Source of the DNA: Schizosaccharomyces osmophilus
Taxonomy: Eukaryota
Direction of reading: 5' to 3'
Assembly: GCF_027921745.1 (NCBI RefSeq)
Contig: NC_079238.1
Span: forward strand, 496,001 to 560,000
DNA length: 64,000 bases
A program made the translations under genes and the position numbers. Shown piece after piece: positions 1 to 64,000 of this stretch; position 1 is the first letter of the stretch; every line of letters starts with the position of its first letter. The notes below the pieces were generated by a model that saw nothing but the letters and a program-made list of their open reading frames with translations, made no database searches and had not been told where the DNA came from.

Positions 1-732
1 GGATTCAGCAACCTTTTGATCATCTTCCATTTTGCTTCTCGAAACCGCCAACGCAAGTATAGCATAAAACGATACCAACCATACACCCTTTGTGTGGTTT
101 GGATCCACATATAATTTGTGTAGTTCGGCCATAAAGTCATTTTCGTAAAATATCGGCCACCAACAGTTAATATAGCGAAAGTACCACTGAATGCGAGCAA
201 CAGCCCATTCATGCTCAGGTACATCAGGAAAGTCCTTATCCCAACTAGGGAAAGAATGAGCAAACAAGTCATCAATATTTGTATCTGAAGGAGATAATTT
301 GAATAGCTTGGAATATTCCTGTAATTTATTATCAACTAATGAGCTAGCGTCTCGAATTTGGGATATCAATGAGGGAAAATCCCGAGTTCGGAATCTACTA
401 GGCGGCTTATAAGAATCCTCAGCAAGGTTCAACAACCTGTCCAGCTTATCCTCAACATTTCGAAGGCGAACATGAAGTGAATAATTATCCTTTGTATCAG
501 GAGATGCGCTAACATCGTAACTAGGACTATCCTCCGATTCAAGTGAAGGCAGCCGAGTCTTCGCTTGTGCATCATTTTTCATTTTGAGACTATACCGCTT
601 CAGTCTCTTTGAATAGTGACATACTTCATTGTAGACCAAACAATTTTGACACCTGGGAAGCTCACGATTACATCGAATCTTTTTCCTCCGGCAAAAGTCA
701 CAAGCTTTCTTGGGTTTTTCGACGCCGTCCAT
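1..732 (-). CDS. Zn(II)2Cys6 fungal transcription factor, 3'-truncated by window edge (SPCC777.02/Toe4-like family)
   Basis: Not in the ORF track. Manual translation from ATG 732 gives 244 open codons to base 1: MDGVEKPKKACDFCRRKKIRCNRELPRCQNCLVYNEVCHYSKRLKR (C-x2-C-x6-C-x6-C-x2-C-x6-C), coiled coil RLRNVEDKLDRLL, and middle-homology region WYFRYINCWWPIFYE. Family assignment is from recalled S. pombe sequences. Confidence 0.93.
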   Translation of the reverse strand, partial: MDGVEKPKKACDFCRRKKIRCNRELPRCQNCLVYNEVCHYSKRLKRYSLKMKNDAQAKTRLPSLESEDSPSYDVSASPDTKDNYSLHVRLRNVEDKLDRLLNLAEDSYKPPSRFRTRDFPSLISQIRDASSLVDNKLQEYSKLFKLSPSDTNIDDLFAHSFPSWDKDFPDVPEHEWAVARIQWYFRYINCWWPIFYENDFMAELHKLYVDPNHTKGVWLVSFYAILALAVSRSKMEDDQKVAES

Positions 733-1298
733 CTGTGAGTTTGCAATTGTTTTATTCTCTACAATTGAGATTCCAATGAATCTAATTCTTAAAATCTAAG
801 AGAACATACGCTAAAGTGTTTCGTTCGGTAGTGTATGGGTATTAGTAAAATTTCGTGAACATTTAGCAAATCGTAATATGAAGATTAATGTTCAGAAGCA
901 AGGAAACGTAGGTAAATTCATTAAATATTCTAATTAATTTGAATATCGATCATATATAAAATTTTTCAATAATAAACACAAGGGCCTTCCAACAAAAACA
1001 AGAAATGTACTTGGAAGGACACCCTAAATTACTCAAACTGAATGAGAGAACCAAAAAGCATAAAGAAGATTATAAGTTTTATTAATTTTGGTCATTCATG
1101 TACTCAACCATGCTACGGCATTCTTAAAGATGGCAAAGAAAGCAAATCATTCTAATATTTCATGGACCATGAAATCTAAGCTTTTGATATTTTCCTCTAT
1201 TCTTGTTCAATTTCTTTTGATCAAAGCGAATTGTATCATAATGAACCGTGCATGTCAACAAAGATCATTGCAGGGGAATTCCCAGGTCGCCGACACGC

Positions 1299-2864
1299 TT
1301 ACCAAGATGAAACCTTCATGCTTCCTTTTTCAAGAAAAGACGTATGCATATTAAATGCTTTATCCAAAAGGACGGGCTCGTGCCCCATCTTTCTTTTTAG
1401 ACAAGCAGATTCTGCCAAAGTAAAATAATCCATCAGGATGGGACGGTAAACAGGATGAGCACAATTTTTGATGACTTTTATTGCTCTTTCTCTCGGGGAG
1501 AGACCACGAAGGTCTGCTAACCCTTGTTCCGTGACGACAATATCAATATCATGTTCTGTATGATCGACGTGTGTCACTTTAGGAACTATGGTAGAGATAC
1601 CGGTTGGATCTGTCTTGGACGGTCTTACAGAGGGAGTGTGCATAATGCTAAGCTTTGCATTTCTCATAAAATCTCCAGAACCTCCAATGCCGTTGAGCAT
1701 CCGACTTCCCATTACACAGGTACTGTTCACATGCCCGTACAAGTCCACTTCCACAGGGGTATTCAGCGAAATGCATCCCAAACGTCGAATTATCTCTGGG
1801 CTATTGGTGATTGCTTGAGGACGGAGAGTCACTCGTTCTTTGTAAAAGTCCCACTCTCTGTAAAAGTTTTCCAGTTCTTGGGGTGAGAAACGAAGAGACA
1901 TGGACGATGCGTACTGAACAGTGCCTGACTTTAGCAAATCCAAAAACGCATCTTGTAAAACTTCAGTCCAAACTTGAAGATTTCGGAAAGAAGAATTACC
2001 AAGCCCTTCGACAACGGAGTTTGCAATGGCACCGATGCCAGATTGGATTGGATGTAAATTATTTGGAAGCCTTCCCCGATGAGTTTCGTGCTTAAAGAAG
2101 TCTATAATATGATGCGAAATTGATTTGGTAGAGCTATTTCCTGGCTCTGTACGAGTTGGAAATTTCCCATGAGATCCCTCAACGATTCCCACAACCTTCC
2201 TAGGATCCAGAGGAATTGCCGTTTTTCCAATTCTGTCTTTAGAAGTACAGACGTTCAGCGGTCTTCGGTAGGGAGGCGAAGTAGGTACGTATAAGTCATG
2301 GATTCCCTGAAGCGAAGGACTATTGGTATTCATTTCGACAATTACCTTTTCAGCTGCTTGGATAAGTTCAGGTGTCACACCTACCGAAGCTCCTGGAACG
2401 AGATCTCCTTCTTCTGTGATCTCTGTAGCTTCTACAATTGCTATATTCAAAGACTGAGGCTTTCCATCCTTTGCACCCAGATGTCCAGATGTCAGCTGCT
2501 CCGCGAAATCTATAAGGGAGTGATCATGAAAATCGATCTTTCCATTGTTTAGACCTTTGTTGATTGATTTGCTTACTTGGTAAGGCGATCTGCTGCGGAC
2601 CATACCTAGTTCAGACAAAGCCAATTCTGTAACTGTACCTCCAGACGAGCATACTCGTAAATCAAACACGGGTCTAGCAAATGATCCATTTGATCTGACC
2701 TCGTTGATCACTGGCTCTAATGACTGCAAAGGATAATCAACTCCAGTAAATCCTGACCAGCCAATCGTCTGGTGACCTTGGAAGTTTGAAAGCAAACTAG
2801 AGGGCTCTATGATTTTGTTCCGCAAATATTTACATCGAACCCGAGACAATAATTTTGAGGACAT
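1299..2864 (-). CDS. Ach1-family acetyl-CoA hydrolase / class I CoA-transferase, divergent paralog, 521 aa
   Basis: Motifs GWSGFTG, RSPYQ, QSGIGAIAN, catalytic WTEVLQD, GIGGSGDF, HVDHTEHD, VTEQGLADLRGLSP. Basic/Ser-rich N-terminus resembles a mitochondrial presequence. Confidence 0.92.
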   Translation of the reverse strand: MSSKLLSRVRCKYLRNKIIEPSSLLSNFQGHQTIGWSGFTGVDYPLQSLEPVINEVRSNGSFARPVFDLRVCSSGGTVTELALSELGMVRSRSPYQVSKSINKGLNNGKIDFHDHSLIDFAEQLTSGHLGAKDGKPQSLNIAIVEATEITEEGDLVPGASVGVTPELIQAAEKVIVEMNTNSPSLQGIHDLYVPTSPPYRRPLNVCTSKDRIGKTAIPLDPRKVVGIVEGSHGKFPTRTEPGNSSTKSISHHIIDFFKHETHRGRLPNNLHPIQSGIGAIANSVVEGLGNSSFRNLQVWTEVLQDAFLDLLKSGTVQYASSMSLRFSPQELENFYREWDFYKERVTLRPQAITNSPEIIRRLGCISLNTPVEVDLYGHVNSTCVMGSRMLNGIGGSGDFMRNAKLSIMHTPSVRPSKTDPTGISTIVPKVTHVDHTEHDIDIVVTEQGLADLRGLSPRERAIKVIKNCAHPVYRPILMDYFTLAESACLKRKMGHEPVLLDKAFNMHTSFLEKGSMKVSSW

Positions 2865-3110
2865 GAAGCAACTTTAAAGTAGCTTGAAACTAAAAAAAGA
2901 AAGAAAAAGAAAAAGAAATGTTACAATTTTTGCCATTTCTCGCGTTGCAGCTTAAAGCACAAAAAGATCTCACCTATTGTTGGGCATCTCTTCTAAGATT
3001 TCACTCGATCTCTGTCTAGTGTGAAGTCTCTCCTCTTGGCGTTTGTTTTTCTTCAGCAAATAAGAAAGGAATATGTAACTTTGGGAACCTGTTGGTAAAT
3101 ACCCAAACAG

Positions 3111-3132
3111 TTTCGGCTGTTAAAAACCGAAA
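3111..3132. promoter_or_regulatory. Inverted CGG-N10-CCG Zn2Cys6-type site (TTTCGG ctgttaaaaa CCGAAA) in a bidirectional promoter
   Basis: 6-bp inverted arms. CGG at 3114-3116 and CCG at 3127-3129 are each 250 bp from the nearer ATG (2864 and 3379). Confidence 0.55.
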
Positions 3133-3378
3133 GCCAAGAAAATTATCTCTCTTTTTATTTGAAGGACGCTTTTTGCTGTGTTTTCGAGCCCGTGCTACAT
3201 TCTACTTATTTACATTGGCCTTCAGGAAGGAATTCTTGAACAAAAGTTGTTGTAAGCGAAAGATCAAAAGCGTCGTCAAAAGTTGACCATTGGAATTGTG
3301 AAAAACTCTCACGGGTCGAGTTGTACATCTTGAGGTTCTCAGAAAACTTTAGTTTATTTCGAATATACTCTCATTAGA

Positions 3379-4749
3379 ATGATCTTGTGGGCGAACAGCA
3401 TCAAAGCTCAAAGGTCAAGGATCGGTACTTTACCGTTTCAGCAGTTTTTAAAGTCGTTTGCAAGCGACTCAAGATTGGGGTTCAATTATGATGCTGCATT
3501 CCAAGGAGAAATTCAAAAAAGAAAAGATACCAGTACTTATAGAGTGTTAAGTAACATTAATCATGTTATCAATCACCAAGGCCCTAAGGCATACACGAAT
3601 GATCACAGAAAGGTAATCGATGTCTGGTGCAGTAATGACTACTTGGGAATGCGGATGAACAACGAAATTTCTAGTGCTATCCACTCGTTTGTCGATAGGT
3701 ACGGTGTTTCTTCAACCGGCTCCAGGAACATTGCCGGGCATAACCAAGTCTTTGTCGACTTGGAGAACTCTTTGGCGAATCTTCATCGAAAGGAAGCTTG
3801 TCTCGTTTTCAACAGTGGTTATGTTGCCAATGACACTACACTCGCTACCCTGGCACAAAAGCTTCCTGGTTGCGTTTTCTTCAGTGATGAGCTAAATCAC
3901 GCCTCCATGATTCAAGGAATTCGAAACGGGAAAGCGGCCAAAGTTATATTTAAGCACAATGATATACAGGATTTGGAAGAAAAACTAAGTAGATACCCTC
4001 AGAAAACTCCTAAAGTCATTGCCTTTGAGTCCATTTACAGCATGAATGGTGATATTGCTCCTATTGAATCCATATGCAGGTTGGCAAAGCAGTATGGTGC
4101 ATTGACATACCTCGACGAGGTTCACGCCGTTGGAATGTATGGAGAACGGGGCGCTGGCGTTACTGCTGCACTGAACATTTCAGATCAAGTAGATGTTATT
4201 ACTGGTTCTTTGGCGAAATCTTATTCAGCGACAGGTGGGTATGCAGCGGGGTCTTCTGCCTTTGTTGATTTCATACGTTCTTTTTGCCCTGGATTCATTT
4301 ACACTTCTAGTCTTCCTCCTCATGATATCGCTGCTGCTTTGACATCTGTGGAGTATCTAAAATCTTCAGACAAGGAAAGAGCCCTTCAAAAGTCTGCCGT
4401 CCGTAAATTAAAAGATGCTCTAAGCGATTCTGGAATCCCTTTCCTTTCCAACCAATCTCATATTGTCCCCATTATGGTTGGGCACCCAGAGTATGGAAGA
4501 TTGATTAGTAGGGATCTTATAAAGGATTACAACATTTATCTCCATCATATTAATTATCCTACTGTTGCAAAGGGAACAGAACGTTTGAGAGTAACGCCTA
4601 CACCTCTACATAATGATGAGGCTATTTTGAAGCACTTTATAAGTGCCCTGAAAGAACTATGGAAAAAATACGATTTGCATGGTATTGATCATTGGAAAGC
4701 AAATGGATTCTCTGTCAATGACCCATGCCACTTTCCTCTTGTAGCATAA
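3379..4749 (+). CDS. 5-aminolevulinate-synthase-like PLP alpha-oxoamine synthase (Hem1 paralog with altered substrate residues), 456 aa
   Basis: VWCSNDYLG, RNIAGH, SDELNHASMI (H174), FESIYSM, DEVHAVG (D246/H249), TGSLAK (K280, PLP lysine), INYPTV, TERLR. Short acid-free basic N-terminus. Confidence 0.9.
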   Translation: MILWANSIKAQRSRIGTLPFQQFLKSFASDSRLGFNYDAAFQGEIQKRKDTSTYRVLSNINHVINHQGPKAYTNDHRKVIDVWCSNDYLGMRMNNEISSAIHSFVDRYGVSSTGSRNIAGHNQVFVDLENSLANLHRKEACLVFNSGYVANDTTLATLAQKLPGCVFFSDELNHASMIQGIRNGKAAKVIFKHNDIQDLEEKLSRYPQKTPKVIAFESIYSMNGDIAPIESICRLAKQYGALTYLDEVHAVGMYGERGAGVTAALNISDQVDVITGSLAKSYSATGGYAAGSSAFVDFIRSFCPGFIYTSSLPPHDIAAALTSVEYLKSSDKERALQKSAVRKLKDALSDSGIPFLSNQSHIVPIMVGHPEYGRLISRDLIKDYNIYLHHINYPTVAKGTERLRVTPTPLHNDEAILKHFISALKELWKKYDLHGIDHWKANGFSVNDPCHFPLVA

Positions 4750-5197
4750 AATTTTAGTATGACAAGCTAGAATGAATTTGATTTACCTTTTGTAAGAAAT
4801 GTAGTACCCATCGATTTTCTTCTTTTTTTCAATTGAAACTATAGATCTCAACTATTGTATGCCAAGCAGTTTATAAAATTGATTGAAATTTATTGAAAGC
4901 GAAACCATGGATGTTCGCTTCTCTGCTTGTCGTACACTCTGATATGCATAAGCTCAAAGCAAGCTTACCAGTGTTAAGACAGCCGAGGTGTCTATGCTTG
5001 TTTTGAATCCTTTCCGCTCAGCTACTAAAACATTGAATACAAATTGAATACAAACTAAAAAAGAAAGCGAAAACTGCATATAAAGTAGATAGAAAAAAAA
5101 AAAAAATAAAGGCTCATTATGGTGTGCCTATATATTCGTCTATGATGAAAAAAGTAAAACAAAAAAGGGTTTCATATCTATGTTAGCATGAGAAGAA

Positions 5198-7327
5198 TTA
5201 TTCATGACAGCTGTGACAGTCCTTCTTTTGTTCATTTTGGTGATCAAAGTAGGGTTCACCAAATGCGAGTCTAGAAGTTGCATCTGTAAGACTTTTTAGT
5301 AAGTCTTGGCCACGGTGAGAAGATTTTTCTTGGTCAGCCTTCACTTTGGAGGTCAATACGTTACGGGATGGAGGAACGTCCAAAGCGGGATTGCGGAGGA
5401 AGAAGTTTCTAGGACGTAAAAGAAGACTGATGGGCTCAGCAGGCATTACAGGGAAGTCTTCAGGTGCGGGAAAGTGGGTAATACCAAAGGTGTGCCAAAC
5501 GACAATATCACTGTTTTCTACATTTCCATCTTGGTTCTCTTCGATCCATTCGGGCAAGCCCTTGGAAGGCTCACCAGAGGTTTGAGGAACGTAGTCACCG
5601 GCGGGATAGAGTTGGCCATCCTTGTAAGGGGTGACATGCATATGATGACGGGCAAAGCCAGCTCGATTGGAGACCAAGGAGCCAGGACGAGCCAGCAATG
5701 GAGGGACTTCACGAGAGACAAGCTTGTAGGAGACGGGCTTTTTGGAGTAAGGATGCAATTTGTTGGGGTTGCAAATCTCCCAAGTACGGGAGGTAGTACC
5801 ATCATAGTCGCTGATGGCTTCTTTGACGGTCTTGGCGACGGTACGTTTATTGGTAAAGGCATTACCGTAGTAGTTTTCTTTGGATCCGGGAAGACCGTCA
5901 CCACTAACGGCATCATTAACGGCGACCGAGTTATCCAAACCATCGACCATGGGGTTGAGACGAAGGCAAAACAAGTGTTGATGATTGTGAGCATTGACTT
6001 GGGGATAGACTTGTGTGCCCCATCCATTGGTGTCCTCGTCTGGATTCATGGCATAAGTATTGAGGATACCAGTAAGTTTGAGTTGGCATTCAATGACACC
6101 GTCCATGTGGAAGGTCCAATAGATCATGTACTCATAGTTGGCAGCAGTGAAAATCTGGGAAACGACGAGCTTGATACCACGGGTGGAGATGGTAGTTTGA
6201 AACTGATCACGGAAATCGGAGTGTTTGAAGAGGACGCCATCGTCTTCTTCGTGGATGCAAATGGCATTCTTTACATGCTGGACTTCACCGGTATGGCGAA
6301 CGAAATGGGCGTCCAAATAATGAATGACACCCTTGCAATCGCAGCCCAAGGCTAAAGGATTGGTAAGGAAGCCGGCACCGTATTCACCCAAGTCAAAAGC
6401 ATGCTTGCGTTGATGGGGATGTTCTGGGTTGCCGTAAGGGACAACCATTTCAGCAAGGGACATGCGATAGAAAAGAGGGCGAACGTTGCCATGGTCGTTG
6501 TAGGTGATATCGGACAAGACAATACCTTCACGGTAGTTGAAGCCAATGTGGAAACGGAAGTTTTGCCATTCAATGTAACGTCCTTTGAGGGTAAAGTTGA
6601 CTCCCTGGGGTTGGGCAATGGCGATGGGCTTGACTTCGCGCATCTTGCCATACTCCTCTTCGGCATCTTTCTGGTTGAAATTGGAGTGCTTATGCTTGGA
6701 TAAGGGTCTGCGGACAGAGGGAATGTCAATAGCAATGACCTTTTTGGCATCGGGGTCGATGACGGGGCAAAAGTCGAGAGGATGGGAGTATTGGGAATCG
6801 TCTTCGTTGGATCGATAGTACATGAGGGCTTGTTGAAGACGACGGCTACTGCCAAATCGCTCATCATAACCAATGGTCCAAGGATCACAATACACGTGGT
6901 CGATTTCATCAGCGGGGACACCGGACAAAATGCATTGTTCTTGAATCTTGGGATCATTGCGAACAACCGATTCGGTTTGTTCCATGGTATCGGCGGTAAT
7001 GATGGGACAAACACCAGTCATGTGTTGCCAATCCAAGATGGATCGTTTGGTCAAATTGACTTTGCCCTCTACGAGTCCTGAAACATCAGCTTCCAAAACC
7101 ACGACGAGTGCAATCCGATCGGGGCGAGGCTGTGCATTGGGATACTGCTTCCAGGCCAAATACTCGTACTTGGGAGGCTCGCTCAGGGTAATCACATTGA
7201 AGCTATACTTGTGCTCGGGGAAGGACTTGCGCACAAGCTCCACAGCCAGCTTTAATTCCTCTGGGCCCAGAGGGTCCATAGGATTTGAATAGTCATCATG
7301 GTGAGGTTGGGAAGGCAAGAGAGTCAT
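5198..7327 (-). CDS. cao1: Copper-containing primary amine oxidase, 709 aa
   Basis: TPQ precursor motif TAANYEY, Cu ligands HNHQH and GITH, catalytic-Asp region AFDLGEYG. Adjacent to amt3, as recalled for S. pombe. Confidence 0.93.
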   Translation of the reverse strand: MTLLPSQPHHDDYSNPMDPLGPEELKLAVELVRKSFPEHKYSFNVITLSEPPKYEYLAWKQYPNAQPRPDRIALVVVLEADVSGLVEGKVNLTKRSILDWQHMTGVCPIITADTMEQTESVVRNDPKIQEQCILSGVPADEIDHVYCDPWTIGYDERFGSSRRLQQALMYYRSNEDDSQYSHPLDFCPVIDPDAKKVIAIDIPSVRRPLSKHKHSNFNQKDAEEEYGKMREVKPIAIAQPQGVNFTLKGRYIEWQNFRFHIGFNYREGIVLSDITYNDHGNVRPLFYRMSLAEMVVPYGNPEHPHQRKHAFDLGEYGAGFLTNPLALGCDCKGVIHYLDAHFVRHTGEVQHVKNAICIHEEDDGVLFKHSDFRDQFQTTISTRGIKLVVSQIFTAANYEYMIYWTFHMDGVIECQLKLTGILNTYAMNPDEDTNGWGTQVYPQVNAHNHQHLFCLRLNPMVDGLDNSVAVNDAVSGDGLPGSKENYYGNAFTNKRTVAKTVKEAISDYDGTTSRTWEICNPNKLHPYSKKPVSYKLVSREVPPLLARPGSLVSNRAGFARHHMHVTPYKDGQLYPAGDYVPQTSGEPSKGLPEWIEENQDGNVENSDIVVWHTFGITHFPAPEDFPVMPAEPISLLLRPRNFFLRNPALDVPPSRNVLTSKVKADQEKSSHRGQDLLKSLTDATSRLAFGEPYFDHQNEQKKDCHSCHE

Positions 7328-7866
7328 TCTAGCTAGCGGCGGGATCGACAGGAATCAATTCCAGTGGTGTACTGATCTCTTTTGGGAAACTTCTTTTGGA
7401 TTGGAAAATGCAAAAGAAAAGGAAAAAGAAAAACAAAGATGAAAATGGAATGAAACAAAAGAAACCAAAATAAACAAAAAACAAATAAGAATAGAAAAAA
7501 AAACCAATATTCTAAAACATAATTAGTATTCTTCATTCAAGTCATGTCTGTTCATGGGCATCACCACGGGCACCATCACATCGCGTCGTCGTCTCTTCTC
7601 TTTCATGGTGGTGCATCTCTCTCTCCCATACACCCACCCACACAATTCCAATGCCACTTCTCTACAGAATGCGTCTATTATGACTTGACTCAACTACCTA
7701 CAATGAATGACCACCTTGCTTACCTCTTCTATACTTACGAGACTTGTTTTTCTGCCTTTGTCCTGAACCGTACCTGCCTCTTTATATACCTTTGGGCTCT
7801 TGGACCCTTAGACCCTTGGACTCTTGCAATCTCCCCTCGTACTATCAGCATCTGAGCAGTCTGTGG

Positions 7867-8383
7867 TTATCATGCGAAATCATATCTAAGGTTCGATGCA
7901 TATACTATCTTGACCACTACATTTATCTTTTCATGAACCTTTTCTTCAACGTTCGTTATCGCTATGCTTTAATTGGGTTACCATTGCTTCGCCATGGCGA
8001 AGGATGGATTTAGGTTGATAAAACCCGAAGTGCGATAAACAAGGGTATCTGATGGAAACATTTCATCATGGATGCAAGGCTCAATACAAACAGTGACGGA
8101 GCTTGGAAAAGTTCTGTTCCATTATTGGGTTGTTTTGAAGGGTTTTCTATTCCATTGCAATTTGATGGTCTTTTGGTACTTTAATAAGTGACTTATGTCG
8201 AATAAAGGAATTGATAGTTTGTTTTGTTTTAGTAGAGATAAACGAGAAGTACGAAAACGAACTATATATACATGCATATGTAGAATTGAAAGGATTTCCA
8301 AAAGTGAAACGAAACAAAAAAGGAATCGGAAAAGGAAAAACGAATCAATTAGTAGGGAAGAACGAAAATCAAAGAATTGATAA
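7867..8383. promoter_or_regulatory. Cluster of GATAA (nitrogen GATA factor-type) motifs in the divergent cao1/amt3 promoter
   Basis: TTATC at 7867, 7923, 7956; GATAA at 8017, 8034, 8237, 8379. Confidence 0.45.
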
Positions 8384-8459
8384 AAAAAAGACGTACCCCC
8401 CTTTAGCGACACCAAACTCAAAGCACAAAGCACAAAGCACAAACCAACATTTACTCAAT

Positions 8460-10031
8460 ATGAACCCTCCATGGAACTCGTCAACTGCTTCTGGTTCTCC
8501 TTTCTTGTTGTTTCGCCGAAATGCCAACTCTAGCATGACCGAGGCAAACGATCTCATGGCAAATACTTACTCGCCAGCCGATATGGCCTATGTCTTGCTT
8601 TGCTGTGTGGTCGTCTTTCTCGTCACCCCCGGTATCGCCCTCTTCTACGCCGGTATGACCCGGAAACGCTCTGCGCTTTCCATTCTCACCCAATCCTTCC
8701 TCGTCACTGCGGTCATCTTAGTTCAATGGTACCTTTTCGGCTACTCGCTGGCCGTGGCTCCTGGCTCTTCTTTTTATGGATCCCTTTCTCTTGGCGGCTT
8801 ACACAATGTTTGGTTCGACCCTTACATCCCCGGTTCCACCATTCCTGCCATCGTCTACTTTCCCTTTGGCGGCCTTTTCGCCGTCACCACTGCCCAACTT
8901 TTGATCGGCGCCATGGCCGAGCGAGGCCGTCTTGTTCCCTCGCTTGTCATCGCCTTTTTGTACATTACCTTCGTTTACTGTCCTCAAGCATATTGGACAT
9001 GGTCCTCCAAGGGTTGGCTTTTCACCATGGGTGCCTTGGACTTTGCCGGTGGTGGTCCCGTCCATATTTCTTCTGGGTTTGCTGCTCTCGCTTACTCATT
9101 CGTTTTGGGTCGCCGTCATGAACCTTCGTTTTCCGAAGACTCTACCAATTCCATTGACGGCGAATTTTCTTCTCAACACGTCGTCCAAGAAGACCCTTCT
9201 TCCCAATCTTGGATTTCCTCCACCATCGTCCCGTGGGGTTCTGTCCGATGGAAGGATTCTCTCGGCCGCGGCCATATTCCCAATTTTCCTGCCCATAATC
9301 CCACCATGGCCTACATCGGTGTCGTCTTCATTTGGTGTTCTTGGCTCACTTTTAATTCCGGAACCCTTCTTGCCATCAATCTTCGCACCGCTTACATTTT
9401 CGCAAACACCCTGATTTCCTCCAGCTTTGCTTGCGTCACCTGGACCGTTGTGGACTATATTCGCTATCGAAAGATATCCGTCCTTGGCGTTTCTGAAGGA
9501 GCCATTGCTGGCTTGGTTGGCATCACGCCTGGCTGTGGTCATGTTTATCCTTGGGGTGCCGCTGTGGCAGGTATTTTCACCGCCATTGTCTGTAACCTCC
9601 TCCACGATATTGGTAATTGGCTTGGCATTGATGAAACTCTTCGCGTCTTCAATTTACATGGAATCGGTGGTATTATGGGCTCCATTGTCTTGGGTGTTGT
9701 TGCCCATCCAAACGTCGCTGCTTCCGACGGTGCCACTGTTATCAAAGGCGGTTGGATCGTTCATCATTGGAAGCAAATGGGCTACCAGTTTGCCTCGTTT
9801 ACCTCCGTTGCTGTCTGGTCCTTTGTCGTCACTGCGGTCATTTGCCTGCTTGTCGACATGATCCCTGGATTGCAAATTCGGTGTACCCCCCAGGAAGAAG
9901 AACAGGGCATGGACTTTGTTGACTTAGTTGAACAAATTGATGAGAAAGCAGGCCCCTCGACCATCCGTGTCATTCAAGCGCAAGAGGTGCAGGAGTCCAT
10001 GGATACTTCTGTTACTAGCAAGAAACAATGA
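8460..10031 (+). CDS. amt3: Amt/Mep ammonium transporter, ~523 aa
   Basis: First ATG is at 8460 (the ORF track starts at upstream TTG 8211). LDFAGGGPVH and FNLHGIGG twin-His motifs, GAMAER, GLVGITP, many hydrophobic helices. Confidence 0.9.
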   Translation: MNPPWNSSTASGSPFLLFRRNANSSMTEANDLMANTYSPADMAYVLLCCVVVFLVTPGIALFYAGMTRKRSALSILTQSFLVTAVILVQWYLFGYSLAVAPGSSFYGSLSLGGLHNVWFDPYIPGSTIPAIVYFPFGGLFAVTTAQLLIGAMAERGRLVPSLVIAFLYITFVYCPQAYWTWSSKGWLFTMGALDFAGGGPVHISSGFAALAYSFVLGRRHEPSFSEDSTNSIDGEFSSQHVVQEDPSSQSWISSTIVPWGSVRWKDSLGRGHIPNFPAHNPTMAYIGVVFIWCSWLTFNSGTLLAINLRTAYIFANTLISSSFACVTWTVVDYIRYRKISVLGVSEGAIAGLVGITPGCGHVYPWGAAVAGIFTAIVCNLLHDIGNWLGIDETLRVFNLHGIGGIMGSIVLGVVAHPNVAASDGATVIKGGWIVHHWKQMGYQFASFTSVAVWSFVVTAVICLLVDMIPGLQIRCTPQEEEQGMDFVDLVEQIDEKAGPSTIRVIQAQEVQESMDTSVTSKKQ

Positions 10032-10486
10032 TGTTTGTCGTAAATTTTCGACCCTTATAGATGTAAAATGTTTGTCATACTATTCTCGTTTTTTTTTATT
10101 GTTTTTGCTTCTATGTAATCAATCGCACTATTATCAGCAATGTTTACATAGGTAATTTATTTTCTTCTAAGCTCCAACAATGGCAACTCCATTGTCGTAT
10201 CTGGTTTGTTTAAGTTTTCTTTTATATCTCATGCCAATTTACAAATACAAAACTACGTTCCTCATTACTTGCATGTCTGTAAATAAAAAAAAAAAAAAAG
10301 AATCCTGTCTTTTTGAATTTTATTGTTTATTATTTATACCCCTCAAGTCTCAATGTATGAGAGGAAGAAACAAAAAGAAAGAAAAGAAGAAAAGAAAGAG
10401 TTTTTCGTCTTTCGCAAAATTGATTCGACAAAAGCCTTTTCTGAGACGAAATTAATATTAACAAAATTATATATCATCAATTTGCT

Positions 10487-11533
10487 CTAAACATTAATGA
10501 CAAACTTTACAGCACTGTGGTTTCCAGACGAAAACTCTCTTAAAGCATCAGGAATCACTTCTAATCCACCTTTAAACTCTCTAATGGAATTAGCGACTAT
10601 TATGCCTTTCTCCAGTAATGTCGGCAGTACCTCAAAAAGCTTAGTTGTATGTTCATAATCTTCATTATTGCCTTGCACTGTTTCACCATAAAAATCAAAC
10701 TTCTCATTAAACAAGGAAAAACTAAATGCGGTAATGATGTCGACTGCTTCTTCACGAGGGTTCTCTGGAGGCCCCAATACAGTAATAAGTTTCGCAGCTT
10801 TTGCTTCTAGGCTAAATGCCATGATACACTTCGTAATAGTTTGTGGAAGACTGATGGCGTCAAAGCCAAAGAATACAGAATCATCCGTAGCTTGCTTGAT
10901 TTTCTCAACCACCTGGCAATCATGATAGTCAAAAACGAAGGAGGCTCCGAGTTTCTTTATTTTTTCAGCATTTTTGTCAGAACAAATCGCGACGACATCA
11001 CAACCTCCTAATTTTGCCAATTGAACAGCATATTGGCCAACGGCCGAAGAGGCGCCCCAGACCAAGAACCATTTCCTTCGTGACGGATTGGCAGAGCCAT
11101 CGGGTCGAGGCAATGGTAATCCAATTCGTTGATGGATTCCTTGGGAAGCAGTGGTGAGGGCACAAGGAAGTGTACAAGCCTCTAAAGATGATATGCTATC
11201 CGGAACAAGGTAAACGAGTTTGGCATCCGCACAAACGTATTCAGCCCAAGCGGATCCCGAAATCGAGAAAAACCCAGGCACCCAACCTGCAACTCTAGCA
11301 CCCATGTACTTGGAGGCATCCACTCCCTCTCCAACTTCTTCTACAATTGCCACAAAGTCGGTTCCGCCGATTGCGCCCTTCGGAATCGGTACATTGTAAG
11401 CTATTTTCCAATCAATCGGATTCAGCCCAATATGTAAAACACGACCCAACAAATGTCCTTTGGTCAGGGTTGGTTTTTCTGCATTTGTAACGTACTCTAT
11501 TCCTTGTTCTCCATCTGCAACCACTGCCTTCAT
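10487..11533 (-). CDS. MDR-family enoyl-reductase-like NADPH oxidoreductase, 348 aa (SPAC2E1P3.01-like)
   Basis: ATG at 11533 (the ORF track starts at TTG). GLNPIDWK, GTDF, LVWGASSAVGQYAVQLAK nucleotide-binding motif. Confidence 0.88.
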   Translation of the reverse strand: MKAVVADGEQGIEYVTNAEKPTLTKGHLLGRVLHIGLNPIDWKIAYNVPIPKGAIGGTDFVAIVEEVGEGVDASKYMGARVAGWVPGFFSISGSAWAEYVCADAKLVYLVPDSISSLEACTLPCALTTASQGIHQRIGLPLPRPDGSANPSRRKWFLVWGASSAVGQYAVQLAKLGGCDVVAICSDKNAEKIKKLGASFVFDYHDCQVVEKIKQATDDSVFFGFDAISLPQTITKCIMAFSLEAKAAKLITVLGPPENPREEAVDIITAFSFSLFNEKFDFYGETVQGNNEDYEHTTKLFEVLPTLLEKGIIVANSIREFKGGLEVIPDALREFSSGNHSAVKFVINV

Positions 11534-12093
11534 ACTGTTGTCCAATTCAGTAAAAAATCACAAGGCACTTTTGCTCGTAATCCAAAAAGGTGATCTGTAC
11601 CTAAAACAAAACAATGTTATGTAAAAAGAAATATATATTTTTTAAATGTGTTATATATAAACTAGAGATTTGGCTGCTTACTTTAGCCCATAGAAGTATG
11701 CGCTTAAGGATGGTAAGGTGTGGAAGTAAGCTGTCTACTTTAACAGCGGGGAAATACGTTTTTTTAAGCGAAGGAATCGCATAACGTAGTATGATATCAG
11801 AAGAACAATACAAAAACATATGGATGGAATTTCATTTTCTTTTCTTCTATTATGGAAATCATTCTCTTTTTACCTTTATTGTTAGTGTTTGGTCTATGAC
11901 TTTAATTGTAAGAATTTGAGCGGTTTTGGTTTAATGGGTATATCAATACAAAAAAGAATTCACATTCATATAGTCTGAAAACAAAAAGGTATATCATTGG
12001 CGAAATATAGATTTAATGGCATAATCAAAATCATACACAAAACAAATGAGAGCGTTCTGCGAGTCTTCAAGAGATACGCAATTCATAGCGAGT

Positions 12094-13116
12094 TTACTTG
12101 GCTTGAGAAAATTCCTTAGCACGCTCCCAAAGCTTAGCGGCAGTGTCAATGTAAGTTTGCTCTTCAGAGTAGTACTTCATACCGAGAGATTTGGAGAGAG
12201 AGTTATCTATAGTATAGTGCTTGCTGTTAAAGGGAACCTCCGAAGGCTCGGAAATGAGATCTTTCTTCTCGGGGAATTGCTTGAGGAAAACATTGCTCAT
12301 GGTGTTGGTGAAGAAGGAACCTTGAGAGACAAGCAAACGACCGTTGCTCAATTCAGAGCGTTTGAGAGCCACAACGTGAGCATCGGCAATGTCACGAACA
12401 TCAACTTCGAGATGTTGCGTAGAAGGTTGAAGCTTGGAGCCATTGATGACATTCCAGAGTATTTGGTTTGAGGTGTTCAAAGAGTCCATACTGTTCATGG
12501 GATGAATGGGAGGACCAAAGACGTAGGGAGGGTTGACAGCGGCAATGTCGAAGTGAGGTTGCTTTTCCTTGACAAAGTTATGAGCAGCCTTTTCAGCGAA
12601 AACTTTAGAGGCGCAATAGGCGACGATACCATTGTCGGTCTTGACAGCCTCCTCATAGGTAATAGGGTTCCAGTCCTTCTCAGTATAGGTATAGCCGTTG
12701 TAGGGATCCTTGGTGAAATCGCCGACAGCAGCAAAGGAAGAAGTGATGACAACACGCTTGACCTTGGGTTCGGTCACGGCCGCTTCCAAGGCACTAAGGG
12801 TACCTTGGACAGCGGGATCCAAGAGTTGAGCCTTGTTGTCAGTAATGTTTGTAACGATGAAAGGGGAAGCTATATGACAAATATAGTCACAGTCCTTGAC
12901 GACATCCTTGAAGGCATTGGGTTCCATAACGTCTTTGACGATTACAAATTCGATTTTGCCCTTGAGCTCGGGGTTCAAACGGACAAGCTCGTTTGCCTTC
13001 TCCATGCTACGGACGGTACCACGTACACGGTAGCCCTGCTTGAGTAAAGAGACAGCGACATGAGCTCCAATGAAGCCGGTAACACCGGTAACTAAAACCA
13101 ATTGTTGGTCTGACAT
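12094..13116 (-). CDS. Extended SDR, Gre2/dihydroflavonol-reductase-like NADPH aldehyde reductase, 340 aa (SPAC513.07-like)
   Basis: ATG at 13116. TGVTGFIG, HIASP, TSSFAA, YCASK (YxxxK). Confidence 0.9.
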   Translation of the reverse strand: MSDQQLVLVTGVTGFIGAHVAVSLLKQGYRVRGTVRSMEKANELVRLNPELKGKIEFVIVKDVMEPNAFKDVVKDCDYICHIASPFIVTNITDNKAQLLDPAVQGTLSALEAAVTEPKVKRVVITSSFAAVGDFTKDPYNGYTYTEKDWNPITYEEAVKTDNGIVAYCASKVFAEKAAHNFVKEKQPHFDIAAVNPPYVFGPPIHPMNSMDSLNTSNQILWNVINGSKLQPSTQHLEVDVRDIADAHVVALKRSELSNGRLLVSQGSFFTNTMSNVFLKQFPEKKDLISEPSEVPFNSKHYTIDNSLSKSLGMKYYSEEQTYIDTAAKLWERAKEFSQAK

Positions 13117-13914
13117 TTTTTTTCTACTATAGATTTCAATCACAACCAAAAAGGGCCTGATTACTCACCAAAATTAAATTCAAAACAAGTAGCTTGTATG
13201 AATGAAAGGAATCTGCTGACTTGGAATATATACTTATATATACTTTAAAGACTCATCCAATATTAGTCATTCTTCCAGTCAATAGGAAAAAAAAAATTAC
13301 GTCACCGTCGTTTTCGGGCGAGACAAATTTCACATTTCCACGAAAGGAGAGAGACTGTGTGTGTTCTGGTGTCTTAAGTGGAACTAAAGTGGGTCCGTTC
13401 GCATCGGACCGGTAAAAATTTTCGGCCTCGTATAATTCTGGTTCTTTCTCGAATACTTCCACCAACGTATCATACTAAAGAGGTTTATACGATGCCGTAG
13501 TTGGGTTGATGTTTCGTAGTTGAGGTTATACTTGGGACTTGGAAAGGAGGGTTGAAGACTGTGTGAAGGATGCCATTTGCTAGATAGTAGAAGACTTGTG
13601 TGGATCGTCTAGGTTGTTGACGAGAGCCATTCCGGAAATGGGTTACTTGCTGGGATCCAAAAGCGAGTGTTCCGGCCGATTCCCTTAATCATCTGAAATC
13701 TAGTCGATGGTAGCCTTCTCTCGGACGATTTCCAATGATCCATTGAGTTCTTGAACGTCAGAGGAAACGTTTTCCGATAGCCTGAATGGAGGAAAAAGTC
13801 ACTCTAAGACGGCCGTCCTCGAGTTGTCGGTTTCGCAGCAATTTCGTTTTGGAATGCTAATGGTTATCTCTGAAAAGGGGAATTCCTTTTCAGTCAATCC
13901 TCTGTCTTTCTGCT

Positions 13915-13959
13915 TTTGTAAATAAACAACAAACAAAATGTTTGTTGTTTATTTACAAA
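13915..13959. repeat. Perfect inverted repeat, 21-bp arms with 3-bp spacer
   Basis: TTTGTAAATAAACAACAAACA-aaa-TGTTTGTTGTTTATTTACAAA, read directly. Confidence 0.9.
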
Positions 13960-14716
13960 TGAGATCACCCGCGTGTCTCCACATAGTGGATCAAACTAAT
14001 GGTCATACAGTTTGTGGTAGCGAAACCGGTTTTGATATATTTATATTTACAAACAAAACTTGCAGCTCGAAATCGACTCGAAATCGTGTCGTGGACTTTT
14101 GAAACCAGAGAAAAGACAAATGTGTTTTATGAAGGAAACGACAATGCAACGAATCCAACAGGAAGAGGAGTTGAACAATAAGTGATTCATGAAAATCGAT
14201 TACAATGTCTCAGCAAAAACAATTGAAAGCCGAATTTACTGCTTTCAATCATTTCATCTCGTGATACTATTCTGCCAAGCAGGGAGTCATATCTTATAAC
14301 GCTTTTTTCGTACAAAAAAGGACTACAATGAATCATTTCAACCCATGAATAAAAAGTGAAATCGATCGATAAACATACGGCGTTTCCATCCTACCAAAAG
14401 CCATCCTGCTTCTTTTCCATCAAAGCAACGCAATTGAATTTTGATTATTCTCTAGAAAGTAAAGAAATTTGAGATCTGTTATAACTTCTTTTTCAAAGGA
14501 AATCATTTCAACTTGTTCTTGTAGAATTTCTATCCAACGAATCTCTGACGTATATCTTTACAGGCCTTTTCATAGTGTAAATTTACAGATTCACATTAAA
14601 CATACGCTTTTTATACTGCAAATACCAAGTATTTCTCTTAATTACGCTCTTTTTTGTTCTATTAATTCTCTTCTCCGACATTTCTTGTTTTCTTCAAGAA
14701 ATCTTTCTCTTGTACC

Positions 14717-15829
14717 ATGGCAATTGGTAAAACCTCTACAAACGTTCCTGTCTTGCGCTGGGGATTCCTTGGTGCTGGCAATATTGCTACTGATTTTGCA
14801 AATGATTTGATAAAAGCCCCCCAATACCACAAGCACCAGCATGCGCTTGTTGCAGTTGCTACTCAAAACAGCCGAGAAAGAGCCGCTGCTTTTGCTGAAA
14901 GGTACAAGAATGAAAATTCTTCTCCTAAAGCATACGGATCTTATGAAGAATTACTTCAGGATAACAACGTTGATATTGTCTACATTAGCAATCACCATCC
15001 TCAACACTATGGTACCGTCAAGCTAGCTTTGCATGCTGGAAAAGGTGTCTTGTGTGAGAAACCTTTGACGATTAACTATCCTGAATCCCTGGAATTGGTA
15101 AAGTTAGCTCGCGAGAAAAAGGTGTTCTTTGCCGAAGGTTTCTGGATTCGCTTTTTCCCTATCGTGAAAAAAGCACAGCAACTATTACACGAAGAGCGTG
15201 TCTGCGGAAAAAATCTTCGACTCTTTATTGACTTTTGTCAAGACTCTAAGTTTCGCGAGCTACCCAAGGACTCTAGAATGCTCAATGTCTCTTTAGGTGC
15301 TGGTGTGCTTCTTGACATGGGTGTATATCCTTTGACCTGGTCTCAGGTCCTCTTGTTCGACGATCCCATAAACCAAAAAAATGATCCTACAGTTTCTTCC
15401 AACGCTCTCACATTCACTGATCACAATGGCGATGTCGGCGATTATTCCACTGCTGTCACTTTGGTATTTCCAAAGTCTCAAGCTATTGCCGTCTTATGTA
15501 CTTCCATGGATCGTGATCCTGTAACTCAAGACTTTTTGCGTATCGATGGAGACAGTGGAGCTCAGTTGATTATTTCTGGTAAATGTTTTCGCCCTCAAAT
15601 ACTGACCCTAAAAAGGCCAGATGGGAAATCGGAGACTATGGATTTTTCCTTCGATGCCACAGGATTCTTTTATGAGCAAGATGCAGTTTTTGAATATATT
15701 ATGAATGACCTTAATGAAGCTTCTGAAATTCCTCATGCAGAGACTCTTCGAATGATGCGCTTAACGGACCAAATCCGTCATCAATTGAAGATTTCCTACC
15801 CTGCCGACATTCAGTTTACCACGAATTGA
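14717..15829 (+). CDS. dhd1: Gfo/Idh/MocA dihydrodiol / D-xylose dehydrogenase-like, 370 aa
   Basis: [17 protein letters not shown]-x-[16 protein letters not shown]. Confidence 0.85.
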
Positions 15830-16005
15830 TGCATAACAAACGATTGCATTCTCGCCTTTACCCAGAAGGAATCTTATTCTGTTTTAATAAAATTAAAAGA
15901 TATCTACTGAATTGATTTAAAGTATCTTAGTATTACAAAACTGATCATGCATCGATTTCTTGTAAACAATAAATAGTCATTAATTATTCTTATTCGCTTA
16001 ATCAT

Positions 16006-19000
16006 TTATAAACTCATCTTAAAAGATGCTATTTCAAAGGCTTTCATTTCAATCTGCAAATGGTATCCATCTTCATCTTTTTGTAAATTGACTTGCGCTA
16101 TATCCTCTTCCAAAATGTTACACTTGGTAGCGCTCTTAACTTCACAGCTTTTTAATGTCAATCTGCATCTTGACTTGCCTCCCAGGGACTCGTAAAGACG
16201 AAGAATTATCGCGTTCTCGTCCTCAGCTTTCTTGATGTTGCTAACTATTATGTTTTCATCACCTTCCACTCGAACAAAATCTAAAGCTTCCATGTTTGTC
16301 TGTATAGAGTTTTTGTTGACGAATCTAAAGAGACTATTAAGCTTGTAAGCAGCTCGCACTACGTTAGGCCCAAGTGCACCTTTGTGAGGCAAGATTGAAT
16401 AGCGGAAGTAATGCTTGCCCATGTCCGCATGAGCATCTGGTTGTTTTGGAGACCTTAACAATGAGAGTCGCATTAAGTTTCCATGCGTAGAGAATCCATA
16501 CTTGCAATCATTCAATATTGAGACACCATAATTGTGCTCGGAATAATCTGCAAACTTGTGATGGCACACTTCAAATTTCGCAACGTCCCAGGATGTGTTA
16601 TAATGCGTCGGTCTGTGTGTGACACCAAATTGAGTCTCGTAGCTAACATAATCTGCATGGATGTCCACGGGAAATTCAACCTTTAAGAATTTGTAGTCTT
16701 CATTCCAGTCGACCTCACAGGCAAAATCTACGCTTAATGCGTCAGCATCATTGTTGTAGCCTGAGAGAGAAATGACCGTTTTGATGCAACTTTTTTCGCT
16801 TATAGGAGTTTCAACAAGTATTGATGCTTTAGCAGGTCCCTGTTCATAGACTTGTGCTTTCCCTTCTGTGAGGATCTTGTACTTATCGAGAGAATAAATC
16901 TCGGTGTCCCAAGCTGGAAAGCTCAATGGGGTATCCTGGAAGATCACATACTGGTTGGCACCAGTTTTGTTAATTCCGGATTTCAAATCCAAAACTTCTC
17001 TGTCATTATTAAAATCATGAATGCTCGTAATTAAACCAGCTTTGGAAATCCGAACTAAAAGCTTATCTGTGCGAAGTACTAAGCAACCGTTCGACTCATA
17101 GGCTCGGGCTGGATGCTTAACATGATTTTCGGAACGTACCAAAATACTTGGGTTATCAACTGATTCATAAAAGGGCAGCGGAGTAGTTTGCGCACTTTCG
17201 TCCACGACACCTCCCACGTTCCAAGGTAAGGTGGTTAGAAGGTAATCAGGTAAGATAGTATGGTTTGTGATTTGTCTGAATCCTAACTGATCTAATACGG
17301 TTTTGATCAAACGTTCCGATGATTGGAAAACGTTGTGCATCATGGGTATTGCGTCGTTATAAACCATTTCAATACAGGATCCAGGAAGAACATCGTGAAA
17401 TTGACATAACAAAGTTGTTTTCCATAGCTCATTGATTTCTTGGACGGGATATTTGAATCCAGGAATGCGAGCAAAAGCTAACGTTGCAAAATATTCCAAA
17501 TCGTGGAGTGAAAATTCTGCTTTTCTCATGGCCGATTTAATTTCTGACTGTGTTGTATAAGTTCCTCGGTGGAATTCAAGATACAATTCGCCAACCCACG
17601 ACGGTAGTTTTTCTGCATTACTCGTACGTTTGAATACTCCATCAAAAAAGTCATCAACCGAATTTCCAAGCTTGACGTCAGGTAATTCTCCCACTGTATT
17701 AGCTACTCCCTTGCATCGGCGAAGCTTTTCAAGCATTTCAGGTGTAGGTCCACCACCTCCGTCACCAATTCCAAATACCAGTAGACCTGCTTGATCATTC
17801 TCCAAGTTTTTGTGTTGAGAAACTGAATTCATTATGTCGGAAACATTAGTGTCTGCCGTGTAAGTATCCGCAGGTGGCATATGACACAGGACTTGAGATC
17901 CATCTAGTGCAACCCAGTTAAAGGTATTATGAGGGAAAGAATTAATGTTACTCCAAGAAAGCTTTTGTGTCAAGAACCTGTCCATTCCTGCAAGACGACA
18001 AATTTGTGGTATTTGACTGGAATAGCCAAATGTGTCGGGCAACCAGAAAGTGTCGCAGCGCACATCGAATTCATCTTTAAAGAAACGTTGGCCAAAAAGA
18101 AATTGACGAATAAGAGATTCACCACAAGGAAGGTTCGTATCATGTTCTACCCAACTTCCACCGACCGGCAAGAACTGCCGGGTCTTTACGTGTTTTTTCA
18201 GTCTTTCGTAAGTTTCCGGATGATCTTGTTTTAACCATTCGTACTGCTGAGCTTGGGAGCAGACAAAACGATATTCTGGGTATCTATCCAGCAAATCTAA
18301 TTGCGTGGTCCAAGACCTCACAATTTTGCGCCTTGTCTCTGCAAAAGGCCAAAGCCAGGCTGTATCAATATGACAGTGGCCTACTGCGTATACTTTTGTT
18401 TGGTTGGGATTTGTTTCCGTAACGTGTTCAGAATCGATATTCTCTCCAAGGTAAAGCTTTGCAAGGGATCTACAATGCTCAATAGTGGAAGCGTCTTCAG
18501 GGTGAAATGCATTCATTATTTCATGACATAATTGCCTTGCTCTGAACTTTTGCCAAGACTTTGATGGGAATTCCTTGGCACTTTGCTGTATTATCATGAA
18601 ATCACAGCGCAAAGCTCGAGCTGGCAGATTAGGAACCATCAGATCTGCCTTTCTCAACATGAAATGCCGGTTGGGATCAGGTGGAGCAATTTGGTCTGAA
18701 CCTCCACAACCAAACATTCCATTGCAGGCCATTTCAATATAAAATATATGGACATTGTGATCCTTCTGCCAACTTTTAGGAAGGATGTATTCGGTTCTTT
18801 CAGAGCTGCTGAACGCTTGGACTGGTTGATAATCTTCCGAGTAGACCAAGCCTTCGTTACCACAATCCCAGTCGAATATGACTTCCTTATAATCTGACCA
18901 GGCATCGGGAATGCGAATTTCGACTTGGACCCAAAAGGTAGACCAACTGGGACCGAATGCATCCCCCTTGTAGGCAACTTGTTCAAAATTTACTTTTCCA

Positions 19001-19245
19001 ATGATTTCACGAACGCTAGGTCGTTTTAGATCAGGAACGGGATAGACTCGTAAATTCACATATCCCTTTGTAGTGTCTTTTTCCACATCTTTAATAGAGT
19101 TGTCAATGCGGTGTATATCATATAACTGAGGAAGATTGAACTTTTTGTATTCTCCTTCGGAAAGGAATTGATCAAGATGGTTTTCGTAAATGGAGTCGAC
19201 CTGCTTTGCAACGGGTGTATTGTTGTACACTGGATAACAACTCAT
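16006..19245 (-). CDS. ams1: GH38 vacuolar alpha-mannosidase, 1079 aa
   Basis: [21 protein letters not shown] (nucleophile), [16 protein letters not shown]. Confidence 0.96.
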
Positions 19246-20647
19246 ACTTCAGGCTTTCTTTTGAAAAATAAATAATAGAGTGCCAAGTGATCGAAAAATA
19301 ATCGAGTTGTAAGGCGGAAAAATTACACTAGGATTCAATCAGCACTGTAGAAGTTCAATTGTGGGAGGATAAAAGCAAGAGAAGTGTTTTCTTAATCAAT
19401 TGTATTTATAATGGACTGCATGTATTTGAATGTATTGTGAATTTGGTTTAATATAGCCTTTGGAACGAGGAATTCATCCTTTAAATCAACCACGTAAATA
19501 ATCGTCATCGGTAGGTTTTTATCTTGGGGCTGCGTTATTTATCAGGTAGAAAGGTCCTTGATGATGGTGAAATAAACATTAGAAAATTACTTCTATGAAA
19601 TTCTTTCCTTAGAAACCAACTTTGCTGATCTGATAACGTTTGAATTTCAAAGTATGCATCAAGTATCAAGAGTAGACTTGGTCCATTTGCCGTCTTGCTC
19701 TAGTACTATTGCATAGAGTGTACAATTTCAAATTCTTTTTGGTAAATTAGATATGAGTAAGGTTGAACCGATCGAGTCTTGCATGGACAAGTAAACAAAA
19801 TCTCGTTAAGTCGTCATCACCAAATCAAAGGCTCTTTGGAATAAAGTTTTAGTGTGTTTTCAATAGATTAGATTCTCGTGTATTTGTAGAGCATATTTGA
19901 AGGAAATTTTCAGTAAAATTGGTGCCTTCCATAGTAGACGTTGATGGCTTAACTAAACACTTACCTGAGGCCTTCAAGAAAAAAGAGGTATTGCAAATGA
20001 AGGCATTTTAGGGAAACATTTTTTTAAGTTTTTTGTATGTCCATTCATTTATATGAATGTAAACGATGAAAACTGTACTTGTGAAGAAAATAAATCTTTG
20101 TTATTCAGATCGATTCCATTCCGAACTCAAAGGTTCCTAGAACAGAGAGGATGTCGTTTATGTTTTAATTCTTAAATTAAGATGGTTTTCTGTGTTTTCC
20201 ATTTATTCCCTTTCGAAAGTTATGTCACTTGGGAAGTAACGCACCTGATGCGCATTGTCAGAGTTTCATATTTTTGACGACTCCCTCTAAAAATCATGAG
20301 CTTCAAAAACTTCGTATTGGAAAACTTGGAAATCAAATAATCTACCATTTTCATGATCTTTTCGCTGTACCGGATTTTTGAATTCTCTGCACATACTTAT
20401 GCCACAAAGGGTATGTATCGTTTGTGAATTTATAATTTAACTATGCAGAAAAAATAAGGATTTTGTTGGATTTGAACTCCAAGTTGCTTTTCGCTACGAT
20501 CTTTTATCTTTTTACATACGTTTGTGAGTCACAAAAAGGGTTGCATTGTGAGTATTCAAAAAATACTGTTCTTTTAAAAGGATTCCTATTCATTTTTGAC
20601 TTTGCTATTGTTTGAGATCCGATGACGAACATTCTTTGACGTTTTGT

Positions 20648-20736
20648 ACAATGGAACGCTTTGTCTGAGAAGAATTGAATTGAAACAAAGAGAGCCGGGA
20701 CAGCTAAGAATGTTACTTTCACACATTATATAAATA
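20648..20736. promoter_or_regulatory. M-cell-specific promoter: M-box, short TR-box, TATA
   Basis: ACAATG at 20648-20653 (Mat1-Mc M-box). AAACAAAGA at 20683-20691 (reverse TCTTTGTTT, short Ste11 TR-box). TATATAAATA at 20727-20736. Confidence 0.65.
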
Positions 20737-20835
20737 AGAGTTTTTTGAATGGAATTCCCCATCCAAAATTGGATTTTCTGTCTCAAAACTTGTTTTCACT
20801 ATTTGACCAAAACAACTTTTTAGATCATCTGCAAT

Positions 20836-21040
20836 ATGGATTCTATGAAAAGCAACACCAACACATCTAGCTCTTCTCTTGTGAACAATGCTCCCTCTAA
20901 GCCTACTGTCACTACCAGTGGAGCTCAATGGTATCAACCCAAACCTCCTGGAATGTGGTATGTGGAACTTATACCTTTGCTTAACTAAGCTTGAGAAGAA
21001 CGGTAAACTAACCTTTAACTTTTTTAGTGTTATTTCTTGA
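20836..21040 (+). CDS. mfm2: M-factor mating pheromone precursor, 44 aa; join(20836..20957,21028..21040)
   Basis: MDSMKSNTNTSSSSLVNNAPSKPTVTTSGAQWYQPKPPGMCVIS*. The 70-nt intron (GTATGT at 20958, CTAAC at 21008, TAG at 21027) splits the Cys codon. CAAX box is CVIS. It lies between ams1 and the histidine-phosphatase gene, like S. pombe mfm2; paralog number is by position only. Confidence 0.93.
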
Positions 21041-21481
21041 TACTTCTTTGAACTTTTTTTTTTGATGATTCGATTTGGTTCTATGATTTGAGGTTTTGCT
21101 AGTTGGCAATTGCACAATGTTTCCAGGCATCCCATTCCAATTCCATATCGACAACGATTCAATTGTTTTGCTTTCGTAATATTTATGATATTTATATTAA
21201 TACTATTGTTATTTTCCAAGGTTTTTTTCATACAAAGTAATGCATACTTACCTTTTACAGACCTTACTATACAGTAGTAGTAATTGTCGTTGTTTTATTA
21301 GTAGTTGCATCATATAGGGTATTATCATTATTAAAAAAAAATATCCTTAACTAGGTTTATTAAAATCATACAGAGTTCATTGGGATCATCATAAAATCAT
21401 TGAGAGTGAATGAAGTCCTAGGGACTTGGGACTTGGGACCAAAACAATTATAAAGATGAATGTTTCCTAGAGCTGCTGTAT

Positions 21482-22150
21482 CTACTTCTCTTCAAGTGGA
21501 GTAAATCTCCAAGTCTTGTCGCTGTAGTAATGAAAAGTGTAGCCCCCATGCTGGCAAGCACTAAACGAATTCTTGTCCTTAGGTGTAGCATTCAAAGTTT
21601 CTCCGGGCTTTTGGAAACCGCAGAAGAGACGGATACAGACACCATGGGTTACGACTGCAAATGATTTTTGAGGCACCTTTGCAAAATATTCAGCCAACTG
21701 CTCTGTCTTTTTCACACTGGTCTCAAAGTCAGCTTTGTGGATTCCTTCCTTTTTGGGGTACAGCTTGTCTTCATAGCAGGCTGAAAAGTCGTATCTAGGA
21801 AATTGCTGTTCCAATTCCGCAACAGGTGTTCCAACGTTACATTCCCAATCTCCGCAATCCTGCAAAGTGGGAAGGATTTTTACGGGAAGATGATCTTCAA
21901 ATATGTAATCTTGGAAAGCAATTGTCATTGTTTCAAGAGCCCGGCGTAAAGGAGAGCAGAATATAATTTCTATAGGAAGTTTTGCATCTCGAAGCTGAAC
22001 TCGAGCCTGTTCAGCTTGCTTAATACCTTCCTTATTCAACATGGGATCGTGATCTCGATGTACACCCTCCTCATCGGTCTTGTGGTCCACAAGTCCATGA
22101 CGTAAAAAGTAAATAGTCTTCTTGTCGTCCTGTCTAGTAGCAAAAGCCAT
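21482..22150 (-). CDS. Histidine phosphatase / phosphoglycerate mutase family protein, 222 aa (SPAC513.02-like)
   Basis: LRHG, SPLRRALET, VVTHG motifs. Confidence 0.9.
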   Translation of the reverse strand: MAFATRQDDKKTIYFLRHGLVDHKTDEEGVHRDHDPMLNKEGIKQAEQARVQLRDAKLPIEIIFCSPLRRALETMTIAFQDYIFEDHLPVKILPTLQDCGDWECNVGTPVAELEQQFPRYDFSACYEDKLYPKKEGIHKADFETSVKKTEQLAEYFAKVPQKSFAVVTHGVCIRLFCGFQKPGETLNATPKDKNSFSACQHGGYTFHYYSDKTWRFTPLEEK

Positions 22151-22686
22151 TTTTTCAAAACTTGATGTTTTTAACCCTGGTACTTTGGAGGTTTGCTTTC
22201 TTCTGTATATGACATCTCGTGTTATTTATACTGTACTTATGAAGTCAAGATCCATAATGCTTGGAATTTCCATGACAGTACATTTACGTGTACTCGAAGT
22301 GATGTGAATATGCAGTAAGGTGGTTACATTTTCCATCTTGTGTAAAACCAATATGGCAAAAAGCTCCATCCAGCGGTTTCGAAACTACACTGTTTATTGC
22401 ATTCTATCACTTAGAAGAAGTGTTACTATTTTTGTTCTTTATTTCGGTTCAGTTTCAATGTATAGTCATGGATTCTTTCTTTAGGAAAACACAAAAGCGC
22501 TGTTTGAAACCATACTAACGAATTTTTCATTATTCACTAAGAGACTATAGGAAAGACACTCTTCTACGGTAGTCAACATAAACGTATGAAAATCATGAAA
22601 AATATGTATTATTCATAAAGAACAGAAAATATTCAATGAGCCGTGATCCAACAAAAGGAGAGATAATATTGTAAATTTATGTAAAT

Positions 22687-23736
22687 TTACTCATCGGCAA
22701 TCTTGGAAAGTGCCTTGCCAAAGTTGTTTCCTTGAAGGACAGCAAGCAAGCCTTCAGGAACAGAACCCAAACCCATGTAAACATCATACTTGTATTTGAG
22801 CTTTCCTTCGGCAATCAGTTTGGGCATTTCACGGAAGTATTCCTCTTGGTAGAGAGGCAACAAGTTGAAGACAATGAAGCCTTCGATCTTAATACTCTTG
22901 GTAAGGAGTTGGGGATAATTCTTCAAACCATAAGGATTGGGGTTGTTGTATTGACTGATGCAACCGCAAAAAATGATACGAGCGTGGAAGTTTGCGTTTA
23001 AGAGCACGGCGTCCATTGTTTCGCCTCCGACATTCTCAAAGTAAATGTCGATGCCCTTAGGACAGACACGAGGAAGAGCGTCATGGACATTTTCCTTTTT
23101 ATAGTTAAAAACTGCATCATATCCAATGTCCTTCAAATGGGCGAGTTTCTCATCCGATCCAGCACTTCCTACAACGTACAAGCCCATAGATTTCGCCAAT
23201 TGACCCACCACTTGACCAACAGCACCAGATGCTGCAGAGACGTAAATGGTCTCACCTGCCTTGGGTTGTCCAATATGCTTGAGTCCAACATATGCGGTTT
23301 GACTGGGCATTCCCAAAGCACCCACGAAGGTCATCAAAGGCAAATTGTATTCGTTATTGATAGTTTTGACCATGCCCATAGCCTGTTTAGGCACAAGTGT
23401 ATACTCTTCCCAACCGCTCAAGAAAACGACATGGGAACCCGTCTTGTGTTCTGGAACTGCAGACTTGACAACTTCAGCAAGCGTTAAGTTTGGAATCGCT
23501 TGTCCTAATTCCAAGGATGGCAAATAACTCTTGTACTTAGGATTTTGCATGCGAATACGGATGTAGGGATCGATAGAAGTGTAAATGTTTCTCAAAAGTA
23601 AAGGATGCTCTTCATCAACCTTGACAGCTTCCAAATTGTAAGGACGTTCTTCCAAACCGAAGTGTTCTCCAATTTTGGGATATCCTTCAGTAGGATCAAT
23701 ATACTTCTTTAAAACAATAGCGTTATTCGAACTCAT
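22687..23736 (-). CDS. NADP-dependent alkenal/prostaglandin reductase-type MDR oxidoreductase, 349 aa (SPAPB24D3.08c-like)
   Basis: SIDPYIR, VSAASGAVG, GIDIYFENVGG, CGCISQYN. Confidence 0.92.
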   Translation of the reverse strand: MSSNNAIVLKKYIDPTEGYPKIGEHFGLEERPYNLEAVKVDEEHPLLLRNIYTSIDPYIRIRMQNPKYKSYLPSLELGQAIPNLTLAEVVKSAVPEHKTGSHVVFLSGWEEYTLVPKQAMGMVKTINNEYNLPLMTFVGALGMPSQTAYVGLKHIGQPKAGETIYVSAASGAVGQVVGQLAKSMGLYVVGSAGSDEKLAHLKDIGYDAVFNYKKENVHDALPRVCPKGIDIYFENVGGETMDAVLLNANFHARIIFCGCISQYNNPNPYGLKNYPQLLTKSIKIEGFIVFNLLPLYQEEYFREMPKLIAEGKLKYKYDVYMGLGSVPEGLLAVLQGNNFGKALSKIADE

Positions 23737-23822
23737 ACTACTAACAATAAACCAAAACTGGTATTCTTCTCTGCGACTTTAGAGTAGAGCAACAGCTTCC
23801 TTTTTATACCGACGTAAACTGC

Positions 23823-23861
23823 CATTAGTAATACATATCATATATCGTCATTAGTAATACA
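23823..23861. promoter_or_regulatory. Duplicated Pap1/Yap1-type site (TTAGTAA x2)
   Basis: 13-bp direct repeat CATTAGTAATACA at 23823 and 23849, ~90-125 bp upstream of the oxidoreductase ATG. A third TTACTAA is at 24032. Confidence 0.55.
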
Positions 23862-24382
23862 ACTTTCCATTCTCTCTGAAGAAGTCGATCGAAAGATTTT
23901 TTTTAGGCACTAACCGAAGCTTATTACACTAAAAATGAAACGTACTGTCGGTAAATAAAGAAGGAAATACACAAATAAAAATAAAAAAAGGAAATGAAAT
24001 GAAATGAAAAAGGATATTAATGAAACGATTGTTACTAAAAATTGTTTGTCTCTTTCAATGGTTTGTACGCAAAGGGTGTGAACGATCAAAACTTTCAAAT
24101 GTAAACTTACTAGGTTTCTTACTTTTTACGTGCAAAGATTGTCTCCATTCCATAATTGGTCAGTTTATTAATTTTATGTGTCTTAGATATCTTCAAAAAT
24201 GAAAGCAAAAAAAAAAAAAAAAAAAAAAGGTCGTTATGAACATTCAGCTCTGTTTTGCAAGGACCAATGATCCTTTCTAGGTCATTATTCCGAATTTATC
24301 TCTTTTTTTAGAGCTCTACATTTTTCATGCATATACAGGATCACAATTGCTAACGCAAGACAGCACAAGAAACTATGTCATT

Positions 24383-27300
24383 TCAGCTTTCTTTCTTTTC
24401 TAACTGTTTGCTTTTCTTCCGAGTACGAGCGACTCGTTTCCGAAGGATTGTACTAAGGAGTATATGAATGGGTAATCTTCGAATAATCTCATATATAAGG
24501 ATCGCAAAGCCAAGATTAAAGGCAGCATATCCTATAAGGATACCAAAGTTTCTCCATCGATGATGATAACTATACCCAAAATTGGCTAGAACCTCATCTG
24601 CGACTGTGTATGGACAAAACTCACAGCTTGTGATAGCTTCCGGGTTATAAACAGCGCCAGCACCGGATGAATTTATATAATCCATAAAATATTGTCCACA
24701 GGTAAATCCTGAAGGGGGGTCAACCATGTATAATTCACCACGTTCACAGACAATTGGTACATTATGCAAGTTGTTTCCAGTCATCCCTTCAAGGAAGTAT
24801 TTATATGGACTAAGGGCGTTCATCCATTTCCAAAAGCCTATAAGCTGACTAGGTAATTGAACCATGCCATTAAAATACTGTACAAACACGAAAGCAGTAC
24901 CGCTCAGTAGGGACGCAGTACCAACACTTGGAGAAATGGTGGCAATGCCAATACCAAACGTCGTATAGTACAGAGCAAAAGCCATCATGATCAACCAAGC
25001 GTAACCACCGTAAAAAGGCGTATTGTGACCACTCAAATAATAACCGCTTGGGTAGTACCAGCATAAGAAAAACAGTGTTCCAAAACTACAATTTATGACA
25101 GCTTCCGTGATGAAAAAAGCAAAAATAAAAGCAGGGCGGCTATAAGTTGCAGAGTTTTCTTCCTGGTACTCGTAAACATCACGTAAATAAATAAATTTTG
25201 GTATCAGCCCGTTAACAAAAGAAGTAGAAGCAATCGTTAACATATAGGCAGAAAACATTTTGTTCTGTGTTCTCTGCACTCCATTTCCTTGTTTATAGAA
25301 CGCAAATCCAATAAGTAACCCAGCCAAAATATTGAACAATAACCGACTAATCAGAAGTGTAGGGTCCCTCCAATAAAGAGTGAAATTCCGCTTCATAATC
25401 TTGAATGTTTGGTAGGACGCGCTACTCAAAAACTCCTCTTCAGAACGTACCTCTTCATCACTTATTGTGCTGCTCCTTAAATGGTCGAGTTCTGAGATAA
25501 GGTGCTTATGTGCGTCCGTCGATTCCCAAGCAGCTCCATAATCTATTTCTTCCCCTTCGTTTCTGTAATATAGACATCTTATTGCATAGTCAGCAGGATC
25601 TTTGTCACTATTTTCGTCATTTCCATGAAGTTTCTTGAAATACTTTGTCACTGTTTGAGCATAATTGCCTATGTCACCAAGGTAAGCGGTCCGACCGTAG
25701 CCATCAAGAACCATTATTGAATGAAATAAATTAAGAAGTCGCGAGCTAGGTTGTGAAGTCGAACACATAATCGACAGGCCTGCATTTGCTAGTTTTCGAA
25801 GCGTAGCCATAAGCATCCAAGCGGATTGACTATCAAGTCCTGACACGGGTTCATCCAGAAGAAGAGCAGATCCCGGCCTTGCAACTAACTCAATTCCGAT
25901 TACTGTCAGCCTTTTGTGATATAAGGATAAGCCTCCACCTATGTCGCCAACAATGAATTTAGCAACATCATATAGACCCAAAAAATCAATAACCTTGTCT
26001 ACATACTCATAGCGCTCGGACATGGATACCCCACCACTTTGACGAAGCGAAGCATGTAGTCGAAGGGTTTCTCGTACAGTATACTGAGGAATAAACATTA
26101 AATGGTTCGGCACGTAGCCAATCCTTTTCCGTAAATATTTTGGATTTTTTATCCCATTTAAAGTCACTTCTCCTTCAACAATTCCCGATACACCACGTTG
26201 CGACAGTGTTTTAAGAAATACAGATTTACCTGACTTATTTTCACCAATCAATGCCATTAATTGTCCAGGCTTAATGAAACCATTGAGATTTTTCAATACA
26301 GTTTTCTGTACTCCTCCTTCTAAAATGAAAAAGGATAGGTTCTTCCAGCATAGCGACAATTCGTCCGTCGTTTTTAAAGACGTGGAGACGTCCATTGACC
26401 TATGGATTTTTTGTTCTTTATTCTGTTTCAATAATTCTTCATTAGTATTATTCGCCCATGAACTTTGAATAGTTGTGTATAATTTTCTCATCTGAAACTC
26501 AGGAATGGCAAAAGGCGTCTTATCATATACAATAAAATTGGCTATCAAAAGAGACAGCAGCAAAATAAAAAGCGAAAACCCAAGAATTATACCACAATTC
26601 CTCCATAAAAAGGAGCTTTTATATTGAAAAACGGTATTCAAGTAAGTGATGCCTATGATATGAGGAATTCCAGCTACACTAGACGGAGAAGGGCATATAT
26701 TGTTCAGAAGAGAGAAACGTAAATTTGGTATTATCGCCGAACAATTGAATACTCTGTTTTTGAACTCATTCAACATGACAGATTCATACCCATACTGAAT
26801 AGGATTCGCATAACTAAGCCATCGGAACCACCATCCAATATAAGAAATTGGCATTACAGAACCGCAAAATGAAATAAAATAGATAGCGGCAAGGCCACCT
26901 ATAAAAGCTGCGATTTCTGCACTTTGGGAGAGTAAAGCGACGAATCGAAAAATTGATGCCATACAATAAGTAATTAGAATGGTAAACAGAAAAAAGGTAA
27001 AGAAAGCACCAGCATTGACTCGAAAACCAACTAAGAAGTAAACAATTATATCAAACATCCCAACAAATATCAAGCGAAGAGGGAATTCCACTATGGTCGA
27101 GCCAAATAAAGTTGCCGATGGTTGATATAAGCATTGGATTTGATGTTTGGCAAACAAAGATTTTTTCATAAATATAATGTCTACCTCAGACATTGTTTGA
27201 ATAGCGGTAAATATAATTGCAGCTGAGAGAACGCTAGCTCGAGAATAAAGCGTTCCGGATGAATCTTGAATTTGATAAAAAATAGAACCAAGCATAAACC

Positions 27301-28633
27301 CTTGAAATATATAAGAAAAAATAAAAGTTAAGTGAAAAGAATAATCGTGGAGATAATGGAAGTATGTCACTTTAGCAAAAGCCCATACTTGTAGTCTGTA
27401 AGGAACGACAGAGGGGATTCGATTGAAGAAGCGCTTCCACTTGACAATAGGCGTATTGGAAGAATCCTTTGTGTGAAAAGCCGAAACATCACTATGGTGT
27501 TCCGTATACTGATCGATTGCTGATATTAGATGCGCATAATCCTTGCTTTGAAGCCAGCATTGACGGAATTCAGCAGGGTTAGATGGTATAAAGCCTTTGT
27601 GATTTTTATTAACAACTCGAAGCTCTGGATAGAACAATGAAGTGACAAATTCACCAATAGTACTGTGACTTTGCGGAATGAAACCAAGACCTAAAAAGTA
27701 GTCTTTCACGCGGGAAGAGGGACCGTAAAAGATTTGTTCACCTTCATATAAAACAGTTACCATATCAAACATTCGAAGGATTTTATCGGACAACTGATTG
27801 GAAACCGCAGTCAAGGTCATTCCAAAGACATGGGAGATAATTTTAATTCTTGAAAGAATGTGCGCAGCAGTCACCGAATCGAATTCACGCAGAGTATTGT
27901 CCCAGCATTGAAATAACGGTCGTGCACACATCGTTTCTGCGATATTGATGCGTTTCTGTTCACCTCCACTTATAACTTTGAAAATTCGACGATTATAAAA
28001 TGAATTCAGTTCAAACGCATCGCATATAATTTCACAAATCCTTTTAATTGTTTCCTCACGAGAGACATCATAATGTTTCACGTCAGGAAGGCGACAGGCG
28101 CAAACAAACTCCAACAAACGGCGTACACTGATGGTTGCAAATGATAAATGGTCATCATCGTGATAACTTAGATCGGTTTTATATTGACTATGCATTGTGC
28201 GATAATCCAAGCCGCTATAATTAAGCGTTCCTTCCAACATTTCATTCTTCTCGATTACTCCACTCAAAACTTTGAGCAAATTATGAGACCCTGATCCTTC
28301 ATGACCAATTACTAACAAAAAGGCACCTGGGTCTAATACAGCGTCAAATTCCTTTATCAAGGGAACCGTATTACGTTTAGGCTTTCTGGAAAACAAAACA
28401 TTCAAGGGATACATCAATTGATCCAGAAGAGAAGTGATCGTGAGACGTTCATTATATTTCCCAAAGACTTTAAATCCTCGTGCGCAAAATCCAGTAACTC
28501 GATCACGAATCCCAAACCCCTCCAGTGTGTCTGCATACTCTCGAATCCTTTTTTCAAACTCTCGCGCTGAATCTGCATCTTCACTTACGGGTCCTGTAGT
28601 ACCCACTTTTTGCTGGTTAGCCTTTTCCCTCAT
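24383..28633 (-). CDS. pdr1: PDR-type (full-size ABCG) ABC transporter, ~1416 aa
   Basis: NBD-TMD-NBD-TMD layout, ISGGEQKR, CWDN, GENKSGKS, LLLDEP, LWRNCGI and WRNFGI PDR motifs. First ATG is 28633, so the start is uncertain. Confidence 0.88.
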   Translation of the reverse strand: MREKANQQKVGTTGPVSEDADSAREFEKRIREYADTLEGFGIRDRVTGFCARGFKVFGKYNERLTITSLLDQLMYPLNVLFSRKPKRNTVPLIKEFDAVLDPGAFLLVIGHEGSGSHNLLKVLSGVIEKNEMLEGTLNYSGLDYRTMHSQYKTDLSYHDDDHLSFATISVRRLLEFVCACRLPDVKHYDVSREETIKRICEIICDAFELNSFYNRRIFKVISGGEQKRINIAETMCARPLFQCWDNTLREFDSVTAAHILSRIKIISHVFGMTLTAVSNQLSDKILRMFDMVTVLYEGEQIFYGPSSRVKDYFLGLGFIPQSHSTIGEFVTSLFYPELRVVNKNHKGFIPSNPAEFRQCWLQSKDYAHLISAIDQYTEHHSDVSAFHTKDSSNTPIVKWKRFFNRIPSVVPYRLQVWAFAKVTYFHYLHDYSFHLTFIFSYIFQGFMLGSIFYQIQDSSGTLYSRASVLSAAIIFTAIQTMSEVDIIFMKKSLFAKHQIQCLYQPSATLFGSTIVEFPLRLIFVGMFDIIVYFLVGFRVNAGAFFTFFLFTILITYCMASIFRFVALLSQSAEIAAFIGGLAAIYFISFCGSVMPISYIGWWFRWLSYANPIQYGYESVMLNEFKNRVFNCSAIIPNLRFSLLNNICPSPSSVAGIPHIIGITYLNTVFQYKSSFLWRNCGIILGFSLFILLLSLLIANFIVYDKTPFAIPEFQMRKLYTTIQSSWANNTNEELLKQNKEQKIHRSMDVSTSLKTTDELSLCWKNLSFFILEGGVQKTVLKNLNGFIKPGQLMALIGENKSGKSVFLKTLSQRGVSGIVEGEVTLNGIKNPKYLRKRIGYVPNHLMFIPQYTVRETLRLHASLRQSGGVSMSERYEYVDKVIDFLGLYDVAKFIVGDIGGGLSLYHKRLTVIGIELVARPGSALLLDEPVSGLDSQSAWMLMATLRKLANAGLSIMCSTSQPSSRLLNLFHSIMVLDGYGRTAYLGDIGNYAQTVTKYFKKLHGNDENSDKDPADYAIRCLYYRNEGEEIDYGAAWESTDAHKHLISELDHLRSSTISDEEVRSEEEFLSSASYQTFKIMKRNFTLYWRDPTLLISRLLFNILAGLLIGFAFYKQGNGVQRTQNKMFSAYMLTIASTSFVNGLIPKFIYLRDVYEYQEENSATYSRPAFIFAFFITEAVINCSFGTLFFLCWYYPSGYYLSGHNTPFYGGYAWLIMMAFALYYTTFGIGIATISPSVGTASLLSGTAFVFVQYFNGMVQLPSQLIGFWKWMNALSPYKYFLEGMTGNNLHNVPIVCERGELYMVDPPSGFTCGQYFMDYINSSGAGAVYNPEAITSCEFCPYTVADEVLANFGYSYHHRWRNFGILIGYAAFNLGFAILIYEIIRRLPIHILLSTILRKRVARTRKKSKQLEKKES

Positions 28634-29154
28634 GAACGTTTCCAGATTATCCTTCAAATTAAATGAAATCTCTACTTTTCCTTTTTTCTCTTTACGAGCA
28701 TGTGAACGGGAAATGTAAATTCACATCAATTAGTATGAAGAACCAGATGACGTTAACTTTTGCGGTCTTGAAATTTTTCTGCGAAACCCCAGAATAAGCT
28801 ACCGAGGCCTTCCTTTCGACAGGACCTTCGGTTACTCTACTCTTTCTTTCATTAGATGTCGTTTAAAATCGCTGATGACAGTTGTATTCCTCAGTGGAAC
28901 GTGTCTATTCAATCCTACATTTATAACCGCTAGTTTATAAGGCAACATGGCCATGTAATAACTAGGCAATTTGAGGATTTGGAGAATAAACACGCTACAA
29001 CGCAGCTAGCATCATGGTGTTACAAGGAAGACGAAACGAAAAATTATAAACACATTCAAGATGAAAATTGAAATATGAGATATTAAATTATACAATCAAA
29101 AAATTACAGGTATAATAAAGAAATGAAATGAAACGATGGGAAAGTGGTTAAGGC

Positions 29155-32094
29155 TTACCATGTTATAGTCCAATTGCTTGCAAAGGCGCCGGCAGAAGTG
29201 AACTTGTCCAAGTTGGTAACCACCAATTCTTGAGTCCGGTCCGAATAAGTAAAAGAGTTGACGCTGTTGTTGTTGAATTGAATTTGCTTAGGAGAAGATG
29301 AAACACCTAGGATTGTGACATTTGCCAATGGTACATGCACGTTGTAGGTACCGAAAGAGGCACTAGACAACTTGTTGGACTCGGCAGAGAAATCAACCCA
29401 TAAGGTAGCATTGGGAGTGAGAGAAACACCATCATCAGCGTACACATTACCATAAGCAGTTCCTTGTTTGTCAAGGGCCACAAGCAAGTTGAATGGATTT
29501 TCACGAGTTTCTTCAGTGGTGTATGCGGGTTGCTGCATAGGGATAATCTTGCTGCCACGAACAGCAACGTTGATGTGTTCAAGAGGAGCATCCATTGTCT
29601 TATTTTCATAAGGCTTGTGCTCAATTGCAGTATGGTTGTACCAGTCGTACCAGACGGTGTCTTCATCACCAGGGAAAACACCATTCACTGTGGTTGTGTT
29701 GGGTTCCAAAACTGGAGTAATCAACAAGGAATCGCCAACCATGAATTGACGGTCAGCTCCGGCTAAAGATGGTTCATCGGGGAACTCGAAGAAAAGAGGA
29801 CGGATAAGAGTGCTTCCATCGTAGGAAGCTTGTCTAAACAAAGTGTACCAATAAGGCAACAAGGAGTAGCGAATATTCATAGCTCGGCGTGAAGATTCAG
29901 CAACAGAAGCCCATAAATATGGCTCTTGACGGATACTACCTTGCTGATTATGGTTTCTGTAGAAAGGTGAGAAAGCACCCATGGCCATCCACCTTGCGCA
30001 CAGTTCTTCATCACTATTATCTTGAAAGCCGCAAACATCAGCGCCAACCATGGGAACACCCAACATGTTGAACACCATCATTCCAGAGATTGAAAAAAAC
30101 ATGTTGGGCCAATTGGAATGATTATCTCCAAGCCAGTGTGCAGAATACACACCAGAACCTAAGAAAGTCGACCGACTTAGAATGAATGGACGAACCTCCG
30201 GCTGTAAATCAGTCAGAGCCTTGTGCGTGACTTTGATTTCTCCATATCCGTAAACGTTGAACAAGTTGTAACGAAGAGTTCCATCATGATGAGTAGCGTT
30301 GGGACTGACACCGTGGTTGGCCAAATCGTGGTTTCCCTGTTCTGTATTAATAGCATAAGGAGGGTGATTTATGTCATATTTAGGTTGTTGTCCTTCGGAA
30401 ACGGCTGTTGGATAGACAACTTGCATAGAAGATGTTGCAGTGGCATAATACTGGCTTAAGGATGCGCTGCTGGCAGAGGCATATTCAGTTTCATTTGTAA
30501 GGTTAAAACCCTCGGGATAATTCAAAGTAAGATCATTTGGCTCACCGGGAAGCTTAAAAGGAGCATGTACTGGGTTCATGTTTACAAGTTCAGAACCACA
30601 AGATCCAACACAGTAGGAAGATGGCTCATTCATGTCTAGCCACAATCCGCTGAAAGGGATATAGTCAGAAGAGTTGGATCCTAAAGCATAGGACATATTG
30701 TGGATACCGTGTTTCCAATAATCTTGAACGCTAGGATTGGTGAAGTCGGGAAATACAGTAAATCCAGGCCATACTTCTCCAATGTAGAGGCTGCCATCAG
30801 GATTTTTGAGGAAGACGTCCTTCTCGATTCCCTCATAGTATGGTCCATACGAATCGTCAGAACGATTGGATGGGTTTGCGGCATAAACAGCTGCATCAAC
30901 TATGGGAACAAAGTGCTGATGAGCAAGCTCGATATCATGGAAGAAATCAATCATTTGTTCACGGGGATAAGATATGGGATCAACTGTAAAATCACGCATG
31001 TTGTGCATATAATCGATATCGCTCCAGAAGGTTTCAATGGGAATATCAAATTTGCGCATGTTCTCTCGGACTTGAATAATTTCATCAATGTTTTCGTAAC
31101 CCCAACGGCACATGTGAAAGCCCAGAGTCCAGTACTGTTGCATTTGAGGAAATCCAACGGATTCAATGAACTGAGTAATCGTATTTTGTGGCTTTTTACT
31201 ACCGGAATAAACATAGAGGTCGATAATACCACCGATCATTCGATATTGGAGATACTTTGGACGCAGTACGACATCCATGCCGTTGGCGGTAAGCATTAGC
31301 ACGCCGTGGGAGGAAGAAGTATGCTTTTGTTGTTGAGTGCTGGAATCATTGACGGGATTGTATCTTTGCTCGAGGTAAAACGGATGAGTTCCATACATGT
31401 TCTGGTCAAGAGGAGAAGCTTCGTCGTTGGCCCAGAAAGTACGAGTGAGATTATTTCCCAAGCGTAAACCATGTATGGTTTCAGCAAGACCGTAGATATT
31501 GTAGTCTTCAACCATGTTGGTGGTAAGCTCAATGTACTGATCTTCAAAGATTAAAGGATGGCCTCTTGTGTCAAATAAGACTTCTCCGTCGGATTTTCTG
31601 GTAATCCAAAATTCAAAAGGATCGGCATTGAAGGAAAAGTTATAGTGGACGTTGAATTGGTTGACAGAGGAAGGATGATAAAGAGGAGCATCCCAAACAT
31701 CATGACGGCTGCTAAATTGAAATTGAGTGCTGTTTATGTCTCGAATTGAGACATGAATACGTTCTTCTGTCTCATAAGTGACATTTAAAAACAATTTTTT
31801 ATAATCAGTACCATAAGCATAACAAGGGGAACCGATAAGTTCCAAGGAACCTATGACACCCTGCTCGGTGGACGAGATTTCTTTGGCACGATATCCATGA
31901 CAATCGCCTCCTCGATATGCTTCATACACCGATAATCGCTGTGGAATTCCCTGTTGGGGAGGAATGGGAGTTGGCTCTACACGATAACTAAAACTAGTGG
32001 AACTTGCAGAGTCATCCGCCAGCGAGACAAACGGAAGAGAGGAGAGGTAGAAAAAAAAGATGGATCCAAAAAAAAACTTTAAAGGGAGCTGCAT
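29155..32094 (-). CDS. agl1: Secreted GH31 alpha-glucosidase (maltase), 979 aa
   Basis: Signal peptide, WSDIDYM, WLDMNEP (nucleophile), HWLGDN (acid/base). Next to pdr1, as recalled for S. pombe. Confidence 0.9.
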   Translation of the reverse strand: MQLPLKFFFGSIFFFYLSSLPFVSLADDSASSTSFSYRVEPTPIPPQQGIPQRLSVYEAYRGGDCHGYRAKEISSTEQGVIGSLELIGSPCYAYGTDYKKLFLNVTYETEERIHVSIRDINSTQFQFSSRHDVWDAPLYHPSSVNQFNVHYNFSFNADPFEFWITRKSDGEVLFDTRGHPLIFEDQYIELTTNMVEDYNIYGLAETIHGLRLGNNLTRTFWANDEASPLDQNMYGTHPFYLEQRYNPVNDSSTQQQKHTSSSHGVLMLTANGMDVVLRPKYLQYRMIGGIIDLYVYSGSKKPQNTITQFIESVGFPQMQQYWTLGFHMCRWGYENIDEIIQVRENMRKFDIPIETFWSDIDYMHNMRDFTVDPISYPREQMIDFFHDIELAHQHFVPIVDAAVYAANPSNRSDDSYGPYYEGIEKDVFLKNPDGSLYIGEVWPGFTVFPDFTNPSVQDYWKHGIHNMSYALGSNSSDYIPFSGLWLDMNEPSSYCVGSCGSELVNMNPVHAPFKLPGEPNDLTLNYPEGFNLTNETEYASASSASLSQYYATATSSMQVVYPTAVSEGQQPKYDINHPPYAINTEQGNHDLANHGVSPNATHHDGTLRYNLFNVYGYGEIKVTHKALTDLQPEVRPFILSRSTFLGSGVYSAHWLGDNHSNWPNMFFSISGMMVFNMLGVPMVGADVCGFQDNSDEELCARWMAMGAFSPFYRNHNQQGSIRQEPYLWASVAESSRRAMNIRYSLLPYWYTLFRQASYDGSTLIRPLFFEFPDEPSLAGADRQFMVGDSLLITPVLEPNTTTVNGVFPGDEDTVWYDWYNHTAIEHKPYENKTMDAPLEHINVAVRGSKIIPMQQPAYTTEETRENPFNLLVALDKQGTAYGNVYADDGVSLTPNATLWVDFSAESNKLSSASFGTYNVHVPLANVTILGVSSSPKQIQFNNNSVNSFTYSDRTQELVVTNLDKFTSAGAFASNWTITW

Positions 32095-33065
32095 CTTTCT
32101 TAACGATAGAATGAAGAAAAACAGAAAACCAATGAGGGATCGTATTATCGAATCGTGTTACTCACAAATGGACACTAAAATGATATTGAAGTAACAGAGG
32201 GATCGTTCAGCAGTTTGTTAGGAAAGGAGAAGGAAAACGACAGAGTAAAGTAGGGAGAAACGACAAGGAAAAACAAGGTAAATACCAAAACGATGAATGG
32301 TAAACAATCACTTTGAAATTGGCAAATGTCAGTGCGAACCTAAAACCCGCTTGGAAATCAAAAGCAAAGTTAAAGCGGAAAGTTAGAGTTGATTTTGTTT
32401 GCAAAGAAATCGAGTTGAATCCAATACTTTGGAGACGGTTTGATACTCAAAGCCTGGATGGAGAAAAAGTGATTGGAAATCGACCGAATTTATAAATTTT
32501 TTTTCCAACCAAGACGATTGCATGATGGAAAATAAGAGACGTAATTTTGACAACTAAAACAAACCATAATTTCTTCATGCAAGCATTCTTGACATAGGAA
32601 GGGCCGAATTGACCAAAAGTGGAATGTAAATAGAGGAGTTATGAACGAATGTTGTAGCGGAGATTTCGGGCCGGAGGGTATCCTCAAACAATTTAGGTTT
32701 TTGTTGACATATCGAAAAGAGATCTCGAACTACCCAAGCATGAGCGATGTTCGGTAAAAGCAAAATGGTATGACAATATGCTTCAAGGAAACGGCAAGAA
32801 CGAATGAAATGGGCTCCACGTATCCTCCCAATTGCGGAGAAAGCCATTCAAATTGCGGTTTCCTCTTAGTGCTTACAACCAAGAAGATGGGCGGGAAGGG
32901 AGTTGGGAATGAGTGGAAAACCAGCAAACATGGATTTGAATGAAAAATAACTTTTCTGTGTCTTTTAATGAGAAGACCGTTGATTTTAACGTCGCACAAG
33001 TGCTAAAATTTTTTTTAGTCGCAGATTTGTTTTCATGCTAAAGCCTTAACTTATGGTTTGTAAGG

Positions 33066-33097
33066 AAAGTGGAGAACAGGAGCTTGTTCTCCACTTT
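33066..33097. repeat. Inverted repeat with 13-bp arms, each carrying a GTGGAG (SYGGRG) site
   Basis: AAAGTGGAGAACA-ggagct-TGTTCTCCACTTT, read directly. Confidence 0.75.
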
Positions 33098-33625
33098 TTC
33101 TCCGCTTTTTGACCACTTCCGAGTGATCGATGATCTAAGAAGAGGGGTCAAAATGTGGAGTAGACGAAAATAAGGACGAACTTTGGGAAGAGGGTCCCAT
33201 CGCCAGATTCCCTCTTTTCCACTTCCATCTTCTCCCAACATCTCTCTAGGAAAAACTTGGATTTTTATACAATTGCAAAATTTGTCGTCGAAATGTGTGC
33301 CTAATTGCAATGATCTCGATGGAACTGTCCATGTTCGAACGCTTCCACTAGGACACATGACTTTTTACGTTATCATGCCCTTTCAGTACTTTTTGTTACT
33401 CTCTATTTGTAAAGTATGCTAACTACCTACCATCTACAACAGAACGCGTCTATAACAAAGAATAAACGCGATTTGTGCATCTACCGACAACATGCGATAT
33501 ACGATTCCTCCTGGCACTAGCCTACGAATTGAGTAGTAGGAAAAAATATCATAGCATTCGTTCATTATCTTTTTTTTTTTAGGTCTACGCTAAATCTTTA
33601 TTACAATTGGACAACCCCCATATTT

Positions 33626-34342
33626 TCATGCCTTGGAAGCTTGGAGGGCGGCTTTGGCGGTAGAAGCGGCGCTTTGAGGATTGACACCGGTCACGACGCG
33701 AGAATCGCTTTGAACAAAATCGTCCGTGGGAGAAGGTGGGTCAATGAAATGAGCACCAGCATCCTTGAAAAGATCATTCATGGTTTGCAGGTGCTTTTCC
33801 TTCATAATATCCAATATCTTCATGCTTTCTTCTCCGGCCCTGTTGAAGGCAGTCACTTTACGACCTTGAACGATCGAAGATGCGTTTGGACGAGTCAAGT
33901 CAGCAACAAAAGGAAGAATGACAGGACCATGGCAAACTGCAGATACAACTCCTCCATTTTTGTAAATTTGTGCGGCAACGGCTTGCAAATCAATCGCTCC
34001 TGGTAAGTCAAAAAGTGCAGCATGACCACCAGCGACAAAGAATATATTATATTGACTATAATCCACATCAGCTGCACGCTTCATCTTGTTTATGGCGGTC
34101 CAAAATTCATTGCTCTTGTCGTGGAGCACATTCTTTATTTCTGCTGGTAATTTGGATTCATCGACGGAAACGTCGTCGAATTTGCAAGTTCCCTTTTCAG
34201 ATGTAATATCGACTTCCAAGCCAGCTTGGCGGAAAATTTCATAGGGTGTTAAAAGTTCAGAGAAATGCACACCCGTGTTTCTACCATCGGGATAGATGGG
34301 ACCGTAATAGCTGCTAGCTACCAACAATGCTTTTCCTGTCAT
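33626..34342 (-). CDS. Hsp31 / DJ-1-PfpI family glyoxalase III, 238 aa (Hsp3102-like)
   Basis: TGVHFSE (Glu), AGGHA, AVCHGP (Cys-His), VTGVNPQSA. Confidence 0.92.
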   Translation of the reverse strand: MTGKALLVASSYYGPIYPDGRNTGVHFSELLTPYEIFRQAGLEVDITSEKGTCKFDDVSVDESKLPAEIKNVLHDKSNEFWTAINKMKRAADVDYSQYNIFFVAGGHAALFDLPGAIDLQAVAAQIYKNGGVVSAVCHGPVILPFVADLTRPNASSIVQGRKVTAFNRAGEESMKILDIMKEKHLQTMNDLFKDAGAHFIDPPSPTDDFVQSDSRVVTGVNPQSAASTAKAALQASKA

Positions 34343-35655
34343 TTTAAATGCGAAGAATACAACAAGAATGAATGGGCAGATAAATTTCTCAATGAATGCG
34401 GTGATATTGGTTTCTTTGGCCGCTTTGTATATTCTATTCTTGGGGCTATGGTGTCACCATTGATGATCAAATACCTTCTTTCACTATAAATTTACATAAC
34501 ACGGGTACGTTATCCTACATACGTTTCTCAGGTGAGGATGTCATATTTCGACGTTTCGTACAAAAGTATGAAACGAAAGATGAGAAAAATAAAAAGCACA
34601 CTGAGAAATCAGTAGTTTGTTTTTCTTCAAATTTCTCAATTTCTCAATGTAAATCCAAACATTCTGTTCTAAACTGCCATTGTAGTCCTCCTTCGGGTTA
34701 AACAACAAAGTACAAACAGGAAGCTCGTTTGTTTTTTTTTTTCTTGCTCTAGTCTTCTTTACGACTATCCCGTTAATTTAATTCTCAAAAATGACATCAC
34801 TTTAATTCGTTCAATGGAGCACTGAAAGAAATTGGTTATAGTTTCATGCCTTGTGTTTTTAGGTGAAACAAATTTGAAGGCTTCTTTCTGCGTTCAAAGC
34901 CTTCGATGAAGGCAAATTATCAAACGATCGTTGTTCTTTCAGTATGAAAACAGAGGTCAGGGAACGAGTTCCGTGAGATCAAAAGGGAACCAAATGACTT
35001 TACTGCCTGCAATGACAATTGCATTCATCCTGACAAGGCTCATTCGGAATTCATCAAACAAGTGCCGGAAGAGACTGTACAAGGTTTCACAAACAATTTC
35101 GTCACTCCACTCTATAAAGCACTTTGCAGATGAAGATTGAAGGAAAGAAATTAAAACCAAAGATGAATTGTTCAAGATAATATAATTAGTATGGTCTTAC
35201 GACTCTTTGTAAAACTCTAACATATTTGATTCTTTGACAAGGATTGCTGTTGTCGAAATATTCTTGGTCCATTCGTCATGGGAAAAAATAAGCAACAAGT
35301 AAACGAAAGACTTTATTGAAACGAAACTATTTATGCAGTTTTCCGAAATGAAAGAAATGGAATATATCTACATATAGAAAACGTTTCTACTCTACGAAAT
35401 ATCGCATGGTATATTTGTGGTCAACGTAAAAAACCCAAGGTGTCGTATATGTGGTTCGTTTAGGTGACTTTTGTCTTTTGAAATTCCTTTTTCACTAAAA
35501 GATCGGTTATTGTTGCCTTATATCACAATATTATAGGACGTGGACTTTCATCATATGGTTTCGTAGCAGCGTACAAACTATGTGTATGTAATACTTACAT
35601 AGAGCTCTTCTTTATTAACAAAAGAAAAGTGAGAACATGCAAAGAATTTAATTCC

Positions 35656-35791
35656 TTCCGTTTAATACATCAAAAACGCTACTTCATTCAGTGCTCCGTC
35701 GGCTGTTGCTCTTTTCATTCCCGTTCCGTTTGATACATCAAAAACACTACTTCATTCAGTGCTCCGTCGGCTGTTGCCCTTTTCATTCCCG
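35656..35791. repeat. Tandem duplication, 2 x 68 bp with 3 mismatches, directly upstream of TATATAA (35805)
   Basis: Copies at 35656-35723 and 35724-35791, each containing GTGCTCCGTCGGCTG. Confidence 0.93.
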
Positions 35792-35901
35792 TATTTTTCT
35801 TTGGTATATAAGCAACGATTAGTCATATTTTCCTGGAGTTAGGATCAAGAATATCCATTTGAATGGTATAGAAAGAAAGCGTTTCAAGTTCTATTCATAT
35901 C

Positions 35902-37128
35902 ATGTATCGTAATTATAGCTGGTACAAGGCCACAGAGCCTAAAAGCTACGAATCTGAAATTTATGATAATGGTCTCAACTTTGAGCGACCCAGCATCAGC
36001 GTTGACCCTAGCAAGTGGGAACCGTTAGCCATAGAACGCTTGTCCAAGGATGCCGCTGGTTATGTTTATGGTTCTGCAGGAACACGTGAGACCACCGATA
36101 AAAATCACGAGTCTTATAAAAGATGGTCCATTATCCCCAATCGTTTAGTCAAGTCCGATTTTCCAGACTTACGTACGAAACTTTTTGGCAGAGAATATTC
36201 TTTCCCCATTGCTCTAGGTCCTGTTGGTGTTCAGCGGATTGTTAATCCAGAAGGTGAGCATGGTTCCAGTAAAGCAGCGACTCTTGAACATGTCCCGTAC
36301 GTCATTAGTACCGCTGCTTCTATGAGCTTTGAAGAAATTGCCGAAAGTAGCGGCCCTGGAGAAAGATGGTACCAGCTTTACTGGCCTTCGAACGAAAACA
36401 ACGACATCACCGCTAGTTTATTGAAGCGTGCAAAGAGTATTGACTGTAAAGTTCTTGTTGTCACCTTAGATACATACATATTGGGATGGCGCCCTTCCGA
36501 CATGGACAATGGTTATGATCCTTTCCTAAAGCCCGACAAAATTGGCGTTGCCTTAGGATTGAGCGACCCCGTTTTCCGTAAGCGCTTCAAACAGGAACAT
36601 GGTGTCGAGGTCGAAGAAGATTTACACAAGGCTGCTCGTGAATTTTCTGGCATTATATTCCCTGGACTTTCTCACGATTGGGAAGACCTAAAGTTCATTC
36701 GAGAGAACTGGGATGGCCCTATTGTTCTCAAAGGTATCCAGAGCGTTGCTGATGCAAAAAAGGCTGCTGAGTTCGGTGTAGACGGTATCGTTGTCTCCAA
36801 TCATGGAGGTCGTCAACAAGATGGTGGTGTGGCTTCTTTAACAATGCTACCAAAAATCGTCGACGCAGTTGGGGACAAACTCGAAATTCTCTTCGACTCC
36901 GGTATAAGATCTGGCTCTGATATTGTAAAAGCACTTGCTCTTGGTGCCAAAATGGTACTCATCGGTCGTCCTTACATTTACGGGCTCGGTATTGCAGGCA
37001 CAAAAGGTGTTCGTCATGTAATTCGTTGTCTTCTTGGCGACTTGGAGTTGACCTTGCATTTGTCTGGTGTTCCTTCAATTGCACCGGAGCACTTAAACCG
37101 TGATCTCTTGTTGTATGAAGATCATTAG
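35902..37128 (+). CDS. FMN-dependent alpha-hydroxy acid oxidase (lactate 2-monooxygenase-like, no cytochrome b5 domain), 408 aa (SPAPB1A11.03-like)
   Basis: WYQLYW, TLDT..GWRP, LKGI, SNHGGRQ, DSGIR, GRP. Confidence 0.92.
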   Translation: MYRNYSWYKATEPKSYESEIYDNGLNFERPSISVDPSKWEPLAIERLSKDAAGYVYGSAGTRETTDKNHESYKRWSIIPNRLVKSDFPDLRTKLFGREYSFPIALGPVGVQRIVNPEGEHGSSKAATLEHVPYVISTAASMSFEEIAESSGPGERWYQLYWPSNENNDITASLLKRAKSIDCKVLVVTLDTYILGWRPSDMDNGYDPFLKPDKIGVALGLSDPVFRKRFKQEHGVEVEEDLHKAAREFSGIIFPGLSHDWEDLKFIRENWDGPIVLKGIQSVADAKKAAEFGVDGIVVSNHGGRQQDGGVASLTMLPKIVDAVGDKLEILFDSGIRSGSDIVKALALGAKMVLIGRPYIYGLGIAGTKGVRHVIRCLLGDLELTLHLSGVPSIAPEHLNRDLLLYEDH

Positions 37129-37439
37129 ATATGATTCACTTTTTATGATGAAGTTTTGTTTATGAAAATATTCGTTTTTTTATGAAAACAGAGTGCAAGC
37201 AAGTATGACTTTTGTAAGCTAATTAGTATGAGTACTTCGTCTTATCATAGCAGTTTTATTTCCACCGTCATATATATAATTTGATAACCAGAAAAAAATA
37301 AACAAGTATTATTAGAATTAAACCAAAGATTATGTACAAATAATTATACCACTAAGTATTAGGGAAAGAATCTGACTCGACCGAGTTCAAACAAGTTGGA
37401 TCTTTCTTCGGTATTATATAAATTAATCCACCATTGAAC

Positions 37440-39485
37440 TTATTCAACTGGCAAGTCGTTATGAGTTATAAACAGTTCACTCTCCGTAGCAGTGTCAAAA
37501 TCTGCAGAAACATCTTGACTTCTAATGCTACTGTCTCCGTCTAAATCAGTTCTCAAGTCTACAAATTCGTTGGAAGACATTAAGTAGTTCCTTGAAAACG
37601 GGAATTCTCGGTTTAAAGGGGAATTTGAATCTTCCATTGTTGTCCCGTATTCCAGAATGGAAGCAGGAAACCCTGGAATTCTATATTTGACGAACGGCTG
37701 CTTTTCAACATAGTGGAAGCGGTAGTAGTTATACATCATCTTAAAAGTTTGCAGCATTCCCTTATTGAAAGTCCAGTATTTAGAACGTTCACGTAAAATT
37801 AAGTAATCGATTCGACTAAACTGCAACGCATCAAGAAATTCGTTATTGGCATTTTGTATGCAAAACTTATTAAGCATATGGATAGTAGAAGCCGTCAAAA
37901 CTGAAAAACCAAAAAACGGAGTCATCGCATAATTCAGAGGTTCTATTGAAAGTCTCGTTATTATATTTGCAGAATTTATAACACGGGTCAAAATCGTCTC
38001 TATCCAAGAGGTAGGTACAGCTTGTCCATATCGTTCGGATACAGATGCAAACAAATCTGATTTTTGTACATTCGTTGGAAACAAGTCTAAGGCATTTCTT
38101 AATAGATAAACATTTGTTACATGGAACAATATATGCATAAAGATAAAACAACCACCAGAACAATCACCAGGAGCACTATATATACTGTAATTTTCGTCCG
38201 TCAAGCTCAATCGGGGAGAAAGGTTTTTTGACCAATTTTCTAAGACCGCTAACTTTTGTTGAAATAAAGATTGTGGCATCCAAGGGGGCACAATATCTTG
38301 CGAATATCCACCACGAAGCACCCATCGGGAAATATCACTCCATATATCGGACAAACGGATAAGACTGCCCATTGTAAAACTCAAAAAGTCGCTTGCTGTA
38401 CTTGTAGAAGTAGCGTTTGGAGATTGGCCTTCAAAAGTGTTTTGAGGGATGGATCCATCGAAAAATTCTGTTACAACCGGCTGAGAAAAGCAAAAGTTAG
38501 CCTCAGGGCAAGGAAGCTGAATTGAAGTTTTGTTAGGATTGAGGGAAATAGTTCGAAGTTTGGAAGGAGCCATAAACCCCGTAGCGAGAAGTCGCTCAAT
38601 CATAAAACAAGACCAATATGTTCTTCGCCGCTGCTCACCTTCAGCCCAATTAAACATATCAGGTAAGCTGGAGAAAGAGTCTTCGCTAAAATCATTGCCC
38701 AAATCCAACGAATCTGCCATCCGTAAAGCCATTCCTAACAGTAGCCATGCTTTAGGGCTTCGGCCAGCACCCAGTTCAATCAGGCAAAGCATTAGCAATG
38801 CGGATATGTTAATTAACGAAATGTCTTGAAGTTGAAACGAGAGCAAAGAGAATGCATTTTTTGCATAATATTCGGAGGCAGCAGAAGGGGACTTGAAAGT
38901 ATTGATTTCTTCTTGAGAAAACCTGGCAGCATGAGCGCAAATGCAAAGAGCTAATAATGGGTGAACAGTACCTTTCGATATCTGGGAAGTTATGCTGGGT
39001 TTATTAAATATGCCGTAAAGTTCAGTATACGATGTTTTCAGGAAGATTTCCCACATCTGTAACAATTTCCGGTTGGAAGGTATTTTTAGCTGCTTTTGCT
39101 GATCCTCTAAACTTGTGATTGGTAAAGGAAATTCCATCGATTCAGCAGACGATGGAGAGACCGTGTTAGAAAATGAGTGAACAGGGAAATACGATGGTAT
39201 CTGTAAATTTATAGTATCCAATTCTGGGTGTGTATGTTGTTGGCCAGTTATGCTGCCAACTTTTGTGGACAAATGATTTGTGAATGATGGAGACGAACGC
39301 TTCCCTCTCATGTTGGGTCGATCAGGCCAGACGCATTCCACATTATTATTCAAACAAGCTTGGCAGGCGGGCTTTTCACCTGAACACTTAACTTTCTTTT
39401 GCCGACATCGAAGGCAAGCTTGAGCAACCTGACTAATCACTCTTCGTTTTCGAGGAACAGGTTCTTTTTCAACTGTAGTAATCAT
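37440..39485 (-). CDS. mca1: Zn(II)2Cys6 transcription factor, 681 aa
   Basis: ACLRCRQKKVKCSGEKPACQACLNNNVECVW, fungal TF middle region (EQRRRTYWSCF). Lies between the FMN oxidase and sap49, as recalled for S. pombe. Confidence 0.8.
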   Translation of the reverse strand: MITTVEKEPVPRKRRVISQVAQACLRCRQKKVKCSGEKPACQACLNNNVECVWPDRPNMRGKRSSPSFTNHLSTKVGSITGQQHTHPELDTINLQIPSYFPVHSFSNTVSPSSAESMEFPLPITSLEDQQKQLKIPSNRKLLQMWEIFLKTSYTELYGIFNKPSITSQISKGTVHPLLALCICAHAARFSQEEINTFKSPSAASEYYAKNAFSLLSFQLQDISLINISALLMLCLIELGAGRSPKAWLLLGMALRMADSLDLGNDFSEDSFSSLPDMFNWAEGEQRRRTYWSCFMIERLLATGFMAPSKLRTISLNPNKTSIQLPCPEANFCFSQPVVTEFFDGSIPQNTFEGQSPNATSTSTASDFLSFTMGSLIRLSDIWSDISRWVLRGGYSQDIVPPWMPQSLFQQKLAVLENWSKNLSPRLSLTDENYSIYSAPGDCSGGCFIFMHILFHVTNVYLLRNALDLFPTNVQKSDLFASVSERYGQAVPTSWIETILTRVINSANIITRLSIEPLNYAMTPFFGFSVLTASTIHMLNKFCIQNANNEFLDALQFSRIDYLILRERSKYWTFNKGMLQTFKMMYNYYRFHYVEKQPFVKYRIPGFPASILEYGTTMEDSNSPLNREFPFSRNYLMSSNEFVDLRTDLDGDSSIRSQDVSADFDTATESELFITHNDLPVE

Positions 39486-40482
39486 TCTTAAGTTGATAGG
39501 TTGATTCTTTATTCAAACAATAACATATATAAATTAACCATAAAGTCACCATGAACGTGCTAATGAAAAGAATTTTATAATCAAGTCAATAATTGTTCTC
39601 TTATTAACATACAATCCGTCCAAATCCGAGTTTTGTATTCGTTACAAACATACACAAAACCTTGAAATGGTCTGGTGCAATCGAACTTCTTCTTTATCAA
39701 GCAAATTAATCAATTTGCTCCTAATTATTTATTTTTCATACATTTAGGCTTTTCGTAAGCTTGTAAGAAGGATATAAAAGAGTTTAGCTGTAAAAGAAAA
39801 ATTCTGCGTGTTTGCATTCAGTATCAAATGTCGCTCGTGGGTAACAATATGACTGTTACTTCAGGTGGTAAGTGGAATTATTGAAGTTTGTAAGTGATTT
39901 ATTGTTTCGATATCGTCCAATTTCTTTTACGTATTCATTAGCTTATGTTTTTTATGTGTTTGAAAGGAGCCGCTTTTAGTGTGAATGTCAGAGGCTCTGG
40001 GAAGAAGAGTACTGAGTACTGTAAACAAACAGCTGAATGCACACATTTTCGGTTGAAAAGTTCGTGAACTAGTTTTCTTTTCTTATCTTTTAAATAAATA
40101 AATAAGTAGATGTCTGATGGGTTGGTGGACTTTTTCTGGTAATACCATTTGCTTTACTACTTAATTGTAATAACGGAAGTTTCTCCAAAAAAAGCCACCT
40201 AGCAACAAAATCCAAAAGAGATGAAGAAAAGAAGAATAAAAAGAGTTCAATGAAATTTATTTGCCTTATTTCTCCATCTCTTTTGATTTTGACATTTGTT
40301 TACTATGTTAATTATTACTAAATTAATGTTTACATATGACTTAACAAACCACAACGCTATACGGTAAGTTATAAATGTGAACTATGCAAGGCCTCGCTAT
40401 TTACATACTCCTTGACTAGCAGAAGGCGAAATCTCAGCAAACACCTAGAAAAGTAGGGAATTGAACGACATAAAGGTTATTC

Positions 40483-41522
40483 ATGGCTGCTCGAGAGGAA
40501 AAGAATCAAGAAGCAACTGTATACTTGGGAAATTTAGATGAGCGCGTGACCGATTCAATTCTATTTGAGCTGTGTTTGCAAGCTGGTCCTGTTGGTACGT
40601 GAAATGAATTGATTTATAAACTTCATAATTTGTTTACTAACCGTCAGGGAATATTCATATCCCAAGAGATCGCGTCCGAAACAGCCATAATGGGTTTGGT
40701 TTCTGTGAGTTCGTAAACGAACAAGATGCTGAATATGCGTGCCAAATTTTCAATCAAATCAAGATATATGGAAAGCCACTGCGGGTGAATAAATCGAGTC
40801 AAGATAGAAATACAGGAAGCTTGGTAGGTGCCAACCTCTTTATTGGTAATTTGGATCCTCTGGTCGATGAGCGCGTTTTATATGATACCTTTTCTGCTTT
40901 GGGTCAATTAATCAAAACACCACAAGTTGTTCGTGATGATAGTGGTCGCTCAAAAGGTTTTGGATTTGTGAACTTTGATAGTTTTGAGACCGCGGATGCC
41001 GCCATTGAAGCAATGAACAACCAATTTTTAATGAACAAACCCATCACCGTTTCTTATGCATATAAACGAGAAGGAAAAGGTGAACGACATGGTGACCTGG
41101 CTGAAAGAAAGTTGGCTGCTGCCGCCAAGAAAAACAAAGTTGCAATTACTCCACAATCTACACTTCCCCCTGGGTTCACTCCTGCTGATCCTTCTTCCAC
41201 TGCTGCTTCCTCTGGTTCAGCTACTCCCAACGTCGCACCCACTGCCATTCCTCCTATTCCCGTTATGGGAGCTAATGCAACTGCACCTAGCGTTCCCCTT
41301 CCTGGCGCAATGCCATTCGCAAGTCCACAGGTATTCCCCCCAATGCCAAACATGGCGCCCATGATGAACATGCCCTTTAACCCTATCGGTTCTGCTATGA
41401 TACCTCCTCCTCCTCCTCCTGGAATGATGATGAATGCCCCACCATCTACCGTTTCTGTTCCTGGTATGCCACCGATGCCTGCTTATCAAGTACCATCCCA
41501 ATCAAATCAACAAAATCGGTGA
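40483..41522 (+). CDS. sap49: U2 snRNP SF3b4 (two RRMs + Pro-rich tail); join(40483..40594,40648..41522)
   Basis: Exon 1 [22 protein letters not shown]. 53-nt intron GTACGT..CTAAC..CAG. RNP motifs GFGFCEF and KGFGFVNF. Confidence 0.95.
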
Positions 41523-41898
41523 TTGTGCTGTACTGGTTCACGGAAACGTTTAAAAGAGCCCTTGTATGTATACTAGAAATCTTCGTTGACTATCGTACCG
41601 ATATGATTTTGATAACAAAATATTTAATAGATTTGCAATTAGAGCTACCTACCCAAAAATTAGACGATCAATCCATTCATCTCGTAACGCATTTTGAATT
41701 GCTTTCCAAGTATTCTATATAGTAATACAATCACGAATTATTACTATACCACATAATACCTGCCTCGTTATGCGACTCGATGTTTTCGTCTGTATGTGCT
41801 TCAAGCCTCTCTCTCTACACCAACCAACACCACCCACAAAGAATTGAAGGGATTATTCCATTCTACTTAGGCTTTATCCCTTCTCTAAGTACTTGAAA

Positions 41899-42658
41899 AT
41901 GATTTTTCCTCTTTCCATTTTCTTTTGCAGCTTTCTTTGGATCGCCAAGTTGACATATGCAGACGTTTCGGATCCAGATATTGTCGGCTCTTGGAGTTCC
42001 AAATCACAAACAGTAATGACTGGTCCTGTATGTATTGATTTTATCATCATATTTCGTACGAGAATGCTAACACTTGAAATTCTAGGACTTCTTCGATCCA
42101 ATGAACGAGGACTTTTTCGAACCTGACCTTCCTGGTATTAGTTACAGCTTTACGGATGATGGTCACTTTGAAGAAGCATTATACATTATCAAACCAAATG
42201 CTACTTTTCCTCACTGCCCAAAGGCATTTTTGCAATGGCAGCATGGTTCTTACACCATTAATGACTCAAAGTCTATAATCCTTTCACCCATTAGAGGTGA
42301 CGGACGTCAGCTTCAAAGTGACCCTTGCAACTTTAAAAATTATTCATCTTACACTCGTTACACCCAAGATGAAGTCATGAAGGAATACTCTGTAAGCATC
42401 GATAAGTATCACGGTCGCTATAAGCTTGAACTTTTTGAATGGGATGGTACACCCAAGCAACCTATGTATCTTGTGTATCGTCCCCCCAAGATGCTTCCCT
42501 TTTCGTTTTCCGGTGTTACCGATACTAGCCAACTCCAGCAAAAGCGTTGGCTATCAAGGTTAGCCGCAACCCTTGCCGAGAAGCATACTACCACAATCTG
42601 GTGGTTAGGTTTAACTTTTATTGCTATTGGTAGTATTGGCTATATAATCGTATCCTAA
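41899..42658 (+). CDS. rot1: ER chaperone Rot1; join(41899..42027,42086..42658)
   Basis: Signal peptide, GSWSSKSQTVMTGP|DFFDP, PGISYSFTDDG, WQHG, C-terminal TM helix. Intron GTATGT..CTAAC..TAG. Confidence 0.93.
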
Positions 42659-43253
42659 TGAAGCCAATCTTATTCATTCTTTGGTAATTCCGTTATAAAA
42701 ATATCTTTCTTCTTTTAACGTATATAACAACACTCATTTATCGAATTTTTTTTCGAATATGCTCTTCGAGGTTATTTGCACAGAAAACGTGCGTTTTTGA
42801 GGAGTAGCGCAAAGCCGGAATGTTTTATTCATTCATTCTTTTTATTTTTTACTTTACTTATCTATGGTCTTGGGTTAACATATAAGAGCTCCCCCCATGT
42901 TATAGCCATGCATTGTGCATTACTCCTTTTGAGTCTTTCGTTCCTTTCTTTCTTTTACTTTTTTTTTTTTCTTCTCTTTATGTGCAACCTAACCTTTTTG
43001 CGTTCCTTCTATTCACTCTTGATTTTCCTATGCCTTGACAGGAAGAAGACAGTGTCGAATATTGTTGCTTTATAAAGATCATTCCTATAGTAACAAATTT
43101 TTTTTGCGAAAAGCATTACAATTTATGTGTACAAAGTAATAACAATGTAGTAAGCATAAACTAAGATTTCCTACAAAGCTGAGAATTGAGAACACTAATA
43201 TTTTATTACTTCCATGAAGGAAATGTATTTTCGTAACGAGGTTTTTTGACCGC

Positions 43254-43281
43254 AACCCTACCCTAATACAAAACAGTCACA
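43254..43281 (+). promoter_or_regulatory. HomolE + HomolD ribosomal-protein gene promoter
   Basis: AACCCTACCCT at 43254-43264 and CAGTCACA at 43274-43281, ~60 bp before the rps11 ATG. Confidence 0.9.
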
Positions 43282-43339
43282 TGTAAAAGTTTTGGTGTTA
43301 ATTCTCTTCAACGGTGAATTTTATCTTCAGCAACACAGG

Positions 43340-43798
43340 ATGGCCACTGAACTTGTCGTGCAAAGCGAGCGTGCTTATCAAAAGCAGCCTCACATTTTCC
43401 AAAATGCCAAGAAGGGTGCCGGTCGCCGTTGGTACAAGGATGTCGGTTTGGGTTTCAAGACCCCTACTGAGGCTATCTATGGTCAATACATTGACAAGAA
43501 GTGCCCCTTCGTTGGTGAAGTTTCCATCCGTGGCCGTATCTTGACTGGTACCGTCGTTTCCACCAAGATGCACCGTACCATCATCATTCGTCGTGAATAC
43601 TTGCACTTCATCCCCAAGTACAACCGTTACGAGAAGCGTCACAAGAACGTTGCTGCCCACGTCTCTCCTGCCTTCCGTATCAACGAGGGTGATGTCGTTA
43701 CTGTTGGTCAATGCCGTCCCTTGAGTAAGACCGTTCGCTTCAACGTCCTCCGTGTTGTCAAACACACTGAAGGATCCAAGCAATTCGGCAAGTTTTAA
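43340..43798 (+). CDS. rps1101: 40S ribosomal protein S11 (uS17), 152 aa
   Basis: [33 protein letters not shown] at 43340. Confidence 0.97.
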
Positions 43799-44207
43799 GA
43801 TATATCTTTTTTAATATAAGGTCAATTTAAGGAAGGCACATCCCGTCTGCTTGTAATATCTTGTATACTTAGTCTGTAGGTTTTCTATAATGGCAAGGGC
43901 CACAAAAGTATTTTTCCTAGTTACTATGTAAAAGTTGTTTAGTAAAACAACTTTTTGTATGCAATAAAATCGATGATATGCCTTGCAAGTTTCAAGCTTC
44001 TTTTAGAGTCATAACTACTGACCTTTTTAATTTGCTCAATTGTATTTAATAACGCCTTCAAGCAATATACATTATAAGCAATTTTTAGAAAAGAGCACTT
44101 GACTACCATAATGAGTTTCATAATAACACGCTGCCATTTCTTATATCAAAGTTGATCAGAGATCAAATATTTACCGTCAGTTGACTCCTGTCTTTTTCAA
44201 TTATTGA

Positions 44208-45308
<1,101 letters not shown>

Positions 45309-45642
45309 GTTCATGTTAGTTTGGAACTTTTGACATTGGACCTCCTTCTTTCATTCAAGTTTAATTCAAACCACTATTTTTTGGTCAATGAAATAATCGT
45401 TTAATTTTTTGGTAATTATTCTTCCTCAAAGTAAGACTTTTAGCTATTTTACATTTCATAATCACCTGTTTCCACTTGCTGTCTCATTTTGATTAAAAAC
45501 AAAAAAACAAAAACATTTTCTGCAAAATTATAAGTATCGTATGCCAAGACACAATTTTATTTTAAAACATTTCAAAGAACCTGAAATAGGCAATCAAATC
45601 ACTCAACAACACATAACGTAAATCAAATCGTGAGTAACCCGA

Positions 45643-46426
45643 CTATTTTTTCGCCCAAGGCTTGATTTCTTGAGCCTTCAAAACAGAGTTGCGAAGCTCA
45701 GAAATCACTTGAGTAGGGTTCTCTGCTTTGAATACAGCAGTACCGGCAACAATGACATTTGCACCTGCATCTGAGGCAGCGTCCACAGTTTTAGGAGAAA
45801 GTCCACCATCTACTTCGATGTCTAAATTAGGGTGACGCGTACGCAAATACTTCACCTTGGGCAAACATTCACTACGGAAGCTTTGACCACCCTTACCAGG
45901 CTCCACAGTCATAATCAAAGCCATGTCAAGATGCTGCACCAAAGGATCAAGTACTTCAACGGGGGTGTCGGGCTTTACGGCACAACTTACGAGCATACCT
46001 CTTTCGTGGGCCCGGTTAATAATTTCCATATGCTTTTCAGTAGCTTCATAGTGAAAGCAAAACATGTTGGCACCAGCATCCGCGAATTCATCTACCCATT
46101 TTTCGGGGTTCATAACCATAAGATGGCAATCAAAGAAAGCCTTCTCCTGGGTGAAATGGCTACGCATTGCTTTGACGACGATGGGTCCAATCGTGAGAGA
46201 AGGAACAAACTGAGAGTCCATGATATCAACGTGAAGCCAGTCGCTACCGTAATGCAACATGCGACCGACTTCATGTTCAAGGTTGGCAAAGTCACCTAAT
46301 CATTGTTAGCAAGACCTTCTCATCTGACTATGCGGCAGGTAGGAAAAAACGACGGATTCGACAGGATATTATGTTTCTAATAAACTTACCGGACAACAAG
46401 GAAGGTGCAATTTTTGCTTCTGTCAT
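45643..46426 (-). CDS. rpe1: Ribulose-phosphate 3-epimerase, 229 aa; complement(join(45643..46295,46390..46426))
   Basis: Exon 1 MTEAKIAPSLLS. Intron GTAAGT..CTAAC..TAG. HVDIMD, DCHLMV, MTVEPG, EVDGG. Confidence 0.95.
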
Positions 46427-47088
46427 TTTGTCGTATCAAAATTGATATATTGGGACTTGGTGGATTTGGGATGAGTTGGGTATTTCGTAATACGAATCCA
46501 TATATAAGAGAATCAAAGCGATGCGCAAAGATCCATCAAAGATTATGTACCTTTAATTTAGTTAATAAAAAAGAACATAAAGAAGGTAATCCTTCATCAT
46601 AAATGGATGTTAATAACATCGCTGCGTTTCTGTTCAAACGTCAAATCTATCCTCCATGGTTGCACCCGGAAAAGGACTTGCGTAGAAAAATAAGCACTAA
46701 ACGAAAAGGAAAAAGAGTGTCTTAAAGGCGATACAAGTGAAATGAGTAGAATTGGCCGAAACCAGAATAAGTTCAAGTACCAGGAGTATCAACTAAAGAA
46801 TGAAACAAGAGAGTTAACTGGAAAGAACGGCTTTACCATAAGCTATCAGTAGTCATCAGGACATCTTTACCTGAGACTCTAGTCAATTCGAGTTTTCCAA
46901 AGTTCAAAGATGAGTTAGAAGCGATCATACCAATCCATATAGTAAATTTGTAAATTAGTACATAGAAACCCGTTCGTGCGTCAAAAATTGCTTTGATTAT
47001 TTTTATAAGAAATTTTCTAGATTTTCACGATGCCTTTGCATAGGAAGGAACTATGCCTTCCTTTTACGCCATAGTTTTGTGATTCAAA

Positions 47089-47880
47089 ATGAAGGGTCAG
47101 AAATCTTCGTTTTCTGTAGATCCTTTGGTGCATATGGTATGCTCTCCATTACGACAGGACTTGTCGACACATCATTTACTTCCCAGAGGTAAGCAAAGCA
47201 GTCTTTGAAGACACTTTTATAGCCTTCTTCTCAGTTCACTTTCCTTGTAACTTTTCATGGGCTAACCATCTCATTTAGAATTAATGGGAAAATTTCCTGC
47301 CATGCGCAATCGTGTAAATCTTCGACTGCTTCCTCTTGCTGATGAACAGCATCCTCTTTTCAGTCGTCATGTGTCGATCTACTGCAAGCTTTCAAAATCA
47401 CATTTACAACCTTCTTCCAAAAAGATTTTTAAAAGATGGAATATGGAATTAAAACAGGCCGGAAATCCTTCGACCTTGCACTTTCTTCAATCCCAGCTGG
47501 AGTCTTCTCTCAGCCGTCTCATACCATCGCAAGAAGAACAGGAGAGCCAAGGATGGATTCATCAACCAGACTTTGATGGTTGTCATTTACATGTCCTAAA
47601 CACAAAGAGTGTTCCTACTGGACTTTGGATTCAATGGAAGTTTGACGATTTAACCTCTGAGCAAGAGCATACGAAAAAGCAACTGCAAAGCCAATATCCT
47701 CAAAAACCGTACTTACCAATCTACAAGACAATTTTACTAAACACTTATGAAAAAAAATTGGCACGTTTCTTTCCAGAACATACAACTTATACATTTCTTC
47801 CTATTTGTCCATCGACTACAAAACTCGGCATAATATTATGGAGATTATTGTTTTTACATGAAGAATGGAAATTTACTTGA
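47089..47880 (+). CDS. rrg8: Rrg8-like mitochondrial protein; join(47089..47188,47279..47880)
   Basis: Exon 1 MKGQKSSFSVDPLVHMVCSPLRQDLSTHHLLPR splices in frame (GTAAGC..CTAAC..TAG) to the 47284 ORF. Name assigned mainly by recalled synteny. Confidence 0.7.
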
Positions 47881-47918
47881 ACGTTCTATGCGTCCATGCC
47901 TGTAGCAGCGTTCCAAGC

Positions 47919-48010
47919 TTCTTTGTTCCCGATTTCTTTGTTTTGTGAAACAAAGAAATAACACGAAATAAGAGTTGATGTCACAAGGTTTTATTTTATT
48001 TTCTTTGTTA
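47919..48010. promoter_or_regulatory. Four Ste11 TR-boxes upstream of dni1
   Basis: TTCTTTGTTC at 47919, TTTCTTTGTTT at 47933, reverse copy AAACAAAGAAA at 47948, TTTCTTTGTT at 48000. Confidence 0.8.
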
Positions 48011-48255
48011 CATTGCTGCTTTATTTTTTTCTTTCTTTCTGATGGATGCCTTATGTACGGAAACCTCTTCCTTTTTGTGCACCATTGAGTATTGCAATTG
48101 AAGTGTTTGGTGTAGATTAAACGCACAAACCTTGTGATTCAATAGGTTCTTTCTTTTCTTTTCGCTTATTCTATATCTGTTCTTGACCGTTGACTCAGAC
48201 AGCGTATTTCACTTTTTTATCTATTTACAGCAGGTTGCAGTTTTCCCCCATCATC

Positions 48256-48960
48256 ATGTTCTTCATCAAGTACATCCTTCAAGCCGCTTGTGGCTTTTGT
48301 CTTTTGGGCGCCTGGATAATATTGGCTTTGGTCATGACCGGCTGCAAGTCCGAGACGAGCTCCCATCTATCCTTGTTCAATTTGTCAAGTCGTTCTGCCC
48401 AAGTTAATGTTGGATTCTTTTCCATGTGTTTGGTCGGCGGAAATAATTCTGTCAGTTGTGACAAATTTACAAATGTCAGAAGCATCCCTTCTTTCTCAAT
48501 GGCTGATTTGCGATCCAAGTTTCTTCTCCCGCAAGTCCATCCATGGATGGTTGTGTTTTCGTTTTCTGTTTGTGGTGTCTGCTTTCTTTTGGCAGCTATC
48601 GCTGCGATCCCTTTTATGGACCGACTCCCTTATTTGCGACTTATTCGACTTTATTTGTCGGTGTTTACTTTTCTAAGTATTCTGGTCACGTCTCTATTTG
48701 TGCATGTATCTGTCACTTCCTTTGTCATGGCGATTGAAGATGCCGATGTTTACCTTCATGCTGCCGTAGGAAAGAAACTTGTCATTTTGATGTGGGTATC
48801 CATGGGTCTTCTTGCTCTGGCAACTCTTATTGATACCATTTTCTACGTTATATCAACGAAAACAGAGAATATCCGCCAAGCCCTATTTGAGAAAACGTTC
48901 AATTTATCACGGTCAAGTACGGCTGTATCTTCTAATACTTCGTCTAGCATTAAAAAGTAA
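48256..48960 (+). CDS. dni1: Fig1/claudin-like tetraspan cell-fusion protein, 234 aa
   Basis: Four hydrophobic segments, GFFSMC-x8-C claudin-like motif, TR-boxes upstream, ATG at 48256. Confidence 0.85.
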   Translation: MFFIKYILQAACGFCLLGAWIILALVMTGCKSETSSHLSLFNLSSRSAQVNVGFFSMCLVGGNNSVSCDKFTNVRSIPSFSMADLRSKFLLPQVHPWMVVFSFSVCGVCFLLAAIAAIPFMDRLPYLRLIRLYLSVFTFLSILVTSLFVHVSVTSFVMAIEDADVYLHAAVGKKLVILMWVSMGLLALATLIDTIFYVISTKTENIRQALFEKTFNLSRSSTAVSSNTSSSIKK

Positions 48961-49573
48961 GCGGCTTCATACCATTATTTTACGGCACTCTTTCTCTCTT
49001 TTCTTTCTTTTTGCTTCCTTCAATCTTTGGAATCTTGGATCTAATGTCTGGCCTTTTGTTTATTAAATTATCTCACGATAATATGTGTTTTGTGTCTTTT
49101 TACAGCTTTTACCATGCGATGACTTTTCAGCAGTTAATAGTTCGTTTTCTTATAGAGGATATACGTTTCATTTCTTTTAATTTTATGCATTCTTTTCATT
49201 TCTATTTCGTTTATATTTACTTTTATGCGATTTGTATATATTGATTTACTAAATGGCTTCAAAGTAAACAAGAGATGCTTAAACCACATATATACCTCAT
49301 CTTTTTGCTCTTATACTACACATAACATTGAGTTTATTGTAACTTGCATAATTTCTTATTTATTTTATTGTAGTCATCTAATTTTTACTATACCTTAAAT
49401 CAATTGTCATTAAAAATCATTTTCAATAGTGATACGGAAAGAGGTTTCCCAAAGGTTCCTTTCTTTCCCATCTTAAACCGTCTCGGTGCACGAATTCCTC
49501 ATTTGCGGTTTCTTCCATATCCATCGTTGTTTATAATTAGAAAGCCACTTGTTCGTTTACTAGAAAACAAAGT

Positions 49574-50326
49574 ATGAAGTCGATATTGTTGCTAAAGACT
49601 GAGTCCAAACCGGTCGATCCGTATATTGATGCATTTCGACAGTACCAACGAAATGCATTTTTTTTGGCAGTTTTACAGCATCAACCCATAAACGAAAACA
49701 TTTTACAAATCAAGCTTTCTCAGTTGTTGTCCAATTATTGCGGATTGATTGTGACCAGTCAGCGAGTTAGTGAAACCCTTAGTGCTGCGTTGAAACAGTT
49801 GGATAAATCCACTCAAAAAACCATTTTGAACTCGATTCCGGTCTTTACGGTGGGTCCGGCAACAGATGACAGTATTCGAAGACTAGGATTCCAACAAACG
49901 TTTGGCAGGGATTGCGGGCGCGGTGAAACCTTGGCTGATCTCATCCAAGGTTGGTACCAAAAGACTCGTCCATCAAAGCCTTTGCTCTTTTTATTAGGTG
50001 AAAAGCATCGCGATATTATTCCTAAAAAATTAGGGCGAGACCGCATTGAAGAGTTGGTAGTTTATGTAACTCAAGAGTTCGAGCAAAGTCAAAGCCAGGT
50101 TTCAGCTATCATTAAAAAACACCCAGAAATCGACTGGATCGTTGTCTTTAGCCCTACACAACTTTGCTCAAAATTAGCTTCTTTTTCAAGGAAATTAGCA
50201 ACCATAGGCCCTACTACAGGAAATCATCTTCAAAAGCTTGGCATCGAGCCAAACCTTGTTTCTTCGGCTCCTAATCCAGTCAGTTTAGCGTCAGGAATAT
50301 ATGAATATGATCAAAAACATGAATGA
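49574..50326 (+). CDS. ups1: Uroporphyrinogen-III synthase (Hem4), 250 aa
   Basis: LLKT..DPY, LIVTSQR, VGPAT, VFSP, IGPTT. Confidence 0.92.
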   Translation: MKSILLLKTESKPVDPYIDAFRQYQRNAFFLAVLQHQPINENILQIKLSQLLSNYCGLIVTSQRVSETLSAALKQLDKSTQKTILNSIPVFTVGPATDDSIRRLGFQQTFGRDCGRGETLADLIQGWYQKTRPSKPLLFLLGEKHRDIIPKKLGRDRIEELVVYVTQEFEQSQSQVSAIIKKHPEIDWIVVFSPTQLCSKLASFSRKLATIGPTTGNHLQKLGIEPNLVSSAPNPVSLASGIYEYDQKHE

Positions 50327-50343
50327 ATGAAATCATTGTTTTC

Positions 50344-51462
50344 TTAACGGAAATTGACTTCACGGTAAATTAGAGCCTTCAAAACGGGGATTTCCAATTC
50401 CTCCTTTTTACAATAGAGATCCACAAGGTTTGGCGGCATAGGAGGTGCGGTGGGTTCATCATCTGGATCATGATAAGCAGCGACATAAGGATGCTCTAGG
50501 GCCTCTTCAGCGGTAATGCGCTTATCGGGATTAAAAGTGAGCATACGCTCGACTAAGTCAATAGCTTCTGGAGAAGCATGGGGGAACATGTTTTTGAACG
50601 GCACTTTCGAGGTGAAGGGCAGACTTCGAATGTATTTACGAGCACGTGCAGAGCGAATTCTGTTAAAATCATCCATCGTCGGTGTTCCCAGAACGTTCAA
50701 GATTAAGGTAATTTGACTATGGTAGTCTTTTCCGGGGAAAAGAGGACGAGCGCCTAGCATTTCGGCTAAAATGCAGCCGGTGCTCCAAATATCAATGGCC
50801 TTGCTGTAGTCGCAGAAACTAAGCATGATCTCCGGAGCACGGTACCAACGAGTAGCCACATACTCTGTCATGAAGCCAGGACTTCCATCTTGCACTGTGG
50901 TGGTGGAACGGGCGAGGCCAAAATCTGCAACCTTTAGATCACAATTAGCATTTAAAAGAAGATTTGATGGCTTCAAATCACGATGCACGACGCCGGCGCT
51001 GTGCATGGCCTTCAAAGCACGAAGGATTTGGTATGTGAAATATTGGCAATGATCATCACTTAGGGGTTGGGAGCGAATAACACGGTACAAGTCAGTTTCC
51101 ATAAGCTCTTGCACAATGTACACGTCTTCCAGCTCTTGATAGCTTGGAGGTGGGAGTATATCCAAGATAGCAATAATGTTTTCGTGATGGAAATGGCGCA
51201 ACAAGCGAATTTCGCGTAGTGTACGTAAAGTAAAGACAGGATGGTTAAAAGGGTGAATCTTTTTCACTGCAACCTTGATGCCGGTCGGCTTATGGACAGC
51301 GGAACAGACGACACCATAAGCACCTTGTCCAATAAGGCTTGTCATTTGATAATCTCTGGGCAACTCAAAGTTGAGATTATTAATATGCGGGCTTCGACGA
51401 GCATTGTTTGTCGAGCGATGGGTTTTCTCAAGGATAGCATTAGCGGAAGTAGCACTGGCCAT
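50344..51462 (-). CDS. spk1: Pheromone-pathway MAP kinase, 372 aa
   Basis: GQGAYG, HRDLKPSN, DFG, TEY activation motif. Confidence 0.96.
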   Translation of the reverse strand: MASATSANAILEKTHRSTNNARRSPHINNLNFELPRDYQMTSLIGQGAYGVVCSAVHKPTGIKVAVKKIHPFNHPVFTLRTLREIRLLRHFHHENIIAILDILPPPSYQELEDVYIVQELMETDLYRVIRSQPLSDDHCQYFTYQILRALKAMHSAGVVHRDLKPSNLLLNANCDLKVADFGLARSTTTVQDGSPGFMTEYVATRWYRAPEIMLSFCDYSKAIDIWSTGCILAEMLGARPLFPGKDYHSQITLILNVLGTPTMDDFNRIRSARARKYIRSLPFTSKVPFKNMFPHASPEAIDLVERMLTFNPDKRITAEEALEHPYVAAYHDPDDEPTAPPMPPNLVDLYCKKEELEIPVLKALIYREVNFR

Positions 51463-51976
51463 GGTTTCAATTATGGATCGTAAGCGAAAAGAATAAATAT
51501 ATTAAGAGAGACAATCGTTAGAGTGAAAGTTCTTTATTTCAGAACTCCGTTGTGGCGATATAAATCAAAATAGCAAGAATTTCAAAATTCTTCAAAAGCA
51601 AAAAAATTACAAAAAAGAGCCGAGTTGCTTTAATGAAAGTAATACTTAAAAGAAAAAAACAGCGATTCAGCGAGTTTTAACACAAAATTTCTTTCATAAA
51701 TTGTAGATTCTCCTCTTCGAGGATAAACAAAGCAGAAATCACGGTCGACGCGTTTCAAAGCAAACAAAATGTGGAATAGCTAGTCCTTCTTTGTCAATGA
51801 CTTCAAACAAGGAAGAATGCGCACGTTCAACAAATAACAAAAAGCGACAAAAATCCAAAGACAGTAGATACCTTGTGACGATGTCTTTCTACGAAAGAAT
51901 ACTTTCTTCTCTGGTAAGCGAGGATGGTTCTACTCAAGTTTCAAACTGCTTGGGATCACATTTATAGCGCTCTCAG

Positions 51977-51999
51977 AACAAAGAAACTTTTTCTTTGTT
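51977..51999. promoter_or_regulatory. Inverted pair of Ste11 TR-boxes upstream of spk1
   Basis: AACAAAGAAA-ctt-TTTCTTTGTT. Confidence 0.75.
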
Positions 52000-52472
52000 T
52001 ATTTAAAGCGACTTGCCTTTGCTCCCTTCGTTAGATAAAGACGGTGTGACCTGGTGTTGAAGGATCAAGTAACACCCATATAGGAGGAAGAGCGACGCGC
52101 TTTTGCTATTCTTGTTTACCCTAGAGGAAACGTATCTTTCCCCAACTACTAAAACGATTTGCATTGTGTGGAAAGCACAAGGAAATGCGATTTAAAGAAA
52201 TTTATCTTCTATTTATATGATCTTAAGTAAGTCACAGTATAGAAGTCCCGCGAAAAAAGCGTCTAGAAGTCAAGAACTATCGAAAGTCCTGATTTACGTC
52301 GCGTCTACGAGACAAATGAATGTAGCACAGTGATTTTTGCAAAACATGTGGTGTTAATTTGGAAAATAATATATATATATAGTTATTTATTGCGTGATTT
52401 TGGATTCATTGCTTTGTTTACTTGACATGACATGGCTAACGTTTTAGTTAGATCTCCATTTTCTTCATTGTT

Positions 52473-54176
52473 ATGAGCAACTTTGTTGGCACAGAACCCA
52501 ATTGCAATAGAACATCTGAGAAATATCTGTATTCTTCAAACAAGGACGCGTCTTCACATAAATCTTTGATTTCAAATCCATGTTCCATTGAGGATAGTCA
52601 CTCTGATACGCTACAAAGAGAGGTTACTAGTAATAGTTATAGGGACCATAATATCAACATGATCAATTCTATCAACAACCCTTTTCAAAGTCCTTCTAGA
52701 AATGTGCGAAAGGACGTATATGACTTTGATGAAGGGGATGAATTTGTCTTTGGCTCTTTAGCAATTAAGCCATCTACGCCCCAACGACTTGCCGTTACTA
52801 CGTGGACAGAAGACCAAAGAGAATGCTTAGAAGCTGCAAAGCAGATTATTAAATCTAATGTCTATTCATCTATCATTATTCGGACATATCATCCTAAACG
52901 CAAACAGCAAGAATCATCTGGAGATGTTGAGGTGGATCCAGCTACCGTCGATTCTGAAACTTCATTTGTAGTAAAGAAAAGGAAAAGTAGCTGGACGGAA
53001 GAGGATGAAACGTGGTTTCGATGCAAAATCGACGAACTCTTACAAGCGCGATCGATTTCTCCTAACCAAATGAAAGAAATCCTGGAAACTTCGGATGCTA
53101 AGACACGCTTATTTGGGTTCTTGGAGTCTGCAAGGTTGTGCTTGCAGCGCTCTGAGAACTCCTTGTTGGCGTATATGCGAGCCATTTTCGAAGTGACTGG
53201 TTATGAAAGACGATCTATTCAAGATATCGCTCTTGAAACCGCCGATTCATCGATTCCTGTCTTTGACCGTAGAGATGCCGAGTATATTCATGGCTGTGTA
53301 TTGTCATTTTGTGAAAACGAGGGCATCACGTTAGATGAATTTGGTTATCGTATATGTAATCCCAACATACGGTACACCGGACAGCAATCATTGTATAACG
53401 AAATCCTGCTAGAGATTCAAAAGGACATTGACAAAAAGTCTCTTATAAATTATATAAAATTCGTATATTGTCCGAAAAACGAACAGGAAAGCTGGAGTGA
53501 AGAAACGTCTCAGAGGCTTTATCAACTGGTAAGTGAACAAGGAACGAAGTGGAATTGGATTGCAATTCAGTTAGGTCTCCCGTCAGAAGAATGCGCCCTA
53601 CTATGGAAATTTGCAGCAAAGCCTTCTAATAGTTCTTCTGCAAAGTCTTTGACGAGCAGTTCAAAGTCCGGCTCTACAAGTTCATTTGGAGAATCTACTC
53701 GTGAGGGATCTGAATTTGATTTCAAGATCCGTTCGTCGACTGATAAGGAGAGTCTTGTGAAGACTCAAAAAGCGGAAGACCATCCCAAACCCAGTGCCGG
53801 AGATACAAATGAAGAGCCCTCGGTTACGAAATCGAAATCTGATGATAAAAATAAACAGGGAAAGAAAAAAAGTAATAAAAAGAAAAAGAAAAAAAACGCA
53901 TCCAGGTTTTATGCTGGAGATAGTTTACAGCTATTAGAGCATGTTCACACTTCTGTACCAGCGGATGCGAAAATCACAGCAGATTTGGATTGGAATCGAA
54001 TCTCAAACGTGATGTCTAAATGGACAAACGAAGAGCTTAAATTACAAACCGACAACTTAATTTCTACTGTCAAAGGATGGAAGAAAAAACCTCTTCACCA
54101 GAATATCAAAGCAGCCATTGATGAATTAAAAACTTTACCCCAAGGAACATTAAAGCAGACGAATCGGAAAAACTAA
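52473..54176 (+). CDS. eta2: Myb/Reb1-related DNA-binding protein, 567 aa
   Basis: Myb repeat WSEETSQRLYQLVSEQGTKWNWIAIQLG..W, Lys-rich NLS, and recalled synteny (spk1-eta2-pac2). Confidence 0.8.
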   Translation: MSNFVGTEPNCNRTSEKYLYSSNKDASSHKSLISNPCSIEDSHSDTLQREVTSNSYRDHNINMINSINNPFQSPSRNVRKDVYDFDEGDEFVFGSLAIKPSTPQRLAVTTWTEDQRECLEAAKQIIKSNVYSSIIIRTYHPKRKQQESSGDVEVDPATVDSETSFVVKKRKSSWTEEDETWFRCKIDELLQARSISPNQMKEILETSDAKTRLFGFLESARLCLQRSENSLLAYMRAIFEVTGYERRSIQDIALETADSSIPVFDRRDAEYIHGCVLSFCENEGITLDEFGYRICNPNIRYTGQQSLYNEILLEIQKDIDKKSLINYIKFVYCPKNEQESWSEETSQRLYQLVSEQGTKWNWIAIQLGLPSEECALLWKFAAKPSNSSSAKSLTSSSKSGSTSSFGESTREGSEFDFKIRSSTDKESLVKTQKAEDHPKPSAGDTNEEPSVTKSKSDDKNKQGKKKSNKKKKKKNASRFYAGDSLQLLEHVHTSVPADAKITADLDWNRISNVMSKWTNEELKLQTDNLISTVKGWKKKPLHQNIKAAIDELKTLPQGTLKQTNRKN

Positions 54177-55747
54177 TCTTGTTTGTTTGTTACATATTAA
54201 ATGACCCTCCTTTCACATCGTAATTTTCTTTGTTGGCCTATGTATAATCTTCCGTTGTTTACGCAAGTCTGCTGATCCCAGTGTTATTTATTTTCGTTTC
54301 TATTGATTTCATTGATGATTATGAATCGATTTTAATCTATGTCGAATAATTCATACAGAAGATGAATGAATACACGTGAAACTTCTACAAACTCTGATAT
54401 TGTTCTATTTTGATGAAACCACACAATCTAAAGTTTCGCTTTTGAAATCATGAAAAGCAAATGTATGAATGACTTTCTTCTTTTCTGAACGCTCACGAAA
54501 TGACTGTTTTAAGCCTTTGTCAGTTTGTGAATTCATTCTTATGTTTTTATAACACACGACTACAATATTCTTGCCACTGTCTCAAACAACTTTGAAACGC
54601 GCAATTCCTTTGTCAGAGGTTCTGTAGCAGTTTTAATTTTTCCCTCACAACGTCTTGTGTTTACATCATTCCTTTATAAAGGGTTGATTAACATGTCAAC
54701 GGTGGTAAAATAGTCACAAATAGAGTGGACATTACCGAAAAACGGTTACCTTCACTTTATCTCATCCATACAGTGATATAAAAATTTTTTGTGACTTGCT
54801 AATTGGTGTGTGTGCAGACTTAAGTGCACGGTGTTGTGAAGCTAAAAATTTTATAACTCGCTAAACGGGTCACTGCTCCTTCGCATATAAAACTTTTTTT
54901 AACCCTAGTATATCTACCTTTTTCCTTCGCAAACATCAGCGTTGCTTCTTAAAAAGCTGGAAATTGAGAGCTTCTTGTCACCCTTGATAAGCGTCTATTG
55001 ACGACTACTCATAGAGGCTTGGCAAAGAATTACGTTCGAAACCGTTGCTCCTGTTCGAAGTCTTTGTTGCTTTCCTAGGTTCGAGGTTAGCGTCGGCGGG
55101 TTTTTGAGTATATTTGTACGATCAAAGATTTGTTATAAAGCACACGCTTTGGCAGATCAATATATTCACGTCACCGAAAGTACAATACTAGATCGACGGG
55201 CATTTTTATTTGCTGGCCTGTCTCTTCTAATTTTGAGGTGCAGGTAAAAAAAAAAGGGTGCTGTCGAACACTTACGTACAGACTGAAGAACACGGTAGAG
55301 TTAAGATTTGCTGGTTGAGAAAAGCAACTTGAGTTAGACCTTGTTTATTATTTCTGCTTTCATTCATAAATAATTTACTCGGTCTTTCAGCTGGATTAGA
55401 AACGTTTTTGGTTGCTGAAGCTGGAACAGAAAGGTTAGTATTCGATACGAATATTTGTGTTTGAATAGTTGGAAGGTTATTGGGAATTTTCCATTTATTC
55501 ATACTGTACATATAAAGTTTTTACGGCTTGTTAAGCTGTGATTTTTCTAGTTTTGTTTCTTCTCGCGGGGTGTGGGACGAACAAACTTTTATCATCCCTT
55601 TGGTTAATTTGTTGACTTTCCAAAGAAAAAAAAAAGTTTATTTATTACAAGCATTCTTACCCTACGGTGGGTTTGTATATTGACGAGTGTTCTATTCGAT
55701 ATCTATAAGGTTTTGTTAAGCCTATTTTGATTTCAGTCACATTTATC

Positions 55748-56446
55748 ATGCAGACTTATAGCGGTGTCATCAAAACTCCGTTGGATGCCATTATCCTATT
55801 TGAGGCCTGCCGAATTGGCTTATTACCTCGAGTACAACGCCGTCTTTCTGACCACGAACGAAGCTTGATTTGCGCTGGTAGCGTATTTGTTTGGGACGAA
55901 CGGGAAGCTGGAATGCGTCGTTGGACTGATGGTAAATCATGGAGTGCTTCTCGTGTGAGTGGCTCCTTCTTAACATATCGGGAAATGGAAGGAAAACGTA
56001 AGCCTTACCAAGGAACTTCTAGTGATAGTACTGTGAAACGGTCTTCTTCAATAGACCCTCATAACTCTTTAAACTCTTTTCAACAGGACGATAGTGGTGC
56101 AGGGAGCATGAGTGACGATAGTTCTATGGATGACGAAAATATGCGTGGTTTGCATTATAAACCTAACGGTTTAATAAAACAATCCTTTAGTATCACTACG
56201 TCTTTGAACCACAAGTTACATTTGATTTCTTACTCTTCTCCCATTCCAGATCCTTCCCTTGTTTCACCATCTTGTGATGTGAACTTGTCACGAATCACGA
56301 TTCCTTATGGTTTGTATCCTGATGCTGGCCCACCGCTTGTGCAAGCACCCAAGTTCCTCGCTCCTTATGATATACCCGTGGAAAAGGTTGCTTGTAGTGA
56401 GGATGCTCGGGTTCTGGACAAACTTCGCCAAGCATTATGGTTGTAA
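55748..56446 (+). CDS. pac2: Gti1/Pac2 (WOPR) family regulator, 232 aa
   Basis: MQTYSG, RWTDGKSWSASR, FLTYRE, GLIKQSFS, HLISY. Confidence 0.95.
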   Translation: MQTYSGVIKTPLDAIILFEACRIGLLPRVQRRLSDHERSLICAGSVFVWDEREAGMRRWTDGKSWSASRVSGSFLTYREMEGKRKPYQGTSSDSTVKRSSSIDPHNSLNSFQQDDSGAGSMSDDSSMDDENMRGLHYKPNGLIKQSFSITTSLNHKLHLISYSSPIPDPSLVSPSCDVNLSRITIPYGLYPDAGPPLVQAPKFLAPYDIPVEKVACSEDARVLDKLRQALWL

Positions 56447-57908
56447 GAATTCTTACTCCAAAGATTGTTTAGCATGTTGTTGAACAGTCTCTATTTTATA
56501 CTGCAGATGCATGATTTGAAACTGTTTAGATAATTTACCATACAAAGCGGGAGTTTTGTATGCTTATAATACTTTAGTATCTATCCAACTTGTTTCTGTG
56601 GTGAATGTCGGTTCATGGCATTCGTTCGTTTAATTGTTTTTTAAATGTTTAGATCTTAGGTTTTTTCCTAATAACTGTTAACAAAAGTTAGTTTATAGAT
56701 GTTTCGATACAGATAGAAAAAATTTTAACGGCAGATTGTATTTCTAACTTTTCATGAAAATTATGAAAATGGAAATGCAACATAATTTTTTATATCAAAA
56801 GATTTTATGGAAAGATGTGATGTTTCCATTCGTTGTTTATGCGTAGGAACAAACGTTTGTTTAGTTTAGAGGCAGCAGGAGAAATCGCCAAATACGGAAA
56901 GCAGAAATCAGGCGCTGAATGATCCTAACGAATATATTGGATTTCTGTGTCTTCAAAGTGAAAGAACGAATAAATTTATCTAGCTAATTTCGAAGAAGTT
57001 TTACATAAATCATGGTAAACACAACTTGTGTCTCGTGAAATTGGATGTGCTCTAAAACTGGTCAATTTCAAGATTGACTCTTGCGGGAGAGACTTGGAAG
57101 CTAAAGCCACTACAATTTGTCCTATTCATAAACTCTACAAAGGGAAATCCAAGTTATAGCTGGCTATAACAAGCAGTATTTTTTTCTACTGTGTGTAAAC
57201 ACTGTTCAACTAGGATGCAGTATGCCGAATGTTATGTTATTTTATATATGTCTTTATTATTCCACTACAACTACGTAACTTTGGTTGTAAAAGAATTAAA
57301 TTTATGTGTGCTCTATATAAATCCAATATATAGTAAAAACAGGAGATGAACTAAGAGTAAAATGACAGAAAGACCAGATAATTATAAAAACGTAGGAAGA
57401 AAAATAACATACAAGAGAAATACCAGGCATCCTTTCCTAAAACCAGGACTATCTCAAGGGAAAACCGTTGACTTCAGCCGTGAACATTGAAACGAATGTA
57501 AAGAATAGTAATAAATAGAGTTATGGAATAGTTTCTTTAAATAAACAAAGAAAGAAAGAGTTACATATTTAGACTTTTCAGACGATCAAACATCAAAAGT
57601 TCGGATATTAAGACTTTTCCTGAAGCATATATATTACAGTAACAACAAAGGCAATTTGGAATTATTCGGGAAGCAGAGCATGTCTTTCTTTCTTTTAATT
57701 ATACAAGGGCATTCACAATAAAGAAATTAATAAGCAAAAAGATTGGAGTATGCTTCAATCGTTGTCTTGTAACCATTAGACGAAACTAGGTTCAAAAAGG
57801 AAAAAATAATATAAAATTCTATCATCAAAAACGGAAAGCAAGAGGGATGTCGGAAGGTGAAACAAGGGAATAAAACATAAACGAGGGAAAGGAGAAAGTA
57901 ATAACGAT

Positions 57909-59005
57909 TTACTCGTCCATATTGGCTACCCAATCGTCCTCAAAATCACTGGGTTCGCCATCCTCTGGAACCGGCGTTAGGACAGATTCATCTTCGTTTG
58001 CATACTGGTTTTGATACGTGCCCTCTTTTCCAAGACCATGAAGGGAAAAATAGAGCATACGTTTCATATTCTTGTTGAAGAAAAAGTATGACATGCTCCA
58101 AATCAAAGCTTCGTCTCCATAAGGATCGCTATCGCTGTCGGGAGTATAAGAGTAGATATTACATTCTGAAAGGTTGATATGTCGGTCTACTGTCTCCCAA
58201 AGTTTGTTTACACTTATTCTACCGCGACCCATGCCATTGATGGTTGCATTCACACTGTCCAAAACCCGTGAAAGCAAAGGTTCTTTGTAAAAGTCTGTCG
58301 GCTGGAGAGTACTAAAGTCATGATCAGGATGAGAGGCATTTAGAGTAGCTACAATATACATAAACGTGCGACGCGAAGAGGACTGATCGAGGGGTCCGAA
58401 AGGGCTCTGTTGTGTCCAACTGAAAGCAACTTCAGGGGATTTGCTACTTGAAAAAGCAAGCATATCCTCTTGGCACCGCGTCTCAATGGCCTTGTATAAC
58501 TTTTTATCCGAACCGGTAGACTAGAAAGACGGTTAGAGAACCATTGAAAAAAAATAAAAGAATTGTAAGAAAAGTTAACATCAGCACTCTGGGGGGGTTG
58601 TTCGATGGAAACGATCACGAACTAAGAAGAAAAGAAAAGGCAACATCTCAATCTGCACGCGTTTCCACAACCTCTGCCACATCGAGGATAAGAACTGCAA
58701 ACGACTCGGAAGATTGAACGCGTTTCTTGACGAAACGGCAGTGTAGTTAGTACAAACCCTCGACCTTCATCCATAATCGTTTTCCAGAAAAACCGGCGTT
58801 TGACACGTTTCTTTCGTTTTCTTTTAAAAATTTGTTCTTTTACTTACTTTTGTTGTGTAGATTTCGCATTTCCCATGTATCCGGCAATCGTCAGCATCAA
58901 ATGACAACGCGTTGTTGATCGCGTCAAGTTCGGCAAGTTCAAGAAACTGCACATCATGTTTGCATTAGCAATTCATGTTCCAAACATCAATTCTATTACC
59001 TTCAT
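57909..59005 (-). CDS. maf1: RNA polymerase III repressor Maf1, 238 aa; complement(join(57909..58520,58848..58946,59000..59005))
   Basis: MK|FLELAELDAINNALSF..CEIYTTK|STGSDKKLYK, TLNASHPDHDFS, WSMSYFFFNK. Introns are 53 nt and 327 nt with canonical signals. Confidence 0.93.
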
Positions 59006-59600
59006 AGCAATGTTTTCTAATGTTTACTTGCTTTCTTTTGTTTCTTATTGTTGGTTAAGGGCAGACAATTGTAGTGATGAAACACACGACGTCAGTTGTC
59101 ACTCGTCCTTACAGTAAGTTTCCTTATCTATTATAGTGCTTCATAATGATATTGACCGAGCTGAACGGAAAAGTGCGAAGTAATATATTGCATAATGGAA
59201 CGCAAAGCGCTTTTGGAGAAGTTCCAAATGTAAATAAATAAAGGAAACGAATAAATAAACTAACTAAACAGTAAAAATGTGTCTTAAAACAGAGCCTTTT
59301 GGTCTTAAACTAAGTCTAAAAATATAAAAAATAAAACTTGTCCATAAAATAAACAAATAGTCTTTTAGTGGCCACATATGGAATTCATTGTCGCTTTCTT
59401 TTCCTCCTGGCAGAAAATCCGTCATGAAGGAATCAACTACTATACATTTGTTTAATAAAAAAAACGTCTTGAATAAATGAAGCACGACAGAAGCAATTCA
59501 ATGGATTTCTCGGTATTGATAACCCAACCCACCTTCAGCGCAGTATAGTATATTATATAGGATATGACATGCCTTGGGGACACTTTCCTTTACGCATGCC

Positions 59601-59960
59601 ATGGACTTTGCAGGCGGCTCATTAAAACTAAAGAATGTCAAGAAAAAGCCGTTGAAAAAGAAAAAGAAAAGCTCTAAAAAACTTAGCGAAAAAGCTGATC
59701 AATATATGGCAGCTGAAGACGATGATTCCAAGAAGAAAAATCCATCAGACTATCAAATGCTACGAGTTTCAGAATCCCAAGATGAAGCAAGGGATTCGAC
59801 GGAAGCTGAACGACAATTCGAAGCTATTCAGGAGAAGCGGCTTCTGGAAAAAGCCCAAAAGGAGCGATTCAAGACTCATAAAGACAGAGTGGATGATTAC
59901 AATCGACTATTGGGGAATCAGTCAGAACACTTTGAAATGCCAAAGATTGGCCCAGGCTAA
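59601..59960 (+). CDS. FAM32A-family nuclear protein, 119 aa
   Basis: GGSLKLK, TEAERQF, THKDRVDDYN..SEHFEMPKIGPG. Confidence 0.88.
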   Translation: MDFAGGSLKLKNVKKKPLKKKKKSSKKLSEKADQYMAAEDDDSKKKNPSDYQMLRVSESQDEARDSTEAERQFEAIQEKRLLEKAQKERFKTHKDRVDDYNRLLGNQSEHFEMPKIGPG

Positions 59961-60608
59961 ATAAAACGCTTCTTCTTTCTCTTTGCCTTCCTTTCTTTGC
60001 CTCCTCTCTTCCCTTTCTTGTTTTCTTTACTTTTTTTACTTTTTTTCTATTTAATGAAATGAAATGATGACTGTAAATGGTTTAACGAAAAGGAGCTTAT
60101 GGTCGTAATATAGTGTATGATATATAAGTTTGGACATCGTAAAAACTAGTTAAGGTACTCGTTAGACATCAAATAAACACATTGTCGCAATATAAAAAAA
60201 TTACGAAATAGTACACAAGAGCACGTAAAATGCAAATGGGAGGGTTAGTGAGAGTACTAGCCTTTCCATGGTCATAGCTGGAAACAGCGAAACCTGTGCA
60301 TTACCAACAACAGTAGCAGTGTAGGTGAAGAACTTTGTCCATCCCATTTTTGTTTGTTTGGACTCTCTGTTTTTTCTACGATACCTTTTTAAATTTTTTA
60401 CAAGAAACCATTTCCGAACAGAAGGAGCTAAAAGCGACTCTTTTCGACCAAGTGATACGTAAAGTCGTCTTTTCTGTTGATTTCTCGGATTTTGCTTTCT
60501 AAACTCTACCAACTAAGACGCTATAGATATTCTATTTGATACGTGCTTTCATAGAAGCATACACCTTTTCCTCTTTAAGTTCAATATATTCTTTGCCATA
60601 TTTTCATA

Positions 60609-61535
60609 ATGGAGTCCTTACAGCGTTTGTTACAGGGAGCACGCATGGGTGCTGGTGTCATGGGCGACCAGCCTCTTGTTGATAATTCGGAATGCGTTTA
60701 TATCTCGTCCCTCGCGCTTCTGAAAATGCTTCGTCACGGTCGCCACGGTACTCCCATGGAAGTTATGGGTTTGATGTTGGGCGAATTCGTGGACGATTTT
60801 ACTGTTCGTGTCGTTGATGTGTTTGCCATGCCCCAGTCAGGTACTGGTGTTAGTGTAGAAGCCGTGGACCCTGTTTTCCAAAAAAACATGATGGATATGC
60901 TCAAACAAACTGGTCGACCCGAAATGGTGGTCGGTTGGTATCACTCTCACCCTGGTTTTGGTTGCTGGCTTTCTAGTGTGGATATCAATACTCAACAATC
61001 TTTTGAACAATTGACTCCTCGCGCTGTCGCTGTCGTTGTAGATCCCATTCAATCCGTCAAAGGTAAAGTTGTCATCGATGCTTTTCGCTTAATTAATCCT
61101 TCCACTTTAATGATGGGTCAAGAGCCCAGACAAACGACCTCCAACTTAGGTCACATCAATAAACCCAGCATCCAAGCTCTCATCCACGGTTTGGGAAGGC
61201 ATTATTACTCTCTCCGCATCAATTATAAAAAGACTGAATTGGAAGAACTTATGCTTTTGAATCTTCACAAGCAGCCTTGGGCTCACGGCCTTTTGTTGGA
61301 CAATTTTGATACTTCTGCCAACAAAAATCAAGCTACTATGGAACGCATGAAATCTCTTTCTGAACAATATACAGAGCGTGTTCAGAATGAAATTTCCTTG
61401 ACTCCTGAGCAACTTCGAATCCAGTATGTCGGTAAACAAGATCCCAAAAAGCATTTGGATGCCGAAGTCTCCCAGTGTATCGATACAAACATTTCTTCCA
61501 TGTTGGCTGGCATGTTAGATTCTGTTGTATTTTAA
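60609..61535 (+). CDS. rpn11: 19S proteasome lid deubiquitinase Rpn11/Pad1, 308 aa
   Basis: [12 protein letters not shown] motif [16 protein letters not shown]. Confidence 0.97.
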
Positions 61536-62318
61536 TGGTTATTCTTTTTATGTCAAAAAATCGATTTTCGTGTTTTTATGAGTTGCTCTTTTCAGTTATT
61601 GAACCACGAATTCGTAGCTTCGAACTCTTTTCATAAGCTATAAGCATGATGATGGTCATGAAACAAGAATCCTATGTAACGTTTTGTTCTATAAGGACGT
61701 GATTATTTGTTTTAGAAATCTACCTTAGTTATACTACCCACTATGTTGACTTGAGACAGACGAATTCCCAAAGTACGCTAGTGTTTTAGATTCCTTTTCA
61801 AGGTGCTTTTGGTGTCTCTATAATTATGTAAGGTAATTAGAAAATACGAATTAAATCTTTCTTAAACATTGTACAGTTTCATTCCTTCTTTCTCCCTTTC
61901 TGCACTTGTCTTCTACAGTGGGATTTTATTTACATTTTTCTTTTGGCAATCGTACCAGTCATGTAATTGATCTCATGATTCAATTGTTTCGTTTAGACAT
62001 TTTTACAATGCTCCCTTAATCCAATGTTATTGGGGTGTTTTGGTAAAAATTTAAGCTTGATAAGTCTCGTACTTCTTTTTCCGAAGATCTCATCTCAGGT
62101 CGAAAGGCATTCCCATACGACTACTTATATCTCTATATTAGACATTGCCATTTGAAACCCGCCCAACTTGCTTGCATACAAAACAAAGTATAATTTTTAT
62201 TAAACTGTTGTTGACGCTACATCAGAAACACGTTATTGAAATTGCCAAATTTAGGTATTGTTTTATTGATAAGTAGAAACTTTTGGTATTGTAAAACATA
62301 CTTTGAGCTCGATTGAAT

Positions 62319-63488
62319 ATGGTTACTTCTATAAAATCCCGTGTTCTTCCCTCTGTTATCAAAAGAGCCAGCTCTTCTTCAACTGCTTTAAAGCATACTC
62401 CTTTGTACGATCTTCATGTCAATGCAGGTGCTACCATCGTACCGTTCGCTGGATTCAGCATGCCTTTACAATATAAGGACCAAACAATCAGCACAAGCCA
62501 CAGATGGACCCGTGAGCATTCTGGCTTGTTTGATGTAAGCCATATGGTTCAGTGGTTTATTCGTGGTGAGAATGCCTCTGCGTATCTAGAAAGTATTACA
62601 CCATCATCTTTAAAAGAACTTGCTCCATTCCATTCTACTTTGAGCGCTTTTACCAACGAACAAGGCGGCATCATTGATGATACAATTATCGCTAAGCATG
62701 ATGACAATACATACTATATTGTCACTAACGCTGCATGCAGCGAAAAAGATGAAGCTAATTTAAAAAAGCATCTTGAGAACTGGAACGGTGTCGAACTTGA
62801 ACGTGTACAAGATCGTGCACTAATTGCGATCCAAGGCCCCGAAACCGCAACTGTTATTCAAAGCCTTGCATCCTCTTATGATTTTTCAGCGCTTAAATTT
62901 GGCCAATCCGCTTATGTTGATATCAAGGGTATCCAGTGTCTGGTCTCTCGTGGTGGTTATACTGGTGAAGATGGATTTGAAATTTCTGTCCCCGCCGATG
63001 CCTCTCTAGATTTAGCTCAAAGCATTTTAGCTAACAAAAATGTACGCCCGATTGGTCTAGGAGCTCGCGATACTTTGCGCCTGGAAGCAGGTATGTGCTT
63101 ATACGGCAGCGACATTGATGACACTACATCTCCTGTTGAGGGCTCCTTATCTTGGATTATTGGAAAACGTAGAAGGGAAGAAAAAAACTTTGTCGGCAGC
63201 AGCCGTATCTTAAAAGAAATCAAAGAAGGTGCTTCTCGCCGCCGTGTGGGTTTCATGATCGAAAATGCTCCTGCCCGCCATGGTAGCATCGTTGAAATTG
63301 ACGGTGTTCAAGTTGGCAACATTACCTCTGGATGTCCTTCCCCTACCCTTGGCAAAAACATTGGTATGGGTTACATTACTACTGGGTTCCATAAGACTGG
63401 TACCTCGGTACATGTAAAGGTTCGTAATAAGCTTCAACCCGCTACGGTAGTTCGTATGCCTTTCGTTCCCTCCAAATATCACAGGTAG
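62319..63488 (+). CDS. gcv1: Glycine cleavage system T protein, mitochondrial, 389 aa
   Basis: LFDVSHM, GGIIDD, GYTGEDGFEI, GARDTLRLEAG. ATG at 62319. Confidence 0.96.
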   Translation: MVTSIKSRVLPSVIKRASSSSTALKHTPLYDLHVNAGATIVPFAGFSMPLQYKDQTISTSHRWTREHSGLFDVSHMVQWFIRGENASAYLESITPSSLKELAPFHSTLSAFTNEQGGIIDDTIIAKHDDNTYYIVTNAACSEKDEANLKKHLENWNGVELERVQDRALIAIQGPETATVIQSLASSYDFSALKFGQSAYVDIKGIQCLVSRGGYTGEDGFEISVPADASLDLAQSILANKNVRPIGLGARDTLRLEAGMCLYGSDIDDTTSPVEGSLSWIIGKRRREEKNFVGSSRILKEIKEGASRRRVGFMIENAPARHGSIVEIDGVQVGNITSGCPSPTLGKNIGMGYITTGFHKTGTSVHVKVRNKLQPATVVRMPFVPSKYHR

Positions 63489-64000
63489 TAACTTGTCCTT
63501 GGTCTCCATTCATTTCTTTTACCTAACGCACTCCCCATTTCCCTTCCACTTCTAATTTTTTGCTAATCCGTTTCCTATTCATTTTGATTGAAATTGAGTT
63601 TTAATCCTGTTTTTCTTTTATTCGCTTCAGCTTGTTATTTCCTGATCAGTTTGTTGACTGTTTCCCTCTTATGGATTAGTTTTACAACGTTATGAATAGT
63701 CTGCTTTTTTTTTCTAATTACAATAAGAATGGATGGTAATGATTTATAAATATATGAACTTTCTATAAAACGCTACCTTGGATTAAATTTGACTTTGTTT
63801 TCGGCGCTTCGTGAAACAGCTAACAAGACGTTACCTGACGTAATTCAACTTCCAACTGAATAGGAAAAACGTAAACTTGTTTTTCGCATCATTTAGGAAG
63901 CGTCTTTTCGAATATCTTGCTTTTTATTAATATAAATGGTTCGTTTTTTTACCCTAATATCCAATATTTTTACTCTATAACGTTCACTGTCAATTCTCTT

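Follow-up and report, generated by a model that had tools for sequence, protein, structure and literature searches.

A divergent pair of enzyme genes next to a transcription factor gene in Schizosaccharomyces osmophilus raises the question of what the two enzymes make and what controls them. The locus lies at the beginning of the 64,000-nucleotide stretch of DNA that was analysed (the window). As a sequence-only reading had described, it comprises three adjacent genes without introns, each an uninterrupted ORF (732..<1, 2864..1299 and 3379..4749), with the regulator only partly in the window. The regulator gene (minus strand, 1..732, 244 codons inside the window) is the 5′ part of a toe3 ortholog and encodes a Zn2Cys6 factor with its domain at residues 9-47. 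The minus-strand gene at 1299..2864 encodes a 521-residue acetyl-CoA hydrolase/transferase (protein P0121), a class I CoA-transferase paralogous to Ach1 that we call Ach1b. The plus-strand gene at 3379..4749 encodes a 456-residue alpha-oxoamine synthase (protein P0001), a paralog of ALAS that we call Hem1b. The two enzyme genes are indeed head to head across a divergent (bidirectional) promoter region of 514 bp (2865..3378). The flanking copper amine oxidase gene cao1 (5198..7327, minus strand) serves as a synteny marker against S. octosporus, S. cryophilus and S. pombe.

Distribution and neighbours of the gene pair

The proposal that the two enzymes are additional to hem1 and ach1 held when canonical copies were searched for: separate Hem1 and Ach1 are found in all five species, namely S. 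osmophilus, S. octosporus, S. cryophilus, S. japonicus and S. pombe. Because these canonical proteins exist separately, both enzymes are extra paralogs. They are intact, fast-evolving and ancient. In orthogroup tables, with genes counted in the order osmophilus:pombe:octosporus:cryophilus:japonicus, Ach1b and Hem1b are each 1:0:1:1:1. The same pattern is seen for bio3, which encodes the DAPA aminotransferase that consumes KAPA, while bio4 is 1:0:1:1:0 and bio2 and vht1 are present in all five species. Neither bio3 nor bio4 is linked to the enzyme pair, and in S. japonicus an unassigned gene, SJAG_00672, adjoins bio3 at the place expected of bio4. Only 27 of 5,098 S. osmophilus genes are annotated from S. 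japonicus, a proxy for genes kept in that species with no S. pombe ortholog called, and bio3 and both enzyme genes are among these 27. The co-loss is not peculiar to biotin, since a GNAT acetyltransferase (OG-4549), an MFS transporter (OG-4547) and a GST are also 1:0:1:1:1.

Linkage is conserved in part. The enzyme genes are adjacent in S. octosporus and S. cryophilus (consecutive accessions), and in three species toe3 flanks the pair on one side and cao1 on the other, but in S. japonicus Hem1b and Ach1b are on different chromosomes (SJAG_02985 and SJAG_00097). The sequence-only reading had placed the pair under the neighbouring factor; in the form considered here, this would be a Toe3-run module handling amines or aminoketones, with ties to the amine oxidase and agmatinase genes on its flanks. 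The position beside toe3 speaks for it, and alpha-oxoamine synthases can also work in reverse. However, the pattern of toe3, cao1 and the flanking agmatinase and amino-acid transporter genes is 1:1:1:1:0, which at the two informative species is the reverse of that of the enzyme pair: the Toe3 ortholog is present in S. pombe and absent in S. japonicus, where, moreover, the enzyme genes are unlinked. Toe3 binds everted CCRYGG, and no everted CCRYGG site occurs in the 514-bp gap (2865-3378). Control of the pair by Toe3 is therefore unsupported, as neither the distribution nor the DNA motif fits. Within Hem1b, the retained equivalents of Arg21 and Thr365 and the Ser rather than Val at position 83 also argue against a Kbl-type acetyl-CoA enzyme. 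We consider such a module improbable; toe3 is a neighbour of the enzyme pair and probably does not belong to the same module.

The promoter region does contain the CGG-N10-CCG site that had been noticed, CGGCTGTTAAAAACCG (3114..3129), and its centre at 3121.5 is the exact midpoint of the gap. In post hoc tests with 5000 dinucleotide shuffles of the gap, CGG-N10-CCG arose in 0.8% and any inverted CGG-N0-16-CCG in 14%. The arms extend to TTTCGG-N10-CCGAAA (3111..3132), which was equalled in 0.45% of 2000 shuffles, again post hoc. This inverted repeat is a candidate site for a dimer of some Zn2Cys6 factor other than Toe3, whose motif differs.

Residues of the two enzymes

Both enzymes carry the active-site changes previously remarked upon, and their catalytic cores are intact. 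Ach1b keeps E301, N354 and G395, the equivalents of the Glu294 nucleophile, Asn347 and Gly388. All four orthologs differ at 37 of 288 conserved columns, including 19 between residues 31 and 131, a stretch surrounding the AarC Ser71/Thr94 site, and two in the 230s loop; acyl-site and 230s-loop residues that are invariant in 117 relatives have been replaced. At the Ser71/Thr94/Arg228 site that binds the carboxylate in AarC, Ach1b keeps the Ser and has Val and about Phe235 at the other two positions, and canonical fungal Ach1 likewise lacks Thr94 and Arg228. A remodelled acyl domain together with intact catalytic residues argues that Ach1b has a changed acid substrate and is not a dead enzyme. 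Presequence-like N-termini had been claimed for both proteins. That of Hem1b does look like one, the first ~30 residues being basic, with hardly any acidic ones, in each of the four orthologs. In Ach1b, alignment with bacterial AarC begins at residue 7, and the N-terminus has the length and start of canonical Ach1, so it belongs to the fold.

Hem1b passes TIGR01821 with 533 bits against a cut-off of 339 (Schizosaccharomyces Hem1, 595-618). On the BioF model TIGR00858 its 306-314 bits fall under the cut-off of 426 and within the 297-323 bits of ordinary fungal Hem1. Its predicted model is nearest to ALAS (Z 48, versus 39-41 for AONS), in the best trees the copies fall together with fungal Hem1 or next to it, and the C-terminal tail of Schizosaccharomyces Hem1 is also present in them. 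Hem1b is not a BioF member by descent. It retains R55, N86, H174, D246, H249, PLP-Lys280, T395 and R404. Among these, R55 and T395 are the equivalents of ALAS Arg21 and Thr365, whose role is the binding of an acyl chain of the dicarboxylic type; their retention points to a dicarboxylic acyl donor.

One departure from ALAS is at residue 83, which gates the amino acid and is Thr in ALAS and Ser in E. coli AONS. Ser115 of Hem1b (codon 3721..3723, plus strand) corresponds to Thr83 of Rhodobacter capsulatus ALAS, and the four orthologs have Ser in three cases and Ala in S. japonicus. Thr occupies this position in all 297 ALAS relatives examined (217/217 and 80/80), and Ser in 62 of 63 BioF proteins. 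Tyr308 (4300..4302, plus strand) corresponds to ALAS Phe276 and E. coli BioF Tyr264; Tyr is found in 4/4 copies and 48/63 BioF, and 99% of 217 ALAS, as well as the AlmA-like enzyme, have Phe there. A Phe23-to-Leu change, also absent from the AlmA-like enzyme, is BioF-like (Leu in 28/63, in a poorly aligned region). Position 87 is Ala in the window copy and Gly in that of S. japonicus, and the Ile149 and Thr365 positions hold the ordinary ALAS residue. At 35 of 203 conserved columns, all four copies are changed. Tested over the whole protein, convergence on BioF did not exceed that of controls: over all conserved columns, 26-29% of departures are BioF-ward, and the mean for 31 control ALAS is 30%. 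CP haem-regulatory motifs are absent from 4/4 copies, and two occur in each of the three Hem1 checked.

The product is probably not ALA, as had been suggested. A second ALA synthase, insensitive to haem, that has a succinyl-CoA source of its own and serves under particular conditions (for instance low oxygen or iron stress) would agree with the passed family cut-off, the ALAS fold, the retained catalytic and succinyl-binding residues, the missing haem motifs and the making of succinyl-CoA by Ach1-family enzymes. We regard it as unlikely given the invariance of Thr83, the 35 columns changed in every copy and the canonical hem1 of each species, and Ser at the gate makes AlmA a poor ALA synthase (PMC9356726).

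Thr83-to-Ser is also the key mark of cyclising ALAS (PMC4525017), and Ach1b could conceivably form ALA-CoA that Hem1b would close to a C5N unit. This is very improbable: among T83S, I149L/V and T365S, only T83S is found, and no amide synthase or acyl-CoA ligase was found nearby. Alternatively, Ach1b might supply succinyl-CoA that Hem1b joins with L-serine or L-alanine; the resulting ALA analogue would block the porphobilinogen synthase of competitors and would perhaps be N-acetylated by the unlinked GNAT. AlmA, with Ser82/Gly86, takes Ser or Ala with succinyl-CoA (PMC9356726), the copies have Ser or Ala at 83 (and S. japonicus also Gly87), OG-4549 and OG-4547 share the distribution of the pair, and an AU test does not reject grouping of the copies with a Bacillus AlmA-like enzyme (p 0.09). 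However, Ser82 and Gly86 occur jointly in no copy (Ser/Ala in the window, Ala/Gly in S. japonicus), and the best trees and the shared tail favour fungal Hem1. The neighbours are toe3 and cao1, with no GNAT, oxidoreductase or exporter clustered as in alm clusters; OG-4547 is annotated as a glycerophosphodiester importer; and succinyl-CoA is already handled by canonical Ach1, which leaves the remodelled copy unexplained. We regard such a product as rather unlikely.

Biotin as the candidate product

For the product of the pair, the evidence points to biotin. With a probability of roughly 55%, we propose that the two enzymes supply the missing first two steps, Ach1b providing pimeloyl-CoA and Hem1b using it with alanine to form KAPA. 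With acetyl- or succinyl-CoA as the donor, Ach1b would transfer CoA to pimelate or a related dicarboxylate; Hem1b would condense pimeloyl-CoA with L-alanine to KAPA (8-amino-7-oxononanoate), probably in mitochondria; and the remaining steps to biotin would fall to Bio3, Bio4 and Bio2, whose genes lie elsewhere. The proposal starts from the observed paralogy, intact catalytic residues, Thr83-to-Ser/Ala change, haem-motif loss and bio3 co-pattern; the substrates, products, location, co-regulation and pimelate source are those that we infer.

An alpha-oxoamine synthase forms KAPA by joining alanine to a pimeloyl thioester. In the annotation text of the orthogroup tables, no gene is described as KAPA synthase, BioF, Bio6, Bio1 or pimelate-related, and among 15 S. 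osmophilus 'aminotransferase' descriptions Hem1b is the sole unexplained class I/II member. The same two steps were rebuilt in S. cerevisiae as the linked pair BIO1-BIO6 from unrelated duplicates (Hall and Dietrich 2007, as quoted in PMC7187267 and PMC7267198). Against biotin stand the null result for whole-protein convergence, the other genes that share the co-loss, the sub-cut-off BioF score and Hem1 likeness of Hem1b, its ALAS-like model, and Asn392, as in ALAS, in place of BioF Arg349 (IRPPTV loop). Ser83 equally marks AlmA and cyclising ALAS. Characterised fungal BioF is peroxisomal; S. cerevisiae was not helped by pimelate feeding, and strain S288C keeps BIO3/BIO4, lacks BIO1/BIO6 and imports KAPA. 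In a growth survey, 35 yeasts were tested without biotin, eleven grew and six grew fast; S. japonicus CBS 5679 was tested and is not named among the six.

The chances appear even that the fission-yeast ancestor rebuilt the upper biotin route by turning an ALAS into its KAPA synthase and deriving a pimelate activator from an acetate CoA-transferase. On the same proposal, the biotin auxotrophy of S. pombe would stem from a later loss of the pair along with bio3 and bio4, which would have left it just bio2 and the importer of biotin.

The pimeloyl moiety's origin in yeasts has been called elusive (PMC7187267, PMC7267198), and the pair, with which four fission yeasts likely begin the biotin pathway in an undescribed manner, offers two concrete candidate enzymes for the pimeloyl and KAPA steps. 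If this is true, pimeloyl-CoA formation by CoA transfer would be unlike BioW, BioC-BioH, BioI, BioZ, BioE and yeast Bio1, and the pathway would have been rebuilt in yeasts a second, independent time from other parts. A natural ALAS-to-KAPA-synthase conversion would reveal the few residues that switch substrates in this family. It would also explain the biotin requirement of S. pombe, suggest a possible way to biotin-independent yeasts, and correct the labels of four genes now given as 5-aminolevulinate synthase and of four given as acetyl-CoA hydrolase. Were the AlmA-like alternative true instead, an alaremycin-like product in yeast would be likewise undescribed.

Comparison with known systems

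Hem1b resembles fungal Hem1 (S. pombe hem1; S. cerevisiae, PDB 5TXR) in its fold, C-terminal tail and 52% identity to S. osmophilus Hem1, but is ~100 residues shorter N-terminally, lacks the CP haem motifs and has Ser/Ala for Thr83. With BioF (E. coli, PDB 1DJE) it shares alpha-oxoamine synthase chemistry, the gate Ser, Tyr at 264 and the Arg21/Thr352-type residues, whereas its ~25% identity, sub-cut-off score, lack of Arg349, ALAS ancestry and position away from bioA, bioD and bioB set it apart; fungal BioF has a peroxisomal signal in contrast to the presequence-like segment of Hem1b. AlmA (PMC9356726) and cyclising ALAS (PMC4525017) are also ALAS-like enzymes with Ser83, and those two make a non-ALA product. 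However, they are bacterial, keep Phe276 and are clustered with GNAT, oxidoreductase and MFS genes or with amide synthase and ligase genes, and no CoA-transferase partner belongs to those clusters. Ach1b, like Ach1 and AarC (PDB 8DH7, 4EU3), is a class I enzyme with equivalents of Glu294, Asn347, Gly388 and Ser71, and differs from canonical Ach1 in its replaced acyl-site and 230s-loop residues, with 55% identity to Ach1 of the same species. As far as the quoted accounts of BIO1-BIO6 go, Bio6 arose from Bio3, and YJR154W gave rise to Bio1, whereas the fission-yeast parents are hem1 and ach1. BIO1-BIO6 is a linked two-gene unit for the pimeloyl and KAPA steps that arose by duplication and neofunctionalisation, apart from BIO3/BIO4, and was lost in some lineages; with the function proposed here, the fission-yeast pair would be another such unit.

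Two extra paralogs and their descent

Three uninterrupted reading frames occupy positions 1-4749, as expected for the intron-free genes proposed at the left of the window: the 5' 244 codons of toe3, a Zn2Cys6 factor gene, running leftwards from 732 (strand -); Ach1b, a 521-residue acetyl-CoA hydrolase/transferase, at 2864-1299 (minus strand); and the 5-aminolevulinate synthase (ALAS) copy Hem1b, a 456-residue alpha-oxoamine synthase, at 3379-4749 (plus strand). These frames also confirm that the two enzymes stand head to head across a gap of 514 bp. In the parts of tables S4 and S10 of PMC10085805 that we used, whose rows also supplied our orthogroups, SOMG_00226 (toe3), 00227, 00228 and 00229 (cao1) match the window in order, strands and lengths. 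An Rfam scan of window positions 1-8500 gave no match. Farther along, a 250-residue ORF at 49574-50326 resembles, we presume, uroporphyrinogen-III synthase and is probably unrelated to the pair.

The proposal that both enzymes are additional paralogs holds, as separate canonical Hem1 and Ach1 proteins are present in S. osmophilus, S. octosporus, S. cryophilus, S. japonicus and S. pombe, with Hem1 of 544-558 aa in all five. Hem1b and the diverged Ach1b both follow a 1:0:1:1:1 pattern (copies in osmophilus:pombe:octosporus:cryophilus:japonicus): each is present in the other four species and missing from S. pombe. Linkage of the trio was borne out in part, since the pair is adjacent in S. octosporus and S. 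cryophilus (consecutive accessions after cao1) but unlinked in S. japonicus. The closest proteins are those of S. octosporus (88-90% identity) and S. cryophilus (86-87%). Decaying duplicates are ruled out by equal lengths, intact frames in four species and the identity to S. octosporus. Between S. osmophilus and S. japonicus, the copies share 59% and 56% identity and the parents 67% and 75%; the copies thus evolve faster than their parents yet stay intact.

The ALAS copies group as one clade (100) in a quick tree of 49 sequences, sister to Schizosaccharomyces Hem1 (SH-aLRT 94), with a stem of 1.45 versus 0.19. A tree of 21 sequences, which includes long bacterial outgroups, places them basally in the fungal clade. 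We favor duplication rather than transfer as the probable origin, because a C-terminal tail and a one-residue insertion are common to the copies and Schizosaccharomyces Hem1, and because GC3 is unremarkable. Horizontal transfer from bacteria is unlikely given that GC and GC3 of the pair are like those of neighboring genes and given the sister grouping in the 49-sequence tree, although a grouping of the copies with a Bacillus AlmA-like enzyme was not rejected by an AU test (p 0.09). The four Ach1 copies also form one clade (100), whose attachment within the tree carries a long-branch warning. No relative above 52% identity was found among 80 metagenome loci (4 of 64 parts scanned), and an Atlas search matched ALAS-type clusters only.

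Active sites of the two copies

Active-site changes had been read in both enzymes, and both have them. Hem1b retains the PLP lysine and catalytic residues, and its AlphaFold model (mean pLDDT 80.6) is matched best by ALAS (Z 48.3, rmsd 2.1, 375 aligned), with entries for 8-amino-7-oxononanoate (KAPA) synthase, AONS, at Z 39-41. In all four copies, 35 of 203 ALAS-conserved columns are changed. Residue 83 (R. capsulatus numbering), the amino-acid gate, is Thr in 217/217 database relatives and 80/80 metagenome loci; it is Ser in three of the copies and Ala in that of S. japonicus. According to parts of PMC11906848 and PMC9356726, E. coli AONS, SPT and AlmA have Ser here and Kbl has Val, and a smaller side chain admits larger amino acids. 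That the copy is simply a second ALAS is thus doubtful, as it fails the Thr83 test. A cyclising ALAS, of which Ser83 is a mark as well, is very improbable.

Our BioF set comprised the 63 of 80 fetched loci with a bioA/B/D neighbor and an intact frame. Ser83 is present in 62 of these; 48 have Tyr where ALAS has Phe276, and 28 have Leu in place of Phe23. The latter two positions, which we take to line the substrate channel, carry Tyr and Leu in the ALAS copies; Arg21 and Thr365 presumably hold the distal carboxylate. In the Bacillus AlmA-like enzyme both channel positions are still Phe. An AlmA-like product from the ALAS copy (compare parts of PMC12006855) is unlikely, if somewhat less so than a second ALAS; Ser83 is an AlmA mark too, the AU test tolerates the grouping, and GNAT and MFS genes share the pair's distribution. 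Gly87 by itself does not identify an AlmA, because 22/80 metagenome ALAS (L088-L167) combine it with Thr83.

Whole-protein convergence on BioF was not detected: 26-29% of the copies' departures are BioF-ward versus 30% in 31 control ALAS. Against the BioF HMM (cut-off 426) the copies score 306-314 and ordinary fungal Hem1 297-323, so that any BioF-ward shift is small and inside the Hem1 range, and in the alignment Arg349 of BioF has not been acquired. CP haem motifs are absent from the ALAS copies. By these sequence measures Hem1b lies outside the BioF family and, at residue 83, departs from ALAS; it is derived from ALAS and probably functions like BioF.

Of the presequence-like N-termini suggested for both enzymes, that of the ALAS copies is indeed short and basic, but that of Ach1b is not a presequence, because it aligns with AarC from residue 7. 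The AarC residues whose roles are described in parts of PMC4876117 (Glu294, Asn347, Gly388 and Ser71) are retained in Ach1b as E301, N354, G395 and S74. Of the 288 columns conserved in 117 relatives, 37 are changed in all four Ach1 copies; residues 31-131 hold 19 of these changes, and the 230s loop holds two. These changes suggest a new acid substrate, which they do not name.

Several further observations concern related enzymes. In its active-site loop INSPTV, canonical S. osmophilus Hem1 (P0347) carries a Ser in place of the Phe of S. pombe, a Ser shared with the AlmA-like enzyme and the ALAS copy of S. japonicus. A Bacillus thuringiensis plasmid 'hemA' with Ser83/Gly87 lies beside GNAT, oxidoreductase, MFS and LysR genes (L003:1-5995); the cluster is alaremycin-like but carries a haem-synthesis annotation. 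At 2/80 metagenome loci (L144:2677-3996 and L136:4442-5725), an ordinary Thr83 ALAS has a class III aminotransferase (29% to E. coli BioA) immediately upstream.

Control of the pair

The sequence-only reading placed the pair under the neighboring factor, a claim that does not survive the comparison of species. Toe3 is distributed 1:1:1:1:0, as are the surrounding cao1, amt3, agmatinase and amino-acid transporter genes; toe3 is retained in S. pombe, which lacks the pair, and is missing in S. japonicus, which has it. Everted CCRYGG is enriched in S. pombe Toe3 ChIP peaks, according to part of bioRxiv 2024.08.20.607873, and no such site lies in the 514-bp gap. On this distribution and promoter sequence Toe3 appears as a bystander of the pair, and a Toe3-run amine module is improbable. 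A Toe3-type everted site, CCACGG, is found upstream of cao1 at 7564-7569.

The predicted CGG-N10-CCG does stand at the exact midpoint of the gap (3114-3129). It arises in 0.8% of 5000 shuffles of the gap, any inverted CGG/CCG pair with spacing 0-16 in 14% of 5000; when the 6-bp arms are included, the site arises in 0.45% of 2000. The product of OG-4599, another Zn2Cys6 gene, which is distributed 1:0:1:1:1 like the pair and bio3, is a better candidate than Toe3 for binding this inverted site (3111-3132).

A predicted route to biotin

Only 27 of 5,098 S. osmophilus genes are annotated from S. japonicus, among them both enzymes and bio3; several of the 27 are named after S. pombe genes and probably represent missed orthologs. 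Bio3 is the DAPA aminotransferase, and its substrate KAPA is the product of an alpha-oxoamine synthase. The bio3 gene is distributed 1:0:1:1:1, the adjacent bio4 1:0:1:1:0, and bio2 and vht1 occur in all five species. The 1:0:1:1:1 pattern was shown by 2/45 and 7/47 four-species groups in the two table parts read whole. A text search of descriptions in the table rows listed named no KAPA synthase, BioF, Bio6, Bio1, Bio5 or pimelate enzyme. The four species thus have the lower biotin pathway, with an upper part lacking annotated genes. We infer that the chemistry of the pair, a CoA-transferase that activates an acid and an alpha-oxoamine synthase sized for alanine, is that of this upper part.

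We put at roughly 0.55 the probability that the pair makes pimeloyl-CoA and then KAPA for Bio3, Bio4 and Bio2. Ach1b would convert pimelate and acetyl- or succinyl-CoA to pimeloyl-CoA, Hem1b would condense this with L-alanine to KAPA, and KAPA would then pass through Bio3, Bio4 and Bio2. Pimelate might be scavenged, or Ach1b may act on a shorter precursor. Several points weigh against this biotin reading. GNAT, MFS and GST genes are also 1:0:1:1:1, and Ser83 also marks AlmA and cyclising ALAS. Moreover, S. cerevisiae S288C retains BIO3/BIO4 with KAPA import alone, part of PMC7267198 places S. japonicus CBS 5679 outside the six fast biotin-free growers among 35 yeasts, and fungal BioF is peroxisomal (part of PMC13647351).

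The bio4/bio3 region has the published-table entries SOMG_02149-02150 and SJAG_00672-00673. Here bio4 and bio3 are separate genes of bacterial size; they stand in tandem in bioD-bioA order on a single strand with 178 bp between them, an arrangement that may reflect transfer from a bacterial operon. SJAG_00672, unassigned and labelled 'japonicus-specific', adjoins S. japonicus bio3 and might be an overlooked Bio4. Beside S. japonicus Ach1b lies SJAG_02986, an amino acid/polyamine transporter specific to S. japonicus; we take the S. cerevisiae KAPA importer Bio5 to be of the same broad family.

None of six gene ids occurs in the open literature searched, and searches there on ALAS and biotin in fission yeasts gave no description. 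The main texts of the genome paper and the SOG preprint do not describe the pair, and the parts of PMC7912804 and PMC2459174 consulted are background only. An ALAS-derived, BioF-like enzyme in fission yeasts is thus not described in the literature searched, and its function in biotin synthesis is a prediction. There is a parallel in S. cerevisiae, which filled the same gap via linked BIO1-BIO6 (parts of PMC7187267 and PMC7267198), genes that, like this pair, are derived from duplicates.
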